From: a virus
Length of the DNA stretch: 64,000 bases
IMG/VR virus record: IMGVR_UViG_3300032116_000125
Coordinates: 1-64,000 of that record
Reading direction: 5' to 3' (one strand)
Made by a program: the position numbers and the translations under genes. Under the pieces are notes generated by a model, which worked only from the letters and a program-made list of their open reading frames with translations, did no database searches and was not told where the DNA came from. Shown here one piece after another: positions 1-64,000 of this stretch (position 1 is its first letter; the number at the start of each line of letters is the position of its first letter).

Positions 1-646
1 TACTACATTGCAGTCTGTATCTTTACCTGACACTGGTGCGGTTTTGGACATGGGATTTATGTTCTTCTTATGTACTTCCTTGCAGTCTGTATCTCTACCT
101 AATACTGGTGCGGTAACAAACATGTCATTGATGTTTTATGTTTGTCCTTCTTTACAATCTGTATCTCTACCTGACACTGGTGCAGTAACAGACATGTCAG
201 CCATGTTTTATGACTGTACTTCCTTGCAGTCCATATCTCTGCCTAATACTGGTGCGGTAACAAACATGTCATCGATGTTTAACACCTGTACTTCCTTGCA
301 GTCCATATCTTTGCCTAATACTGGTGCGGTAACAAGCATGAGTCAGATGTTTGGCTCCTGTCTTTCTTTGCAGTCTGTATCTAACCTAAATGGTAATGCA
401 GCAACAGGCAGTAGTGCCTATAGCAGCATGTTTTCAGGTTGTCGTTCCCTGCAAAGTATCTCTGCAATAAACATGAAATTTACCCACTCAATCGGCAGCC
501 TCAAAATGAGCGCAACAGCATTAAACGCATATTATACAGCACTACCAACAGTAACATCACAAACATTGACAGTAACAGGTAACTGGGGAGTCGCAACAGA
601 CAACCCGGCTATCGCTACTGCTAAAGGATGGACGGTAACAGGATGA
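1..646 (+). CDS. BspA/DUF285-like leucine-rich-repeat protein, 5'-truncated by window edge (putative adhesin/tail-associated)
   Basis: 24-aa repeats (QSVSLPxTGAVTxMSxMFxxCxSL) with a C-terminal ...IATAKGWTV cap typical of these LRR proteins. Confidence 0.75.
   Translation, partial: TTLQSVSLPDTGAVLDMGFMFFLCTSLQSVSLPNTGAVTNMSLMFYVCPSLQSVSLPDTGAVTDMSAMFYDCTSLQSISLPNTGAVTNMSSMFNTCTSLQSISLPNTGAVTSMSQMFGSCLSLQSVSNLNGNAATGSSAYSSMFSGCRSLQSISAINMKFTHSIGSLKMSATALNAYYTALPTVTSQTLTVTGNWGVATDNPAIATAKGWTVTG
9..385 (+). repeat. 72-bp tandem coding repeat, about 5 copies
   Basis: tgcagtc/tacaatc unit starts at 9, 81, 153, 225, 297, 369. Confidence 0.9.
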
Positions 647-834
647 GCCCAGGATTCTATAAAGTTGACGGTGACCTACTTTACGGTCCCAATTTCGTGC
701 TTCATGCAGAATACTCTCTATATAAAGAAACTCATGATCAATACACCTACCCTATTGACGGATGGTATTGGTTTAATACCGAAGAAGAAGCACGGGCATA
801 CTTTGAGTTGCCAATAGAAGAAGGAACTGAATAA
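643..834 (+). CDS. small hypothetical protein coupled to LRR gene
   Basis: ATGA overlap with upstream stop; 63 aa, MSPGFYK...GWYWF. Confidence 0.65.
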   Translation: MSPGFYKVDGDLLYGPNFVLHAEYSLYKETHDQYTYPIDGWYWFNTEEEARAYFELPIEEGTE

Positions 835-2048
835 TGGCTCGTAATGCATTAATTCAAGTACGGCGGGACACCGCCGCTAACTGGACCTCAGTCAACCCTA
901 CTCTTGCCTCTGGGGAAATTGGGCTAGAGACTGACACCGGCAGATACAAGATTGGCAACGGAAGCACACCGTGGAACTCTCTTCAGATATCTCTTAAGGC
1001 CGATGAACTCCGCCTCGGTAATGACTATCTAACCCCATACACCGGCTTTCGCAACGCGATCATCAATGGTGACTTCCGCATCAACCAGCGGGCGTGGTCA
1101 TCGTCTTCAACAAGTGCAACCTACGGTTACGACCGTTGGCGAGTATTCCACACCGGTGGTACGGTCGCCATGTCCAGCCAACAGTTTACGGTTGGTTCAC
1201 CTGCCGCCACAGGCTATGAGTCTCCCAATTTTGTCCGACTTGTGACAGGTGGTCAGTCGTCATCTGGAGATTATTCTGTTCTTCAACAGCCAATTGAAGA
1301 CGCTAGAACATTTGCCAACAGCACAGTCACGATTTCATTTTGGGCTAAAGCGGCTTCGGGAACACCAAAAGTTGCTGTTGAACTAGCACAGGTATTTGGA
1401 ACTGGTGGTAGCCCATCGGCAGATGTCAATACACTCGGCGGTCAAGTAACACTTTCTACATCATGGACCCGCTATTCGGTGACTATGACCGTCCCTAACG
1501 TCAACGGCAAGACGTTTGGCACGACAGCAAACACCAGTAGCCTAAACTGCAACCTATGGGTTTCGGCGGGTAGCACCTTCAATGCGCGGCTAAATAGCAT
1601 TGGCACCCAGAATGCAACGATTGACTTCTGGGGTGTGCAGGTTGAGCGTGGGTCGGTGGCAACACCGTTTGAGCAGAGGCCGATCCAGACAGAGTTGGCA
1701 ATGTGTCAGCGGTACTACGAAAAATCGTATGCTCTTGCAACCGCACCGGGAACAAACACCGCGGCTGGCCTTATGTTGTTTTTTGGAACTACAGCCGGTT
1801 CCAATACTGCACAACTGGTAGTTAGGTTCTTAGTGCCCAAACGATACACTGCCTACACAGTTACTGGATACAATGGTTTTGGAAACAGCGGTGTATGGGA
1901 GTATTATAGAAGTGGTGCCAGTAATACTTCCGCAGGATTAACCGTAGACCTACAGACGGAACAAAGTTTCCGTGGCTACGTTGAAACTGGTGCGGCCTAT
2001 GTCGCCGTTCAAATAAACGCTCATTGGGTCTGTAACGCGGAGTTCTGA
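834..2048 (+). CDS. tail fibre/receptor-binding protein with Mtd N-terminal-like domain and carbohydrate-binding-like domain
   Basis: N-term IQVRRDTAANWTSVNPTLASGEIGLETDTGRYKIGNG; NAIINGDFRINQR...VQVERGSVATPFEQR...CQRYY fibre motifs. Confidence 0.8.
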   Translation: MARNALIQVRRDTAANWTSVNPTLASGEIGLETDTGRYKIGNGSTPWNSLQISLKADELRLGNDYLTPYTGFRNAIINGDFRINQRAWSSSSTSATYGYDRWRVFHTGGTVAMSSQQFTVGSPAATGYESPNFVRLVTGGQSSSGDYSVLQQPIEDARTFANSTVTISFWAKAASGTPKVAVELAQVFGTGGSPSADVNTLGGQVTLSTSWTRYSVTMTVPNVNGKTFGTTANTSSLNCNLWVSAGSTFNARLNSIGTQNATIDFWGVQVERGSVATPFEQRPIQTELAMCQRYYEKSYALATAPGTNTAAGLMLFFGTTAGSNTAQLVVRFLVPKRYTAYTVTGYNGFGNSGVWEYYRSGASNTSAGLTVDLQTEQSFRGYVETGAAYVAVQINAHWVCNAEF

Positions 2049-2269
2049 TGAAGCACTATTTACACACACTCACAAACCCTGAAGGCGCAGAAACCACAGT
2101 CTTGCGTCGTGAGGACGGGGCACAAATCCCAATGGACGAAGCCAATCCCGACTACCAGCAGTACTTAGCATGGCTAGAAGAAGGCAACACCCCCGAACCG
2201 TGGGGTGAGCCTGATACAGTCATCACAAACCCTGAGGAGCACCATGACTACGAAGACCCCCAATACTGA
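2048..2269 (+). CDS. tail fibre assembly chaperone-like protein
   Basis: IPMDEANPDYQQYLAWLEEGN motif directly downstream of the fibre gene. Confidence 0.65.
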   Translation: MKHYLHTLTNPEGAETTVLRREDGAQIPMDEANPDYQQYLAWLEEGNTPEPWGEPDTVITNPEEHHDYEDPQY

Positions 2270-2393
2270 CAACCCGATTGACATCAACAAGATCGTGGAG
2301 AGTCTGTCAAATACAATTGCCCAGCAGGCAGTACGCATTGCCATGCTTGAGGCCACCTTGGCGGCTAAGCCCGCAAAAGACACGAATGACTGA
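2244..2393 (+). CDS. small coiled-coil hypothetical protein
   Basis: GAGGAG RBS before ATG 2244; heptad-like IVESLSNTIAQQAVRIAMLEA. Confidence 0.5.
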   Translation: MTTKTPNTDNPIDINKIVESLSNTIAQQAVRIAMLEATLAAKPAKDTND

Positions 2394-2405
2394 GGGTTGG
2401 GTGTA

Positions 2406-3215
2406 ATGCCTCGTAACGACCTAATCCAAGTACGTAGCGACACTGCCGCCAACTGGGCTTCAGTTAACCCCATCCTTGCCTCAGGCGAGCACGGATTTGA
2501 AACCGATACCGGCAAGTTTAAAATCGGAAATGGTTCAACGGCGTGGTCAGCATTGCTTTACGCTACTGACGCATCTGAAATTACGGGTACCACCCTTCCC
2601 GCCAACGTCGTCTCATCGTCGCTAACTAGCGTCGGAACTCTTACGTCTTTAAATGTGGCTGGCACAGCAACAGTCCGGGCGGCGTCCTCGCAAGACGGTG
2701 TGGCCTTGGCCGGGCGTACGGGGGGCACTGCTTCTTATGAAGTCACACTACGCCCCACCACATTGACCGCTGACCAGACTCTCACATTACCAAACAACAC
2801 TGGCGAACTTGTCTCGTTCACTAGCGCACGAGGCTCTAGTTTTGGTTGGACCAATTACACCACAACCATAACGCAACTAGGAACAGTTACATACGCAACA
2901 TATGTCAGTAGGTACCAGCAGATCGGTAAATTAATAAATTGGGAATACGCTTTTTATATTACCGGCACTGGCACCATTAATAACGCTATCCGTATTAATA
3001 TCCCGCAAACGGCACAAGGTAGTGCCATATACTCTAATTTTGGCACTATGCACGTTTACGATGCCAGCACTAATACGCATTATTGTGGGCACGCCTTTGC
3101 GTACTCAACCACACAAGCCGCGATGATGTTAGACGGCGGGAACACCTACTTTCAGTCAATTGCGCTCGCTAACGGCGATGTCATCAGTGGCCATATCCTG
3201 TATGAGGCGGCATAA
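2406..3215 (+). CDS. second tail fibre with Mtd N-terminal-like domain
   Basis: N-term IQVRSDTAANWASVNPILASGEHGFETDTGKFKIGNG, paralogous to 834; SSLTSVGTLTSL shaft repeat; different C-terminal head. Confidence 0.8.
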   Translation: MPRNDLIQVRSDTAANWASVNPILASGEHGFETDTGKFKIGNGSTAWSALLYATDASEITGTTLPANVVSSSLTSVGTLTSLNVAGTATVRAASSQDGVALAGRTGGTASYEVTLRPTTLTADQTLTLPNNTGELVSFTSARGSSFGWTNYTTTITQLGTVTYATYVSRYQQIGKLINWEYAFYITGTGTINNAIRINIPQTAQGSAIYSNFGTMHVYDASTNTHYCGHAFAYSTTQAAMMLDGGNTYFQSIALANGDVISGHILYEAA

Positions 3216-3451
3216 TGGAAGTGTTCCTACGTGGTGTCTACGACGCAGAAGAAATACCTGAGGTATGGTTGTGGGAACGTATGCGCGTTCAGCGCGACAA
3301 ACTCCTAGTTGCTTGTGACTGGACACAGGTTGCGGATGCCCCGGTGGATAAGCAGGCATGGGCTACCTATCGGGAATCTTTACGTAACTTTCCTGAAACG
3401 TGGGTGCCCTCCGAAGTTGTTATCTTCCCAGATACCCCATCGTCCACGTAA
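3215..3451 (+). CDS. phage tail (fibre) assembly chaperone
   Basis: RVQRDKLLVACDWTQVADAP..WATYRESLRNFP signature. Confidence 0.8.
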   Translation: MEVFLRGVYDAEEIPEVWLWERMRVQRDKLLVACDWTQVADAPVDKQAWATYRESLRNFPETWVPSEVVIFPDTPSST

Positions 3452-3480
3452 CCACTAGTCAGCGCATCTAGGAGAGCCCT

Positions 3481-3741
3481 ATGTTTAATCCCGGTGGTAA
3501 GGTCTACAGAGCACTGGTTACCTCAGCCAACAGCACCACAGGAGAGATTTACGTCTCTATACCTCAAGTTATGGGCCAAGACAGTTCTGTACCGTTGTCG
3601 TACGTAGGACGGTCAGCGGCTAATGGTATTTGGGCTGTGCCCGACCCGGGGGAGGTCATTGTCGTAGCAAGCGACGACGACCAGTTTTCTAACGTATTCT
3701 GGATTAAAACAACTTCGGGAACTAACGGCGGCTCAGCCTAA
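3481..3741 (+). CDS. baseplate spike gpV/gp5-like OB-fold protein (stand-alone)
   Basis: YRALV...GEIYVSIPQVMG...WAVPDPGEVIVV...VFWI resembles the gp5/gpV N-terminal OB domain. Confidence 0.6.
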   Translation: MFNPGGKVYRALVTSANSTTGEIYVSIPQVMGQDSSVPLSYVGRSAANGIWAVPDPGEVIVVASDDDQFSNVFWIKTTSGTNGGSA

Positions 3742-3761
3742 AACTGCTAACGCTTTTGGTC

Positions 3762-3770
3762 TGCTAACCT
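3762..3770 (+). promoter_or_regulatory. extended -10 promoter (TGnTAnnnT) upstream of endolysin
   Basis: TGCTAACCT; same pattern at 7540, 9558, 15760, 41103, 54521, each just upstream of an RBS. Confidence 0.45.
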
Positions 3771-3798
3771 ATAGGCAACCAAGTCTTTAGGAGGATAT

Positions 3799-4542
3799 AT
3801 GGGCCGTAAGTACACCGGATTTGATGGGAACGCCAGCGGTAAGCGTGCTGGTTTGGAAAAGTTTGTTGAATTGACAATCGCGCATTTCAACAAGGGCGTA
3901 TGGAACAACGGCACATGGTCGGTTCGCAACATGAAGAACCCCAACCTTGCCACCCCCCGCCCCTCGGTGCATGGAACCGGCCGCGCCGCCGACCTGTCGT
4001 GGCGCAAGACCGGCAACAAGGGTTTCGGTGATTACGCGACCGCTTGCCAAGTTGTTGACTTTTGGGTGGCCAACGCTGAACTGTTCCTCGTTGAAGAAAT
4101 CCACGACTATTGGCCTGCCCCGCACGGACGCGGCTGGCGTTGTGACCGTTCCGTGTGGACGGTGTATAAGAAGCCGTCCATCGGCTCAGCCCCCGGTGGC
4201 GATTGGTTCCACGTTGAGATTGCCCCCGACCACGCTGACAACCCGGCCTTCTACGAGCAGGCTTTCACCAGTCTTGGCGGCGCACCCGCACCCGCCCCGG
4301 CTCCGGCTCCCGCACCGGCGCCTGCGTCGGCCCCGGTACTAAAGTTTGAGTACCCCGGCACACCTGTCAAGCAGGGTTCCAAGGGTGATGCCGTCAAGTT
4401 GGTGCAGGCCATCGTGGGCGCCAAGCCCGATGGAGACTTTGGCGCCAAGACTTACGAATTGGTTCGCAACTGGCAGAAGTCCAAGGGTCTCACTTACGAC
4501 GGAGTGGTGGGCCCGGCCACATGGAAGGCAATGTTCGGATGA
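3799..4542 (+). CDS. endolysin: M15-type Zn peptidase + Pro/Ala linker + peptidoglycan-binding domain
   Basis: SVHGTGRAAD (SxHxxGxAxD), WFHVE, (AP)n linker, C-terminal DGDFGAKT...WQ...DGVVGPATW. Confidence 0.85.
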   Translation: MGRKYTGFDGNASGKRAGLEKFVELTIAHFNKGVWNNGTWSVRNMKNPNLATPRPSVHGTGRAADLSWRKTGNKGFGDYATACQVVDFWVANAELFLVEEIHDYWPAPHGRGWRCDRSVWTVYKKPSIGSAPGGDWFHVEIAPDHADNPAFYEQAFTSLGGAPAPAPAPAPAPAPASAPVLKFEYPGTPVKQGSKGDAVKLVQAIVGAKPDGDFGAKTYELVRNWQKSKGLTYDGVVGPATWKAMFG

Positions 4543-4613
4543 TTCTCGCCCTTACCCTGTCGCTTTGCTTTGTGGCGCTCGGTTATCTACTCAAGAATGG
4601 GGTTCGTTGACCC

Positions 4614-5207
4614 ATGGCCAGCAAAAAGCGCGGCCTTGGTCTCGCTATCGGGGACTTGCGTGCCCGTATGCGGGAACTAGAGACCACGGATCAAAGGTCG
4701 CAAGGTAAGGTTGACCAAACCACTGGTAGGCGTCTCCCCCCGTCGCGGTTGTACCCGCGGGGGGCAAATGCCCTTATCCCCAGTGGCGCTGACTTTGAGG
4801 TTTATTGGGTCTCACCAACCGACCAGTATTACCAAGGGCCCGGGCTCAGCACCTGCGTTGTAGCCCATGTATTTGTCCCCACACTTAGCCGTGACGAACT
4901 GGCTGAGATTGAGCAGGGCGGTGAATACGAGCAGAGCATGGAAGAGGGGATGGAACGCCTTGGTGAGCAATTCAAGGAAGCCAGTAGTGGGCGCCTAGAC
5001 CGCTCACAGTTGGGCGTGGATTACAACATCCTCGGGTACACCTACGTGATGTTCCGTAACCGCGCCGGTGTCACCAGCGGTGTGTACAAATACGGCCCCA
5101 TGCCATTGCATGTGTATCGTAGTTACCGCGAGTTCACCTCTAAGGGTCAGGGTGTCCGTCGCATCCTTGAGCCGTTTGGCTACACTAAGTCTTCTTGGCC
5201 CGTCTAA
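4614..5207 (+). CDS. hypothetical protein with C-terminal KTSC-like domain
   Basis: YVMF...GVYKYGPMPLHVYRSY...SKGQ resembles the KTSC consensus. Confidence 0.5.
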   Translation: MASKKRGLGLAIGDLRARMRELETTDQRSQGKVDQTTGRRLPPSRLYPRGANALIPSGADFEVYWVSPTDQYYQGPGLSTCVVAHVFVPTLSRDELAEIEQGGEYEQSMEEGMERLGEQFKEASSGRLDRSQLGVDYNILGYTYVMFRNRAGVTSGVYKYGPMPLHVYRSYREFTSKGQGVRRILEPFGYTKSSWPV

Positions 5208-5222
5208 CAGAAGGATCACAAC

Positions 5223-5630
5223 ATGAAGTCATTTTTGGTGATGTCAGCGTGGCTGGCATCGGTTGTTTGGTTTGGCATCGGCATCATTAATTGGGACGCA
5301 ATGGCTATTCCTGCCGCGATTATTGCGTCTCTGTTGGGGTTTGCGATCTTCAAGGACACCATGAACACCGTGCAGGCCGTGGGACCGATCTATTGGATTA
5401 CCCGTGATCTGGTGCCCACAAACACCCCGTTGATTGGCCTCGGATTCATGCGCCAAACCTCATACCCGTGGCGCATCGGTAAGGGGATTCAGATTCGGTT
5501 TCCGCGTCACATCTTCCAGATTGGCTTCTGTATCCGACCGGCTGAGTTCTCGGACAATGACGGCCTCCTTCACGCCCTCAAAGGCCGGTTCCTTGAGCAC
5601 AAGGCGGAGGACATTCGTTCATGGGACTGA
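5223..5630 (+). CDS. membrane protein (two N-terminal TM helices; holin candidate)
   Basis: two hydrophobic stretches in the first 45 aa; near endolysin. Confidence 0.5.
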   Translation: MKSFLVMSAWLASVVWFGIGIINWDAMAIPAAIIASLLGFAIFKDTMNTVQAVGPIYWITRDLVPTNTPLIGLGFMRQTSYPWRIGKGIQIRFPRHIFQIGFCIRPAEFSDNDGLLHALKGRFLEHKAEDIRSWD

Positions 5631-5845
5631 AGCGCAAGAAGGAAAAAGAGAAAGACCTACCCAAGATCGCACGCATTGAGAAGATGAGTAATGCGGAACT
5701 TGCATCATGGGGAGAGCAATCGCTAGTCTACCTGTGCGTTGCGTTTGACAACTGGCGCTACCACGGACACAGCCACAAGGAGGCCACTCGTGCAGTGGAA
5801 ACACTTAATGCGATCTTAAATGAAGTAAATTCTAGAGACAACTAG
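5621..5845 (+). CDS. hypothetical protein
   Basis: GGAGG RBS, overlaps upstream stop. Confidence 0.55.
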   Translation: MGLKRKKEKEKDLPKIARIEKMSNAELASWGEQSLVYLCVAFDNWRYHGHSHKEATRAVETLNAILNEVNSRDN

Positions 5846-5915
5846 AGGTACTTCATCGTGCCGTAGGATGGACGAAGCGTTAGCCCTGCGGGTAACACAC
5901 GATTTCTATATTATA

Positions 5916-5943
5916 GAAAATGCCCCCACAAGGGGGCATTTTC
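5916..5943. terminator. bidirectional intrinsic terminator
   Basis: GAAAATGCCCCC-acaa-GGGGGCATTTTC perfect 12-bp stem. Confidence 0.75.
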
Positions 5944-5959
5944 ATTTATACTTACTCTT

Positions 5960-7534
5960 ATGACAGACCTATCAGATGTTGAAGAATCCGGCGCACAAGA
6001 CGACGTTGGTGACTATCCGCAGGAAGAACTGGACGAAACATCAGCAGAGTTTGTTGACCAGTTGGTCATGAAACTAATCGTGTTTACGGAAGAGTTCTGT
6101 AATGTGAGCCTCTTCCCCTACCAAGTACCGATTGCCTATCGCATCATTGAATCCATCGTGTTGGGTGATGGTGAGGAGTTGACCTTGGTTGCCACCCGCC
6201 AGTCGGGTAAGTCCGAGGTGCTTTCCAACGTGATGGCTTCCATGATGGTCATCCTCCCGCGCCTGTCCAAGGTGTATCCCACATGGCTGGGTAAGTTTGA
6301 GAAGGGGTTCTGGTGCGGCGTGTTTGCCCCCGTGGAGGATCAGGCCGACACCGTGTTTGGGCGTATTGTCAGCAAGTTGACCAGCGAGCACGCCATGGAT
6401 TTCCTGCTGGACCCGGAGATTGACGACAAGGCGTCTTCGGGGGGTGCGCGAGGTAAAGGGCGCATTATTAGCCTTAAAAAGTCTGGATCGCTTTGTCGCA
6501 TGCAAACTTGTAACCCTAAGGCTAAGATTGAATCAAAGACCTACCACTTTGTAATGATTGACGAGGCTCAGGAAGCCGACGAGTTCATGATTTCAAAGTC
6601 CATCAAGCCCATGTTGGCCTTTAATAACGGGTCTATTGTCCTCACGGGAACTGCTACCCGTAGTAAGTCATACTTCTATAAAATGATTCAATTCAATAAA
6701 CGGCGTGACACTAATGCCCGCCGTGGGCACAGGCAGGCCCATTTTGAGTATGACTGGCGCACAGCGGCCAAATACAACGATAACTACGCCAAGTTCATTG
6801 CGAAAGAAAAGACCCGCATCGGAGAGGACTCCGACGAGTTCCAGATGTCTTATTGCAATAAATGGATTCTGGAAAAAGGCATGTTTGTCACCGAGGAGCG
6901 CATGGAGCGCCTCTACGACCCCTCCATGACCCTCATTAAGAAGTGGTGGCGTAGCCCGATTGTTATGGGCATAGACGTAGCCCGAACGAATGACTCCACC
7001 GTTGCCACGGCGGTGTGGGTGGACTGGGATCACCCGGACGGTTTCGGGTTCTTTGAGCACCGTGTCTTGGACTGGCTGGAAATCAACAATGTGGAGTGGG
7101 AACAGCAGTACTTTGAGATCATTGACTTCATCCGAAACTTTGATGTGTACCGGATCGGAGTTGACTCTCAGGGCGTCGGCGGGGCCGTCACGGAGCGCCT
7201 CCAGTTGCTTCTACCTGAGATTGAGGTCGTGGCCGTGTCCTCGGACGCCAAGGCCCAGAACGAGCGCTGGGTGCACCTCATGGAACTCATCCAGCGTGAG
7301 CAACTGATTATCCCCGGGCACTCCAAGGCCCGGAGAACCCGGTCGTGGAAAAAGTTCAACCAGCAGATGTGTGACTTGGAGAAGGTGTACCGAGGCCCGT
7401 ACCTGCTGGCGGCGGCTCCGGACGAGAAGGGCGCGTTTGACGACTTCCCAGATTCACTGGCAATTGCCTGTTCCATGACCGTTTTAGACGTAATGCCGAT
7501 GGTTGAATCTTTCAACTCCCCCTTCTACACATGA
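5960..7534 (+). CDS. terL: terminase large subunit
   Basis: Walker A TRQSGKS, Walker B VMIDEAQ, motif III LTGT, nuclease GIDVAR and DDFPDS. Confidence 0.95.
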   Translation: MTDLSDVEESGAQDDVGDYPQEELDETSAEFVDQLVMKLIVFTEEFCNVSLFPYQVPIAYRIIESIVLGDGEELTLVATRQSGKSEVLSNVMASMMVILPRLSKVYPTWLGKFEKGFWCGVFAPVEDQADTVFGRIVSKLTSEHAMDFLLDPEIDDKASSGGARGKGRIISLKKSGSLCRMQTCNPKAKIESKTYHFVMIDEAQEADEFMISKSIKPMLAFNNGSIVLTGTATRSKSYFYKMIQFNKRRDTNARRGHRQAHFEYDWRTAAKYNDNYAKFIAKEKTRIGEDSDEFQMSYCNKWILEKGMFVTEERMERLYDPSMTLIKKWWRSPIVMGIDVARTNDSTVATAVWVDWDHPDGFGFFEHRVLDWLEINNVEWEQQYFEIIDFIRNFDVYRIGVDSQGVGGAVTERLQLLLPEIEVVAVSSDAKAQNERWVHLMELIQREQLIIPGHSKARRTRSWKKFNQQMCDLEKVYRGPYLLAAAPDEKGAFDDFPDSLAIACSMTVLDVMPMVESFNSPFYT

Positions 7535-7585
7535 AAATATGGTACGATAGGAACCACAAGGACCCTTATTAGGAGGAAACCCTAC

Positions 7586-7987
7586 ATGACAGTTGCACCC
7601 GTTCCCATGTTCCCCGAGAAGGGCACTCCCGTGTTTGAGCGCTCCTTCGCCCCGAGCATCCCCGGTAACCGTGGACCGCTCCGTTTTGAGGAAGGTGTCG
7701 CCACCGACACGGACGTTCCTTACGACTTCGGCGTTGGCGCTTACGAGGACACCGCTCCCTCGCCCATGCGGATGAACCACAATAACCCTGAGATGTTCTA
7801 CAAGTACGCTGAGGAGACCATGCGTGAGCGTGCTCACGTTGGTTCGGCCTCTTGGATTGAGGCCCCCACCGTGCTCGGTGAGTTCGTTCAGGGTTCCATG
7901 GCTGGCGACATGATGCCGCAGTTTGAGTACTCGTACAACACGGGTGGTCACATGAACCGCCCGAACCCGACCGTCGTTTACGACTGA
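7586..7987 (+). CDS. hypothetical protein (possible virion protein)
   Basis: strong AGGAGG RBS, own promoter-like -10, codon bias like the capsid gene. Confidence 0.65.
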   Translation: MTVAPVPMFPEKGTPVFERSFAPSIPGNRGPLRFEEGVATDTDVPYDFGVGAYEDTAPSPMRMNHNNPEMFYKYAEETMRERAHVGSASWIEAPTVLGEFVQGSMAGDMMPQFEYSYNTGGHMNRPNPTVVYD

Positions 7988-7989
7988 GC

Positions 7990-8433
7990 ATGTACGGCAC
8001 CGAGAACTTCTCGGTGACTTACCCGAAACCTGTCAGCGCCATCGGGGAGTCCCCGCAACTATCGTCGTACGCGGAGATGGCAAGCCGCTTTGCCCGCGTG
8101 CGTAGTGGCTTTGGCATTACCCCTGCAAAGTCATACCTGACGGACACCGCCGTATCCAACCCGTTCGTACCCAGCCCCATGGGGGGCAAGCGTGCGTTGC
8201 TGGGACCCCGGCGCCTAGAGGGCATGGGTGAGTTTGTATTGGACCCCATGCAGAACTTTAAGCCGGAAACGCTGGACTTGGAGGGCTACAAATACCGCTC
8301 TAAGATCGCGGCCCCTCAGAAGGACAGCAACGGTACGGCATCCATTAGGCGTAAGGGGCTTAGCGCCTATAAGCGCGTTAAGGCTGGTAAAAACCCTAAC
8401 CCGCCCGCACTCCCGAAAACGAAGGTGTACTGA
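7990..8433 (+). CDS. hypothetical basic protein
   Basis: ORF tightly packed between neighbours. Confidence 0.55.
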   Translation: MYGTENFSVTYPKPVSAIGESPQLSSYAEMASRFARVRSGFGITPAKSYLTDTAVSNPFVPSPMGGKRALLGPRRLEGMGEFVLDPMQNFKPETLDLEGYKYRSKIAAPQKDSNGTASIRRKGLSAYKRVKAGKNPNPPALPKTKVY

Positions 8434-9353
8434 TGGCTTTTTTTGATGTACCCAAGAGTACCGGACCTGATGACAAGACACCGGAACAGTTCATGGCTAA
8501 CACGGCTAGGCGGCTAGTTACCATGGGGATGCACTTGCCTAACCACGTTATTGAGTCAGGGCGCCAGTGGTACCCAGTCGTACATGAGGCGGCGAAAAAG
8601 ACGGTGGGCATGGATACCGCGGAGGGTCGTCGCATTAAAGACATCAGTACTGCGGGGGGCATTATTGCGGCAGTGTCCCCTAATCTGGACTTTGACTCCC
8701 GAAACATTCACGCTGTAACTGAATTGGCAGGTTTGGAGTCTTCTGACTGGGACATGATCCGCCGCAGTGCTACCGCTAAGCAGGCTGACGGTAAAACACA
8801 GGCACCGCGTAATCCTGAAGTGACCGCAATGCTTCGGGAAAAAGCCCCATCTTTGGTTAGTTCTTACGATACCGGGTTGGTTAAGGCGCACAGATTGCTT
8901 AGTGGCGATCAACTCCGAGATGTCCTACCGCGGGCATCGGCACCAAAAACCTCGCATTTTGCCGATAACATTATTAATCCATTTGAAGATACCGGAGTCA
9001 CGGTGGATTATCGCCACCACGACATTGTTGCGAATCAGATGATATCTCCAAAAGTCTCTCGTGGCATCAGCACCGCAGATTTGAAGACTGCGGGGCGGCG
9101 TACTCGGTATGAGGACATTGAACATATAACACGGCTGGCTTCCACTCTTGCCGGTAAGCGTGACGAGCGCTTCCGCGGCATCTTGCCCCATGACATGCAG
9201 GCCATTCTATGGATGGGTGGCAAGCATATTGAGACGCAAGGCGGAGCCCGCAGAGTCGGTCCCGCAAGAAAAGGTCAACCGTATACTACGGAGACTGGTG
9301 CGCCGCTACCCCGAGACGCTCACTTCTGGGTTGGTACCGCGGATCACTTGTAA
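8433..9353 (+). CDS. phage protein with HhH-GPD/DNA-glycosylase-like motifs (DUF7178-like)
   Basis: GRQWY, IIAAVSP, PKTSHF..NI, VTVDYRH, MQAILW. Confidence 0.45.
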   Translation: MAFFDVPKSTGPDDKTPEQFMANTARRLVTMGMHLPNHVIESGRQWYPVVHEAAKKTVGMDTAEGRRIKDISTAGGIIAAVSPNLDFDSRNIHAVTELAGLESSDWDMIRRSATAKQADGKTQAPRNPEVTAMLREKAPSLVSSYDTGLVKAHRLLSGDQLRDVLPRASAPKTSHFADNIINPFEDTGVTVDYRHHDIVANQMISPKVSRGISTADLKTAGRRTRYEDIEHITRLASTLAGKRDERFRGILPHDMQAILWMGGKHIETQGGARRVGPARKGQPYTTETGAPLPRDAHFWVGTADHL

Positions 9354-9499
9354 TCTTGAAGAACGTCCCAAGCGTCTTCAAGTAACAGCATTGTTTCTTG
9401 GATATTATCCATAGTTATTGAACATGTGTAACTTTCTAGCGCTTTAAATACAACTTCAAAATCATCTCTTGTAAGGGTCACATACTGTCCGTCAGTCAT
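9344..9499 (-). CDS. small acidic hypothetical protein
   Basis: 51-aa ORF MTDGQYVTLTRDDF...; lone antisense gene. Confidence 0.45.
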   Translation of the reverse strand: MTDGQYVTLTRDDFEVVFKALESYTCSITMDNIQETMLLLEDAWDVLQDYK

Positions 9500-9595
9500 G
9501 GTACAAACATTATCAGAACCTTGAATTGAGATAACAATCTCGGCGTCTTTGGCCCTCTGATAACCTCTCCTTCCCAACGACATAAGGAGAGAACA

Positions 9596-9754
9596 GTGCA
9601 CCCCGGAGATGCGGAACTGCTTGAAACATACTTGACAAGAATCGCCCCCAGAGGCTATCAAGAAGAGCAGGAAGTGCTACGGTTACTGTCGGTGCTTAAG
9701 GGCATCCAGAAGTCGTCATACCATAAGGAGCAGAAAGTTGAGCGAGTTAAGTAA
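9596..9754 (+). CDS. small hypothetical protein (not in ORF track)
   Basis: AAGGAGAG RBS, GTG start, 52 aa MHPGDAELLETYL...ERVK, overlaps next gene. Confidence 0.6.
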   Translation: MHPGDAELLETYLTRIAPRGYQEEQEVLRLLSVLKGIQKSSYHKEQKVERVK

Positions 9755-10007
9755 GGAGTTACTCTCGCGTACGCCCGTGAACTGGGGTTGCGGTATTGCA
9801 ACTTTGCGCGAAACCCTAAACGACGAAGACAGGAACACCCTTGATTTGTCGCTTGACCGTATCAAGGCAGACACCGGTCAGGGTCGTTCTAAGGTGTACT
9901 CTTCATCATGGCTTGAAAAAGTCCTTAAAAACCACGGACACTCAATCAGCAGAAGCACGATTGAACGACACATAAGAGGGAAGTGCAGTTGTGGCAAGTC
10001 TCAGTGA
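9738..10007 (+). CDS. small HTH-like protein with C-terminal Cys cluster
   Basis: TAAGGAG RBS, TTG start; LKNHGHSISRSTIERHIRGKCSC. Confidence 0.6.
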   Translation: MSELSKELLSRTPVNWGCGIATLRETLNDEDRNTLDLSLDRIKADTGQGRSKVYSSSWLEKVLKNHGHSISRSTIERHIRGKCSCGKSQ

Positions 10008-11130
10008 CGATCTCAACACCCCGCCGTCAAAGGTAACCCTCGGCAAGATTGCCGACCTCCTTCAGCGCAATAACATTGACGTTGACGAGGTTGGTTCAAT
10101 CAAGCGGGTGTCTCTGTACCAGAGCATGATCAAGAACGACGTTGGTCAGGCCGAGGTGCACGACCTCATGGGCATCCAGTTCAACCCCAAGTGGGCAGAC
10201 GGACCCGAGTGGCCGGTGGTCCAACCCGGCCCCGCAATCAAGGTACCCATTCGTAAAGCCACCGCCAAGGACACCGAGGGCTATAAGACGGCGGTAATCC
10301 TTCCCGATATGCAGATCGGCTATTATCGGGGGCCCAACGGACTGGAGCCCACTCATGACGAAGAAGCGCTTGCCATTGCTCTGGCAATTACCCGAAAACT
10401 CAACCCCGATAGAGTCGTCATGGTCGGAGATAATCTGGATTTCCCCGAGTTTGGAAAGTACCGGTTATCTAGTGCCTACGCTCTCACAACCCAAGCCTCC
10501 ATTGACCGAGCCACAACGCTCTGCGCGGAAATCCGGGCGGCGGCGCCGAACGCAGAAATAGATTGGATTTCTGGTAACCATGAAGAACGCCTCAGTAATT
10601 TCCTTATTGACAACGCAAAAGCCTCGTTCGGCATTCGGAAAGGTAACACTCCAGATTCTTGGCCTGTTCTTAGCGTTCCTTATCTATGTCGTTTTGATGA
10701 TTACGGGATTAACTATGTGGCTGGTTATCCGGCTGGACAAGTCTGGATTAATCAAAGGCTTAAAGTCATTCATGGCAACAAAGTCCGGTCTAATGGTTCA
10801 ACCGCTCACGCCTACCTCAACGACAGCAAGGTCAGCGTCGTCTACGGGCACATTCACCGTAGGGAATGGTGCGAAAAGACCCGTCAGGATTGGGACGGTG
10901 CAAAGACCGTCATGGCGGCGTCACCGGGCACGTTAGCCCGCTGTGATGGGGCTGTGCCCAGCACCAAGGGCGGAATTGACTTGGACGGGCGCCCTTTGAC
11001 CATTGTTGAGGACTGGCAACAGGGCCTCGCGGTGGTGACGTATGAGGAAGGCGAAGGGCAGTTCTGGTATGAGCAGGTTCCGATTCACAATACGAGTGCC
11101 TTTTTCCGTGGTAAGGTTTACCAGCCGTAA
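9991..11130 (+). CDS. calcineurin-like metallophosphoesterase
   Basis: PDMQ, GDNLD, GNHE, IHG and GHIH motifs. Confidence 0.85.
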   Translation: MASLSDDLNTPPSKVTLGKIADLLQRNNIDVDEVGSIKRVSLYQSMIKNDVGQAEVHDLMGIQFNPKWADGPEWPVVQPGPAIKVPIRKATAKDTEGYKTAVILPDMQIGYYRGPNGLEPTHDEEALAIALAITRKLNPDRVVMVGDNLDFPEFGKYRLSSAYALTTQASIDRATTLCAEIRAAAPNAEIDWISGNHEERLSNFLIDNAKASFGIRKGNTPDSWPVLSVPYLCRFDDYGINYVAGYPAGQVWINQRLKVIHGNKVRSNGSTAHAYLNDSKVSVVYGHIHRREWCEKTRQDWDGAKTVMAASPGTLARCDGAVPSTKGGIDLDGRPLTIVEDWQQGLAVVTYEEGEGQFWYEQVPIHNTSAFFRGKVYQP

Positions 11131-11143
11131 CAAAGGGATTACC

Positions 11144-11425
11144 ATGTCAAAAAAGCACAAAATCAAGGCTGTCATGGTGGTTTGGGACGATGCGTTTGAC
11201 GGGCCCGGGGGGTGGGTGTACCCCGACAAATACCGACCCTTCATTGTTGACCCCCTTACTATTGGCTGGATGCTGAGCAACGATGACGATAAGTACCTCA
11301 CCCTGTACTCCTCGTATTATTACGATGAGGAGGGGGATTTAATATGCTCAAATCCTATGCATATTCCTCGTGGTATGATTAAGTCCATTACTCCCATTAA
11401 AACGAAGAAGATCGGGGGCCGGTAA
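11144..11425 (+). CDS. hypothetical protein
   Basis: VVWDDA..GW...IGW...IPRGMIKSI pattern, common in small phage proteins. Confidence 0.6.
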   Translation: MSKKHKIKAVMVVWDDAFDGPGGWVYPDKYRPFIVDPLTIGWMLSNDDDKYLTLYSSYYYDEEGDLICSNPMHIPRGMIKSITPIKTKKIGGR

Positions 11426-12051
11426 TGGCGCGACGCAAGGCACGGGGTAGTCGGGCAGGTCTCCGACGAGGGGAACTTTCTCAGGCTGAAATTGAAAAGA
11501 GCGGCCCCCAGCAACCCGGGGAAGGTTTTTCTATCCGTACCTCCGGTCGTGGCGCCGGTGGCCCCGCACGCAATGTGTTCTCTGTGGGGTACGCCCCGGA
11601 GGCTGGGCGTGGTGCTGAAGTCGCTGTAGACCCCCGCGAACCCGCGGCCGACCAGTTGCTGGCATTTAACCGTGCTAATGCTGACGTACTCGGTACCCCC
11701 GGTGCCAACATGATTCAGGGTGGCTGGCATGATCCTGATTCTGGTGTCGTTCAGCAAGACACCTCGGTGGCTTTGCCCCTGACTGCCTCCGGACTCGGAG
11801 CCGCTATGGCTATTGGTGCACAGAGCCGTCAGGAAGCCATTGGCATGCTCGGACCATCGGCTAAAGCCCCGTACATCAGGGATGTCAACATCCCGAAGCA
11901 CTTGCATCCAGACCAGTTCGTCTGGGAAGAGGGCACTTCTCCCCGCGTGGAAAAGGCGGGGGGAGTCGTGCGTATTACGCCAACCCGTGGTGAGATGATC
12001 GGCGTAGAAGCCGACATTCTTGCTGAGCAAATGGGTCTACCTAAGGACTAA
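11425..12051 (+). CDS. hypothetical protein
   Basis: TAATG coupling; immediately precedes portal. Confidence 0.6.
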   Translation: MARRKARGSRAGLRRGELSQAEIEKSGPQQPGEGFSIRTSGRGAGGPARNVFSVGYAPEAGRGAEVAVDPREPAADQLLAFNRANADVLGTPGANMIQGGWHDPDSGVVQQDTSVALPLTASGLGAAMAIGAQSRQEAIGMLGPSAKAPYIRDVNIPKHLHPDQFVWEEGTSPRVEKAGGVVRITPTRGEMIGVEADILAEQMGLPKD

Positions 12052-12057
12052 TACTTA

Positions 12058-13728
12058 ATGCCTGTTGATTTTTGGTCGCCATCCTATAGAGCCTCGTCCA
12101 GTGACCTGACGGTCGCCATCTCGCCCCTTGGGCTGGTGGAGTTGGCTGACGAAGAGTTTGAGGTCCATGGCCCCCGCCTGAATCGCTACTCGTCCTGCTG
12201 GGCGTGGTATTTGGGACACCACTGGTCGTACCGCCGTGAGATGGGCGAGCAGAACATCACCATGAACTACGTCCGTACCATGTCGGACTACATCACGAAC
12301 TTCTGTTTTGGTAAGGGCATCCAGTTCAAAGTGCCTGAGCAGAACGGCGCCATCATTCCCCATCTCCTCCATGAGGTCTGGGAAAACCATAACTCTAAGC
12401 ATTATGTGCTTTGGGAGATGGGTCAGTTGGCCGGTGTTACTGGCGATTGCTTTGTCAAGGTCGCTTACGAGGAGCCGTACGTTGACCCCGCTGGTATTGG
12501 TCATGCAGGCCGAGTTCGTATTATCCCCCTTAACCCCGCGCACTGCTTCCCTGAGTACCACCCCCATGACCGCGACCGTATCCTGCGTTTTAAACTGAAG
12601 TACCGCTTCTGGGGAACCAGCCCCGAGGGTACCCGGCAGGTCTATACCTTCACGGAAATCCTCACTGACGAGTCGGTAGAGCAATATATCAACGACGAGT
12701 TGATTGACCAGTACCCGAACGCCATTGGTCTTATCCCTATTGTCCACATTCCTAACATGACGATCTCGTCGTCGCCATGGGGTCAGTCGGACATCTGGGA
12801 CATCATCTCTCTGAACCGTGAGTTGAACGAAAAGATGACCGAGGTCTCGGACATCATCAACTACCACGCCGCCCCGGTGACCATCATTACCGGCGCTAAG
12901 GCCAGCCAGTTGGAGCGTGGCCCTAAGAAGGTCTGGGCCGGTCTACCCAAGGACGCCTCGGTGTACAACTTGGAGTCCCGTGGCGAGATGGCTGGCGCTC
13001 TGGAGTACATCCAGTTCATTAAGCGGGCTATGCACGAGATCACTGGTGTGCCTGAGACTGCATTGGGACAATTCCAACCCGTGTCTAACACCTCTGGCGT
13101 TGCCTTGGCCATCCAATACCAGCCCATGATGAATCGCTATAACCAGAAGAAGATTCACTTTACGAAGGGTCTGGAGAAGGTTAATGAGATCATCATCCGT
13201 ACATGCGCGGTATTTGAGCCTCAAATGCTCCAGTTTAATCCCGGGGTGGCGGCACCTCCCGAGCCCGATCAAGCGTTGGTTCTTGACCCCGCCGACCCCG
13301 TGGTTTACCAGACGCAAATCCACTGGCCGGAACCGCTTCCGGTGGATGTCCTTATCAAACTTAATGAAGTTCAGGCCAAGTTGTCGCTTGGCTTGGAGTC
13401 CAAGCGCGGTGCTCTCAAGATTCTTGGGGAAGAGTTCCCGAACGAGAAAATGCTTGAAATCTTTGAGGAATTGCGTGATGATGCTCTTGATCAGGGTGCG
13501 CTAGATATGTTGCGTGCTCAGATTCAGCAAGCCGTAATGCTAACTACAGGTATTATTCCCGGACAAGAGGGAGAAAGTAGTGTAGTATCTGCGGGAGGTG
13601 AAGCAGGTGGTGGTCCTCTCCCGGGAGTACCAGCCATCGGTGACGCCGAAGGACAGATGATTAACAACATAATCCAAAGGGCATACGGAGCAAGGTTCGC
13701 CCAGCGCCGTTTGCCAGACGAAGAATAA
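12058..13728 (+). CDS. portal protein (SPP1 gp6-like)
   Basis: 556 aa before scaffold/capsid; NYVRTMSD, GVTGDCFV, IPIVHIPN..WGQSD, SNTSGVAL. Confidence 0.9.
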   Translation: MPVDFWSPSYRASSSDLTVAISPLGLVELADEEFEVHGPRLNRYSSCWAWYLGHHWSYRREMGEQNITMNYVRTMSDYITNFCFGKGIQFKVPEQNGAIIPHLLHEVWENHNSKHYVLWEMGQLAGVTGDCFVKVAYEEPYVDPAGIGHAGRVRIIPLNPAHCFPEYHPHDRDRILRFKLKYRFWGTSPEGTRQVYTFTEILTDESVEQYINDELIDQYPNAIGLIPIVHIPNMTISSSPWGQSDIWDIISLNRELNEKMTEVSDIINYHAAPVTIITGAKASQLERGPKKVWAGLPKDASVYNLESRGEMAGALEYIQFIKRAMHEITGVPETALGQFQPVSNTSGVALAIQYQPMMNRYNQKKIHFTKGLEKVNEIIIRTCAVFEPQMLQFNPGVAAPPEPDQALVLDPADPVVYQTQIHWPEPLPVDVLIKLNEVQAKLSLGLESKRGALKILGEEFPNEKMLEIFEELRDDALDQGALDMLRAQIQQAVMLTTGIIPGQEGESSVVSAGGEAGGGPLPGVPAIGDAEGQMINNIIQRAYGARFAQRRLPDEE

Positions 13729-13781
13729 AACCGTTATCCCAAATCAGTCAGTAAAAGCCCAACAAGCAAGAGGTAAAAGAA

Positions 13782-14561
13782 ATGAATATTCAGGACGGTG
13801 ACGGGATCGTGATCCCGGTATCCAACGACACTCAGGAAACACCCACGGCTCGCCCGGAAGGTCGTGTTTTCACCGAATCCGAGGTTGAAGCAATTCGCCG
13901 TCAGGAGAAGGACAAACTGTATAAGCGTGTTGAAGACGCTGACGGTCGTGTCCGTACCCTTGAGGAGCAGTTGTCTGTCATCTCTCAGGAGCGCGAAGCG
14001 GCCCGCCAAGAGGCCGCAGAACGAGCCCGCGCCGAGGCGGAGATTCTCCGTCAGCGTGAAGCCGAGGAATTGAGCGCCAAGGAACTTCTCTCCAAGCGTG
14101 AGGACGAGTTCAACCAGCGCATCAATCAGGTGGAGCAGGAATGGCGGAGCAAGTTTGAAGAAATTGAGCGCCAGCGTCAGGCGCAGGAGGCCCTCCTTGA
14201 GAAGGAGCGGCGCATCCAGCAGATTGAGTCTTACCGCCAGCGTCGTATGGCGGAGGAGCAAGAGACTATTATCCCCGAACTTCGTGACCTTATTTCGGGA
14301 AATAGTGAAGAAGATATTGATAATAGTATTGCTGTACTCCGTGAGCGCAGTAATGCTATAATTGAATCAATCCAACAGGCGACTTCCCAAAGCCGTCTGC
14401 GGGGACCGCAGGTAACTGCGCCCCCGACTGGGCCAATGGAAAACCAATCGGAATACCAGACGCTGTCGGCGGATGACATCCGCCAAATGCCGATGGATCA
14501 GTACATGAAAATGCGTGAACGGCTCATGCAAGCGGCTCGGTCCCCCCGAGGGCGCTTCTAA
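13782..14561 (+). CDS. capsid scaffolding protein
   Basis: long E/R/Q-rich coiled coil between portal and capsid; C-terminal helix MPMDQYMKMRERL. Confidence 0.8.
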   Translation: MNIQDGDGIVIPVSNDTQETPTARPEGRVFTESEVEAIRRQEKDKLYKRVEDADGRVRTLEEQLSVISQEREAARQEAAERARAEAEILRQREAEELSAKELLSKREDEFNQRINQVEQEWRSKFEEIERQRQAQEALLEKERRIQQIESYRQRRMAEEQETIIPELRDLISGNSEEDIDNSIAVLRERSNAIIESIQQATSQSRLRGPQVTAPPTGPMENQSEYQTLSADDIRQMPMDQYMKMRERLMQAARSPRGRF

Positions 14562-14599
14562 CCAAAACCCAACAACAACCTATCCCGGAGGATATTCAA

Positions 14600-15709
14600 A
14601 TGGCCCTTCCCGCCCCTGTAGGGGGTGCGATCACCGGAGCAGGTCTTGGTTCCATCACCACGACCGGCTACTCCAGCGACGCGACCCTCTCGCCCGCAAT
14701 CCAGCAAATCTGGTCCAAGGAGATTCTGTTTCAGGCGATGCCCGTGCTTCGCTTTGAGCAGTTCGCCGTGAAGAAGACCGAACTCGGCGTCATGCCCGGT
14801 CTGACCATCAACTTCATGCGCTACAACAACCTCAGCGTCAACGAGGACTCGGGTGCGACCCTTACCGAAGGTGTTCGCATGGAGCCCACCTCGCTGTCGG
14901 CTAGCCAGATTCAGATCACCGTGTCTGAGCATGGTCAGGCTGTTGCCGTGACTGAACTCCTGCTCAATGCGTCGTTTGACGACGTCATGGCCTCGTCGTC
15001 GCGCCTCCTCGGCCGTCACATGGCTCAGAGCATGGACATTCAGGCTCGTAACACCCTGTACAAGGCTGGCGTGCCGTTCGGCGGCGGGTCGGCTGTGGCT
15101 CCGAGCGTCGTGTTCGGTCGCACCGCGGCCTCGGCTCGTGGCGCCATCAGCCCCTACGATGCCGGTACCCTCGGCACCGCCTCGGCCCCCGGCTACCTCA
15201 GCCCGGCTTCCATCAAGGACGCCGTGGAGGTGCTCGCTGGTCAGAACATCCCGCGTCTGGGCGACACCTATGTGTGCTTCGTTCACCCGTCGCAGAGCCG
15301 CTCGCTCCGTGACTGGCCGGAGTTCATTGAAGTCACGAAGTACGCCGCCCCCGGCAACTTCATGCTCGGTGAAATCGGCCGTCTGTACGATGTGGTGTTC
15401 ATTGAGACCACGCAGGTCAAGAAGGGCTTGGACGCCACCGCGGCTTCCTCGTCTCTGTACGACCTCGGCGCGACCCTTGACTCGGCTTCGGCCGCTGGCT
15501 TCCAAGAGAACGCTGACGCCTACAACGCCATCATGATCGGTGACAACGCCTTCGGTCACGCCATCGCCCTCCCGGTTGAACTCCGCGACGGTGGTGTCAT
15601 TGACTTCGGTCGTGAGCACGGTCTGGCGTGGTACGCGATCTGGGGCTTCGGAGTCATCACTCACGAGAGCCGCGTGATCCTCAACACCCTCGGTGGTGCG
15701 ATTTCCTGA
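14600..15709 (+). CDS. major capsid protein (N4-gp56-like, HK97 fold)
   Basis: QIWSKEILFQA, PGLTINF, YVCFVHP, GEIGRLYDVVFIET; strong codon bias. Confidence 0.9.
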   Translation: MALPAPVGGAITGAGLGSITTTGYSSDATLSPAIQQIWSKEILFQAMPVLRFEQFAVKKTELGVMPGLTINFMRYNNLSVNEDSGATLTEGVRMEPTSLSASQIQITVSEHGQAVAVTELLLNASFDDVMASSSRLLGRHMAQSMDIQARNTLYKAGVPFGGGSAVAPSVVFGRTAASARGAISPYDAGTLGTASAPGYLSPASIKDAVEVLAGQNIPRLGDTYVCFVHPSQSRSLRDWPEFIEVTKYAAPGNFMLGEIGRLYDVVFIETTQVKKGLDATAASSSLYDLGATLDSASAAGFQENADAYNAIMIGDNAFGHAIALPVELRDGGVIDFGREHGLAWYAIWGFGVITHESRVILNTLGGAIS

Positions 15710-15730
15710 ACTTAGGTTCAGATGAGATGT

Positions 15731-15761
15731 CGGCGGTGGGGGCCTATGGCCCTCACCGCTG
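15731..15761 (+). terminator. 14-bp hairpin after capsid gene (terminator/mRNA stabiliser)
   Basis: CGGCGGTGGGGGCC-tat-GGCCCTCACCGCTG with two G-U pairs; weak U-tract. Confidence 0.55.
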
Positions 15762-15795
15762 ATAATCTAAATACCAAACAACAAGGAGAAGAAGA

Positions 15796-16059
15796 ATGGC
15801 AACCAGTAAAAACAACCCGGCTTTTGCCGAACTTGACGACACCGCCGATGTGGTGGAAGTCATTGAAGAGACCCCCGTGGTCTCTGCCCCCAAGTCTGCC
15901 CCGGCGCAGGACAACCTCGTCACGGCCCGTGTTAAGGGAACGTGGAAGATGTTCTGGGGCCGTGCAACTTACGATTTTGAAGATGGTAAGCGTTACCGCA
16001 TCCCCCGCGATCTGTACGACTACCTCGTGCGACATTCAAACATTTACGACACCGTCTGA
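15796..16059 (+). CDS. hypothetical head-associated protein
   Basis: AAGGAG RBS; follows capsid gene. Confidence 0.6.
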   Translation: MATSKNNPAFAELDDTADVVEVIEETPVVSAPKSAPAQDNLVTARVKGTWKMFWGRATYDFEDGKRYRIPRDLYDYLVRHSNIYDTV

Positions 16060-16067
16060 GGTAACTA

Positions 16068-17396
16068 ATGGCTTTTATCGTCCCCAATGCGACTGCGACG
16101 GGAGCAAGCAAGAAGTTCATCAGCATCAACCAAGCCGAACCCGACTCGGTTGATCTGGAGTCTCTTGGCAACACCCGTAACTTTATTCGCAGTGGTGGGG
16201 CGGTAACTGTCTCTGGAACTAACAGCGTCGCCGTTTCCGCTGGTGTGGCGGTAATTCAAGGAGTTCCTTACTCCTTCAACTCCTTTACGACGACCGCGAC
16301 CCTCCCGGCGTCTAACTCCCGGTTTGACCTTTTGGTTGTGCGCCTGACGGGGTCTACCGCCGCCGTAACCAACATCACAGGTACTGCCGATCCGATAAAC
16401 CCGACCCTGCCTCCCAGTTCCTCGGTGCTGGAGACCGGTTCTACGGTGACGGAATACTACAACCCCAACACTGACGCCGTTCTTGCGTCCGTCTACCTCG
16501 TGGCGTCTACGAACCTAGACACCTCTTCAAACTACGCAAATCTTGTAGATAAGCGTATTTTGAGCGCCGAGCCCCTGACGTACACTTCGGCTAGCGCCCC
16601 GACACACAGTGCGAAGGATGTAGTGGGTGACACTGTCGTCTATAACGGCGCTACCTATATCAAGACCGCCGCGAGCACATGGGCCCAGATCGCTACCACC
16701 GTGGACACAGCGGCTGTAGCACTGCCGGTGGGCTCCATATTTGCGTTTGCTGGTACTCATAACACCTCTGCCTCGCCCAACTCGTCTTATTACATGGAGT
16801 GCGACGGCCGGTCACTGTCCACTACTACCTACGCTGGTCTGCATTCTGTAATTGGCTACTCGTTCGGTGGTTCTGGTGGAGCCTTCAATATCCCTAATTT
16901 GACCGGCGACACCGCCGTAGTGGGAGCGTCTCCGGCTGAGATGACCTCTACCAAGGTTGCAAGCACCTCTAATACCGCAACGCTTGCAGTTGCAAATATG
17001 CCCGCGCACAACCACGGAAATGTCACTGTTGACTTTGGTACGAAGTCTGGTACTGGTACTTACGATAACCACAGCCATTACATATTTGATGGAGGCAATA
17101 ACCCCAACCTTAGTTTTGTACGGCGCAAGGGTGGCGGATACCCCGGTACGGGCCCAATCTATGTAATCCCCTATGACAGCAATGGAGATGGTATTGCTGA
17201 CGGCCTCTCCGCTGTAAACGGCGGAATGGTTGTTGATGAAGTGGTCAGCACCTCTGGTATTGCTACCTACCGTGGCGTTACCGTAAGCGTACCAGTCGGG
17301 TCGGCTTCCGGGGCCGTACCGTCTCAAGGAAGCGGGACTTCCTTCAGCATTCTGCCGAAAAGCCTGCGTGTTCGTTGGTTTATCCGTTACGCATGA
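16068..17396 (+). CDS. fibre protein with phage tail-collar domain
   Basis: LPVGSIFAFAG...ECDGRSLSTTTYAGLHSVIGYSFGG..FNIPNL; MPAHNH; S/T-rich. Confidence 0.75.
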   Translation: MAFIVPNATATGASKKFISINQAEPDSVDLESLGNTRNFIRSGGAVTVSGTNSVAVSAGVAVIQGVPYSFNSFTTTATLPASNSRFDLLVVRLTGSTAAVTNITGTADPINPTLPPSSSVLETGSTVTEYYNPNTDAVLASVYLVASTNLDTSSNYANLVDKRILSAEPLTYTSASAPTHSAKDVVGDTVVYNGATYIKTAASTWAQIATTVDTAAVALPVGSIFAFAGTHNTSASPNSSYYMECDGRSLSTTTYAGLHSVIGYSFGGSGGAFNIPNLTGDTAVVGASPAEMTSTKVASTSNTATLAVANMPAHNHGNVTVDFGTKSGTGTYDNHSHYIFDGGNNPNLSFVRRKGGGYPGTGPIYVIPYDSNGDGIADGLSAVNGGMVVDEVVSTSGIATYRGVTVSVPVGSASGAVPSQGSGTSFSILPKSLRVRWFIRYA

Positions 17397-17548
17397 GCGA
17401 CACCCCGATTGAACCCATTGAGGACGGGACCTCAGAGCAGATCATCTTGAAGCGCGGTTTTATGGTGCACCGCCTTCGGGAAACTCAGCCTGCTGTAAAT
17501 CAGCCCGCTCAGGACTCTATTCCCGGAGCAGGCTCGGGCGATCAGTAG
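17393..17548 (+). CDS. small hypothetical protein (not in ORF track)
   Basis: ATGA overlap; 51 aa MSDTPIEPIEDG... Confidence 0.5.
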   Translation: MSDTPIEPIEDGTSEQIILKRGFMVHRLRETQPAVNQPAQDSIPGAGSGDQ

Positions 17549-17562
17549 TAATATAGAGATTC

Positions 17563-18366
17563 ATGGCGACAATCTCCGATATTTCTAAAATCGCAAGAAA
17601 CTACTTACGAGACTTCCCCAAGTTCTTTCAAGTATCTTTTCCTGTTGTTGGACGTACCTACGAACTAGGCCACATCAACATTGACCCAAGTACCGTGTGG
17701 GTGGCCGTAGTCGGTGGCCCCGGAACGGCGGCGTCCACTTTGACGACTGCGGATTACGCATTGGACTCGCGCAACGGCATCCTACGCTTGGCTACAACGG
17801 CCTCGTCATCGCTGACGATACTGGTTGAGGGTTACTACTACGAGTGGGTTACCCCCGATGACCTTGACTTTTACACGCAGAAGGCAGTTGCTAAGCACCT
17901 CGTAAACATGAATCTGGCAATTGAGGAACTAGCCGATGTGGTGGTAAACGCCATTGGTATTGCGGCGATCACAGAGTGCCTCTGGGCGCTTATGACAGAG
18001 TTCAGCCGAGACATTGATGTGATGACCTCGGAGTCCATCCATATCCCTGCCAGCCAGCGCTTTCGTATGGTGCAGTCCCTGCTGGCGCAATGGGAAGAGG
18101 AGTACAAGAAGCACGCCACGGCCCTCAACATCGGCTTGGACCGCATGGAAGTCTTTACCCTGCGCCGTACCTCTCGTACTACCAACTACCTCATCCCACT
18201 GTACCGGCCCCGAGAACTTGGCGACTACAGCCCGCCCGAGCGCCTGTGGCCCACTATTGACCCGGGTGTCATTGAGAAGGAAACCAAGGAAGAAGACCTG
18301 CGTACGGATGTTCTCATAGACGGCGCTATCCCCACCGGCTCGTTCTCCAACATCGCGTACTACTGA
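17563..18366 (+). CDS. putative head-tail adaptor/neck protein
   Basis: position between head and tail genes. Confidence 0.55.
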   Translation: MATISDISKIARNYLRDFPKFFQVSFPVVGRTYELGHINIDPSTVWVAVVGGPGTAASTLTTADYALDSRNGILRLATTASSSLTILVEGYYYEWVTPDDLDFYTQKAVAKHLVNMNLAIEELADVVVNAIGIAAITECLWALMTEFSRDIDVMTSESIHIPASQRFRMVQSLLAQWEEEYKKHATALNIGLDRMEVFTLRRTSRTTNYLIPLYRPRELGDYSPPERLWPTIDPGVIEKETKEEDLRTDVLIDGAIPTGSFSNIAYY

Positions 18367-18371
18367 TAGCC

Positions 18372-18911
18372 ATGGATGTCCGGCGCGAACTGTCCATGAT
18401 TAGGAAGCATTACGCTTCCTACCAGAAGCAATCTGGCGAAGCCATTACTTGGTTTGAGTTCATCCCCTTGGGCGCCAGCGCCTCCGCCACCAGCCTGTAT
18501 GACGATATCTACGATGAGGGTACCCCCAGCACTGGTGGGCGTCGGTACAAGGCTGGCGTGACTGTTCCGGTGCTCATGATCACCGAATCCGAGGACCAGA
18601 AGCGTGCCATCCCCGAGGGTCGCCAGCCCGTCCAGTTGGTCAACTTTGTCGCCTCCCTTGACGACTTCCGGGCGGCTGGAGTAACGGCCCCGTGGGAGTA
18701 CCAGCCCCGCCTGAACGACATGTTCCTGTATGACGGTCGGTACTTCAGCGTGGTGTCCTACCGTGTCCGAGGCCGCGCCCGGGACGATGTCATGCTTGTC
18801 GTTGAGGGTATTGAGACGTACATTTCTCAGGAAATGGTTAATGATGTGGGGCCTGCTACATACACCACAAATAATTACCCTTGGCCTACAACACTCGCAA
18901 ATTTGGGCTAA
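18372..18911 (+). CDS. putative head-closure/neck protein
   Basis: synteny; DMFLYDGRYFSV beta-rich motif. Confidence 0.55.
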   Translation: MDVRRELSMIRKHYASYQKQSGEAITWFEFIPLGASASATSLYDDIYDEGTPSTGGRRYKAGVTVPVLMITESEDQKRAIPEGRQPVQLVNFVASLDDFRAAGVTAPWEYQPRLNDMFLYDGRYFSVVSYRVRGRARDDVMLVVEGIETYISQEMVNDVGPATYTTNNYPWPTTLANLG

Positions 18912-18973
18912 AATAACACTGCTAGGGATGTGCGTCCCCGGCACTATTTGCCTAGTTCCGCGAGGAGGTGTTG

Positions 18974-19378
18974 ATGCCTGACTTTTCGTACCCATTAACC
19001 TCGCCGGAACGGGACGCGCTAGAAACCTCCCTGATGTTCCCCGTGCTTGATTTGGTGGGGCAAATACTTGACGAGGAAAGTGGTTTTTGGAGCCAACTTG
19101 ACTCAAACATTGCCGCATTTGAAAAGCAGGTACAGCAGTACGTATCCTCCCTGCCGGGGTGGGAGTCAATAGGGCCCAACCTTCGGGTGGCCTTTGACGC
19201 CGACGATTACGTGCTCGTCTACTTTGTTGACGCTGACGAGCCCACGATTAACAAGTTTAGAGAACTTGAGTACGGGGACGGCATTAGTTCTCCGCAGTAC
19301 GTCATTCGGAGACTGTCCCTAAACCCCGATTACCTAAACCAGATATATGAACAAACAGCGCTGGAGGTATCCCTGTGA
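18974..19378 (+). CDS. hypothetical neck/tail completion protein
   Basis: GAGGAGG RBS; synteny. Confidence 0.5.
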   Translation: MPDFSYPLTSPERDALETSLMFPVLDLVGQILDEESGFWSQLDSNIAAFEKQVQQYVSSLPGWESIGPNLRVAFDADDYVLVYFVDADEPTINKFRELEYGDGISSPQYVIRRLSLNPDYLNQIYEQTALEVSL

Positions 19379-20058
19379 ACACGGGATTCCTGCTGGCAGA
19401 GGACGCGGCTGTTAAGGCACGGTTTTCAGGTATGACGGTGTCAGACGACAAAAATGGGGCACGCCCGGTGCAGGTGTTTTTCCGTTACCCCGAGGGCGAG
19501 ACCGAGAGAATTTATCCATTTATTACTATTGAGGCTATAGACATTGTGCACGCCCTTGAGCGCCAGCATTCTGAGGTCACGATTTATGCCTCCACTAGCA
19601 CCGCGGCATCCGCCCAGATCACGGGCCCCGCGGCCATGACGTACTGGCCGAGTGAGCATTATGACTTTACGCAGTATGTCTCCGACAGCCAACTGGTCGC
19701 CAGTAACGAGTTTTTGCCCGTGGACATCCTGTACCAAGTGTCTACGTACACCCGCTCCGCTATGCACGACCGCCAGTTGACCTCCCAGATGCTTCACAGC
19801 CGAGCCCGCATGCGGTGGGGCTTCATTGACGTACCGGCAGATAACACTGTCCGTAGGTTTGATCTTCTTGATTGGGTTACAGCCGACCTCCTTGACCCGG
19901 AGGCAGGCTACCGAAAAAGAATATTTAGAAAAGTATATACTCTCAAAATGTCAGCAGAAATGACCACACATGATTTGGTTGTGTCCAAGCGTGCGACTCA
20001 AATTCATAGTAGTATTTCTGATACGAACTCCAACCTGTCCGAAACTGTCCAAAACTAA
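19375..20058 (+). CDS. putative tail terminator/completion protein
   Basis: directly upstream of sheath; YPFITI and VDILYQVSTY motifs. Confidence 0.55.
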   Translation: MNTGFLLAEDAAVKARFSGMTVSDDKNGARPVQVFFRYPEGETERIYPFITIEAIDIVHALERQHSEVTIYASTSTAASAQITGPAAMTYWPSEHYDFTQYVSDSQLVASNEFLPVDILYQVSTYTRSAMHDRQLTSQMLHSRARMRWGFIDVPADNTVRRFDLLDWVTADLLDPEAGYRKRIFRKVYTLKMSAEMTTHDLVVSKRATQIHSSISDTNSNLSETVQN

Positions 20059-20076
20059 TCCATTGGAGGATTAACT

Positions 20077-21609
20077 ATGCCTTACACTCGTCCCGGAGTC
20101 TACGTTACTGAGTCTCCTCTTAAGAGCACCGTCCGTCGTAGCGCTGGTACTTCTACCGCCGCGTTTGTCGGTAAGTTGTCCCGTGGTTCCATGAACCCTA
20201 CTTTGATTGATTCGTGGTCTGGTTTTACCTCTAAGTACGGTGAACTCTCGCAGACCAACGATGTGGCCTACGCCGTGTACCAGTTCTTCGCAAACGGTGG
20301 GCGTAATTGCTACGTTTCCCGCGTTGCGTATGCAAATGCCGCCGCCGCAACCGCTGGATCGGTTATGTACTTTACGCCCAGCACGGGTAGCGCCTCGGCT
20401 CGCCTGTTTGGGGCTACGGCCATTGACCCGGGTGTGTTTGGTAACCGTCTGGGCATCGTGAACAGTGCTGGTGTTGTCAGCGCAACGTCCTCGGTGTTGC
20501 CGACCTTCAACCTGTCTGTCCGAGTTGACGGAGTTGAGGTGGAGTTCTGGACTGAGTTGAGCCCGGACCCCGATAACAACCGCTATGCGCCGACGATTGT
20601 CAACACCTACTCCGCCTATGTCAACCTGAATAACTTTGCCTCTGTCAATGCCCATGCTCAGTTTGTGTACTCAAACACGGGAGCCAGTGTCTCTCTTGCT
20701 GGGGGTAGCGATGGAACTGCCGCCGTCTCGGCGCCTGCTGATTGGGATGCCCCGTTCCAGACTGCGTTCACGAAGTTGCTGGATGTCCCGGAGCCGTTGC
20801 TCATCAATGCTGTCGGTCAGTCCCGCACTGAGATTGTGCATGGAGCCCTTCAGTTGGCGGCTGACCGTGGGGATTCGTTTGTGATCATTGACCCTTCGCC
20901 GTCGCCCACGACCGCTGGTGGTGTCACGACAGTGACTAACGCCTACACCACCAACACCAATTACGGTGCGGTGTACTACCCGATGCTGAAGATGACGGAC
21001 CCGGCTAAGACGGGTATTGGCGCGATTCGCAATACCTACCCCGGGGGCGCTGTCGCAGGACTGTACGCCCGCATGGAGTACGAGCGCACTGTCGCAAAGG
21101 CCCCGGCTGGCTATGGTTTTGAAATCCGTAACGCCCTTGGGTTGGTCAATACCTTTACCGAGACCGAGGTAGGTACCCTGTACACCGCGGGTGTGAACAC
21201 TTTTAAGGCAGTTCCCGGAGCAGGAGTTATTGTTCAGGGTGCCCGCACCCTGAAACTGGACCGCCCTGACAAGTACGTTACTGTGCGCCGTTCCTTGAAC
21301 TACGTCAAGTTTGGTGTCTCGGAAATCGCCAAGACGGCACTGTTTGAGCCCAATGACAATCGTCTGTGGAACTCTCTTACGATGCGTATCAACAAGTACT
21401 TGTCTGACTTTTGGGGAGCGGGTGGTCTCAAGGGCCGTACCCCGGACGAGGCGTTTTTCGTGGTTTGTGACAGCACCAATAACACGAACACCACGATTGA
21501 CGATGGGGTCGTCAACATCAGCGTTGGTGTCTCCTTGCTGTACCCCGCAGAGTTCATCGTTATCAATATCAGCCAGTGGCTCGGCGGGGACGCCGCCAAT
21601 AGCATCTAA
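20077..21609 (+). CDS. contractile tail sheath protein
   Basis: RPGVYVTE start, FFANGG, VAKAPAG, GARTL, YVTVRR, FEPND, PAEFI. Confidence 0.95.
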   Translation: MPYTRPGVYVTESPLKSTVRRSAGTSTAAFVGKLSRGSMNPTLIDSWSGFTSKYGELSQTNDVAYAVYQFFANGGRNCYVSRVAYANAAAATAGSVMYFTPSTGSASARLFGATAIDPGVFGNRLGIVNSAGVVSATSSVLPTFNLSVRVDGVEVEFWTELSPDPDNNRYAPTIVNTYSAYVNLNNFASVNAHAQFVYSNTGASVSLAGGSDGTAAVSAPADWDAPFQTAFTKLLDVPEPLLINAVGQSRTEIVHGALQLAADRGDSFVIIDPSPSPTTAGGVTTVTNAYTTNTNYGAVYYPMLKMTDPAKTGIGAIRNTYPGGAVAGLYARMEYERTVAKAPAGYGFEIRNALGLVNTFTETEVGTLYTAGVNTFKAVPGAGVIVQGARTLKLDRPDKYVTVRRSLNYVKFGVSEIAKTALFEPNDNRLWNSLTMRINKYLSDFWGAGGLKGRTPDEAFFVVCDSTNNTNTTIDDGVVNISVGVSLLYPAEFIVINISQWLGGDAANSI

Positions 21610-21617
21610 GGAGAAAT

Positions 21618-22217
21618 ATGGCTCAGTTAATCCGTACCGACCCTCTGCGTGACTTTAAGTTCACAGTGGAGATTGCACCCTTTTCTACCAAGTTGGGGGC
21701 TATTACAAGGGACATCGGAAAACTTGGTTTTGCCGTTGTCTCCGGCCTCAGCGTGAGTAATGAGATGATCCCGTACCGTGAGGGCGGGATGAATACCCAC
21801 CCGCATAAGATGGTCGGCCAGTCTGACTTTGGTCCGATCACCTTTAGCCGTGGTGTGTTTGAGAAGCAAGACCAGTTGTGGCGGTGGCAACAGTTCCTGC
21901 ATTCGTGGACGCAGGCTACCCCGAACGATAACGGTAGTACCGGCGTGGACGATTACCGCTGTGACATTACTGTTAGCGTTTATGACCACCCGCACTCTGC
22001 CGCTGTGGCAACTGAGACCAACGCTGGGTATTCCACTGACCCCGGCACGTTGAACCGTAATGTTGTCCCCGGCAACAAGAAGTTGTCTTTTACCATTTAC
22101 AACGCTTGGCCTGCGGGCTATGCTTTGGGTGACCTCAACGCTGGTAATAGTTCTATTATGATTCAGCAGATGACTGTCAACCACGAAGGATTCACCATTA
22201 ACTGGAATCCGACCTGA
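21618..22217 (+). CDS. tail tube protein (T4 gp19-like)
   Basis: DPLRDFKF, SGL...YREGG, ITFSRG, NAWP, LNAG. Confidence 0.9.
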   Translation: MAQLIRTDPLRDFKFTVEIAPFSTKLGAITRDIGKLGFAVVSGLSVSNEMIPYREGGMNTHPHKMVGQSDFGPITFSRGVFEKQDQLWRWQQFLHSWTQATPNDNGSTGVDDYRCDITVSVYDHPHSAAVATETNAGYSTDPGTLNRNVVPGNKKLSFTIYNAWPAGYALGDLNAGNSSIMIQQMTVNHEGFTINWNPT

Positions 22218-22241
22218 TCCGTACCCCATAAGGAGCATTAA

Positions 22242-23012
22242 ATGTCAGAAGTTAAGAGTCTTGAGTCGTTGGCCGCAACACCTGCGCCAACGATGCCACA
22301 ACCCCCGGACACCGTGGTAACACTTATCCGAGGTATCAGCCTCGGTGATACGTGGTTGGACACGGCTGTAGTTCGTGAAATGACTGGCGCAGATGAAGAG
22401 TTTCTCGCCAACATGGAAACTAAAACGAACGCCAATTATGCCGATTACGTGCTGGCACTACTGAAGCGCACTACGGTGTCTATTGGGAGCCTCAACATCA
22501 AGGAAAACCCAGACATCCTTAACGAGTTGATTATTGGTGACCGTGACCTTCTGTTCTTGAACGTCATCAAAGCAACGTACGGTAATGACCGCGAGTTCAA
22601 GGTGATTTGCCCTCATTGTCAAAAGTCAAACGACCTGCTGGTTGACTTGAGTGCTGACTTCCCGATTGAGGGTGACACCGAGTCGGCCCGTAAGCCCCTC
22701 TCGGTTACTCTCCGTAATGGGGTAGAACTGCTGATTAACCACCCCACCGCTATTGACAGCGCCCATATCGGAAAGTCAAACAAGAATACCGCGCAACAAA
22801 ACACGATGATGATCGCCAAGTGCGCGGTCATTAATGTCCCCAACAAGGAGGAGTGGGCGCGTACCCTGAACGTCGCAGACCGCTCAACCATCATTAACAC
22901 CATTTTTGATGCCAAGATTGGCCCGTCCCCTCGGGAGGTGAATGCCCCGTGCGGCCATTGCGGTGAAACCATCACCCTAATGTTTGACTGGGTCTCACTT
23001 CTATTCGGTTAA
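22242..23012 (+). CDS. tail assembly chaperone (T4 gp26-like, two CxxC motifs)
   Basis: VREMTGADEE, GDRDLL, TYG, CPHC and CGHC; between tube and tape measure. Confidence 0.7.
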   Translation: MSEVKSLESLAATPAPTMPQPPDTVVTLIRGISLGDTWLDTAVVREMTGADEEFLANMETKTNANYADYVLALLKRTTVSIGSLNIKENPDILNELIIGDRDLLFLNVIKATYGNDREFKVICPHCQKSNDLLVDLSADFPIEGDTESARKPLSVTLRNGVELLINHPTAIDSAHIGKSNKNTAQQNTMMIAKCAVINVPNKEEWARTLNVADRSTIINTIFDAKIGPSPREVNAPCGHCGETITLMFDWVSLLFG

Positions 23013-23142
23013 TCTGGATAGTATATACTGGGAATACAACACGATAGCCACTGCTTACAAAGGGTTTTCCTTAACTGAAATGAAGAACATGCCCGTCAGG
23101 GAAAGGGAGTTCTGGGGCAAACTTGCCCAATGGCAATCTTAA
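22984..23142 (+). CDS. tail chaperone extension ORF (frameshift product or TTG start)
   Basis: +1-frame ORF ...SIYWEYNTIATAYKGFSLTEMKNMPVREREFW..., G-T/gp51-like pattern; no RBS. Confidence 0.6.
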   Translation: MTGSHFYSVNLDSIYWEYNTIATAYKGFSLTEMKNMPVREREFWGKLAQWQS

Positions 23143-23157
23143 TAAACGGAGGAAACA

Positions 23158-25998
23158 GTGGCTGAACCGAACATCACAGGATCGGGTAACGATCCGTTTT
23201 CCGACCCGTTTGCTGATCCGTTTGGTCCCGGAGCAACCGCCCCCGTTCAGCGCCCCCGTACCTTCCGTGACCGCGCCCGTGGTGGTATGGAGGGATTTGC
23301 TACATTTGCAAAGGGCGCTGGCGAGTTTGCACGAGCCGCTAGAGAGATACGCCGTGAGGCTAAGGCCGCGGCACGAGACCTTGACGCACTGGACAAGGCC
23401 GCTGGTCGGGCCGGTAGGGGTCTTGGGCGACGCAGAGGAGGGGGAGGGGCTAAGAGCCCAGTTTCCGCTGGTAGCCACGGTCATCCCACTTTAAATAACA
23501 GTTCCCCCGATGACGATACATCAAGCCGTACAAATTATAGTATGGACCCTTCACGGAGTGGTGGGGGCTTCGGTGGCGGTGGGATTGGTATGTACGGGGG
23601 ACAAGCAATCCCCGGCAGAGGCCAGCCCGGTAGTGGGTTTGCTATGGGGGCGATGGCAGTTGGTCAATTCCTTGGGGGACTGACTGGCTCAATGGACGCA
23701 CGCATTGAGCGTGGCTATGTCTATTCATCTTCAGCCGACAAGATGAGTGTCCTGTACCAGCAGATTACTGGAATGAGTAATGCTCAAGTTCGTAATACCT
23801 ACCGTCAACCATTGACTAACTATCGTTTGGGTGAGACTGGTATAAACACGTTGCTCGGTCTTCAAGCATCCACGGGTATTTTGGCTCGCAATCAAGCGTC
23901 GTTTGCCGAGGGTATGCGAACTCTGTCCGGATACAGCCTCAGTACCGAAGACGTTGCAAGCATGCTGGGCAACTTGGGTAGCGCCCAAGTAGCCAACCGC
24001 ATGTTTATGACAACCGGAATGAGTTTGTACAAGCCGGGTGGTGGTCAGCGCTCCGGTACAGAACTCCTACAGCACCTCGCTCGCGCCTCCGGACTTACTG
24101 GGCTTCGTAACCCTGAGTCAGCGCTCCAGCAGGGTAGTAACACCCGAATGCGGCTAGCCGATATGGGTATTGACCAAAAGACACAAGACTTGGTTATTCA
24201 GTACGCCATGGCAAACAAGCAATACCAAGCCAAGCAACCGGGTGCTGGTATGTATGACCCGTCCAACCAGCGCCAGCGTGAACTCATGGGTATTGAGCAG
24301 AACTTCGCTACGCAGATGGAAGAGACCACCCGCGTTAAAGTGAACCGCGAAGAAGACTTTTATGGAAGACAGCAAGACAACTTTGCCAAACTAGAGCAAA
24401 GAACCCAAAGCCTTGAGAAGATGTTTGGTCGTCTAGAAGACCGCTTGTCAGGCATAGTCGGTAAGGGTATTGAAACAAAAAGTGCACGAAATGTACTCGG
24501 AAGCGTCCTTAAGGGTGTTGGCCCTCTAATGTCAATGGCGGGAGCGGCCCTGAGCCTCACTGGCGCCGGGGCGGCTTTTGGAGCACCCCTAATGGTTGCT
24601 GGAGCGGTCGCTACTGCCGCTGGAACTGCCATGGGTCCCGCAGGTGACGGAGCGGCAGGCAGTGGGTCACGGACAGGCACCCCGTCAACTAACGCTACGG
24701 GTACCACAACACTTCAAAAAGTTACTTCACAACAGTCGTTCTCCAGACTTCACCCAACAATGAAAGAGCGGGTTCTTAAACTCATACAGGCATCTGGTGG
24801 TCGGGTTGGGTTTGACAACGGATACCGAGATTCCGCACAACAAGAGTCCATGTTCCGGTCACGGTACGCAGAAAGCGCTGAACCTACTGACATTTTCTGG
24901 GACGGTAAGTACTGGAAGAAAGTGCGTGGGGCAGACGCCGCCCCTCCGGGACGCTCAATGCATGAAATTGGGTTGGCCGCTGACCTCACTGGTGACATGG
25001 AGTGGATTAAGGCTAACGCTGAGCGGTTTGGTCTTAAGCATTTCGCCAACGTAAACGACGAGCCTTGGCACGTTCAACCGTCTGAATTGCCGAATTCTCG
25101 CAGGCAGTACGAAGCCGCTGGAGCGCCGTGGGGTATCCCTGTGGGGGCACGCGCTTTTACCCCCGGTGGTAGCGGTAAAAACGCTGAGCACTCCAGTAGC
25201 GGTGGTTCCGGAACAGACGCTTCCCTGTTTGCGCTTAAGGGCATGACTATGTCCGAAGCAATACGTTCATTCCGCATGATGGGCGCATCAGGCATGTCCA
25301 GTTCCTCTGGCGGAGGTAGGGTTGTTGCTAAACGACGGAACATCACTCAATCTCGGTTTGACGTACCCGCTGATTTCCGCAATGGCGGTATGGCGAAGAG
25401 CAATGTGGATATTGCTCAATGGTCAGCAGACTTTTTGCGCCGAGTGGGAGCCCCCGTAACAACAGCCAACCTTGAATTGATGTCTGCGTGGATCAAGGCT
25501 GAGGGGACTCGTGCATCCTTTAACCCCCTTGCCGTGGTGTCCAAACCACGCGACGGGGCGGAGTCCCTAGGCCAGTGGAGTGACTTCAACAGTACTGGGG
25601 TCAAGAACTTCGCAAACTATGAGCAAGGTATGCGGATGAACGTGTACCACATGCAGAACCACGCCAAGGGCGTGCTTAATGCACTCAGAGGGGGCAAAAA
25701 CCCGTACCAAGTGGCTGAGGCCATAGAAAGAATGTACGCAAATTGGGGAGGGACAACCGCCACTCGGTCGGTGCTCAAGTCCCGAGGAATCAGCGAGACA
25801 GGCGACGGTATGGCACCGTCAGCGCCCAGCATGGGCACCAGTACTACATCTTTCACGGGCGGTACGACATTTAATATTTCTCCTGTAATCAATCTTATGG
25901 GTAGCGGCAACACTCAAGTTGACGCACAGATTATTGCTAGAGAAGTAACCCGCATTATTGAAAATGAAATGCGGTTGCGAGAGTTGAGGAGCGCATAA
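23158..25998 (+). CDS. tape measure protein with M15 (VanY-like) peptidase and lysozyme-like C-terminal domains
   Basis: position; GYRDSAQQ...APPGRSMHEIGLAAD...EPWHVQ; WIKAEG..FNPL..GVKNF. Confidence 0.85.
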   Translation: MAEPNITGSGNDPFSDPFADPFGPGATAPVQRPRTFRDRARGGMEGFATFAKGAGEFARAAREIRREAKAAARDLDALDKAAGRAGRGLGRRRGGGGAKSPVSAGSHGHPTLNNSSPDDDTSSRTNYSMDPSRSGGGFGGGGIGMYGGQAIPGRGQPGSGFAMGAMAVGQFLGGLTGSMDARIERGYVYSSSADKMSVLYQQITGMSNAQVRNTYRQPLTNYRLGETGINTLLGLQASTGILARNQASFAEGMRTLSGYSLSTEDVASMLGNLGSAQVANRMFMTTGMSLYKPGGGQRSGTELLQHLARASGLTGLRNPESALQQGSNTRMRLADMGIDQKTQDLVIQYAMANKQYQAKQPGAGMYDPSNQRQRELMGIEQNFATQMEETTRVKVNREEDFYGRQQDNFAKLEQRTQSLEKMFGRLEDRLSGIVGKGIETKSARNVLGSVLKGVGPLMSMAGAALSLTGAGAAFGAPLMVAGAVATAAGTAMGPAGDGAAGSGSRTGTPSTNATGTTTLQKVTSQQSFSRLHPTMKERVLKLIQASGGRVGFDNGYRDSAQQESMFRSRYAESAEPTDIFWDGKYWKKVRGADAAPPGRSMHEIGLAADLTGDMEWIKANAERFGLKHFANVNDEPWHVQPSELPNSRRQYEAAGAPWGIPVGARAFTPGGSGKNAEHSSSGGSGTDASLFALKGMTMSEAIRSFRMMGASGMSSSSGGGRVVAKRRNITQSRFDVPADFRNGGMAKSNVDIAQWSADFLRRVGAPVTTANLELMSAWIKAEGTRASFNPLAVVSKPRDGAESLGQWSDFNSTGVKNFANYEQGMRMNVYHMQNHAKGVLNALRGGKNPYQVAEAIERMYANWGGTTATRSVLKSRGISETGDGMAPSAPSMGTSTTSFTGGTTFNISPVINLMGSGNTQVDAQIIAREVTRIIENEMRLRELRSA

Positions 25999-27713
25999 TG
26001 GGTAATTCGTATTCTACAAACCAGTGGTATGGGTTGCCCGGAGGTGTAACCGGTGCGCCAACGGGTGGTCTAGCCCGGACGAGCGTAGATAATCCTGAAT
26101 TCTTGTACCCCAAAAAGGTTCGTAAAAACCTTGGGGGTGGGCCCGACAAGGTAATTCAACGGGGGTTCATTCGGTCGCTGTTGACTGAAGTGCCCGGACT
26201 TACTGGTGTTTTACCAAACCGTAGGTTCTTTTTTCAATTTAATCCGGAACGCATCATGCGAAGCGTGTCAGTGTCCAGTGGGATGATGATGCCCTTGCTT
26301 CAGGACGCACAGCAGTTTTCTGTAGCCACGCCGGGAAACTCAACATTTTCATTTGATATTTTCTTAAATCGTGAGGCGGAAGTAAACCAAAACACAACAG
26401 TGTCATCACCTGCTAACGCAGAAAATGTATCACTTGATTTCATTACATCCAATCCTCAGCAGTTTGGTGTTTTGTCAGATTTATCGGTTCTTGACACAGT
26501 TATCGGTCAAGGTGTATCTCAAGACACCGTGGAAGCGTTGGCTAAAATTCAAGCAATTAGTTCCACATGGGAAGCGTCAGACACTACTGGCGGTTCAGTA
26601 TCTGCGCCTTTAACTGAGGCTGACGCCGCGGAGGCACTAGGTAAAGTTTTTGGTAACAGCGCATTTTTAATTAGCACGCCAATACGTATTGTTTTCTCGT
26701 CACTATTTATGGTTGATGGTTTTATTACGGGTTCGGCCGTACAGTTTTCAAAGTTCAGTGAAAACTTAGTTCCAACTATGTGCGCGATTAACTTGACTGT
26801 TGAGGCTAAATACATTGGCTTTGCACGACAGCGCACGTATTTAACTGACGCGCTTAGTAGTATGGTGCCAAACCCCTCTGCTGGTGGTGCGTTACCGCCA
26901 ACTAGCGTGGTAGGGGACACTGAGGAATATAGATACTTGGTTGATATAGTCAAAAAGTTACCTCAATATCAAATATCATTACATGGTACTGATGCAGATG
27001 ATCACAGTAGTCGTTGGGATACATACGATAAAAAGTATGTTGACATAATGCACTACAACACTTTTTTATTTCGTTGTGGTTTTGTCGGTGATCCTGAACA
27101 AGCACAAATATACAGGGAGTTCAATAACGGTAGATACTCAATATCAATTAGCCATAAGCCCTACGTCAAAGTTTGGCGTGCGTATGCTAATGAAGCAGAA
27201 AAAGCCGCCGCTTTTTCTAGTAACATCACACGTTCGTATCAACCACTTGGTATTTCAGGTGGAGTGCCCGACGCAAACGGCATTCAAAAAGATGTAAAAC
27301 TACTGAATGTAGTGGGCGTTAATGCAACTATCACCGACGCGGCGTCGTGGAGGCGATTAGCGAGATATGGTGGTGGTGATGATACTCCGGGCCTTAACCC
27401 CACAGAAGATAGCGCCTACGACAACGTCAATAACATAGTGTGGGAAAACGCAAAAGCCAATCGGGAAACAATCGCTGAAAAAGAGGCTGACAATCTGTAT
27501 TTAAGTCTTCCATCGTACTCATCAATAACAGATGCGGCTAAAAATACTAAACTTTTTGTTGAGTATGGTCTTTATTTGGAAGTAAAACTGTTCTCATCTA
27601 AAACAAGCAGTCGCCCAAGTGTTTTATATATAGAGCAGTCCGGAATAAAAACTGTATTTGCTAAAGATAAATCAGGATTTGTATTTAAAATAGACCCGAG
27701 TCAGGCGAAATAA
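25998..27713 (+). CDS. tail tube initiator/baseplate protein with C-terminal extension
   Basis: FFFQFNPERI...FDIFLNR motif of tube-initiator proteins. Confidence 0.6.
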   Translation: MGNSYSTNQWYGLPGGVTGAPTGGLARTSVDNPEFLYPKKVRKNLGGGPDKVIQRGFIRSLLTEVPGLTGVLPNRRFFFQFNPERIMRSVSVSSGMMMPLLQDAQQFSVATPGNSTFSFDIFLNREAEVNQNTTVSSPANAENVSLDFITSNPQQFGVLSDLSVLDTVIGQGVSQDTVEALAKIQAISSTWEASDTTGGSVSAPLTEADAAEALGKVFGNSAFLISTPIRIVFSSLFMVDGFITGSAVQFSKFSENLVPTMCAINLTVEAKYIGFARQRTYLTDALSSMVPNPSAGGALPPTSVVGDTEEYRYLVDIVKKLPQYQISLHGTDADDHSSRWDTYDKKYVDIMHYNTFLFRCGFVGDPEQAQIYREFNNGRYSISISHKPYVKVWRAYANEAEKAAAFSSNITRSYQPLGISGGVPDANGIQKDVKLLNVVGVNATITDAASWRRLARYGGGDDTPGLNPTEDSAYDNVNNIVWENAKANRETIAEKEADNLYLSLPSYSSITDAAKNTKLFVEYGLYLEVKLFSSKTSSRPSVLYIEQSGIKTVFAKDKSGFVFKIDPSQAK

Positions 27714-27967
27714 TGGCTTACGTTCAAACAACATCACGATACATAAAAACAGTCTCTCAAGACGGTACTTACGAAGCAAGAAGGAAATACTTTAACAATA
27801 AAAAATACTATACGTACACAACAAAAGACGGGGACAGTTTTGATTTAATCGCGCACCGAGTCTTTCAAGACCCAGAAAGGTTCTGGGAGATCGCTGACCT
27901 CAATCCCCATGTGCCATTCCCAGATGAGATTCCTGTTGGAACTACGCTAAGAATCCCCGCAAAATGA
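27713..27967 (+). CDS. LysM/tail-X-like baseplate protein
   Basis: YTTKDGDSFDLIAHRVFQDPERFWEIADLNP...GTTLRIP. Confidence 0.85.
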   Translation: MAYVQTTSRYIKTVSQDGTYEARRKYFNNKKYYTYTTKDGDSFDLIAHRVFQDPERFWEIADLNPHVPFPDEIPVGTTLRIPAK

Positions 27968-29127
27968 TCTTTAAGTCTTCAAGCCCCATTTCACCCATAA
28001 CTGACATTGTGGTGCACAACGTCCCTTCACGGAACACATCCATTGTGCAGGTAGAACTGGCGCTTGAAGAGAATAGGCATGACATGCTGAAGATAGTCAT
28101 TGCCGGAGTGCCCCCGAGTGTAATCACTGAATACATTGGTAAACCTGTGTATGGGTTCCTTGACTTTGGTGTTAACAACCATGAGTTTTGTGGGTACGTC
28201 GCCTCAGTAGACCCCGTCTTCCGAAACAAGGATGGCATTGTAAACGGAAGTCTATTTCAAGAAGTAACCCTTATCTGCATGGGCGCTTCCTATGCTATGC
28301 GAGCAAAAAAGAATCGCGTCTGGCAGGGTCAAACTCTTGACCAAATCGTAAGTACTATTGCAGACGAGCACCGGGTCAGTTTTTCGTGCGAGCAAGACCC
28401 TTTTGTGTACGACCGTATTGTGCAAACTGAGGAGTCGGACTGGCAATTTTTGAATAAGTTGGCGCAACTGTACGGTATGTCCTTTTCACTGCACGGTACA
28501 CATCTACATTTTTGGAACCCGATGCGGGCCCTTGGTCGTGGCATCTCGTATCACAAACTGCGTAACGTCCGTGGGTTAAACATGGAGACACAAACCACGC
28601 CCGCAACAATTTTGTCTTTACACGGTTCCTTTGGCGATACGGTCAACCCCCGAACGTCCCACACTTTGACGGCGGTGAGTGTAGACAATCAGGGGTTAGT
28701 ACACTCCGGTCTGCCATTTGACGAGCACACGGGTTTTGGAAAAGAAGTAACACTGGACGTAACAGACCAAATCAGCGTGAACGGCACATCGGCTCTAATG
28801 ATTGACCATACGATTAAAGCCCGTAGCCGTGGTGTCAACACGCTACTTGCTTCTGTGGAGTTAACTGGTACAGCCGGTGCCCTGCCCGGTGGTGTTGTCT
28901 CCGTGTCTGAGTTTGATTCAACATTTGATGGCTTCTGGTACGTTAAGTCGGTAACTCACACAGTTACTAGGGATGAGTTCTTTACAAAGATGTCTATCGC
29001 CAGTAATGACACGAATGAAGAAGAGCCATATATGTCAATTAAATCGCAAATACCAGTTATTCCGCGACCAGCGTTTCTTAACGGCTCTTGGTGTTCTACA
29101 ACTCAACTTAAGGACATTTATGTATAA
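27964..29127 (+). CDS. baseplate hub (gpD/gp27/VgrG-like)
   Basis: QTEESDWQFLNKLA; GFWYVKSVTH. Confidence 0.8.
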   Translation: MIFKSSSPISPITDIVVHNVPSRNTSIVQVELALEENRHDMLKIVIAGVPPSVITEYIGKPVYGFLDFGVNNHEFCGYVASVDPVFRNKDGIVNGSLFQEVTLICMGASYAMRAKKNRVWQGQTLDQIVSTIADEHRVSFSCEQDPFVYDRIVQTEESDWQFLNKLAQLYGMSFSLHGTHLHFWNPMRALGRGISYHKLRNVRGLNMETQTTPATILSLHGSFGDTVNPRTSHTLTAVSVDNQGLVHSGLPFDEHTGFGKEVTLDVTDQISVNGTSALMIDHTIKARSRGVNTLLASVELTGTAGALPGGVVSVSEFDSTFDGFWYVKSVTHTVTRDEFFTKMSIASNDTNEEEPYMSIKSQIPVIPRPAFLNGSWCSTTQLKDIYV

Positions 29128-29230
29128 AAAAGTTATTAAAATTACTTTAATAGCATTTGTTTTGTTGTCTTCATTCTTTTCGTTTAGCATGTATCAAACA
29201 TACAGAGAAATAGATAAGGATGAGTTATGA
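29120..29230 (+). CDS. 36-aa AT-rich single-TM peptide
   Basis: AAGGA RBS; MYKKVIKITLIAFVLLSSFFSFSMY...; overlaps both neighbours. Confidence 0.5.
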   Translation: MYKKVIKITLIAFVLLSSFFSFSMYQTYREIDKDEL

Positions 29231-29628
29231 GATCAATCTATTTGCCATTTCAATTTAATAATGGAAAAGTTGCAACTACTTCTGATTTTGATGAAATTAT
29301 TAAACAAAAAATCATTGATGTGCTTGCGGTAACCAAAACTGAGCGGCCAATGCGCCCTCGGTACGGTCTTGGTACTTATACCTTTTTGTATGAGCCTGTT
29401 GACCCCCTGATCTGGGAGGACTTTAAACAAGACGCCCTAGTAGAACTCCGTGAGGCCGTGTCGGGTGTACGTATTAACGACATCGTGATTGCCGAGGGGG
29501 ATGGGTCTCGTGGAGAAGAAGAGGGCTCCACGATTTACGTAACTGTTTATTATTCTATAAATCCGTCGCAGAAATCCAGTGTTACACTTACTGTTAGCGA
29601 CATTTTGAACGAGGAAACCTATGGCTAA
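29227..29628 (+). CDS. baseplate wedge gp25/gpW-like
   Basis: TERPMRPRYG, LYEP. Confidence 0.85.
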   Translation: MRSIYLPFQFNNGKVATTSDFDEIIKQKIIDVLAVTKTERPMRPRYGLGTYTFLYEPVDPLIWEDFKQDALVELREAVSGVRINDIVIAEGDGSRGEEEGSTIYVTVYYSINPSQKSSVTLTVSDILNEETYG

Positions 29629-31114
29629 TTTTGATTACACGGCAAGAGACTACAGTAGCGTTCGTGAAGCGCTGTCGGCCCGCGCCTCCCGCTCTATTCC
29701 TGAATGGGTGGGGGACGACCCTTCGGACTTTATGTCCACATTGATTGACCTGTGGGCGTACACCGCTGACACACTTCATTACTACATTGACCGCGCATCC
29801 ACAGAAGCCTTTTTGGGCACCGCGACCCAGCGCGAGAGCGTCTTGGCTCTGGCTAACCTTTATGGCTACACGCCTAATTACCAGCGTTCTGCAACTGCCA
29901 CGTTAAGCCTGACCAATACGGGGGCATCTTCCGTTACTGTCCCGGCCAACACCAAGTTCATATCTACAACGGGGCAGTACTTTTACAATGAGGAAGCGCT
30001 ATCTATCTCCGGTAATAGCACTGGGTCATTGAGTGTGCGCCAAGGCACACTAGTCAGTAGCGAAAGCCTGACTTCCTCCACCGACTCCACCCGTACCAGT
30101 AGCGACGGTACCTTTGGGCAACGGTTCAACATTTATCGTACGAGCGTTGACCCCACCACGGTACGAGTGTTTGTCGCTGAGGGCGCTGGGGGCGCAACAA
30201 AAGAATGGTCGCGGGTAAACACCCTTGTAAGTTACGGACCAGACGACTCAGTATTCTCAGTTTATATAGATTCTAACCAAATAGCGCAAGTAGTATTTGG
30301 TAATGGATTGAATGGGCGCATTCCACCGATTAACGCGCAAATAACCGCGACGTATGGGTATTCAGATGGTTCACTGGGGAATGTGGGTAGCAATACGATC
30401 ACCCGTCTTGCTACGTCGTCACTTCCCACAATAACAACCATTACTAACGTCTCGCCCGCGGCCGGTGGCTTGGACTTTGAAAGTATTGACAGTATCAAGC
30501 GGGCCATTCCGGGTGCACTGCGTACTAGGAGTGGCGCCACCACCCTGTCGGACTTCAGGGACTTGGCTCTTGCTACGCAGGGTGTATCTAAGGCCACTGT
30601 CTCCTACACGGGGTCCTCGTCCAGCGGAGCGTCTATCACCGCCACGGTAGTCCCAGATCAGACAGCCTACCTAACTGATGGAGCGGCGTCAGTCAGCATT
30701 AGCACCGACTTGCGTGACCGAGTTGCTCGGGAACTTCTAGATAACGCCCTTCTTGGGGTTACCCTGATTAGCGTTCCCTCTTCCGTAACCTTCACTAAGA
30801 TTTATGTGTACTTTGATCTGTACGTAAAGTCAAATTACGTACAGTCTGTCGTTGTTGCGGATGTTAAAAACGCGGTAGAAAACCTTTTTGCGTTTACTTC
30901 TGTCTCTTTTGGTCAAGTTGTAAATATCGGAGAGGTTTATCGTACCGCCATGGCTGTTGCTGGCGTGGATTACTTGATAGTCAAGGGCTTCACAACCACC
31001 AGCGGGGGTACGACCACCATTGATAACAGTGGCAAGATTACGGTTGGGGCAACGTCTTTGCCAAAACTTGGTGTTGTAACCATCACCGCCTCAGGGGGAG
31101 TCTCAGCAGTCTAA
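29621..31114 (+). CDS. baseplate J-like wedge protein
   Basis: DYTARDY, YYIDRASTEAFL, FGNGLNGRIP, GGLDFESIDSIK, TLSDF. Confidence 0.9.
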   Translation: MANFDYTARDYSSVREALSARASRSIPEWVGDDPSDFMSTLIDLWAYTADTLHYYIDRASTEAFLGTATQRESVLALANLYGYTPNYQRSATATLSLTNTGASSVTVPANTKFISTTGQYFYNEEALSISGNSTGSLSVRQGTLVSSESLTSSTDSTRTSSDGTFGQRFNIYRTSVDPTTVRVFVAEGAGGATKEWSRVNTLVSYGPDDSVFSVYIDSNQIAQVVFGNGLNGRIPPINAQITATYGYSDGSLGNVGSNTITRLATSSLPTITTITNVSPAAGGLDFESIDSIKRAIPGALRTRSGATTLSDFRDLALATQGVSKATVSYTGSSSSGASITATVVPDQTAYLTDGAASVSISTDLRDRVARELLDNALLGVTLISVPSSVTFTKIYVYFDLYVKSNYVQSVVVADVKNAVENLFAFTSVSFGQVVNIGEVYRTAMAVAGVDYLIVKGFTTTSGGTTTIDNSGKITVGATSLPKLGVVTITASGGVSAV

Positions 31115-33411
31115 TGGCAAAGAAAGCATTTGTCTTTAAAAGTAATCTAGGTACCACCGCCAGTACCTCTGGCTCATTCCTACAGCCGGGGACCGCCAAT
31201 ATCGGCACGGACGATTCATCAGCATTTAAGGCTGATGGGTACACCCTTCCCCCGGTAACCATCGGTTCAGCATCATTCCTGTCGGCTACCCCGACTAATT
31301 ACGGAGAAGTGTTAGTGGAGTGGGGCATCACCAGTGCCTTGTCAAGTGTCGTCAGTGCCACACCTAGCGCCACAGAATTGATTCTTGTTTATTCCGCGTA
31401 TGGCCCACCCCAAACCTATTTGGATGGGCAGGTGCTTGTCACGATTACAAACGCAAACACAGTTTCTTCATTTACCCATGATGGGCTCGCTGGTGGTACA
31501 TGGGCGTACTACTCGCTGTTTGTTAAGTACCAAGCAACCGGCACGCGCTCATGGTACGAGCGCTTAGCCTCAACAGAGACGTTGGTAGTTAAAAATTACA
31601 ATTCATTAGCGTCCCTGTATCGCCGTGTTCCACTGCATTACCGCCTGTTGGATGACCAACTTGGTCTTACCAATATCAACAGTGAGCACATCTCGGTCCT
31701 CCCTACCGACCTCGTTGTGTCAGGACCACTGCGGCGCATGCTGGATGTGTTTGGTTGGGATATTGACGTTTTAAAGACAACTATTGACTACGTAATTAGG
31801 CAGAAAGACCCGTACGTTGCGAACAGTGAAATGTTGGAGCAACTGGCTAAGGAAGTCGGTCTGCCGATTGAAACTGTGGACCTTGGCCCAGCCCGCCTTC
31901 GGGATTTGATTTCCAACTTTAGGTATTTGACAGAAAACGAGGGGCTGATCACAGGTATTGAGGAATATATAACGGCTTTGGCAGGTAGTGACACAGAAAT
32001 AAAATTTAGTAACCCGGATTTGTTTACTGCTACGCAACACGCTATCTCCAGCCTTGCTACAACGACTTCCCCAACTCAGGTACCCACGACGGATCAGTGG
32101 CTCATGGAAGTGCAAGACCTTGGTGGCGGGGCATCGTCTCAAGCAGTTGCCGCCTCTTCTACCTATTACGGTAAAGCACTATGCGAGAATAACACGGCTG
32201 TACGCATTACGTCTGGCGCCGCATCGGTCAACACCGGCGTGTACGTAGGATGTTTGAAAACAAAGATAACGAATGTTAGCCAAGCCAGCCGTTTGTACAT
32301 GGAGTACGGGGCTGTTTACGGAGCAACACCCAGTAACGGCGCAAGTGTTATTGGCGCGGCTGTACTGAGTAGCGTGACCGCGGCTTCGGCAGTGTCATAC
32401 AGCCTCACCACGGGGGCAAGCACATCATTGGAGGGGTTCGTGTCCTCAGTAACGGACGGGCAAGCAAATGCGTGGTCAGTGCCTGTTGACTTTGGGGTTG
32501 TGGGTAACGGCTCAACAACGACCTCAGATATGTACTTACATATTTGGGTTGCGTCTAGATACAACAACAACCCTTTGCATTTTGTTCCAATTGTGTTGAA
32601 GACACAAAATAGGTACCCCTACTACATTGACGTTTATTCCCAGCGTCTTAACCTTGTGCGCGACCCGCAGTTTGTTAACGGGATAAGCACTTTGTCAGAG
32701 AGCAGTAACACCACTTCTTACTGGAGAGTCGCGGGGTCCTCTATTACAGGGACATCCGTAGCCGACAAGGTTGCAACGATAAGCACCAGCGCGTCGTCTA
32801 CGCTAACTCTGAGTACAGACGTAACGCACACCACTAACGGTAAGAGGTATACGCCACTAAAGCGGGGCGTGGAGTACTACTTTTCTATAGATGATATAAA
32901 CGACAATATTTCGGCTGTTCAAGTGCGTCTTGACAACGCAGAAATAACGCTCGTTACGCAGTCCACCGTGTACAGGAGTGAAAACCTGTCTAGCGGAGGT
33001 AAACGAAAGTACTGGCAGATTGTAATCCCGAGCACGGCTAACACCTATCCGGAATCGGCCAACGTGTACCACATTGCCTTGACCGCCAATGTCTCTGCAT
33101 CCAACCTGTCCCTGAAGGTGTCACGCCCTCTTCTTGAGCCGTATGCCCCGGGGGCGTACTTTGATGGCGACACGGAGCAGGGTGGTTGGCTCGGCGTAGG
33201 TAGTGGTGGCGGTGGCGCCAACGCCGACCACCGCTGGGGTGACAGTTCACAGCACTCTAATTTCTCTTATTACACCTCTGACTACCGCCGAACGGTTGAG
33301 ACTGTGAAGAGGCTCATGGAATATATCGTTCCGGTAACAGAGCAAACTACTGCCCTAACCAATTTGAGGTTTGACCGCATACCCGGGTATTCGGGTACGC
33401 TGTCTCTATGA
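31114..33411 (+). CDS. baseplate wedge (gpI/gp7-like) / fibre-attachment protein
   Basis: follows J; LYRRVPLHYR..LRRMLDVFGWD..LEQLAKEVG; YFDGD C-terminal motif. Confidence 0.7.
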   Translation: MAKKAFVFKSNLGTTASTSGSFLQPGTANIGTDDSSAFKADGYTLPPVTIGSASFLSATPTNYGEVLVEWGITSALSSVVSATPSATELILVYSAYGPPQTYLDGQVLVTITNANTVSSFTHDGLAGGTWAYYSLFVKYQATGTRSWYERLASTETLVVKNYNSLASLYRRVPLHYRLLDDQLGLTNINSEHISVLPTDLVVSGPLRRMLDVFGWDIDVLKTTIDYVIRQKDPYVANSEMLEQLAKEVGLPIETVDLGPARLRDLISNFRYLTENEGLITGIEEYITALAGSDTEIKFSNPDLFTATQHAISSLATTTSPTQVPTTDQWLMEVQDLGGGASSQAVAASSTYYGKALCENNTAVRITSGAASVNTGVYVGCLKTKITNVSQASRLYMEYGAVYGATPSNGASVIGAAVLSSVTAASAVSYSLTTGASTSLEGFVSSVTDGQANAWSVPVDFGVVGNGSTTTSDMYLHIWVASRYNNNPLHFVPIVLKTQNRYPYYIDVYSQRLNLVRDPQFVNGISTLSESSNTTSYWRVAGSSITGTSVADKVATISTSASSTLTLSTDVTHTTNGKRYTPLKRGVEYYFSIDDINDNISAVQVRLDNAEITLVTQSTVYRSENLSSGGKRKYWQIVIPSTANTYPESANVYHIALTANVSASNLSLKVSRPLLEPYAPGAYFDGDTEQGGWLGVGSGGGGANADHRWGDSSQHSNFSYYTSDYRRTVETVKRLMEYIVPVTEQTTALTNLRFDRIPGYSGTLSL

Positions 33412-33659
33412 TCATTATTGGTGGCCTAGCGGTTTACAAAGCCATACATGTTTTAACCACGCTCATTCCAAAGGAGTTGAGTGCGTGGGTTACCGTCCTC
33501 GTCGGCGTCGTTCTTGGCATTGGTGCGTCGTGGTGGCTATCCGAAAACAATGTATTGCTTTCAGGATTGGCGATGGCTACAATCGCCGGTGCCACCCAGT
33601 CGGTGTTGCGACTGGTCACCCTTACTGGTGATCTGTCCCTGCGCCGGTCGCTCAAATAG
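33408..33659 (+). CDS. small membrane protein (holin candidate)
   Basis: 83 aa, 2-3 hydrophobic helices, basic C-terminus. Confidence 0.55.
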   Translation: MIIIGGLAVYKAIHVLTTLIPKELSAWVTVLVGVVLGIGASWWLSENNVLLSGLAMATIAGATQSVLRLVTLTGDLSLRRSLK

Positions 33660-33668
33660 GAGAACAAA

Positions 33669-34463
33669 ATGCCCAAAGCCAGCCGAGGTGTTATTGGCGT
33701 TATCGGCAACGGTCGCGCCACCGCCAACATCATTGAAGACAGCCTGAACGAGTTCGTTGACAACAACGACTTCGTTCTCCCGTGGTACGGCGGGAAGCCC
33801 AGCGACAGCATGGACCGTGTGTACACCGCCATCATTGACTTTGACCACCCGTACCACATCGTCGGGAACGGCGCCCCCAAGTCGCTGGTCAAAACAGCGC
33901 TGGAGCACCATCAGTCAGAAGACCCGATGGACGCCACCGTACGGGCAACCCATGACCTTGGTGGCGACACCATCCTCGTGTTGTGGGATGACGAGGTAGC
34001 CACGGAGAGCGCCATCCTGCAAGCGCACGCATACGGTATGCGCCTGCTTGATCTGACCAACGCCCTCGCCCCGATTGATGTGGTTGACCCTGAGACCCCG
34101 GCGCCTGCTCCGGAAGCACCCGAAGAGGATGCCCCGGAGGATAAGGAGATTGACAAGTTCTCCGAGGATGAGTTGCGTACGCAACCGATTGCGGCTCTTC
34201 GCCGTCAGGTCAAACTCTTGGGCTTGGACTACGAGAGGTCAGCCACGAAGGAAGAGTTGATCAGCGCACTCTTGGGGGGCCTGCAAGACGTTGGTCTTAA
34301 GCAGGAAGCCCCCCAAGAGGTTGCTAAGGCGTTCCCCATTCCGAAGAGCGGGTGCCTCGCTTTGTCATGGGATGACAAAGTGGAAACCATCACGATCAGC
34401 GCCGAGACGGTTGGGGCAGTTCAGGAAATGTTCAACGGTCTGAAGAAACTTCTTCAGGGTTAA
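33669..34463 (+). CDS. hypothetical protein: alpha/beta N-terminus plus HeH/Rho-N-like nucleic-acid-binding motif
   Basis: GVIGVIGNG start; FSEDEL...LRRQVKLLGL...ATKEELISAL. Confidence 0.55.
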   Translation: MPKASRGVIGVIGNGRATANIIEDSLNEFVDNNDFVLPWYGGKPSDSMDRVYTAIIDFDHPYHIVGNGAPKSLVKTALEHHQSEDPMDATVRATHDLGGDTILVLWDDEVATESAILQAHAYGMRLLDLTNALAPIDVVDPETPAPAPEAPEEDAPEDKEIDKFSEDELRTQPIAALRRQVKLLGLDYERSATKEELISALLGGLQDVGLKQEAPQEVAKAFPIPKSGCLALSWDDKVETITISAETVGAVQEMFNGLKKLLQG

Positions 34464-34471
34464 GAACTACT

Positions 34472-34600
34472 TCACTTCTTCTTCTTGGGAGCGGCCTTCT
34501 TGGCCGCGGCCTTCTTGGCCGCGGCCTTCTTCTTAGCCGGTCCCTTGCCGTAGCCGGGGTCCTTCTTATTGCTGATTCCACATCCGCATTCCTTGCACAT
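34472..34600 (-). CDS. 42-aa histone-H1-like peptide with N-terminal CxxCGC (not in ORF track)
   Basis: MCKECGCGISNKKDPGYGKGPAKKKAAAKKAAAKKAAPKKKK; start 2 nt after upstream stop. Confidence 0.7.
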   Translation of the reverse strand: MCKECGCGISNKKDPGYGKGPAKKKAAAKKAAAKKAAPKKKK

Positions 34601-34602
34601 TG

Positions 34603-34848
34603 TCATTCCCCCTTTCGGTGCTTCGCAGTTTTCTTGGCGATGCTTTTTGGTTGCTTGACAAATTGCTTGCCCTCGGCGTTGCCCTTGGCCTTGGCACGAT
34701 TCGTAGACGCCTTTTCAGAAGGGGTCAACTCATCCCACGCCTTGTCCGGTAGGTAACGCTTCTTGCCCTTGGACGGCTTTCCATCAGAGGTGCGCCACTT
34801 CTGGTCCGTCCATTCATCAAGGGACTTCTGCGACTCTTTCTTAGCCAT
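34603..34848 (-). CDS. basic protein, DUF5872-like C-terminal half
   Basis: QKSLDEWTDQKWRT...RYLPDKAWDELTPSEK...KQFVKQP. Confidence 0.7.
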   Translation of the reverse strand: MAKKESQKSLDEWTDQKWRTSDGKPSKGKKRYLPDKAWDELTPSEKASTNRAKAKGNAEGKQFVKQPKSIAKKTAKHRKGE

Positions 34849-35042
34849 CAGTCCTTGTAACCCCCGCCCTTCTTCTTGTACTCAGACGCAAGAAGTTGGG
34901 CTTTACGGGCAGACCACTCGCCGGGATCGCCACCCTTTGAACCGGCCTTGATCTTCTTAAACAGTTCCTCACGCATACCCGGCTTGGTGTAATTACCGGC
35001 TTCGTTGACCTTAGATTCGGTCTTCTTTTTCTTAGCGGCCAT
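34848..35042 (-). CDS. basic protein, DUF5872-like N-terminal half
   Basis: YTKPGMREELFKKIKAGSKGGDPGEWSARKAQLLASEYKKKGGGY. Confidence 0.75.
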   Translation of the reverse strand: MAAKKKKTESKVNEAGNYTKPGMREELFKKIKAGSKGGDPGEWSARKAQLLASEYKKKGGGYKD

Positions 35043-35044
35043 GG

Positions 35045-35308
35045 TTACTTTTTTCCTCTATTCCGTGCACGATTCTTAGATGGTTCCTCTGCCACGATTC
35101 CACCATCTTTGGTATGGGACATATCCTTACCACCCTTGCCCATAACCCCACGCTTACGGCGCTCTTCAGCAAGTTCACGACGCTTCTCCTTCTCTTCGGG
35201 CTTAGCGTTGTACTCCTTGTTGTAGGCGTCCTTCTTCTTACGGGCCTCCGGGTTATCCCGGTAATACTGCGCGGTTTCTTTGGGACTACTGGTCTTGCGA
35301 GGAGCCAT
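35045..35308 (-). CDS. basic protein with degenerate HNH-like C-terminus
   Basis: GKDMSH...NRARN; K/R-rich. Confidence 0.6.
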   Translation of the reverse strand: MAPRKTSSPKETAQYYRDNPEARKKKDAYNKEYNAKPEEKEKRRELAEERRKRGVMGKGGKDMSHTKDGGIVAEEPSKNRARNRGKK

Positions 35309-35601
35309 TACCACTTCACCTTGTCAGCCCAGTAAGCGGCTGACATCTTGCCTTTGGCAATGTTCTTGGCATGGCGGGACTTAAAGGAAGCACGCTTGTC
35401 CTTCATGCGCTCGGACTCCCCCGCCTTGGGCTTACCAGCGGTCTCAGCACCCTGCTCGCCAAAGCGAATCGTCTTGACCTGATCGCCCACCTTGGCGACA
35501 ACAATGTGCGACTTGGTCGGGTGGTCCGGCGTTGCCTTCGGCTTGTTGTAACCCGAGACACCGGCTCGCGCCAATCGGGGGTCTTTCTTACTCTCAGCCA
35601 T
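35308..35601 (-). CDS. basic viral protein (DUF5754/DUF6321-like)
   Basis: KTIRFGEQG...RASFKSRH...SAAYWADKVKW. Confidence 0.65.
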   Translation of the reverse strand: MAESKKDPRLARAGVSGYNKPKATPDHPTKSHIVVAKVGDQVKTIRFGEQGAETAGKPKAGESERMKDKRASFKSRHAKNIAKGKMSAAYWADKVKW

Positions 35602-35608
35602 GATTACC

Positions 35609-36052
35609 TCACTTCGTTGATGCGCGGAGTTGCCACGACCACTTCATGTGCATGTCAATCCGCTCTGAAATAAAATTAAGAATACCCTGCTGATTTTCTT
35701 TCTCAGCATCCTTAAATGTAACATACAACTGCTTGATAAGTGCCTCATTGGCCGTCAGCAGTGCCCCGGCCATAGCCTTGGGGGTGGGGGAGACATCTTT
35801 AAAAGCGATGGTACGCATCTCAATAAACTTTTGTAGATTGAAGGGGGCGTACTCATCCAATTTGCGGAGGTTTTCAGCAATCGGGTCAATAGAGCCGTAG
35901 GCGTCCTCGTAGATGTCTGCAAAGAGGCCGTGGTACTGGCTGAAGTCCTGACCCTCTACGTTCCAGTGAAACCCATGGGCCATGAAGTAGAAGGTGACAA
36001 CGTCTGAGAGAAGGGCTTTGAGGGACTTCGTAAGTCCGGTGCTGGATGCCAT
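35609..36052 (-). CDS. dps: Dps / ferritin-like DNA-protecting protein
   Basis: HWNVEG.DF..YH.LF..IY...IDPIAE with ferroxidase His, His, Asp, Glu intact; 147 aa; AAGGAG RBS. Confidence 0.9.
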   Translation of the reverse strand: MASSTGLTKSLKALLSDVVTFYFMAHGFHWNVEGQDFSQYHGLFADIYEDAYGSIDPIAENLRKLDEYAPFNLQKFIEMRTIAFKDVSPTPKAMAGALLTANEALIKQLYVTFKDAEKENQQGILNFISERIDMHMKWSWQLRASTK

Positions 36053-36250
36053 GTGGTCTCCTTGAAAACAGGGCTGGGGCGCTTCAGTAACTCTACACCA
36101 AAGCGCCCCAGCCTGTTTAACCACCACCGGTAAACCGGGCACCGAGGAGAACCACCAACTCGGTCTCCGAAGATTAGCCTCAACAAACCGTGTATGCAAC
36201 ACTTGGCGACGGGTTTGTGTGTATAGTCTCCGGCACACCAAGGAGACCAC
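36053..36250. promoter_or_regulatory. divergent promoter region between dps operon and replication operon
   Basis: GTGTAnAGT -10-like boxes on each strand (36090-36098 minus; 36219-36227 plus); 12-bp inverted RBS repeat; long hairpin 36067-36118. Confidence 0.6.
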
Positions 36251-36252
36251 CG

Positions 36253-37470
36253 TTGAGCAACAAGATTCAGGGGCCTTTTGCTCCGATGCCCATATGGGCA
36301 TTTGACCTGATCAGCAGGCGTGGGACGCCAACCCATACCCACATCTTGATGACCATCTTGCGGTTGACCCCACTCACGGGGCCCAAGCCCCTGACCGTCT
36401 CGGACATCGCCCAGTCCTCGGGCATGTCTCCGGAGACCGTCAAGCGCTCCCTTCGGTGGCTGGAATCAGCCGGGATCACCACCTCCACACGGCTCTCTGG
36501 TAACCGTGGGAAGCACATCGTGGTGCGGTTCCGTGCCCCCAAGAGGGGGGTCACCAGTGACCCCACCCTACCCCAAGGGGGGGTCACCCATGACCCATCA
36601 GGGGGGTCACCCATGACCCCACCCCGAGCCCCTGAGCAGGGCGAATTCCATAGTAGAGATAGTATTAGAGACGTAGTACAAAGGGAAATGTCTAAAGACA
36701 TTTCCCTTTGTGGGCTTCGCCCGTTTTACGAAGGAGATGAATCCATGCCTATTTTTGGCGCCGATCCCGATGACACTAGAGAATGGGACGAGACCCCCGC
36801 TTTGGAGAAGTTGTCGCACGACACGACCGATGTGCTCCAACACTTCAACTTCGTGGCGCGTCAGGTTGGGGCCACCCCCGTGGCTGTAAAGGACCGCCCC
36901 GCCTTCAGGATTCAGATCAAGCGCCTCCTGAAAAACGGAGTGACCCCCGCCGACCTCCAGCGCATGGTTGACAAGTTCTTCACTTTCTCCCGGAACGTAG
37001 AGTCCAGCACTCCGTGGAAGTACTTCTGCACCAACAGCGTCCAAGCGTCCCTCTTGGCAAGCACCACGGAGATCGTCGCCGTCAGCCCGATTCTCGGATG
37101 GGTTGCCGATGAGTTTGAGTACACCGATGTGCTTCCATGGGATGAGGAGATCAACTCCCGGATTCGGAAACTCATTTGGCGCCGAGCCATGGACTTGGCG
37201 TACACCTACCCCGAACTTCTCGCTGACATCGTGGTCATCCCCGCCTACGACGCCTCGGCGCAACCCGATGGCACAGAGCACCTTTCCATGCTCCTGTTGT
37301 GCGCGAGCACCTTGCTGAGTGAGCCCGGAGACGACTCAGCGGTGGAGTACTTGACCGCCCACGGCGTGAATGCCCCCACGGACCTTGCGGAGCGTGGTAC
37401 TCTCCGCAAACCCACCGCCTCGCTACGCCAAGCCGTAGCGCACTACCAGCAACTCAGGAGAACCCAGTGA
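36253..37470 (+). CDS. replication initiator (N-terminal HTH), possibly with a nested second product
   Basis: TVSDIAQSSGMSPETVKRSLRWLESAG wHTH; internal iterons; followed by DnaC-like loader. Confidence 0.7.
   Translation: MSNKIQGPFAPMPIWAFDLISRRGTPTHTHILMTILRLTPLTGPKPLTVSDIAQSSGMSPETVKRSLRWLESAGITTSTRLSGNRGKHIVVRFRAPKRGVTSDPTLPQGGVTHDPSGGSPMTPPRAPEQGEFHSRDSIRDVVQREMSKDISLCGLRPFYEGDESMPIFGADPDDTREWDETPALEKLSHDTTDVLQHFNFVARQVGATPVAVKDRPAFRIQIKRLLKNGVTPADLQRMVDKFFTFSRNVESSTPWKYFCTNSVQASLLASTTEIVAVSPILGWVADEFEYTDVLPWDEEINSRIRKLIWRRAMDLAYTYPELLADIVVIPAYDASAQPDGTEHLSMLLLCASTLLSEPGDDSAVEYLTAHGVNAPTDLAERGTLRKPTASLRQAVAHYQQLRRTQ
36545..36711. other. putative replication origin: three palindromic iterons + AT-rich segment + perfect inverted repeat
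   Basis: GGGGGGTCACC(AG/CA)TGACCC at 36545, 36578, 36601; ACAAAGGGAAATGTC-taaa-GACATTTCCCTTTGT at 36678-36711. Confidence 0.7.
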
Positions 37471-38063
37471 CCGTAGGAGCACCGCCCACCGAATGGAAGT
37501 CAGCGCGTTGGTGGCAGAACCGCTCCGTAGAAGAACGCTTGACATGGGCGCACCTGCCACCGCGATGGGCGAGCGCCGAATACGACACCGATCAAATTTC
37601 CAACGCGACAGCGAACAGCATTGACTCTTTCCTCACCGGCAAGAGCAACGGTCTGTTTCTCCATGGGCCGAGTGGTTCAGGCAAGACTCCCATCGCTGTC
37701 GGCCTTCTCAACAAGATCATCTGCGCCGACAAAGTGTCAGGGCGGTTCATCACTGCCGAGCGTTACGTTGAGATGCTCAAAGACCAGTTTGACAACGACA
37801 ACGAGTTGCCCGAGATGTACTCCATGCCTCACATCGTCAAGTACCTCAAAGGGGTGTTTGACATCGTGGTGCTGGACGCCGTGGGTCAGGAGCGTGCTAC
37901 CGAGTTCTCGTACCACGAGGTCGGAAGCCTGTTGCGCCGTCGCAACGAAGATTGCCGTATCACCATTGTCACCACACACCTTTCTCCCACTGAGTTCATT
38001 CGCCGGTATGGAGACCGCGTGGCGTCTGTTCTTGAAGACATGATCATCACCCGGGTGGCGTGA
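37467..38063 (+). CDS. dnaC: DnaC/IstB-like helicase loader (AAA+)
   Basis: GLFLHGPSGSGKT; VVLDAVGQE; TIVTTHL; YGDRVAS. Confidence 0.8.
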   Translation: MTVGAPPTEWKSARWWQNRSVEERLTWAHLPPRWASAEYDTDQISNATANSIDSFLTGKSNGLFLHGPSGSGKTPIAVGLLNKIICADKVSGRFITAERYVEMLKDQFDNDNELPEMYSMPHIVKYLKGVFDIVVLDAVGQERATEFSYHEVGSLLRRRNEDCRITIVTTHLSPTEFIRRYGDRVASVLEDMIITRVA

Positions 38064-38497
38064 TGGAAGGCAACGATCTCGCTGAATTCGCACCGCTACA
38101 GCAAGGCGTCATTTTTGAAGGCGTGCTTGCCAACCCGCCTGAGGGTTTGAAGTCGTGGCGCACACGCATCGCACAACGCACGGGTGATTGGAAGACTGTC
38201 ATCAACGCTATGACTCCAAGCGAGTTGCCTTTGAAGTCTCTCGCTGATTCGGTCAATCGCCGCGGTATTGGCACCATCGTGTACACGTTCATGCCTCCCG
38301 ATGCCATTGATGCAATTGAACGCTGGCTGATTCGCAAAGGCATCTCCACGCCGGTTGAGTCATACACCGACATTGAGGCGCTTGCCGATGATCTGCGCTA
38401 CAACAGAAGCGTTCGTGTTATCTATGTCCCGACGCAAGAAGAGCAGGCGGTACTTGGCATTCGTGCTACAGTGCTCGGCTCTGAAAGGGCATGGTAA
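38060..38497 (+). CDS. hypothetical protein (degenerate HAD-like)
   Basis: VIFEGVLA start; operonic. Confidence 0.55.
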   Translation: MMEGNDLAEFAPLQQGVIFEGVLANPPEGLKSWRTRIAQRTGDWKTVINAMTPSELPLKSLADSVNRRGIGTIVYTFMPPDAIDAIERWLIRKGISTPVESYTDIEALADDLRYNRSVRVIYVPTQEEQAVLGIRATVLGSERAW

Positions 38498-38499
38498 TC

Positions 38500-39753
38500 A
38501 TGGCGTCACCGGAACATCTGCTTGTCTCCAAAGTCATCCAGACTTCGGACATCGCTACGCCCATCAAGTCGGGCATCAAGCCTGAACACCTCACTGGCAC
38601 ATGGGCCGAGGTGTGGTCATGGATGTCCGAGTTTTACCGTGAGCACGGGGCCGTACCGACGCCTCGGGTGTTCAAGACGCAGTACGCCGATGTTCAGTTG
38701 TACGACGCTGAGGCAGAGACTTTTTCTCGTCTGATTGAGGAAATCTTTCAGGCCCACACACAGCACCGCCTCGTTGAAGTCATCTCGGAAGTCATGCCTC
38801 TCATCAACGAGGGCAAGACCAAAGATGCACTAGAGCACCTGTCGTCGGGCGTGCAGACCGCCTCGGTTGAGGTGTCCCGCATGCGGGACATTGACATCAT
38901 CCAAAACTGGGAGAACCGTGTTGCTCGCTACGAAGAGATGCGGAACACCCCCAATGCTCTTCGTGGTATCCCCACGGGATTCTACGGCCTTGACCGCATC
39001 ACATCCGGGTTGCGCCCCCAGCAGTACATCGTGTTTGTGGGTGAGCCCAAGCGTGGTAAATCGTTGTTCGCTCTCATCATCGCTAACTCCTGCCACATCC
39101 ACGGCAAAGTGCCGATGTTCGTCTCGTTTGAGATGAGCATTGAAGAGCAGGAGGCACGTTACGACGCCATCATCTCCAAGACCCCGTACAACAAGATTCT
39201 CCGGGGTGACTTGAACAAGAACGAGATGGACCGCATCGCCAAGGCGCTTCGGGCCCGGAAGAACATGCAACCCTTCATCTTCAGTGAGGACACCTCGTCG
39301 CTCACAACTATCTCAGCACTCATGGGCAAGGCCAAGGAATACCAACCCGATCTTCTCGTCGTTGACGGCGTGTATTTGATGGACGATGAGGAAGGTGAGC
39401 CCAAGGGTTCCCCGCAAGCGCTGACAAACATCACCCGTGGCCTTAAACGAATGGCCCAGAAGTTAGACATCCCCGTGGTGTCCACGACGCAGGCGCTGTC
39501 GTGGAAGTTAAACAACAAGAAGACTCGCGCCATCACTGCTGACGCCATTGGTTACTCATCGTCTTTCGTGCAGGACGCAGACCTAGTGCTCGGCGTTGAG
39601 CGCAACCCTGACTTGGACGACCAAGCAATTATTCGTGTCGTAGCGGCCCGCACAGCCCCAACTGGCGAAGTACACATCAAGTGGGACTGGGACCACATGG
39701 ACTTCTCGGAGGTGACTGCTGATGGCTACGGTGTCGGAGACGCATTTGACTGA
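38500..39753 (+). CDS. dnaB: replicative DNA helicase DnaB-like
   Basis: GIPTGF, GEPKRGKS, FEMS, LVVDGVYLM, QDAD. Confidence 0.9.
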   Translation: MASPEHLLVSKVIQTSDIATPIKSGIKPEHLTGTWAEVWSWMSEFYREHGAVPTPRVFKTQYADVQLYDAEAETFSRLIEEIFQAHTQHRLVEVISEVMPLINEGKTKDALEHLSSGVQTASVEVSRMRDIDIIQNWENRVARYEEMRNTPNALRGIPTGFYGLDRITSGLRPQQYIVFVGEPKRGKSLFALIIANSCHIHGKVPMFVSFEMSIEEQEARYDAIISKTPYNKILRGDLNKNEMDRIAKALRARKNMQPFIFSEDTSSLTTISALMGKAKEYQPDLLVVDGVYLMDDEEGEPKGSPQALTNITRGLKRMAQKLDIPVVSTTQALSWKLNNKKTRAITADAIGYSSSFVQDADLVLGVERNPDLDDQAIIRVVAARTAPTGEVHIKWDWDHMDFSEVTADGYGVGDAFD

Positions 39754-40645
39754 CCTCGCCTCGGTGCTCAAGAGCATCGGCGTAGATGTTCGCCGTGCAG
39801 ATGGTCGTGAGATTTCCGGTAGGTGTCCGGTGCACCGCCGTGTCACGGGGCGTGAGGACGGCTCACCGTCATGGAGCATGAACGCCCAAACCGGTTTGTG
39901 GATTTGCTTCTCGTGCGGGGCCCGAGGCACCCTAAGCATGCTGGTGTCGGAACTAACTGGTGAACCCGACGCCATCATGGCGGTCCATCACTTCTTGATT
40001 GACCGCAACTTGGAGCGCCTTACCACCGGCGTAGAGGTCACCGAGAAGAAGCCAGAGATCGACTGGGTGTCTTTCTCCAAGTTTGTGCTCCCTCCTGAGT
40101 CTGCCTTATCTAAGCGGGGGCTTGATCCTGATCAAGTACTGATGCACGGTGTCCGTTGGGACAACATGAACAAGGCGTGGGTGATCCCCATTGTTAATCA
40201 CTTTGGCGACCTACAGGGCTGGCAGACCAAGGCGCCCGGGTGGGTACGCAACTTCCCAGTGGGTGTCAAAAAGTCGGACAGCCTGTTTGGGATTGAGCGC
40301 TTCATGGGTGGTACCGCAGTACTCGTGGAGTCCCCGTTGGATGTCGTGCGCTTCGCCAGCGTATTTGAGAAGCCTCAGGCGTTGGCCACCTTTGGTGCCG
40401 CCGTCTCGGACAAGCAACTTGCCCTGCTCTCTACAGTGGCTGACCGTGTCGTCATCGCCATGGATAACGACGAAGCAGGCATCCGCTCCAGCAAATCACT
40501 CTTCAACAGGTTGCCCCATTTTCGCCGTGGAACGCTATGGTGGAACTACTCCGGTACCTCTGCCAAAGACATCGGTGACATGACCACCTCAGAGATGGCC
40601 CATGGGCTAGCCTCGGCGTCTCGTGTACTTCCGTGGACCATCTAA
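39722..40645 (+). CDS. dnaG: DNA primase (Zn finger + TOPRIM)
   Basis: CPVH...CFSC; LVESPLD; MDNDEAG; KDIGD. Confidence 0.85.
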   Translation: MATVSETHLTDLASVLKSIGVDVRRADGREISGRCPVHRRVTGREDGSPSWSMNAQTGLWICFSCGARGTLSMLVSELTGEPDAIMAVHHFLIDRNLERLTTGVEVTEKKPEIDWVSFSKFVLPPESALSKRGLDPDQVLMHGVRWDNMNKAWVIPIVNHFGDLQGWQTKAPGWVRNFPVGVKKSDSLFGIERFMGGTAVLVESPLDVVRFASVFEKPQALATFGAAVSDKQLALLSTVADRVVIAMDNDEAGIRSSKSLFNRLPHFRRGTLWWNYSGTSAKDIGDMTTSEMAHGLASASRVLPWTI

Positions 40646-40663
40646 CTACCAAAGGAGAAACCA

Positions 40664-41098
40664 ATGCCCAAGATCATCAGGCAAAGCCCCGAGCCCACAG
40701 ACAGTGCGTATCTGTCTCGTCTCGTAGATGAATACATCAAGGCCAAGGAGTTCAGTGATGCCGCCGTTAAGCGCACTGAAGAGATGAAGAAAGAACTGTC
40801 CAACATTGTGGACATTGACGGGTACACCGACCACGTTGGCCACAAGTGGATTGAGGTTGGCTCCGGTGTGCAACTCAAGCGTGAGCGCCGGGTCTCCGTC
40901 AATTTGGACCAGTCCGAGGCCCAAGACTGGGCGATTAAGAATGACTTGTGGGATGAAATTTCAATTCCGATCCGTGTGCTTGACGAAGATGCCCTTGCCA
41001 CTGTGGCGGTTGAGCGCCCCGAGTTGCAGGGTGAGATTCAAAGTTTGTACAAAGAGAAGGAAACTTGGGCTTTTAAAGTCGTAGAGCCCAAAAAATAA
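40664..41098 (+). CDS. hypothetical protein
   Basis: AAGGAG RBS; helical N-terminus. Confidence 0.65.
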   Translation: MPKIIRQSPEPTDSAYLSRLVDEYIKAKEFSDAAVKRTEEMKKELSNIVDIDGYTDHVGHKWIEVGSGVQLKRERRVSVNLDQSEAQDWAIKNDLWDEISIPIRVLDEDALATVAVERPELQGEIQSLYKEKETWAFKVVEPKK

Positions 41099-41137
41099 TA
41101 ACTGCTATCCTTATGGGGAATAAGGAGGTAGTAAGCC

Positions 41138-41317
41138 ATGACTAAGAACGAAGACCGCACACCTCCGGGGAGATGGGAATGTCCGAAATGTGGAACTCTA
41201 GTGGAGACGATGGTTCCGACGATTGGTCCTCCGACCTGTTCCCGCCACACTGGTGGCGCAGTTCGGATGGGCATAACAACCAAGCCTTTTCCGAAGGCAA
41301 AGGAGTCCCTGAGTTAG
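41138..41317 (+). CDS. small Zn-ribbon protein (not in ORF track)
   Basis: TAAGGAGGT RBS; 59 aa with WECPKCG...CSRH. Confidence 0.65.
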   Translation: MTKNEDRTPPGRWECPKCGTLVETMVPTIGPPTCSRHTGGAVRMGITTKPFPKAKESLS

Positions 41318-41494
41318 TCCTCACAATTGACACTATTGTCAATTTGTTGCGCGTGGTCAGCGTCTGTCCACCGCGTAACCTTGCTTCGGCATTGCTTTCA
41401 GGGGATAACGCCGTTACTCTGGAGGAAAGAGCCCGGCTTACCACTTGGTGCGAGAATCTTTGCGATTATCTTTCAAATAACTAAAGTAACTACG

Positions 41495-41923
41495 ATGGCC
41501 CCTGACCCTCTTGATCTACTAGGTGACCTACCTGATTGGCCCGGCTCTCGCCCGCCCAAGAATCGCTCCAAGAGCCCCTCCGTAGCCCTTGACACAACCA
41601 ACGGTGCTCGGTCTAAGATGTACCGAATCAACGGTGCAGACATTGAGATGTTCACCATCGGTGAAGCCGCCCGAGCACTCGGACGGACTGCCAGCACATT
41701 ACGAATGTGGGAGAACCAAGGGTGGATACCCCGAGCAACATACAGATCGCCAGCGCCACGGAAGAGTCAACTTCCGGGGAAAGTCCCCAAGGGGAGGCGC
41801 CTCTACAGCAGGGCACAGGTAGACTTTCTGAAAGACTGTATCGTGCGCTTCAACTTGGACGACAAAAACTCCAAGCACTGGGAACAGTTCAAGACCTACG
41901 CCATAACCCATTGGCCAAAATAG
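41495..41923 (+). CDS. MerR-like HTH DNA-binding protein
   Basis: FTIGEAARALGRTASTLRMWENQGWIP...RRLYS. Confidence 0.8.
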   Translation: MAPDPLDLLGDLPDWPGSRPPKNRSKSPSVALDTTNGARSKMYRINGADIEMFTIGEAARALGRTASTLRMWENQGWIPRATYRSPAPRKSQLPGKVPKGRRLYSRAQVDFLKDCIVRFNLDDKNSKHWEQFKTYAITHWPK

Positions 41924-41993
41924 ACTCCGAGCACCCCGGTGCTCACGAGTAACACACAAACACAAACACAACACACACGAGAAAGACAGAAAC

Positions 41994-42725
41994 ATGCCCA
42001 GATACGACGATGACGACGACTTTGAGAAAGACGAGCAGGAGTATGAAGCCCCTCGCCGTCTGCGGGTCATTGAAGATGATGAAGATGACGCCCCCGTCCG
42101 TAAGGCCAGCGCACCCAGCAAGGCCGAGCCTGCCCCCCGCCGAGTGATTCGTGGCGGTTGGGAAGGCGTGAAGCAGTTGAAGTCCGATGTCTCGGACTCC
42201 TCCTATGCTCAGCGTCTCAAGGTTTCGGAAGAGCCGATCATCGTGAAGTTCCTTGAAGCGGCCCCGTATGCGGCCTACCGCCAGCACTGGGTGGAGCGCA
42301 CCGGTCAGAAGTCGTTCACCTGCATCGGCAACATTGACCCCAACGGTTGCCCGTTGTGCGACTCGGGTAACCGCCCCAGCAACAAGTTTGCGTTTAACGT
42401 GGTCTTGTTGGCCCCGGGCGAGGAGCCGGTGCTCCGCTCGTACGAGGTTGGTTCCCGCGCCATTGACCAGTTGAAGAACTTCAATGACGACCCCCGTCAG
42501 GGACCGCTCCCGAAGCACTACTGGGCGATCAGTCGCTCGGGCAAGGGTGCCACGACCGCAACCAACCATCAGTTGGTCAAGGCCCGTGACCTTGAGGAGG
42601 AGTGGGGAGTCACGGAACTCTCGGAGAGTGACCTCAACCACTTCCTGAAGTCGGCTTACACCGATGAGATTGTCCCGATTCCCACTCGGTCGTCGCTCCT
42701 TGCCATCTGCGCTGAAGACGAGTGA
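41994..42725 (+). CDS. single-stranded DNA-binding protein (gp32-like)
   Basis: acidic N-terminus; IVKFL, QHWV, C...CPLC Zn site; located before polymerase. Confidence 0.7.
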   Translation: MPRYDDDDDFEKDEQEYEAPRRLRVIEDDEDDAPVRKASAPSKAEPAPRRVIRGGWEGVKQLKSDVSDSSYAQRLKVSEEPIIVKFLEAAPYAAYRQHWVERTGQKSFTCIGNIDPNGCPLCDSGNRPSNKFAFNVVLLAPGEEPVLRSYEVGSRAIDQLKNFNDDPRQGPLPKHYWAISRSGKGATTATNHQLVKARDLEEEWGVTELSESDLNHFLKSAYTDEIVPIPTRSSLLAICAEDE

Positions 42726-42772
42726 CCGTGTCGGGGTCAACACCCGAACAAGACCCGAGAGGGAGGGGCTTT

Positions 42773-44836
42773 ATGGCCCCTCCCTCAGTGGTTTCTACGG
42801 TAGAAGAACTGCACCAAATCGTTAAAGTCATCCAAGAAATCGGGGCATTTGCCTTTGATGTGGAGACACGGGGAGTCGTTGAGCGCCATAACGACGCCAT
42901 GGAGGCATTCAACACGGAGTTGAAGTCTCACCTGTCCAACATGGTCTCTAAGTCGCCGTCCGTGCGGGAGGCCACTCGTGAGCGCCTGATGCAGAAGTGG
43001 CGGGAGACTCTCGCTCTTGACCCCCTGCGTAACGAGGTCTTTTGGATTGGCATCGCCACAGACGGACATTCTTGGGCTATTCCCATGGGCCATTCCCATG
43101 GCGAGATGCTCACGCCCGAGGAGGTGGGGGACGGCTCCACCACGCCACCGCCCGGGTATCGCAAACTTCTTAAAGACGGAACTGAGTCGGAGGCCAAGGC
43201 GCGTTATCGCATACCCGCAACCTTCCTGCCACCCCCTCCGCAGTTACAAAGGTCTGAGGTATTCACAACCTTAGAGTGCCTTTTCTGTGATCCGAACATC
43301 GTCAAGGTGGGTCACAACGTCAAGTTTGACTCCCGTTCTATCCGTAAGTACTTAGCGCAGGACCTCCCAATGGAGGGCTTCATGGACACGATGGTCATGC
43401 AACATATCGTGAACGAGAACCTCCGTGGGTACGGTTTGACTGACCTAATCGCCCATAACTACGCCGGTCACAATGCCTACTACCGTGACGGCAAACTCGG
43501 CAAGATTATTGACCATGTGCCTTTCTCCAAGGCCGCTCGGTATGTACACCTTGACGTTCGTTGGACATGGTCGCTGTACCGCCGTCTGTGGGTGAAGATC
43601 AAAAACCGCCAAGGGTTACGCAACGCTCTAGAGCAAGACATGCTGGTTCTCCGGGTCCTGATGGACATGGAAGACGAAGGCATCCCGGTTACCAAGAGCG
43701 CCATGGTGGTACTCGGGCGTGAGTTGGACAACAAGATGCGGGACCTGCTCCTCCAGATGAGCAAGTACACCCCTCCGGGGTTTAACCCCGACAGCAATAA
43801 GAGTAAGCAAGAGTTTCTCTTTAAGAAAAAGTCTGCGGGCGGGCTTGGGTTGAAGTCCCACAAAAAGACCAACAAGGGCGCTGATTCAGTTGATGAGGAG
43901 GCCCTGCGCTACTTGGAAAATGCCCACCCGCTGATTCCCATGCTCTTGGAGTGGCAGGAGTTAAAGAAGGTCAAGTCAACGTACGTTGATGGGCTTCTTT
44001 TGAAACTGGTGAATAACAGTCTCCACCCGTCATTCCATTTGCACAGGACCGCCACGGGGCGCTTGTCCTCCAGTAGCCCCAACCTTCAGAACATCCCCCG
44101 TGACTCCACCATCCGGAGCCTTTTTGTCGCGCCCCCCAAGCACACACTCTTGGTGGCTGACTATGATCAGATTGAACTCCGTGTCATGTGCATGTTCTCC
44201 AAAGATAAGAACATGAGTAAGTTCTTCCTTCAGGAGCAGGACATTCACGCTGGAGCGGCGGCGCTGGTGCTCGGTAAGAAGCCTGACGAAGTAACCGCTG
44301 AGGAACGCCAGTTAGGCAAGGGTGTTAACTTCTTGACCGCCTATGGTGGTGGTGCTCAGAAACTTGCAAGAACAACTGGTATTACTGAGCAACGTGCCAG
44401 AGAAGTCATTAATAACTACTACAAACAATTTAGCGGTATTTCTGCGTGGAAAGCCACCGAGATAATAAAGGCACGACAGCGTGGGTATGTGACCACGCTA
44501 TCCGGTAGGCGACGCCGACTCCCTGAGTTGAGCAGTACAGACGAGTCACTGCGGGCGCGAGCCGAGCGCCAAGCGATTAACGCTATTGTCCAAGGTTCAG
44601 CGGCTGACATCTGTAAGATTGCTATGATTGATGTTCATGAAGCGCTAAAACCTTTTAACGCTAAAATCCTAGTTCAGGTCCACGACGAGTTAGTAGTCGC
44701 GGTTCCTGATCACTGCGTGGATGAAGCACAACAAGTAATGGTGGACGCCATGGGTCACGGGCGGGTCATTGAAGGAATACCACTCAAAGTGTCCTGCCAC
44801 TCAGCAAACTCATGGTCGGAGGCCAAAGGCAAATGA
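42773..44836 (+). CDS. polA: family A DNA polymerase (3'-5' exonuclease + polymerase)
   Basis: FDVET, GHNVKFD, TATGRLSS..PNLQNIP, ADYDQIELR, KGVNF..YG, QGSAAD, QVHDE; exact start uncertain (42722/42773/42788). Confidence 0.95.
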   Translation: MAPPSVVSTVEELHQIVKVIQEIGAFAFDVETRGVVERHNDAMEAFNTELKSHLSNMVSKSPSVREATRERLMQKWRETLALDPLRNEVFWIGIATDGHSWAIPMGHSHGEMLTPEEVGDGSTTPPPGYRKLLKDGTESEAKARYRIPATFLPPPPQLQRSEVFTTLECLFCDPNIVKVGHNVKFDSRSIRKYLAQDLPMEGFMDTMVMQHIVNENLRGYGLTDLIAHNYAGHNAYYRDGKLGKIIDHVPFSKAARYVHLDVRWTWSLYRRLWVKIKNRQGLRNALEQDMLVLRVLMDMEDEGIPVTKSAMVVLGRELDNKMRDLLLQMSKYTPPGFNPDSNKSKQEFLFKKKSAGGLGLKSHKKTNKGADSVDEEALRYLENAHPLIPMLLEWQELKKVKSTYVDGLLLKLVNNSLHPSFHLHRTATGRLSSSSPNLQNIPRDSTIRSLFVAPPKHTLLVADYDQIELRVMCMFSKDKNMSKFFLQEQDIHAGAAALVLGKKPDEVTAEERQLGKGVNFLTAYGGGAQKLARTTGITEQRAREVINNYYKQFSGISAWKATEIIKARQRGYVTTLSGRRRRLPELSSTDESLRARAERQAINAIVQGSAADICKIAMIDVHEALKPFNAKILVQVHDELVVAVPDHCVDEAQQVMVDAMGHGRVIEGIPLKVSCHSANSWSEAKGK

Positions 44837-45339
44837 ATGACGACGACGATCTCTCCCCGCTCAACCAGCGCACATTCCTACTTACCCTATCCCCGGCTGA
44901 CGGTCAGAGCATCGCAGAACTTGCAGGCTTCTCACCCCCCTCAGAAGAGGTCATGGAGCAGGAAACTGGCGATGTCCTCGGTAAGTGGATTCGCCTCCAA
45001 CGCACCGGTATTCTAGAGGACATAGAGGAGTCTGCTAGGTGGTTGTCATCAATCATAAAGTCGCAGAATAAACTTGAAGATGACGAAACTGACGTTTCGG
45101 TCGCCCTCTTTACGTCGTTTGGCGTCTCCCTTCTCGCCATGCTTATAGACAGCGACAAGATAGAAGTAAACAAGGACATAGAGTTTGAGGAAGAACTGCC
45201 GCTGTTCATTCAGCAGGGACCTTTGTCCCGGCTCATCCACATCATCAACCTTCTTTCAGTCCCCGGCGCCATGGCAGAGTGGGATATAGAGTTCATGGAA
45301 GACGACGATGATGACTGGGAGGATTACGACGATGAATGA
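44833..45339 (+). CDS. acidic hypothetical protein
   Basis: ATGA coupling to polA. Confidence 0.6.
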   Translation: MNDDDDLSPLNQRTFLLTLSPADGQSIAELAGFSPPSEEVMEQETGDVLGKWIRLQRTGILEDIEESARWLSSIIKSQNKLEDDETDVSVALFTSFGVSLLAMLIDSDKIEVNKDIEFEEELPLFIQQGPLSRLIHIINLLSVPGAMAEWDIEFMEDDDDDWEDYDDE

Positions 45340-45703
45340 CTGGTGGTCAAGGAAACTGAGCAATCAGCCTTCCCCTCCACGGACACCGCCGTCCACAATG
45401 CCGTCCCGCCCCGGGGCAATCCAGTTTCCTGCCGTAGCCCAGCCTGTTCATCAGGTAACCCCACAGGAGGCCCCGCACATAACCCCGGACGGTGAAATCC
45501 GTATGGGAGATGCCATCCGTTCATGGAAAGGTGGGGAGGCGGCTCGCAAAGAGACGCAGAGTTGCCCGGAGTGCGGAGGCAATTTCGTGTTCAGTCGCGC
45601 TAAAGGCACCACGGTAAACGGTTACCCACCCGCACCTCGTTGCTATTCGTGCGGTTGGAACGGTAAATACATGCAAGCAGACCAAGCCTCTTGGGCTGTC
45701 TGA
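45332..45703 (+). CDS. Zn-ribbon hypothetical protein
   Basis: CPECG...CYSCG. Confidence 0.65.
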   Translation: MNDWWSRKLSNQPSPPRTPPSTMPSRPGAIQFPAVAQPVHQVTPQEAPHITPDGEIRMGDAIRSWKGGEAARKETQSCPECGGNFVFSRAKGTTVNGYPPAPRCYSCGWNGKYMQADQASWAV

Positions 45704-45723
45704 CACACAATAAGGAGCACAAC

Positions 45724-46731
45724 ATGAGCGAGAGCATCGAGACTATCTTTGCCCAATTGAACAAGAAGTTTGGTGAGGGCACGGTTATCCGTGGCTCGGA
45801 GATGCACCAAGAACTTCCCCGCATTACGACTGGGGTGCTGGCGTTTGACCTAATGCTCGGCGGTGGTTGGCCGGTTAACCAGTGGTCTGAGATCATCGGA
45901 GACGAGTCCTCGGGTAAAACTGCCATTGCTTTTAAGACAATCGCCGCCAACCAAGCCTTAGACCCAGACTGGGTGGTGCTCTGGATCGCCGCCGAGGAGT
46001 TTGTTCCGGAATACGCCCAAGCCATTGGCGTGGACTTGGACCGTATTTGGATTGTTGAAACCAACGTGATGGAGCATGCATACGACCTGATCGTCAAGTC
46101 ACTGGAGAACCGAGCGGTTGACTGCATCGTTGTGGACTCCCTCCCAGCCCTTGTCCCGGGTGACGAGGCAGAGAAACTGATGGAGGAGTTCACGGTGGGC
46201 CTCGGCGCCCGACTCACCGGCAAGTTCTTCCGCAAGTCAGGTAAGGCGCAGAAGCGGTCGCTCATCGGGGATGACCGTGGCTGTACCGGCCTCATCATCA
46301 ACCAGTGGCGGGAAAAGATTGGAGTCATGTACGGGGATAACCGCACCACCCCCGGTGGTAAGGCTAAGAACTTCCATTACTTCACCCGTGTTGAGGTGAA
46401 GCGTGACGAGTGGATCAAGGTTAAGGACGAGGCGATTGGTCAGACCATCCGTGGGCGCACCATGAAGAACAAGACCTACCGCCCCCAGCAGACCGCACAG
46501 GTTGACTTCTACTTTGCTGACGGTAACGGCTTCACCCTTGGGGACTTTGACACCATTAAGGACATCGTCAACATTGGTATCTCCATCAATGCGATCACCC
46601 GTGCGGGTGCCTTCTACACGTTTGACGGCCAGAAGTGGCAGGGCAAGGAGGCACTCCTGCTTGGCGTCCGTGAGGACGTTGACTTGCAGAAGAAACTCGC
46701 TGACATCGCCCGAAAGCACTTTGGTTCATGA
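45724..46731 (+). CDS. recA: RecA-like recombinase
   Basis: DLMLGGG, GDESSGKT, VVDSLPAL, IINQWR, TTPGG. Confidence 0.9.
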   Translation: MSESIETIFAQLNKKFGEGTVIRGSEMHQELPRITTGVLAFDLMLGGGWPVNQWSEIIGDESSGKTAIAFKTIAANQALDPDWVVLWIAAEEFVPEYAQAIGVDLDRIWIVETNVMEHAYDLIVKSLENRAVDCIVVDSLPALVPGDEAEKLMEEFTVGLGARLTGKFFRKSGKAQKRSLIGDDRGCTGLIINQWREKIGVMYGDNRTTPGGKAKNFHYFTRVEVKRDEWIKVKDEAIGQTIRGRTMKNKTYRPQQTAQVDFYFADGNGFTLGDFDTIKDIVNIGISINAITRAGAFYTFDGQKWQGKEALLLGVREDVDLQKKLADIARKHFGS

Positions 46732-47066
46732 TCATCGGCTCCGATGGGGAGAACACACGCCGGGCTATCAATAAGAAGTCACGGAAGCAGGAGGAACGCA
46801 CCGCCAAGGCATACCGCGGTAGCCGTAACGCCGGAAGTGGTTCTGGCTGGCTACGCAAAAATGACGTTCGTTCTGAGCACTTTCTTATTGAAAATAAGTT
46901 CACGGATAACACTAAGTCGTACTCCATCAAGTTCACAGACCTGCGGGATTTGGAGGCGGTGGCGATTCGTGAGGACCGCATTCCGGTATTGCAGTTTGAC
47001 TTGGGCGGTAAACGCTACGTCATCTTGACTGAGGACGACTTCTTGGAGATGACCCATGGGGAATAA
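46728..47066 (+). CDS. PD-(D/E)XK Holliday-junction resolvase-like
   Basis: QEER.A..Y.G....GSGS...NDV....LIENK. Confidence 0.7.
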   Translation: MIIGSDGENTRRAINKKSRKQEERTAKAYRGSRNAGSGSGWLRKNDVRSEHFLIENKFTDNTKSYSIKFTDLRDLEAVAIREDRIPVLQFDLGGKRYVILTEDDFLEMTHGE

Positions 47067-48060
47067 CAAGTGGATACTTGAGCAACTTAAAGAGAACGCC
47101 AAGTCAACCGGTGTTATCCTGCCTATCGTCCGGGTTCAAGCGGCCTTAGATAACGCTAACTCACAAGCAGAGCGTGACTCATCAGGACTGCACCCCAGCG
47201 AAATCTGCAAAAAGAACTGGTGCCCCCGCTCTTCGTGGTACACCCTCATGGGTTTCCCCCGCCCGACGACCAGTCCCGGTTTTAACCTGCTGAACATCTT
47301 TGCGGAGGGTAACGCCATCCATAACAAGTGGCAAACTTGGTTGTGGCACGCCGGTGTATTGCGGGGCAACTGGCAATGTCGCTTATGTGACCACCGCTGG
47401 CAGGGAGCGGGTGGCACATCCTGCCCATCCTGCGGGGCAGAGGCTGTCCGTTACCGTGAGGTGCCCATCCGTAACGAGGAATACAACATCACGGGGCACG
47501 CTGACGGGATTGTCGCTCACGCCGATGGCGAAACGCTCATTGAGATCAAGAGCGTAGGCGTGGGCACACTTCGCTTTGAAGCGCCCGACCTGTTTATCCC
47601 GTATTCCAAGGGTGAGATCACCATTGATGAAATGTGGAACCGTATTCGCAAGCCGTTTCCGTCCCACCTTCGTCAGGCCAACCTGTACATGTTCTGCACA
47701 GGGATACACACCTTGTCGTTCATCTATGAGTGGAAGCCCACACAAGATGTCAAAGAGTTTACCGTTCGGTTCCAGCCTGAGATCATTGACGACATCTTGA
47801 CTGGGTGCGCCGATATCATGGCGCACATAGAGGGCAAGCGCCCACCAATGCGACCGATGTGGGTGGATAGCATCACTCACGCAACATGCAAGTCATGTCC
47901 ATACAAGAACAAATGTTGGGGAGAAGATGACACGGATAGTACGGACCATGCCAGCGACCGATCCGGTGGAGAGGTTCAAGGACAAGTTCAGCCTCCCAGC
48001 ACGACCGGGGTCGGCACCCCCGGAGATACCCCGGGACCTAGACGGGTTATCAGACGCTGA
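47056..48060 (+). CDS. Cas4-like PD-(D/E)XK exonuclease with Zn-ribbon insert
   Basis: HPSEIC..WCPR, GNAIH, GHADG, IEIKS, QANLY, CKSCPYKNKC. Confidence 0.8.
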   Translation: MGNNKWILEQLKENAKSTGVILPIVRVQAALDNANSQAERDSSGLHPSEICKKNWCPRSSWYTLMGFPRPTTSPGFNLLNIFAEGNAIHNKWQTWLWHAGVLRGNWQCRLCDHRWQGAGGTSCPSCGAEAVRYREVPIRNEEYNITGHADGIVAHADGETLIEIKSVGVGTLRFEAPDLFIPYSKGEITIDEMWNRIRKPFPSHLRQANLYMFCTGIHTLSFIYEWKPTQDVKEFTVRFQPEIIDDILTGCADIMAHIEGKRPPMRPMWVDSITHATCKSCPYKNKCWGEDDTDSTDHASDRSGGEVQGQVQPPSTTGVGTPGDTPGPRRVIRR

Positions 48061-48424
48061 CCTAATGAACCTGTACCGTGAGTTCATGGCATGGGTTTCG
48101 TACTCGCAGTCTGAACTGGTCATGGCCGAGATTGACGAAGAGAAGCAGTCTCACAAATGTCGTCTGTCTGAATCCACCGTTCTGATCGGGCAGTGGAACT
48201 CCGCTGACAAGGCAGACCGTGTGACGCTGGCTAAGGCACGGCGGGATGTGGACCCCATCGTGGTGGCCCAGCAAGAGGCATACCAAACAGCCCGGGCCTA
48301 CCGGAAACTTGTGGAGACTATGTTTGCCTCTTGTGAGCGTGGGGCGCAGTTGTTGTCCCGTGAACTGTCTCGGCGTATTGGTCTTGGTAGTAAAGACAAC
48401 CGCATAACGAGGTACACGGCATGA
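47927..48424 (+). CDS. helical hypothetical protein
   Basis: 165-aa ORF overlapping the nuclease tail; coupled to next gene. Confidence 0.6.
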   Translation: MTRIVRTMPATDPVERFKDKFSLPARPGSAPPEIPRDLDGLSDADLMNLYREFMAWVSYSQSELVMAEIDEEKQSHKCRLSESTVLIGQWNSADKADRVTLAKARRDVDPIVVAQQEAYQTARAYRKLVETMFASCERGAQLLSRELSRRIGLGSKDNRITRYTA

Positions 48425-48984
48425 CCGATCTAGCGTCATTCACAAAAGACTTCACTCCTAGAACAGACAAATATGACTTAGGTTATATTGACGGGTTCTA
48501 CAACGACTTACTTACCCCACTGAAGTCTAAGGCAATAAATCTTCTGGAAATTGGTATTCAGTTTGGCCACAGCATCATGCTATGGCACTCTTACTTTCCA
48601 AAAGCCAAGATTTATTGCGCTGACATCACCGAATGCCCTGACATCTCCCACCTTACTAGAGTCACTCAATACACCGAAGACGCTTATAGCCCGTCGTTAC
48701 TAGAGAAACTCAGCGGTAAGACCTTTGACATCATCATAGATGACGGTCCCCACACCCTAGAGAGCATGGAGTACTTTTTAACGTACTACCCGCATTTGCT
48801 TAAAAAGACCGGGGTACTTGTTTTAGAGGACATCATTAACACCTCGTGGACCGCAGAACTTGTCAAACGTGTACCACAGGGGTACACAGCGATGGTGCAC
48901 CATATGGGTGGGAGCCAAAAGACCCAGCATTTGTATGACTTATGGTGCAACGGCCTTGACGTCATAACAGTGATAAAAGACTGA
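48421..48984 (+). CDS. class I SAM-dependent (sugar O-) methyltransferase
   Basis: TDK, LLEIGI, FDIIIDDGPH, GVLVLED. Confidence 0.8.
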   Translation: MTDLASFTKDFTPRTDKYDLGYIDGFYNDLLTPLKSKAINLLEIGIQFGHSIMLWHSYFPKAKIYCADITECPDISHLTRVTQYTEDAYSPSLLEKLSGKTFDIIIDDGPHTLESMEYFLTYYPHLLKKTGVLVLEDIINTSWTAELVKRVPQGYTAMVHHMGGSQKTQHLYDLWCNGLDVITVIKD

Positions 48985-48985
48985 T

Positions 48986-49219
48986 ATGGAGCCTGACATT
49001 TATGAATGGCTGAGAGAACGCCAAACCATCACCAGCCCCTCGGGCGTTACTTACGATGTACGGCGCTTCAAAGAAGCCGCTGACGAGATTGAGCGACTAC
49101 GAGCCGAACTAGCCGACTGCAACAACGACTTTGACTGTTTAAAGCAGATACACGACAAAGTACGAAGCGAACGTGACCAACTGTTAGAAGGGGTTTTGAA
49201 TAATGTCCATTTATCGTAA
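48986..49219 (+). CDS. hypothetical protein
   Basis: EAADEIERLR motif common in phage proteins. Confidence 0.6.
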   Translation: MEPDIYEWLRERQTITSPSGVTYDVRRFKEAADEIERLRAELADCNNDFDCLKQIHDKVRSERDQLLEGVLNNVHLS

Positions 49220-49391
49220 TGACGCCGCCGAAGCGAACGCCCGCCTTGACCGCCAGCGTGACTTGTACCGTTACGGAGGTGGTCGGCACATGGATGACAT
49301 CCGTGGTGAGATCACCGAAATCCGTAAGTCTGTGCAGGAAACCACCGCTTTGCTCAACCGCCTAATTGAACTTATTCAGAATAATGGCTAA
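49203..49391 (+). CDS. hypothetical protein
   Basis: overlap-coupled ORF. Confidence 0.5.
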   Translation: MSIYRNDAAEANARLDRQRDLYRYGGGRHMDDIRGEITEIRKSVQETTALLNRLIELIQNNG

Positions 49392-49749
49392 TAAATCAAA
49401 GCAAAAAGGAACATCGTTTGAAACGATGGTCAAGCAGTACCTCAATGACAACGGGTTTCCCGATGCTGAGCGCACTCCGCTGAAGGCTGGAGATGACACC
49501 GGTGACATCAACGGCATCAAGAACCGTAACACCGGGCGTAATGCCATCATCCAGTGTAAGAATCAGAAGTCATTCCAGTTAAGCCAATGGCTGGACGACA
49601 CGGTCAAGCAGGCTCAGAACAAGGGTGACGCTGTTCCTGCTCTAGTTGTTAAACGCCCAAATAAAGGCGTTAATTCACTAGGTGATACTTACGCTGTTTT
49701 ACGTCTTTGCGACCTCGTAGACCTATTGAAAGAGGCCGGTTACTTCTAA
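49384..49749 (+). CDS. second Holliday-junction resolvase-like PD-(D/E)XK protein
   Basis: KQKGTSFE...DTGDI...IQCKN. Confidence 0.7.
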   Translation: MANKSKQKGTSFETMVKQYLNDNGFPDAERTPLKAGDDTGDINGIKNRNTGRNAIIQCKNQKSFQLSQWLDDTVKQAQNKGDAVPALVVKRPNKGVNSLGDTYAVLRLCDLVDLLKEAGYF

Positions 49750-49790
49750 TATCTATGGGGTACACAACCCCTTAGATACTGGAGTACAGA

Positions 49791-50081
49791 ATGTCGCAAG
49801 AATTGAACGCCTCCGTTGATGACATCATCAAGGTGTCCGGAAGTAGTAACCCGCAGAGCGTGGGTTCCATCATGGCCCGAGCCGTTATCGCCGGGCAGGC
49901 ACCCCGCATGCGTGCTATCGGTGCATCAGCCGTAAACCAAGCCGCCAAAGCCTGCGCTATTGCCCGTGGCTTTGTCGCCCCCCGGGGTATTGACCTCACC
50001 TTTGTGATAGGCTTTGATGATATTGAAGGTGAAAAAGGGACTACAATAAGTGCTATGTCCTTTAAACCCGTTGTGAGGTAA
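49791..50081 (+). CDS. spoVS: SpoVS-family (Alba-like fold) protein
   Basis: IKVSGSSNPQSVG...AIGASAVNQAAKACAIARGFVAPRGIDL...F. Confidence 0.9.
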   Translation: MSQELNASVDDIIKVSGSSNPQSVGSIMARAVIAGQAPRMRAIGASAVNQAAKACAIARGFVAPRGIDLTFVIGFDDIEGEKGTTISAMSFKPVVR

Positions 50082-50083
50082 TT

Positions 50084-51220
50084 ATGCCCCGTAAGAAGCC
50101 CGGTGAAGCGCCTAAGAAGCGTGGTCGTCCTCGCAAAGATCAGGCTCCTACTCGTGGGCGCCCTCGCAAAGCGGATGACACCACGATTGTTGGTACCCCG
50201 ATAACAACTTCTTCGGCCCCGGCCACTGGGTCTCGTGCGTATCAGGTTGCCATGAGCAAGATCGGCCGTGCTGAGAGTTTTTGGGGCGTTGGTACGGGGC
50301 GCCCTGACCGCACTATGTGGGCAGACGCTACTGGACCCGCTGAGACGGACCAAGAGTTCCGTGAGCGCCTTGCGGGTGGGCGTTCAAACCCTGAGCCCAC
50401 GACTGTGACCACAGAGAGGGCGCTTGGCGAAGTGGGCAAGCGTGGTGAAGAGCGTATTGACCCTGTCCGAGATCGCCCCCTGCCTTCGCTGGTCGGCCCC
50501 GGTGTCCCCTCACTGCGAGGCACTCACCGAGCGGTGCCCCTCGGTGATCGTGATGTAAGCATCTCAACCGATACCTCAGTTGATGACAGTGGCAGGGTTG
50601 CTCCTCCTACCCTTGTTACTTTTCCCGGCCCCGTCAGCGTTTCAGGCGTTATCCCTGCTCACATGGGTGGTAGCCAATTCCGTCCACTGGCTAGCCAAGC
50701 AACTGGCCCACGCCAAACACAGGGGCCCCGACTCTTCCGTAGTAGCCGAGTACAGCCTGATCAGGCCCGTGAGGAAGACGCTGATGTGTACGAGCGCTTG
50801 GTGCACCTCCACGAATCCATTAGGGGCATGATGGAGGACTCCGGTGCCCCGGCGTACAGGGCACCCTCTGGCCCATCGGGGCGTGCGGTTACCCCAGACA
50901 TGAAACAGCGTGCAGAATCTCACGCCTCCGATATCCGTGCCCGTACGGGGGACGACACGATGAAGACTTGGATTGACGAAGACATCAAGAAGAAGTGGGA
51001 AGAAGACAACGCTAAGCCTGAGGTTACAACTAGCGCCTCACCAACGGTGACCCCGGTTGGCGGTGATCGTATTACTTCCGAAAACGAAAAAACTAACATG
51101 AAGACCGCTCCCGATGCAGAGGCACAGGCCCGTGGAGCAGAGCGCCGAGCCGCCCGGCAAGCCGCCGAAGCCGACATGGCGGCGATGGACAGAGAAAACA
51201 GGAACAAAAAGAAGAAGTAA
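50084..51220 (+). CDS. AT-hook-containing, largely disordered protein
   Basis: KKRGRPRK and TRGRPRK at N-terminus; P/R/A/T-rich. Confidence 0.65.
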   Translation: MPRKKPGEAPKKRGRPRKDQAPTRGRPRKADDTTIVGTPITTSSAPATGSRAYQVAMSKIGRAESFWGVGTGRPDRTMWADATGPAETDQEFRERLAGGRSNPEPTTVTTERALGEVGKRGEERIDPVRDRPLPSLVGPGVPSLRGTHRAVPLGDRDVSISTDTSVDDSGRVAPPTLVTFPGPVSVSGVIPAHMGGSQFRPLASQATGPRQTQGPRLFRSSRVQPDQAREEDADVYERLVHLHESIRGMMEDSGAPAYRAPSGPSGRAVTPDMKQRAESHASDIRARTGDDTMKTWIDEDIKKKWEEDNAKPEVTTSASPTVTPVGGDRITSENEKTNMKTAPDAEAQARGAERRAARQAAEADMAAMDRENRNKKKK

Positions 51221-51222
51221 AG

Positions 51223-51381
51223 ATGTACGGACCGCTAGACCCCCTGTCATGGGACGAGATGCTTGACGATCTCGGTTACTCTGATGACGACAACGATGAC
51301 GATTACTACGGCAGTAAAAAGGGTAGTAAGGGTAAGAAGAAAACCAAATTTCGAGATTACGAATGGGACGAGTACGACTGA
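51223..51381 (+). CDS. small acidic/basic peptide (not in ORF track)
   Basis: 52 aa MYGPLDPLSWDEMLDDLGYSDDDN...KKGSKGKKK...; TGATG coupling to next ORF. Confidence 0.55.
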   Translation: MYGPLDPLSWDEMLDDLGYSDDDNDDDYYGSKKGSKGKKKTKFRDYEWDEYD

Positions 51382-51521
51382 TGGCGAAATACGCATACCG
51401 ACCTGACCCCCGAAATGAGTTCTTGAAGCGTGGCGTCCGTAAGCCCCGCCCCATCGCACCGCTTGGTGGGGGCTCTCAGGGAGGAATGCTCTCCGGTACT
51501 GGTACCGGCATGGATCGGTAA
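51381..51521 (+). CDS. small basic peptide (not in ORF track)
   Basis: 46 aa MAKYAYRPDPRNEF...; coupled on both sides. Confidence 0.55.
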   Translation: MAKYAYRPDPRNEFLKRGVRKPRPIAPLGGGSQGGMLSGTGTGMDR

Positions 51522-52012
51522 TGACTAACGCATTCACCACCGGCCCTAGTCCTGACGGTAACCGTAACTCAGGAAGCACTCTTCCTTTACTTGGTCCTAC
51601 CCCGGTATTCCGCAACGCCAAGGATCAGCGGCTCTCCGCCTTCGGCTCCACACCGGACACCCAGTACCCCGATGGTTACCTTGGGACAATGTCCAGTAAC
51701 CGCCGTCAGGATAAGTTGACGAACGCTGTCGCCCGGGCTAACCAAAGGTCTTATTCTAGAGGTGTTCATAAGGGCGAGCGGATTAATGCAGGCGATTACA
51801 TTTGGCCTAAAGAATTCAACCTCTTAACCGGACTGGTATTGGAATCCAAGGGTCAAAAGTTCGCCCCAACAGGCGCTGAACCTGCCATGTTGACCAACGA
51901 TGGAAAGGTTGGACCCCGTGGTATTCCTCGGGGATTGGAGCGCCCTAACCCTGAAGTTATAGATATGCAACGCCGAAGCATGCTAAAATCCTTAGCACCA
52001 GCATGGCGTTAA
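51521..52012 (+). CDS. hypothetical protein
   Basis: YPDGYLGT, YSRGVHKGERI. Confidence 0.65.
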   Translation: MTNAFTTGPSPDGNRNSGSTLPLLGPTPVFRNAKDQRLSAFGSTPDTQYPDGYLGTMSSNRRQDKLTNAVARANQRSYSRGVHKGERINAGDYIWPKEFNLLTGLVLESKGQKFAPTGAEPAMLTNDGKVGPRGIPRGLERPNPEVIDMQRRSMLKSLAPAWR

Positions 52013-52026
52013 TATAAGGAGAAATC

Positions 52027-52323
52027 ATGGCAAAGATTATGCCCGCTATCCATTCTCGTGGATCTCATGGCGGTTCCGGTCAGTACGAGACCGGTGCTAA
52101 CCCGGCCCCGACCCGCTCCCGAGCGACTCGTGACGCCGACCAGTACCGTCGCATGCGTGAGGTCCCGAACGCCGAGAGGCACCGTGATGAGTTGAACGAG
52201 GCCGGAGTTACCGGCGATAAGACCATGAAGCGGATGCAGAAGTGCGGTTCGTGTGGCACGATCAACGATGCCAGCAGTGAGTCGTGCAAGGCTTGTGCGA
52301 GCGACCCCCGGGCCGGTTACTGA
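52027..52323 (+). CDS. Zn-ribbon hypothetical protein
   Basis: AAGGAG RBS; CGSCG...CKAC. Confidence 0.6.
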   Translation: MAKIMPAIHSRGSHGGSGQYETGANPAPTRSRATRDADQYRRMREVPNAERHRDELNEAGVTGDKTMKRMQKCGSCGTINDASSESCKACASDPRAGY

Positions 52324-52332
52324 GAACTAATC

Positions 52333-52500
52333 ATGCCGTGGTCTCCGAAAGACGCACCGAAGAAGACCAAGAAGGCTGACACTCCCAAAGAGAAAGAGGA
52401 GTGGGCCAAGGTAGCCAACTCAGTCTTGAAGAAGACGGGGAGCGACGCCACCGCGGTGCGTATCGCTAACTCTACGATTGCCAAGAGAGGTAAGAAGTAA
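52333..52500 (+). CDS. ChaB-like small basic protein (not in ORF track)
   Basis: 55 aa MPWSPKDAP...WAKVANSVLKKTGSDATAVRIAN... Confidence 0.55.
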   Translation: MPWSPKDAPKKTKKADTPKEKEEWAKVANSVLKKTGSDATAVRIANSTIAKRGKK

Positions 52501-52859
52501 TGGAAGTAATTAAAGACCCCAAACCCCTCGCTGGTGGCGGTGGCGCCGGTCAGCCCCCGAAGCGCCCCCGCACGGTTAATGACGCAGACCTCCCCAATGA
52601 CCCCATGGACTATGTCACCCGCATCGGGCGAAACGACCACTTTGCGGCTGGAATGGACCACGGCCGTGGTGGTGGCCCCGGCCCTTATTACGACTTTGAC
52701 TACGGCGCCCCTCAGAAAGGCACCAAGGCTTTGCAGGCCCAGTTCGGTCAGGCTTTTGACCCTAAGCGTGCTTTCAAGCCGATGCCACAAGTTCCAGATT
52801 ACTCGGGTCACGACTATAAGGAAGGGCCTCGTAAGCCCCCTACTAAGAAGAAGGTCTGA
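52500..52859 (+). CDS. disordered hypothetical protein
   Basis: G/P-rich, coupled. Confidence 0.55.
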   Translation: MEVIKDPKPLAGGGGAGQPPKRPRTVNDADLPNDPMDYVTRIGRNDHFAAGMDHGRGGGPGPYYDFDYGAPQKGTKALQAQFGQAFDPKRAFKPMPQVPDYSGHDYKEGPRKPPTKKKV

Positions 52860-52860
52860 C

Positions 52861-53166
52861 ATGGACAGTCAAGCAAAACACCCCGGACGCAAAACAGGAC
52901 GAGACGACCACACCGGTCGCATCGCTGGATACCAGTCATACTCCACTGGCGACGCTGGCTCAGCGTACGACAGCACCTTTGATGTTATGAATCCTCCGAA
53001 TGCCCCTGAACGTGGTCCCGCTGGCCCCCTCGGCCGTGTGGTCAACAAGGGCTTGAACGCTCTCGGCGTGCCCGAATCGGAAGGCCGTGTTGGTAAGGTT
53101 TCTCGTGCAGACAAGAAAACTTACAAGCAGAATCTAAAGACGTACAAGAAAAATCAAGGGAAGTAA
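52861..53166 (+). CDS. hypothetical protein with MDSQA-leader (paralog 1)
   Basis: MDSQAKHPGRKTGRDDHTGRI. Confidence 0.6.
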   Translation: MDSQAKHPGRKTGRDDHTGRIAGYQSYSTGDAGSAYDSTFDVMNPPNAPERGPAGPLGRVVNKGLNALGVPESEGRVGKVSRADKKTYKQNLKTYKKNQGK

Positions 53167-53171
53167 TCACC

Positions 53172-53447
53172 ATGGACAGCCAAGCAAGACATCCCGAACG
53201 TAAGACAGATCGTGCATCCCACACCGGGCGGGTAACTAAACTCACTGGCAAGGTGGTTGGCCATACCCCGGGCCACGTTTGGATGAGCGCTGAGTCTACT
53301 GGCGGTGGGCAGACTGACAGCCACATGATTCCCCACTCGGAAGGTGGGCGTTTCCCAGTTGGTCAGACTGTGCGTGCTACTAACACGAAAAATGTTAATG
53401 GCACCGATAACTGGGCCCTTCAGTTGGGCGAAGGTTACGACGAGTAA
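53172..53447 (+). CDS. hypothetical protein with MDSQA-leader (paralog 2), small beta domain
   Basis: MDSQARHPERKTDRASHTGRV. Confidence 0.6.
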   Translation: MDSQARHPERKTDRASHTGRVTKLTGKVVGHTPGHVWMSAESTGGGQTDSHMIPHSEGGRFPVGQTVRATNTKNVNGTDNWALQLGEGYDE

Positions 53448-53450
53448 AAC

Positions 53451-53744
53451 GTGGGCAAACCGTGGCAGACTCACGAGGAGTACCTCACCGATCAGGCCCT
53501 AGAGGCCGCTCTGAGTCTTACCCCGGATGAGATTCGGGAACTGCGCCCCCAGCACCCGCTGGAGTTGCTCCCTCAAAACCGTGGCTTTGTTAAACAGACC
53601 ATCACCGTAATGGATGTACTCACGGTCAACCGCTACGCCGCCACTAACCGCTCGTGGTTGTCTGGTATGCCCGTTCGCCGTACCCAACTGGCAGACGGCG
53701 ACTGGACCGGCACGGGCCGCTACTCAATGGACGCACTCGGATGA
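53451..53744 (+). CDS. hypothetical protein
   Basis: operonic ORF, ATGA overlap with next. Confidence 0.55.
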   Translation: MGKPWQTHEEYLTDQALEAALSLTPDEIRELRPQHPLELLPQNRGFVKQTITVMDVLTVNRYAATNRSWLSGMPVRRTQLADGDWTGTGRYSMDALG

Positions 53745-54505
53745 GCAAAGAGTTTGAACGCCAACTAAAACAGGCCATGAAGAGTATGGGCAGTGGGTCT
53801 ATTCCGACCACGGACTACTCCATGGGGGAGACCTTCTCAACGTCTGAAATAAAGTACCCAAAGGCTCGTGAGTATCCCGGATTCACCCCGCCAGATTCTG
53901 GCATCACTCGTGACTTCTCAGGGCGTAAGTACGAGCCTTTTGCGATGACTGCTTCTAAGTCATGGTCAGACATTCGCCTCCAACGCACCCGTATGGGTGG
54001 CGATGCGGAAGATGCGGAAGATGGGGGAGATGGGGAAGACGAGAACCAAAATCCTGCCCCTGCCCCCTCCTCGCCCCTCCCGACAAGTGGGAGTGGGAGC
54101 CAAACCACTGGTGGTGGGCGTGGGCGCAGGAAAAGCACCCGACCCACCTATGTAGCCACTGGTCGTGGGCGCAAAACACCCGCCCAGTCAGGACCACCTA
54201 CTTATGTCGCCACCGGTCGTGGGAAACTGAAGCCGGTAAAAACCCCCAAAGAGGGGTCTCTCTCTCGTGATCCTGACTCCGGTGAAGTCATGTGGGACCC
54301 GAATAAGGACTTCACTGCTGGAGACGCCCGTGTCCTTATTTCTGAGGGTGCCCGTGAGGGCGTCCGGGCCGTTGGGCGAGGACTCCGCAGTGGGGCCTCA
54401 AAGGTTGCGAGAAGCGTAAAAGGACGAGTTGGCAAAGGGGCCGGGCAGTCATCCCAAATGGACGACGTCACCGGATTCACCGACCCGTTTGACCCTTTCG
54501 CATGA
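53741..54505 (+). CDS. disordered basic protein with duplicated PTYVATGRG
   Basis: two copies of PTYVATGRG; acidic and RG-rich tracts. Confidence 0.55.
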   Translation: MSKEFERQLKQAMKSMGSGSIPTTDYSMGETFSTSEIKYPKAREYPGFTPPDSGITRDFSGRKYEPFAMTASKSWSDIRLQRTRMGGDAEDAEDGGDGEDENQNPAPAPSSPLPTSGSGSQTTGGGRGRRKSTRPTYVATGRGRKTPAQSGPPTYVATGRGKLKPVKTPKEGSLSRDPDSGEVMWDPNKDFTAGDARVLISEGAREGVRAVGRGLRSGASKVARSVKGRVGKGAGQSSQMDDVTGFTDPFDPFA

Positions 54506-54549
54506 CCACAGCCGTGTTTGTGGTAACCTCTAACTGATAAGGAGTAACT

Positions 54550-54747
54550 ATGGCAACTAACAATTCTCGCTCCATGAACCTTGACCTGCAAAAGGGTCTC
54601 AATGACGGTGTCTTCAAGAGCCTTGCACCCGACCGTGGTGGGGAGGTGGAGATGCAGGCCATCCATGAACGGGCCTCGCTTCTCCAGCCCCAGTACGACA
54701 TGAACGACCTCAAGATGGGTGTCGTTCAGTCTTCGCCTTACAACTGA
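54550..54747 (+). CDS. hypothetical protein
   Basis: TAAGGAG RBS, upstream TGGTAACCT. Confidence 0.65.
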   Translation: MATNNSRSMNLDLQKGLNDGVFKSLAPDRGGEVEMQAIHERASLLQPQYDMNDLKMGVVQSSPYN

Positions 54748-54780
54748 TTTAACTAACCCGTAATCCATAAGGAGCACAAA

Positions 54781-55239
54781 ATGCCTCGTCTATTGACCTG
54801 CCAGTCGTGTGGCACCATGTACCGCATGCGGGACTATGACGGCCCCGCCGAGTACGACATGGAGTTGATTGAGATCATCAACCGCCATCTCGGGCAGGCT
54901 GTTAACCCCGACCCGGATGCCCACAAGTCCGTGATCTTCCGTTGTGACGATGCGACATGGGAAAAACTCGGTGACGAGACGGCGGTCAAGAAAGAGTTGA
55001 TGAAGAACGAGATTGAGGTGCGTGAAGTCCGTGACGACCTCAAGGTGGAGGCGCTCAAGTGCTTCCAGCGCCATAACCGCCCCGCCGACATGTGCATTGA
55101 TTACGAGGACGACAGTAAGACCATTGGTCGCAAGATCGGCGTTCCTAAGGCTAACCGCCAGTACCTGTGCCACTACTGCCCCTGCACTTCGTATGTCGTG
55201 CATCAAAACCGTAAGGCTAAGGGGATGTATGACTCGTGA
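54781..55239 (+). CDS. Cys-rich hypothetical protein
   Basis: CQSC...CHYCPC; TAAGGAG RBS. Confidence 0.65.
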   Translation: MPRLLTCQSCGTMYRMRDYDGPAEYDMELIEIINRHLGQAVNPDPDAHKSVIFRCDDATWEKLGDETAVKKELMKNEIEVREVRDDLKVEALKCFQRHNRPADMCIDYEDDSKTIGRKIGVPKANRQYLCHYCPCTSYVVHQNRKAKGMYDS

Positions 55240-55718
55240 TTGTATTCAACTTTGATGCCATAGCCCTCCCCTCTGACACCCTCGGTACCCGACAGCCGAG
55301 CACCGAGGGTCGTCGCCTGTGGGACACCTTGTTTCAGAAGTACATGGGGCGCACCCTCGTGGTGGTGGATTCCCAGTACAAATTGGAACTCGTTAAAGAG
55401 TGGCTGAAGCGTGAGAACTTCAAGGTTTCTGCTATTCATCAGACTCCGGCTATGGTCCGTGACGGGAACACCCCGGCATCGGAGGCGGTGTGGCACATCG
55501 CTTCGGCGGTCTCCCGCCCCCACTTCTACATTGATGTGGACCCCGAGACCTGTCGCATAGTCAATGGTCAGGGCATCCCGACGCTCCTACTGACCGTCCC
55601 GAAGTACCTGCGCCCCGAGTGGAACCAGCCTCAGGCGAAGCGGTCGTGGGACGTTGTTGTAGACGAGATTGAGGCCCGGGCGATGCAGAAGTCCGAAGCC
55701 ACATGGGGTGATCTATGA
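55236..55718 (+). CDS. degenerate HAD-like protein
   Basis: IVFNFDAI, FYIDVDP, GIPTLL. Confidence 0.5.
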   Translation: MIVFNFDAIALPSDTLGTRQPSTEGRRLWDTLFQKYMGRTLVVVDSQYKLELVKEWLKRENFKVSAIHQTPAMVRDGNTPASEAVWHIASAVSRPHFYIDVDPETCRIVNGQGIPTLLLTVPKYLRPEWNQPQAKRSWDVVVDEIEARAMQKSEATWGDL

Positions 55719-57133
55719 GGGTCTTCTTCGGCGGGGCTGAGAAAGGCACCCAGCGGCGCATCCTAGAGAGGGCCGGGGTAACCCGCTTTGGGGTAAACCT
55801 GACCCACTTTCCTATCCCTAAGACCAAAGAGTTAGTCCTGTCTGAGGTCGTCACCGGCGAGGTCATCCTGTACACCAGCGAGGGCGACGAGGACAACCAT
55901 CGCTTTGACGAGTTCGTTCGTCAGCACGAGCACAGCATCACCGCCATCATTGGTCGCCCCGAATACGATGGGGCGTGGCTGGGGGAGAAGTACATCCCGG
56001 TGTGGTCCGATGGGGAGGACCTTGAGCGTCTAGCCATCATTTGTCAGCGTCACGGACGAGTTGCTATTTCGGACAAGGCGGTCAACGGCAAGACGATTCC
56101 CCGCATCCGCTCGCTGGCCCAGCGGTGGAACGCTGACCTGTACGGTCTTACCAGTAAGCCTGATGTCATTGAGGCCCTGCCATGGCACACCGTGATCGTT
56201 GGATCGTGGACCAGCGCTCTCCGCTACGGGGAGACGCAAGTGTGGGACGGGCACGGGCTCCGGAGATACCCCGCCCAGCAGAAAGAGTCGTCCCGTAAGA
56301 AGCATCGGGCTGACATCATGCGCCTCGGACTGAACCCCGATCTCGTTCTCGCAGACGACACTACCGAGGTGGGGATGCTCGCTATCCGGTCGTGGCAGGC
56401 GTGGGAATCTCGGGTCTATGACCCCCCGAAGAGCAGTGCCAAGGAGGCCCCAATGACTAACTCTGAAGGCGAAATAATTACTATGACCCCCGCACCCTAT
56501 GGTGGAGAAGTTGGGGTTCCGGGGGTATCAAGTATTGCTATGACCCCCCCTGAGAAGCGGCACGAGAATGAGCGTTTATTGCTACCAGTTATTGGGGTGG
56601 AAAGCATCACCGCCGTGGGTACACGAACTGGGTCTGAGCAGGACGAACAGTACGAAATTGACCCCGAAGAGATACCCGTAATTCGCCATACAAACGCACT
56701 TCTACGTCAGTGTGATAATTGCTATTTGGCTTCTAAATGTCCCGCATACAAAGAACGCTCAGAATGCGGGTTCAATCTGCCGGTGGAAATCCGCACCAAG
56801 GACCAACTTCAGGCCACACTCCGGGCGCTGTTGGAGATGCAAGTGAGCCGAGTCTTGTTCGCACGCTTTGCAGAAGAGATGGAGGGTCAGGGGCTGGATT
56901 CCACTCTTAGTACTGAGATTGACCGTATGTTTAATCTCGTTAACAAGTTTAAAGACATCTCTGATACCCGAGACGTAATCCGCATGGAGGTGGAGGCTCG
57001 CGGATCGGCGGGTGTGCTGTCTCGGCTATTCGGACAGAAAGCGGGGGAGACCGCTCGGGAATTGTCGTCGCCCCTACCCCCTCAGGTCATGGACAACATG
57101 GCCATGGACATCATCAATTACGAAGAGGATTGA
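55715..57133 (+). CDS. TGT/DpdA-like barrel (apparently degenerate) fused to Cys4 Zn and helical domain
   Basis: MRVFFGG, YIPVW, VAIS, LYGL, PW..V..SW.S..RYG; C-terminal CDNC..CP..C. Confidence 0.5.
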   Translation: MRVFFGGAEKGTQRRILERAGVTRFGVNLTHFPIPKTKELVLSEVVTGEVILYTSEGDEDNHRFDEFVRQHEHSITAIIGRPEYDGAWLGEKYIPVWSDGEDLERLAIICQRHGRVAISDKAVNGKTIPRIRSLAQRWNADLYGLTSKPDVIEALPWHTVIVGSWTSALRYGETQVWDGHGLRRYPAQQKESSRKKHRADIMRLGLNPDLVLADDTTEVGMLAIRSWQAWESRVYDPPKSSAKEAPMTNSEGEIITMTPAPYGGEVGVPGVSSIAMTPPEKRHENERLLLPVIGVESITAVGTRTGSEQDEQYEIDPEEIPVIRHTNALLRQCDNCYLASKCPAYKERSECGFNLPVEIRTKDQLQATLRALLEMQVSRVLFARFAEEMEGQGLDSTLSTEIDRMFNLVNKFKDISDTRDVIRMEVEARGSAGVLSRLFGQKAGETARELSSPLPPQVMDNMAMDIINYEED

Positions 57134-57166
57134 CCCGCCAAGCAATTGTTGGTAAGGTCGCACGCC

Positions 57167-57385
57167 ATGATGACACTAGACGCCTACAGAAAAGCCTTTG
57201 ATTACCCCTCTGCCTTTGAGGACTGGTGGGGTGACGTTGCCCACCACATCGCTGATGTGGTCGGTGACGAACAGACCCGCTGGATGTACAGCGTCCTGAA
57301 GCACCACTGGCAGGAGTCCCCCACGGCGTGGGACATCGTGGACGACCGCTGGAACGACGAACGCCGTATGGCGGGTGAGCGCTGA
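57167..57385 (+). CDS. hypothetical protein
   Basis: abuts next gene. Confidence 0.5.
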   Translation: MMTLDAYRKAFDYPSAFEDWWGDVAHHIADVVGDEQTRWMYSVLKHHWQESPTAWDIVDDRWNDERRMAGER

Positions 57386-57790
57386 ATGGACCTAGCGGAG
57401 TGGACCGAGGACGCACTGTGTCGTGGCCTAGCGCCTGACCCTTGGTACCCTCCGCTGGAGTCGCCCACTCCGAACGACTATTACGCCGTCGCCCGGGCTG
57501 TGTGTAACCGTTGCCCAGCATGGCGCTCGTGCTTAGACTATAGTTATCGTAACAAAGATGACGAAAAATACGGCATGTGGGGTGGGCTGACTCCACAAGA
57601 AAGGAATGGGAAAAAGACGGCTCTGCGACCGCATGGCACGATCACCCGCTATCGTCAAGGGTGCGCCTGCGCTAAGTGCTCGGGAGCCAACAGCGCCAAA
57701 CATTCAAATCTTGATCTCTCGGTCTACCCAAGGACTGGTCAGCCCGTCAACATTGACGAACTGAAGTACCAAATCCTTCCCAACAGGTAG
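57386..57790 (+). CDS. whiB: WhiB-family transcription factor with extra C-terminal HG...CxCxxC motif
   Basis: W...ALC...CNRCP...C...YGMWGGLTPQER. Confidence 0.85.
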   Translation: MDLAEWTEDALCRGLAPDPWYPPLESPTPNDYYAVARAVCNRCPAWRSCLDYSYRNKDDEKYGMWGGLTPQERNGKKTALRPHGTITRYRQGCACAKCSGANSAKHSNLDLSVYPRTGQPVNIDELKYQILPNR

Positions 57791-57877
57791 CCGAGGAAGG
57801 GCGGGGAACCACCCCGCTTCCGTGAGAGCACACGACTATCCCTTCCGGTGTGCTCCCCAACTAAGGAGGGTAAAACC

Positions 57878-58408
57878 TTGAAATTAACCACCTTGTCAAT
57901 CATTGCCCTGACAGCCTTAACCACCGGCTGTGGGGCTTCAGAGGCTCCGAGCCTCCCCCCGGCGACCACTCGCCCCGGCCCCGTAACGGTGGTGATCACG
58001 CCACCCCCAACCACTACAGTCCCCCCGACTACGACCACAACGCTCTCCCCCGAAGAGATTGCGTACCTTGAGACCGCCGCCGCATGGCAAGCACAGGTGG
58101 ATGTGATGGCCTTGGAGCACCCCCGATGCGCTGAGTGGCTCCCGCTCCTCTTGGAGGTCGGCGGGAAGATTGAGGACTGGCCCATTTGGAGTCGTGTTCT
58201 GTGGACAGAGTCCCGTTGCATTGACGGGCTGGAGGGCAATGGGTCACTCGGCCTCGCCCAAATCCAGTGGTCAGTGCACAAGGAATGGGCCATGTCCATG
58301 GGCATCACCCGAGAGATGGTTCTCACCGCCCGGCCCAACCTGACGTTCGCTGTACGGCTACAGGAAGCGTCGGGCTGGTCCCCGTGGCGGTACCTCAACC
58401 TGCCCTAA
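57878..58408 (+). CDS. lipoprotein with SLT/Rpf-like lytic transglycosylase domain
   Basis: TAAGGAGG RBS, TTG start, lipobox LTTGC, P/T linker, TESRC, GLAQI, NL..A..L...GWSPW. Confidence 0.75.
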   Translation: MKLTTLSIIALTALTTGCGASEAPSLPPATTRPGPVTVVITPPPTTTVPPTTTTTLSPEEIAYLETAAAWQAQVDVMALEHPRCAEWLPLLLEVGGKIEDWPIWSRVLWTESRCIDGLEGNGSLGLAQIQWSVHKEWAMSMGITREMVLTARPNLTFAVRLQEASGWSPWRYLNLP

Positions 58409-58417
58409 TTTACGACT

Positions 58418-58448
58418 ACAGTGGTGTCCCATAATGGGACACCACTGT
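58418..58448. promoter_or_regulatory. 31-bp perfect palindrome (operator-like, copy 1)
   Basis: ACAGTGGTGTCCCAT-a-ATGGGACACCACTGT directly before GAGGAG RBS. Confidence 0.6.
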
Positions 58449-58459
58449 GAGGAGTAGGT

Positions 58460-59545
58460 ATGAAGGTAGGCGTAGCATCCGGTGACTGGGTTCACCCTGA
58501 TCGTGTTGAGGACGGCAAAGAGAAATGGGGCGGGTCCGGATGGGCTCGCCTTGCCCAGTATCTGCCTCTCCTGACTGACATCCAGTTCATCACGGGCACT
58601 CTGATCTTTGACCCCAAGCATGGGTCATTTCAAATCCGTGCTGGCGATGAGGCAGTCCATGACATTGACATGGTGTGGATGCAACGACTCATGCACGCCG
58701 GGGCCTCCACCAACATGAAGATCGCCCGTTCAGCGGGGCAAATCATCATCAACGACCTTGACGACTGGTACTGGGGTTTGTCGGCTAGCAACAACGCTTT
58801 TCGCAACACGCACCCCAAACACAGCCCCGACATCAACATCAACCATTACCGTGCGATTCTCGCTCAGTCTGACTTGGTTACTGTAAGCACCCCATACCTT
58901 GCTGACCGCATTAAGTCATGGGTTACCCGTTGCCCGATCACAGTTGTGCCGAACTATGTGGACATCAAAAGATTTCCGAGATACGAGCACACAGAAACGG
59001 ACGTTCCGCTCGTTGGGTGGGCCGGTAGTACCGGACACCGTAGTAACGACCTTGAAACCGTTGCTGGGGTTATCAAACCAATGGTTAATGCTGGGAACAT
59101 CCGCTTCCACCACACGGGCGCACATCCGGCGATGAAGAGCGTTGCGTCGCTCGTCGGACTCCGAGACGATCAGGTCGCCACCCTTCCGCTGTCCGATCAC
59201 GAGACGTACCCTTCCAACCTTAAGTTTGACGTTGGTGTTGTTCCGCTGAACAACATTCCGTTCAACCGAGCCAAGTCTGACATCAAGGGTTTGGAGTACA
59301 GCGCCTGTGGTATTCCGTTTGTGGCACAGAACTTAGATGCGTACATCAACCTCCGCAACTCACTCGGTATCGGTCGTATTGCGAAGCGCCCCACGGATTG
59401 GATTCGCCACTTGAATGCACTACGCTCTCCGAGTGTTCGTCGTGAGGAAGGGGAAGCCTGTTATGAGGCAGTGCAACACCGAGACATCCACCATGGCGTG
59501 CAGACGTATCAGCAAATCTTTGACCATTTCAGGAGACCACAGTGA
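58460..59545 (+). CDS. GT-B fold (GT4-like) glycosyltransferase
   Basis: WMQR, DLDD, DLVTVSTPYL, VPNYVD, VGWAG, FNRAKSDIKGLEYSACGIP. Confidence 0.85.
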   Translation: MKVGVASGDWVHPDRVEDGKEKWGGSGWARLAQYLPLLTDIQFITGTLIFDPKHGSFQIRAGDEAVHDIDMVWMQRLMHAGASTNMKIARSAGQIIINDLDDWYWGLSASNNAFRNTHPKHSPDININHYRAILAQSDLVTVSTPYLADRIKSWVTRCPITVVPNYVDIKRFPRYEHTETDVPLVGWAGSTGHRSNDLETVAGVIKPMVNAGNIRFHHTGAHPAMKSVASLVGLRDDQVATLPLSDHETYPSNLKFDVGVVPLNNIPFNRAKSDIKGLEYSACGIPFVAQNLDAYINLRNSLGIGRIAKRPTDWIRHLNALRSPSVRREEGEACYEAVQHRDIHHGVQTYQQIFDHFRRPQ

Positions 59546-59943
59546 GCATTGAGCAAGTTGATCTACCTTCCCTCGCACACCCCGAGAAAGACCCCTCATG
59601 GAGGAAGTCTGCGTTGTGCCTCGGTGTCGGCCCCGGGCCGTTCTTCCGAGAGCGGGGGAGTATGGGTTACTCCGCTGAGCGCATTATGTGCGCCCAATGC
59701 TCAGTGCGAGAGAACTGCTTGGACTTCGCTCTTGAGAATCACATCCAACACGGTTTCTTCGGCGGGTTCTCAAAGGAGGACCGCCAGCGCATCAATGCTG
59801 GCGACATGGGCCGAGAGATCACGATGACTCAGATCGTCAAGGACCTCGCCAAGTTGAAGAAAGACAACCCCATCCGGGAAGCCTCACGCCTGTTCTTCAA
59901 GGATGAAGCCGAGATACACGAGATGCTTTCAGCCGGTAAGTGA
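59542..59943 (+). CDS. whiB: second WhiB-family protein
   Basis: WRKSALC...FF...CAQCSVRENC...HGFFGGFSKEDR. Confidence 0.75.
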   Translation: MSIEQVDLPSLAHPEKDPSWRKSALCLGVGPGPFFRERGSMGYSAERIMCAQCSVRENCLDFALENHIQHGFFGGFSKEDRQRINAGDMGREITMTQIVKDLAKLKKDNPIREASRLFFKDEAEIHEMLSAGK

Positions 59944-59946
59944 AAC

Positions 59947-59997
59947 AAAAAAAGACCCCCCTCCCGCAACCACAAGGGTTACGAGAGGGGGGTCTTT
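59947..59997. terminator. terminator between convergent gene blocks
   Basis: AAAGACCCCCCTC...GAGGGGGGTCTTT with A-tract on the left. Confidence 0.8.
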
Positions 59998-60004
59998 GTA
60001 TTTC

Positions 60005-60187
60005 TCAGAGCGACTCGCACGCCGTCAGCACGGCGAGCAGGTGTTGGCGGTCATCTTCGGAGAGGGTGTCAGTGTTGACCAAGTCGTAGGCGAGGACGAC
60101 GAGAGCGTTGAGGTCCTCCTCAGCCCGAGTAAGACCAAGGGTAAGGGCTTCAAGGTACGCCTGTCTCATGGCCTCAGTGTCAGTCAT
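60005..60187 (-). CDS. hypothetical protein
   Basis: 60-aa helical ORF overlapping the upstream stop. Confidence 0.5.
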   Translation of the reverse strand: MTDTEAMRQAYLEALTLGLTRAEEDLNALVVLAYDLVNTDTLSEDDRQHLLAVLTACESL

Positions 60188-60458
60188 TGAAGTGCTCCTC
60201 CTCGTGCATCTCCAGCAGTACCTGTGAGAGCAACTCTTTTCCGCACCACACGCAGGTGTGCTCCACACCAGCGTCGTCGTTGGGGGTCACCATTTCAAAA
60301 GGCAAGCCTGCTTCAACGATTACCCGACGAGCACGCTTCTGTTTAAGGGCCTCTTTCTTCTTCCACTCCCCCACAGTTTGGACGGGAGTGGCCGTGTACT
60401 GCTTCTGTTGTTTCTCGTCTTTGCTGAACTTCTCGTACCCACCCTGCATGGAAGTCAT
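60180..60458 (-). CDS. C2H2-like zinc-finger protein
   Basis: HTCVWCGKELLSQVLLEMHEEEH. Confidence 0.55.
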   Translation of the reverse strand: MTSMQGGYEKFSKDEKQQKQYTATPVQTVGEWKKKEALKQKRARRVIVEAGLPFEMVTPNDDAGVEHTCVWCGKELLSQVLLEMHEEEHFND

Positions 60459-60871
60459 GCTACCCACTTGTACGGGAGGTCGGGGGATACCTCGGGCCAC
60501 AGGGGGCCATAGTGGGTGGGCAGTTTCCGCACGAGGTTGGAGCGGTGCGAGAGGATGACCTCGCTGTCGTACAAGAAAGCAGGGACGCTGTCAGACATCG
60601 TCCGGAGCCCGAGAGCCCGAACCTTGTCAGCCACGGTGTCCTTGTACCCAAGGCTGGTCCAGTGCTCGCACATGGCGAGCGTGTACTGGGCCAACACATC
60701 GGCGTACCCGACCCACATCTTGACGGCGGGATGGCTACGCCAGCCGGTGCTACGACCGGTCAGGGTGTTGAGAATCTGAAGACCCTCCACACGTTGTTTG
60801 CCGAGGCGCTGGCGGTCCAGCACCACGGCGTTGGCACGGAAGTCTGCTCCGCAGGGAATAAATGTTTGCAT
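60455..60871 (-). CDS. MSMEG_6728-family / pyrimidine-dimer DNA glycosylase (DenV-like)
   Basis: MQTF.P...LDRQRLGKQRVEGLQIL...GWRSHPAVKMW...SHRSNL..K. Confidence 0.85.
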   Translation of the reverse strand: MQTFIPCGADFRANAVVLDRQRLGKQRVEGLQILNTLTGRSTGWRSHPAVKMWVGYADVLAQYTLAMCEHWTSLGYKDTVADKVRALGLRTMSDSVPAFLYDSEVILSHRSNLVRKLPTHYGPLWPEVSPDLPYKWVA

Positions 60872-60886
60872 GGTTCTCCTTGATGG

Positions 60887-61195
60887 TTAAATGTAGTACT
60901 CATTGTCGTCTTCGTCGCCGTCTTCGTTGTCCCACGGGTCATCAAAGTCGTCGTCCCAATCTTCGTCGCTTTCCTTCTCGTAGAACGCAACGGCCTCGTC
61001 CCACTCGTAGAAGAAGTTGGGGTCTCCAATCGTGGAGTTGTACGCCTCAATGACCTCGTAGCACGCCCCCTCCACGCCGTCCCTGAGGAGGGAGACGTAG
61101 TCGTTGGGGTCGGTCGGGTTGATGATGCGGAGGTTCACTTGGTCAGACCCCGGGACAGGGCGAATCAAGTAGTTGGGGATGAACTTGGTGCTCAT
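60887..61195 (-). CDS. acidic hypothetical protein
   Basis: D/E-rich C-terminus; ATGA coupling. Confidence 0.55.
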   Translation of the reverse strand: MSTKFIPNYLIRPVPGSDQVNLRIINPTDPNDYVSLLRDGVEGACYEVIEAYNSTIGDPNFFYEWDEAVAFYEKESDEDWDDDFDDPWDNEDGDEDDNEYYI

Positions 61196-61587
61196 GGGTT
61201 GATGCGGTACTCCTGATCGGGGCACAAGTAAGTCAGTGCCGAGGTAACAATGTTTAGTTCAAGGCGAATCTCTTCGGCGGTCTCGGCCCCCTCGTTGATG
61301 GAGTCCGTGATGGTGAAGGCTGTCATGCCGCCACGGGCGGCGATGCAGTACTGATTGCCCTGCAACAGGGCCTCAATCTGACTGTAGTAACCATCAAAGT
61401 TACCGAAGGACTGGGTGAGGCTGAAGAGGAACGCCATGTTCGGATCGGGAAACATGGTCGTGGTCGTGGTTGTTGTGGAAGTGGTTGTCGTCACCAATGG
61501 GTCCAGCACGGTGGTGTTGCTCGGCTGTGACACCGAGCAACCCACCACCACCATGGCGACTGGAAGAGCCATCAGGGCCCTCTTCAT
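61192..61587 (-). CDS. DUF732-like lipoprotein (paralog 2)
   Basis: lipobox VVGC, poly-Thr linker, G..YC...YLCP. Confidence 0.65.
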   Translation of the reverse strand: MKRALMALPVAMVVVGCSVSQPSNTTVLDPLVTTTTSTTTTTTTMFPDPNMAFLFSLTQSFGNFDGYYSQIEALLQGNQYCIAARGGMTAFTITDSINEGAETAEEIRLELNIVTSALTYLCPDQEYRINP

Positions 61588-61991
61588 TGCATCATCCACA
61601 AGTACTCGGGGCAGAGGTTGTACACCGCCGAGGCCGTGACCGACACAAACAACGACAGAATGCGGTCGTCACCGCCTGCCTGAGTGACAGCGATGACGGC
61701 GACCTCCTCCATGCTCGCCCCAGCGTCCAACGCTGAGCAGATGCCGTAGCCCGTCTCAATGAGGGTCTCGTCATCCACATACACCGACTGACCGGCAGTG
61801 GCGTGCACGCCCAGCACATACAGTTCCTCGTCCGAGAAAGACGGAGCCGGTGTGGCGATGGGTGCGTCCGTGGTCCTGACCACTTTGGTGGTCGTGTCGG
61901 GAGCGTCAGTGCGCTCAACGTACACGGTCTTGGTACCGCCACAGGCGGTGAGTGCGAGGGCCCCGAGGCCGATGATCAGTTTGGTCTTCAT
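61584..61991 (-). CDS. DUF732-like lipoprotein (paralog 1)
   Basis: lipobox LTAC, GYGICSALDAG...AVYNLCP. Confidence 0.7.
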   Translation of the reverse strand: MKTKLIIGLGALALTACGGTKTVYVERTDAPDTTTKVVRTTDAPIATPAPSFSDEELYVLGVHATAGQSVYVDDETLIETGYGICSALDAGASMEEVAVIAVTQAGGDDRILSLFVSVTASAVYNLCPEYLWMMQ

Positions 61992-62353
61992 GACTTCTTC
62001 ACCACAACTTTCAGGTAGGAGGAATGCTTCACTTCGGTCGCCGGGGCGAGGGTCTCGGCATCAATGTGGCCCAGTTCAATGGCGCTGTCCACTGCGGATG
62101 CCTTCACGTTGACCTCGGTCACCTTCTTGAAGATGGAGGGTGACACCAAGTCCTTGAGGACGATGGCGTTGAACGAGCGCCGGTCTTGGGCGATGTGCTT
62201 GAGAGCCACGCCGTTGATGACGATCTCGGTGCCCTCAGCGACCTCGTTCTTCAGGACCTCTTCCAGCGCCTTGATGGCTTCGGAGAGGACCTTGGCTTGA
62301 GACACAAGGTCTATGTATTTCTCGGCGGTCTTCTTCAATACGGTGGTGTTCAT
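61988..62353 (-). CDS. hypothetical protein
   Basis: ATGA coupling; C/A-rich leader. Confidence 0.6.
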   Translation of the reverse strand: MNTTVLKKTAEKYIDLVSQAKVLSEAIKALEEVLKNEVAEGTEIVINGVALKHIAQDRRSFNAIVLKDLVSPSIFKKVTEVNVKASAVDSAIELGHIDAETLAPATEVKHSSYLKVVVKKS

Positions 62354-62592
62354 GGGTTTCTTTCTGTGTTGTGGGTTTCTTGGGACTTTGTGCAGATACT
62401 ACCGACTAACTCTATGCCAACCCCGGTCAGGGTGTGGGATAAGAATCGGGTTAGATTCCGCATTATTTCGGATGTGTCGTCGTGGTTGAACTGGTCAGCG
62501 TCACACGGGACGACGCTCCTGACGGGGAAGTACACCCCGTCAGGAACGTCCAACTCCAGTACGACTCGGAGGGTGTGGGAATCACCAGCCAT
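62350..62592 (-). CDS. hypothetical protein
   Basis: operonic ORF. Confidence 0.45.
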   Translation of the reverse strand: MAGDSHTLRVVLELDVPDGVYFPVRSVVPCDADQFNHDDTSEIMRNLTRFLSHTLTGVGIELVGSICTKSQETHNTERNP

Positions 62593-62989
62593 TGGAGTCG
62601 TCCATGAGGGAGTAGAACAAGGCTTCCTCTTCACGCTTCTTCTTGATTTGCGCTTGGATGAAGTTCAGAAAGTCGTCACGGACGGCCTTGTCTTCCTCGC
62701 TGAGTTCGTGGTCGGGGACTTCTTGCCAGTCGTCATCGTCGTCCACCCCAAGGGACAGGTCCATACCGGCGTAGCACGCCTCTTGGATTTCCTCAACGGG
62801 GTAAGCGGGGAAGTCACGGGCGAGGGTAATCCACACGGTGCTCAGCGGGATGATCTCGTTGTGTCGGGTCATGTGGGCGATGCACTGCAACTTGAGGTCG
62901 TCCCAGTACTCGTACAAGGCAATCTGCTTCTGAGGGTCGGTTAGGTCGTCGTCGGGGTGAAGCCCATAGTTGGAGGCTTTGATGGTCAT
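62582..62989 (-). CDS. acidic hypothetical protein
   Basis: operonic ORF. Confidence 0.55.
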   Translation of the reverse strand: MTIKASNYGLHPDDDLTDPQKQIALYEYWDDLKLQCIAHMTRHNEIIPLSTVWITLARDFPAYPVEEIQEACYAGMDLSLGVDDDDDWQEVPDHELSEEDKAVRDDFLNFIQAQIKKKREEEALFYSLMDDSNGW

Positions 62990-63282
62990 TCGGGTTCCTG
63001 TTCTACTGGTGGTCGGGCGGGGGTGTAAGCCCCGTGTTCTTCCATGGGGTGGATTAGATCAAGGTAATCACCCATCCATGTCTCGTAAACGGACATGGTC
63101 AGGCATCTTTGGCAGAATGCCTCGCCCCGAGCGTATGGGGCGCATTCTGCACAATCAGTGTCGTCACAGACGGAATCGCAAGTACATGGGGAGTTCATGA
63201 GGCCGGTGTACAGCACACCACACAGGTGTCGCATTCGGACAGCCTCGTCAAAGAGGGCGTTAGATGAGATGAGTTCAGGCAT
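62986..63282 (-). CDS. Cys-rich hypothetical protein
   Basis: CTCDSVC..DCAEC...CQRC. Confidence 0.55.
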   Translation of the reverse strand: MPELISSNALFDEAVRMRHLCGVLYTGLMNSPCTCDSVCDDTDCAECAPYARGEAFCQRCLTMSVYETWMGDYLDLIHPMEEHGAYTPARPPVEQEPE

Positions 63283-63302
63283 GGTTCTCTTTCGGCGGTG
63301 GT

Positions 63303-63329
63303 GGGGGTGTCCCACGGTGGGACACCCCC
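63303..63329. promoter_or_regulatory. palindrome (operator-like, copy 2)
   Basis: GGGGGTGTCCCA-cgg-TGGGACACCCCC; shares GGTGTCCCA-N3-TGGGACACC with 58418. Confidence 0.6.
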
Positions 63330-63340
63330 TGATGTTGGTC

Positions 63341-64000
63341 TTACCACCGATGGGGGATGTCGGGCATACCCTTGTTGACATCGTGCGTGCGGAGACGCTG
63401 TATGGGGGTGCCCACCGCAAAGTTCCGGTACACCGACAGGTAGGTACCGAGATGCTCAGCACGCCCCACACCACGGTCAATCCGGGGATGACGAACCAGC
63501 CAGTTGCGGAGGGCAAGACGAGGGTCGCCCACGTTCAGGTTCGCTCCCTCGCTGACCGAGTTGAGGAACTCACGGATGCGAGAACCCCCATCCTTGTGTG
63601 TGAGGGCGCACAGGATGTACAGGGCACCCCACGCACTGAATGAACCCGCCAGTTGGCGATGGACCACACGGCAGTCCTTGAGGGCTTGCGTGATGAGTTC
63701 ACGGTGCGCCTCGCAGAAGTTGATGATGTCCGTACGGCTGATGAGCGACATCAACTCCGTGTTGTTCGGGTTGATTCCAGCCTGCACTCCGATGACCAAC
63801 TTGGCGATGGCTCCGACTTCCTTGGGGTCACCGAATCCGAGGCTACCCAGCGCGTCACCGTTGGTACGGCTGAGTCCCGAATCCAAGACCTTGAAGACCT
63901 CGGGGTCAAGCCCATCCACCACGAAGAACTCCGCAGGGATACCGGCCTTGATGACGGCGAGCAGGCGGTGCTGTCCGTCCAACAGGGTGCCATCATTGGC
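63341..64000 (-). CDS. ParB/Srx-like DGQHR-domain protein, 5'-truncated by window edge
   Basis: LLDGQHRLLAVI...LDSG..R. Confidence 0.7.
   Translation of the reverse strand, partial: ANDGTLLDGQHRLLAVIKAGIPAEFFVVDGLDPEVFKVLDSGLSRTNGDALGSLGFGDPKEVGAIAKLVIGVQAGINPNNTELMSLISRTDIINFCEAHRELITQALKDCRVVHRQLAGSFSAWGALYILCALTHKDGGSRIREFLNSVSEGANLNVGDPRLALRNWLVRHPRIDRGVGRAEHLGTYLSVYRNFAVGTPIQRLRTHDVNKGMPDIPHRW

Follow-up and report, generated by a model that had tools for sequence, protein, structure and literature searches.

A phage Dps gene paired with small basic proteins, and its possible place inside the phage head

Introduction

The locus described here raises the question of why a freshwater tailed phage should encode Dps together with five small, highly basic proteins, in a compact block of genes that runs against its surroundings. 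It lies in a stretch of viral DNA of 64,000 nucleotides (positions 1 to 64,000 of IMG/VR virus record IMGVR_UViG_3300032116_000125), referred to below as the window. Phage Dps genes have been reported before and read as oxidative-stress helpers (PMC8008677), and until now they have been taken simply as aids against oxidative stress in the host. A prediction made from the sequence alone had proposed that the basic proteins supply DNA binding in trans and form, with Dps, a nucleoid-like complex that shields or compacts phage DNA, and named packaged core proteins as a secondary option. A literature search found no paper describing an island of Dps and basic proteins.

Organization and genomic setting of the island

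According to the ORF map, the island consists of six tightly coupled minus-strand ORFs at 34472–36052, encoding Dps and five proteins of pI ~10. The features are as follows.

36053–36189, unstranded: divergent control region separating dps from the plus-strand gene for the replication initiator (ORF map)
36072–36113, minus strand: 18-bp GC-rich hairpin with a T-run in the dps leader (terminator-like scan)
35609–36052, minus strand: dps, 147 aa, first gene of the island (Pfam Ferritin, phrog_3636)
35308–35601, minus strand: B2, 97 aa, pI 10.2, adjoining Dps (phrog_7595)
35045–35308, minus strand: B3, 87 aa from ATG, pI 10.1 (phrog_6437, 4.5e-27)
34848–35042, minus strand: B4, 64 aa, basic (phrog_17747, 9e-35)
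34603–34848, minus strand: B5, 81 aa, basic, with a TGATG overlap with B4 (phrog_14910, 6e-37)
34472–34606 (or ending at 34600), minus strand: B6, a peptide of 42–44 aa, conserved in 23 distinct versions
34502–34526, plus strand: perfect 10-bp GC hairpin with a T-rich run (terminator-like scan, sequence)

From dps to B6, the junctions are a 7-nt gap, a TAATG overlap (between B2 and B3), a 2-nt gap, a TGATG overlap and an ATGA overlap, and a Shine-Dalgarno-like purine-rich stretch lies 5′ of every start codon. The ORF lister also offers a GTG at 35314 as the start of B3, which is less likely. The five partners of Dps have pI values of 9.9–10.2 and net charges of +9 to +13. We regard the six ORFs as real genes because Dps and B2–B5 match Pfam or PHROG families (PHROG matches of B2 to B5 at 1e-27 to 1e-42), and because B6 is conserved as an intact peptide.

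The layout thus agrees with the original prediction in all ORFs and junctions, and in the divergence from the replication genes, which lie on the plus strand directly upstream of the island: past the divergent region, a wHTH initiator is followed by an IstB/DnaC-like loader, DnaB and primase. The further claim that this is the only substantial antisense operon holds against the four longest other minus-strand ORFs, none of which has a PHROG match and two of which overlap PHROG-matching plus-strand genes (major head protein and SSB). A scan of the divergent region for sigma-70 consensus promoters returned no site. The hairpin in the dps leader sits 8 nt upstream of the Shine-Dalgarno sequence, and the leader folds at −71.5 kcal/mol (z = −4.3 versus shuffles); an Rfam search of the island and leader gave no family near threshold. 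The hairpin at 34502–34526 is made by Lys/Ala codons of B6, and is a candidate terminator for the converging plus-strand late gene that ends at 34463. Lysogenic conversion was considered, the island being located where a lambdoid lysogeny module would be. It was set aside because the 74-kb record, estimated to be 79% complete, yielded neither an integrase nor a resolvase nor ParB_N; this counts as weak evidence only.

An acidic Dps with an intact ferroxidase site

The Dps protein matches Pfam Ferritin (PF00210) at 3.9e-14 and 53.2 bits (cut-off 24.5), phrog_3636 at 1.3e-26, and 21 solved Dps-type chains at E ≤1e-3, the best of which is the Dps-type stress protein 8ff9 (4e-17). The ferroxidase ligands H29, H41, D56 and E60 are present together with W30, and are invariant in 18 relatives; H29, W30 and H41 align to identical residues in 8ff9. 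A Lys-rich DNA-binding tail is present in some members of the Dps family, but is not a defining feature. In the present protein (pI 5.8) such a tail is absent from both ends: about eight residues with a single Lys precede helix A, the C-terminus ends in ASTK, and the same absence is seen in all 18 relatives. All four ligands and the missing tail had been predicted, and both observations extend to the relatives. Given what is generally known of Dps, a protein that is both tail-less and acidic would not be expected to bind DNA unaided. No targeting peptide could be recognized in the free Dps. Cellular relatives are limited to a few metagenome-bin contigs at 25–55% identity, and are uninformative on the host.

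The small basic proteins

None of the five small proteins matches a Pfam model at threshold. One of them, B2, matches phrog_7595 at 2e-42 and, weakly, a segment within phrog_220 (“minor head protein and DNA pilot”). The B2 domain is found in 1256 clusters at 50% identity, fused to SLT (transglycosylase), ART-PolyVal, zeta toxin, CTP_transf_like and NMN-adenylyltransferase-like domains, and, by fold match, with XkdF (protease) and ChaB. Of the best 150 representatives, 74 have it at the C-terminus, 27 at the N-terminus and 11 in an internal position. Judged from these relatives, B2 is a stand-alone copy of an end-domain of large virion or polyvalent proteins. It is 80–90% identical across very different phages, with about eleven invariant polar residues. 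The AlphaFold2 model (pLDDT 83.7) finds no fold match in the PDB (best E 1.2 with Foldseek, best Z 2.4 with VIA).

The original prediction labelled this protein DUF5754/DUF6321-like. In the phage's own genome there is no match of B2 to Pfam DUF5754 (PF19058) at E up to 10, whereas sub-threshold matches occur in 16 of 56 family members (best E 0.016), and DUF5754 is the nearest named ESM Atlas cluster (score 0.94). At best, B2 would be related to DUF5754/Tlr6F rather than a member. Weak DUF6321 matches occur in 6 of the 56 members; homology between B2 and DUF6321 (PF19846) is not supported, since hhalign against bona fide DUF6321 neighbours of Dps gave a probability of 0.9% over a 15-column motif only. 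A likeness to ribosomal protein uL24/KOW was rejected as chance, involving a single chloroplast protein at E 0.13–0.5; helices are predicted in B2 in place of the uL24 strands, and no SH3-like fold was matched. Two observations are recorded as leads only: a match of B2 to the solved baseplate component 9euf_M (E 0.56), and a recurrent but below-threshold match of the family to Pfam Phage_tail_tube_init in 19 of 56 members (best E 5e-4).

For B3, predicted to be an HNH remnant, neither Pfam nor NCBIfam gives an HNH match. In the ESM Atlas, the named cluster closest to it is HNH_3 (score 0.92; HNH_3 in 67% of members), a language-model lead only, by which B3 is possibly a degenerate HNH_3-like protein.

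B4 and B5 correspond to the N-terminal and C-terminal halves of a DUF5872-like protein, with B5 aligning to the second half of two relatives, P0211 and P0202, in which B4 and B5 are fused. The proteins of this phage do not match Pfam DUF5872 (PF19197), while P0202 reaches 26.8 bits (profile positions 4–109) and P0211 22.4 bits (positions 4–82), the cut-off being 27.5; both carry precomputed PF19197 labels. The model of the DUF5872-like protein is of low confidence (pLDDT 63; best PDB match Z 3.4). Elsewhere B4 occurs as a C-terminal tag, on a Dps-like protein (P0122), an ArfA-annotated protein (P0239), DUF6321 (P0241) and DUF6496 (P0134), and B5 is fused N-terminal to B2 in P0037. Together, the B2 and B4 domains recur with ART-PolyVal, SLT, zeta toxin, CTP_transf_like, XkdF/ChaB (fold match), Dps-like, DUF6496 and DUF6321 domains, the behaviour expected of polyvalent or virion-internal protein domains. 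The predicted family labels survive in part: relatives of B2 show recurrent sub-threshold similarity to DUF5754/DUF6321, and fused B4–B5 relatives are DUF5872-like at or just under the cut-off, but the window's own proteins fall below every Pfam threshold, and HNH for B3 does not go beyond the lead mentioned above.

The last protein, B6, carries an MCxxCGCG motif at its N-terminus, and also has a conserved KKDPGYGKG stretch and a tail of Lys, Ala and Pro; M1, C2, C5, G6, C7 and G8 are invariant, the first five of them across 15 aligned versions. NCBIfam HypB_prefix_1 is matched at 0.0045 and 18.3 bits, below the cut-off of 30. The HypB-type MCxxCGC motif, which in HypB forms the N-terminal high-affinity metal site, is present in B6 as a putative metal site. 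The HypB GTPase domain is missing, as B6 is only 42–44 aa long and ends in the Lys/Ala tail.

Conservation of the island across related phages

Synteny was surveyed in 67 assessable related IMG/VR contigs with a free-standing Dps. Small basic genes lie within 1.6 kb of Dps in 67/67, so that the predicted co-occurrence is found far beyond chance. The composition is combinatorial, with 20 different arrangements, and B3 is present in 17 of the 67 islands. The closest neighbour of Dps encodes either B2 or a DUF6321 protein in 63 of the 67; it may lie to either side, and the gaps are mostly ≤10 nt. The island opposes both flanks in orientation in 45/45 loci. Seen from the other side, the association is looser. 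Dps was found in only 2 of 80 B2-seeded loci, and B2 and the split DUF5872 pair (B4, B5) occur in far more phages without Dps than with it; of about 21 assessable B6-seeded loci, 14 have Dps. The dependence is one-way: free Dps comes with basic genes, and not the reverse. The partners are thus not specific to Dps, and in this respect the original prediction does not hold up. Its idea of a joint system of Dps and basic proteins fares better where the co-occurrence is concerned, and is favoured by two covalent fusions, DUF6321–Dps in P0468 and Dps-like–B4 in P0122, but does not extend to Salmonella phage 7-11, in which Dps lies among nucleotide-metabolism genes and the 5.4-kb stretch around it has no B2–B6 homologue.

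Dps fused to head-assembly proteins

The same Dps clade is also found in long fusion proteins, at 44–63% identity. A prohead protease is present in 55 of 83 long proteins that carry this clade (51 Peptidase_S78, 4 XkdF-type), and a Pfam re-run gives the order protease, Dps, and then ~250 aa of acidic linker and coiled coil that is scaffold-like. In one locus (L220), an 849-aa protease–Dps ORF is directly upstream of the major head protein and the head–tail adaptor, beside the portal. The DUF6321–Dps fusion P0468 likewise continues into a coiled-coil C-terminal region. No small basic gene was found within 6 kb of the protease–Dps fusion in any of 26 loci (0/26). Free Dps with basic genes and fused Dps without them form a complementary pattern. 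In a quick tree, every lineage placed closest to the free-standing clade is a fused form, but free and fused Dps were sampled differently, and the tree cannot give the direction of change. The present phage has no recognizable prohead protease, and only a 259-aa coiled-coil, scaffold-like protein (13782–14561) lies between portal and major head protein (14600–15709); the loading route proposed from the protease fusions is therefore unavailable here.

In cultured phages, the homologues of the small proteins are located in late or structural regions. In Synechococcus phage S-CBS2 the B2 homologue is placed between the genes for the major capsid and head decoration proteins, with a B3 homologue beside it, the S-CBS2 homologues being gp046 and the adjoining gp045. 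In Lentibacter phage ICBM2 a homologue (gp31) follows the endolysin, and Puniceispirillum phage HMO-2011 (gp63, gp59) has one near a structural protein. Homologues are also carried by SIO1, P12053L and CRP phages.

Possible functions of the island

We favour the reading that the island proteins reside with the phage DNA inside the head, as head-interior or “core” proteins, since close relatives build the same Dps into a capsid-assembly protein; we hold it tentatively, and judge its chances to fall a little short of even. This was the secondary option of the original prediction, and it now appears to have the strongest new support, because the Dps clade is mostly fused to prohead protease and scaffold-like sequence, and because the B2 and B4 domains sit at the ends of virion or ejected proteins. 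Taken together, the strict pairing with basic proteins, the backwards-facing island and the insertion of Dps in a capsid-assembly protein suggest that DNA within the particle is protected against iron and peroxide. Dps would be loaded into the procapsid, in many relatives covalently, as suggested by its insertion between prohead protease and scaffold-like C-terminal region. In the present phage, where Dps is free, the adjoining protein (B2 here, DUF6321 in other relatives) would be the likely adaptor or co-cargo, in contact with Dps. Inside the particle, Dps would clear Fe2+ and H2O2 and so spare the densely packed DNA from nicking. The basic proteins would bind the DNA, and some may exit with it at ejection, as is presumed of the large proteins with the same domains, while the HypB-type CxxCGC head of B6 would add a thiol or metal site to a DNA-binding-type tail. 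A more specific form of this reading, in which a widespread lineage of freshwater tailed phages loads a working Dps iron cage into its capsids either by protease–scaffold fusion or by a small basic adaptor (B2/DUF6321) encoded beside a free Dps, is possible but rather doubtful.

Several observations fit poorly with a location in the head. Transcription of the island runs away from the late genes and diverges from that of the replication genes, an arrangement for which early or middle expression is a better fit than late. In this phage no recognizable prohead protease and, on the free Dps, no targeting peptide was identified that might explain loading. In S-CBS2 the B2 homologue itself is annotated “hypothetical”, and it is a neighbour that is annotated as a structural protein. 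The eleven or so invariant polar residues of B2 look more like a ligand or catalytic site than a generic DNA-condensing surface.

The divergent control region that the island has in common with the replication genes would suit an in-cell “phage chromatin”, in which replicating phage DNA is bound during infection by the basic proteins, and these bring in or bridge the acidic Dps to give a protective or compacting nucleoprotein in the cytoplasm. A tail-less Dps with intact ferroxidase ligands, obligate polycationic neighbours through all 20 arrangements, and the DUF6321–Dps and Dps-like–B4 fusions are all consistent with such a complex. It does not account for the usual embedding of this Dps clade in prohead protease and scaffold proteins, or for the place of B2 and B4 at the ends of SLT, ART-PolyVal and XkdF proteins, and B2, B4 and B5 are mostly found without any Dps. 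We consider it unlikely.

It is also improbable that the genes have no joint function, Dps being an auxiliary gene that raises the iron and peroxide tolerance of the host, and the basic genes unrelated accessories in a hypervariable, separately transcribed slot. The combinatorial make-up of the islands and the wide occurrence of the small genes without Dps would be expected in that case, and the reported reading of phage Dps (PMC8008677) and the cultured phages with Dps among nucleotide-metabolism genes, without basic partners, are in line with it. The co-occurrence in 67/67, the short distance to B2 or DUF6321, the covalent fusions of Dps with DUF6321, B4 and head-assembly domains, and the absence of basic genes where Dps is fused all argue against it.

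That the small proteins are ejected early effectors (polyvalent-type anti-defence or host takeover) acting on a conserved host target, with Dps as a passenger, is very unlikely, as no catalytic motif or known fold is seen (best PDB matches: B2, Z 2.4; DUF5872-like model, Z 3.4) and the strict adjacency to Dps is unaccounted for. In its favour, the fusion partners of B2 include ART-PolyVal, zeta toxin and NMN-adenylyltransferase-like domains, that of B4 is an ArfA-annotated segment, B7 and P0004 have weak LPD22 and LPD7 matches, respectively, and the high identity of B2 across very different phages, with many invariant polar residues, would suit such a target. This explanation overlaps with residence in the head interior, because both require packaging.

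If the island proteins do reside in the head, environmental phages would have a new means to slow their own decay, and common “unknown” viral families (phrog_7595, Tlr6F-like, DUF6321 and DUF5872 types) would gain a first role. The virion would contain its own antioxidant and a DNA-associated “core”, as a natural phage counterpart of ferritin-loaded encapsulins, and would offer a tractable experimental link from phage procapsids to ferritin-carrying encapsulins. It would also be a concrete case of the biochemically active scaffold or cargo that is predicted in a 2026 paper on how procapsids and encapsulins are related (PMC13669383). If the reading is wrong, a conserved gene neighbourhood in at least 67 related IMG/VR contigs still stands.

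Comparison with known systems

As in the solved Dps structures (PDB 8ff9, HP-NAP 1ji4 and Listeria Dps 1qgh), the island Dps is a ferritin-like four-helix domain of the same length with H-H-D-E ligands, and the neighbouring Trp is common to them. Unlike these, it is phage-encoded, acidic and without a Lys-rich tail, and its clade is found beside small basic genes when free and mostly inserted in prohead protease–scaffold proteins. A Dps-family gene is likewise present in other tailed phages, namely gut “Gratiaviridae” and Lactobacillus phages (PMC8008677) and Salmonella phage 7-11 and its relatives, but these copies are only 24–35% identical to the present Dps, and no island, fusion or partner genes are described for them (one neighbourhood, that of 7-11, was inspected).

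The fused relatives described above resemble encapsulins with ferritin-like cargo in that an iron enzyme of the ferritin superfamily is coupled, at the level of genes, to phage head-shell assembly. An HK97-type shell is assumed in this comparison, on the basis of the S78 protease and PHROG “major head protein” matches only. The differences are that the shell here is a DNA-packaging phage capsid, that coupling is by protease–scaffold fusion and not by a short C-terminal targeting peptide, and that the cargo is Dps-type, not Flp or IMEF, with the coupling being genetic alone (L220).

The T4 internal proteins (IPI–III, Alt) and the polyvalent proteins, which are held to be packaged and injected (PMC5512222), are also small and basic or multi-domain, and they are packaged with the DNA. 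The domains of B2, B4 and B7 are found alongside ART-PolyVal, zeta toxin and LPD-type domains, as in polyvalent proteins. Compared with the T4 internal proteins, the island proteins lack sequence similarity, are free-standing, and have no recognized capsid-targeting sequence.

The Tlr6F/DUF5754, DUF6321 and DUF5872 families (PMC4642659, PMC12220804) are likewise small, basic and very widespread in DNA viruses, but the window's own proteins lie below their Pfam thresholds and the B2–DUF6321 profile comparison is not significant. The predicted fold of B2 does match that of a 95-aa Tunisvirus protein.

The Dps island and its neighbourhood

The window covers the first 64 kb of an IMG/VR virus record that is 74 kb long, and has near-identical counterparts in freshwater metagenome runs of several studies. 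An operon of six minus-strand ORFs for Dps and five small basic proteins (B2–B6) was the subject of the original prediction, and all six are located at 34472–36052, between the head/tail block and the replication block of the plus strand.

Main features of the window
5960–7534, plus: terminase (head gene)
9991–11130: metallophosphoesterase (phrog_20266, 3e-80), within the head module between terminase and portal
12058–13728, plus: portal (head gene)
13782–14561, plus: 259-aa coiled-coil protein rich in Glu, Arg and Gln, sole gene between portal and major head protein; no PHROG match
14600–15709, plus: major head protein (head gene)
29621–31114, plus: baseplate-type tail gene
34472–34606, minus: B6
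34603–34848, minus: B5
34848–35042, minus: B4
35045–35308, minus: B3
35308–35601, minus: B2
35609–36052, minus: Dps
from 36190, plus: replication block (wHTH initiator, IstB/DnaC-like loader, DnaB, primase)

Going from Dps to B6, a gap of 7 nt is followed by a TAATG overlap, a gap of 2 nt, and TGATG and ATGA overlaps, and every start is preceded by a purine-rich ribosome-binding stretch. The four longest other minus-strand ORFs of the window have no PHROG match and look like shadows of plus-strand genes; two overlap PHROG-matched ones (major head protein and SSB).

Conservation of free-standing Dps loci

IMG/VR was seeded with Dps, B2 and B6, and each locus was searched for all families. The assessable Dps loci (n = 67, at least 1.6 kb on either side) belong to related phages, and their counts are not independent events. 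In all 67, one or more small basic families are encoded within 1.6 kb of Dps and on its strand, as the original prediction had expected of related phages; at least two families are found in 62 and at least three in 39. Dps is at one end of the cluster in every case, with the nearest basic gene on either side of it and a gap of mostly ≤10 nt. The nearest recognised gene is DUF6321 (32 loci), B2 (31), B3 (3) or B7 (1), the DUF6321 protein being a bona fide member of its family (Pfam 1e-25). Where the flanks are long (45 loci), the island always runs counter to the large genes on both sides. Co-occurrence, adjacency and counter-orientation thus make the island a conserved unit, and no accident of the window's genome. 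A stronger argument than the locus counts is provided by the 20 arrangements built from seven families (B2–B7 and DUF6321), together with the four adjacency types. B7, a 55-aa protein with an AGRPYPNL motif, is not present in the window and occurs at 11011–11178 of locus L009 and in 36 other Dps loci; it weakly matches "large polyvalent protein associated domain 22" (E 0.005).

The dependence between Dps and the basic genes is one-way. That the partners are tied to Dps holds when viewed from free-standing Dps, but not from B2, since Dps is found in only 2 of 80 B2-seeded loci (B4 and B5 in about half). Homologues of B2, 80–90% identical, extend over more than 600 viral contigs, and B2, B3, B4 or B5 are encoded by the Dps-less cultured marine phages S-CBS2, ICBM2, HMO-2011, SIO1, P12053L and CRP phages. 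B6 and Dps are found together in 14 of about 21 assessable loci, the other B6 loci being clusters of small basic genes without Dps. Distant Dps proteins are present in cultured enterobacterial, Aeromonas, Proteus and Clostridium phages; the sole such neighbourhood inspected, 5.4 kb around dps in Salmonella phage 7-11, has no B2–B6 homologue.

Dps and the basic partners

The window's Dps is clearly a member of the Dps family as judged from its matches (Pfam Ferritin, 3.9e-14; phrog_3636; closest solved chain 8ff9, 4e-17). The ligands His29, His41, Asp56 and Glu60, as well as Trp30, are invariant among relatives, and the protein is acidic (pI 5.8) and without a Lys-rich tail. B2–B6 are all strongly basic (pI 9.9–10.2, net charge +9 to +13), and none of the five has a Pfam model above threshold; B2–B5 fall in PHROG families without assigned function (E 1e-27 to 1e-42). 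B4 and B5 are two halves of proteins that exist as fusions elsewhere (database proteins P0202 and P0211), which score at or slightly below the DUF5872 cut-off. For B3, the sole lead is a language-model lead to HNH_3. B6 is a conserved peptide of 37–44 aa with an invariant MCxxCGCG head, a motif that in E. coli HypB forms the high-affinity nickel site at the N-terminus, and a Lys/Ala/Pro tail; its match to NCBIfam HypB_prefix_1 is under the cut-off of that model. Two relatives (L055:9673–9771 and L068:6069–6170) keep the head, and the Lys/Ala tail is swapped for a Cys-rich, metallothionein-like sequence with about 9 Cys in 33 aa.

AlphaFold2 gives B2 a confident model (pLDDT 83.7), built of one short helix, a beta hairpin and a further two helices, that has no PDB counterpart. 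Some eleven polar residues are wholly or almost invariant in the family, whose weak, repeated matches to DUF5754 and DUF6321 suggest a distant relationship to both, short of established membership. DUF5754 is the Tlr6F family of polinton-like viruses, virophages and giant viruses (PMC4642659, PMC12220804). B2 further has a weak match to a segment inside phrog_220, "minor head protein and DNA pilot".

A full HMMER search with the B2 profile gave 1256 clusters at 50% identity. Of the 150 best representatives, 38 are the free-standing domain; it lies at the C-terminus of 74 and the N-terminus of 27, and is internal in 11. In larger proteins it is joined to an SLT lytic transglycosylase, ART-PolyVal, DUF5661, or a zeta toxin accompanied by a cytidylyltransferase-like domain and a DUF5872 segment. 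BFVD fold matches add an XkdF-type protease and ChaB to these partners, and also Vibrio phage ICP1 ORF125 and a 95-aa Tunisvirus protein. B4 is likewise a C-terminal tag, following a Dps-like domain (P0122), an ArfA-annotated segment, DUF6496, DUF6321 and others. Read from sequence, such domain behaviour carries the hallmarks of polyvalent phage proteins, described as packaged and injected (PMC5512222). Repeated short motifs, [YFM]-A-x-G-G-x-[VT], are found between the domains of large B2-carrying proteins (P0375, P0355, P0120) and ahead of the tag in B4 fusions (P0123–P0239), and may be processing sites or flexible linkers. The ArfA-like segment (precomputed PF03889) is joined to the B4 tag in phage proteins P0195, P0237 and P0239, one of which its source calls "alternative ribosome rescue factor", a hint that some modules of the B4-tag pool may touch the ribosome.

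Fusions of Dps to prohead proteases

This Dps is also contained in 83 long proteins at 44–63% identity. A prohead protease domain is present in 55 of these (in the range P0389–P0467), as Peptidase_S78, the HK97-type prohead protease, in 51 and as an XkdF-type protease with DUF6496 in 4; one other (P0468) has DUF6321, and others have Hva1_TUDOR or DUF5824, or are giants of 1664–1740 aa. A fresh Pfam run confirmed that the protease comes first and Dps second, ahead of a stretch of about 250 aa, acidic linker plus coiled coil, that resembles a scaffolding region. In locus L220 (IMG/VR contig 3300032239_001852), an 849-aa protease–Dps ORF (5947–8496) immediately precedes the genes for the major head protein and head–tail adaptor and is beside the portal gene, exactly where a protease/scaffold gene is expected. 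The portal of this contig (2964–5138, minus strand) has a C-terminal extension matching polynucleotide kinase/phosphoheptose isomerase-type PHROGs, which would be another enzyme domain on a head component.

No B-family gene was found within 6 kb in any of 26 protease–Dps loci, the mirror image of the free-standing loci. In a quick tree, free-standing Dps forms one well-supported group, and every one of its nearest neighbours in the sample is a fused form; sampling differed between the two sets, so the direction of change cannot be read from the tree.

Possible roles of the island

Our analysis is based on sequence, predicted structure and gene context. Many close relatives make this Dps as part of the protein working inside the procapsid, and unfused Dps is always encoded beside small polycationic proteins, two of which have domains that are also found at the termini of virion or ejected proteins. 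The reading we favour, tentatively and at somewhat below even chances, is that Dps and the basic proteins of the window's phage come to lie with the DNA inside the head. B2 (DUF6321 in relatives) would serve as adaptor or co-cargo, Dps would scavenge Fe2+ and H2O2 harmful to the packed genome, and the basic proteins would bind DNA and possibly go with it into the cell. An assembled Dps dodecamer, ~9 nm across, is too big to exit via capsid pores or the tail channel, which would favour a role within the particle. The main weaknesses of this head-interior placement are that the island diverges from the replication genes and lies antisense to the late ones, that no prohead protease was recognisable among the head-module genes scanned in the window, and that no targeting element was identified. 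A more radical version, an encapsulin-like, Dps-loaded virion, would be less probable.

The Dps–DNA complex within the cell envisaged by the original prediction is unlikely; the strongly basic partners of a tail-less Dps would suit it, and the protease fusions point to the procapsid instead. We assign an equally low probability to unrelated accessory genes in a shared slot with Dps as a plain oxidative-stress helper, a role proposed for Dps in gut phages (PMC8008677); the many Dps-less basic clusters are compatible with this, and the invariable company of free-standing Dps is not easily so. That the small proteins are ejected effectors and Dps a passenger would agree with the polyvalent B2 and B4 domains but hardly with the strict adjacency to Dps, and is improbable.

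Phage Dps genes and packaged internal and polyvalent proteins are already known, the DUF families as names only. Our literature search found no paper on a conserved counter-oriented Dps island, strict adjacency of Dps to B2 or DUF6321, a prohead protease–Dps–scaffold architecture, or complementarity of fusion and adjacency. The possibility that procapsids take up cargo-like proteins as they assemble, or that scaffolds keep a biochemical activity, is explicitly raised in a paper of 2026 on HK97-fold shells (PMC13669383), and the protease–Dps proteins are candidates for such cargo or active scaffolds.

Hairpins in the island

The dps leader contains a very stable 18-bp hairpin with a T-run (36072–36113, minus strand; z = -4.3 versus shuffles), 8 nt ahead of the ribosome-binding site. 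It matches no Rfam family, and may act as an attenuator or operator or stabilise the mRNA. At 34502–34526, the Lys/Ala codons encoding the B6 tail pair into a hairpin of 10 perfect GC-rich base pairs. Read on the plus strand, a T-rich run comes after this hairpin, which lies 39 nt past the stop of a converging 264-aa gene; the B6 coding sequence may double as terminator of the late operon.
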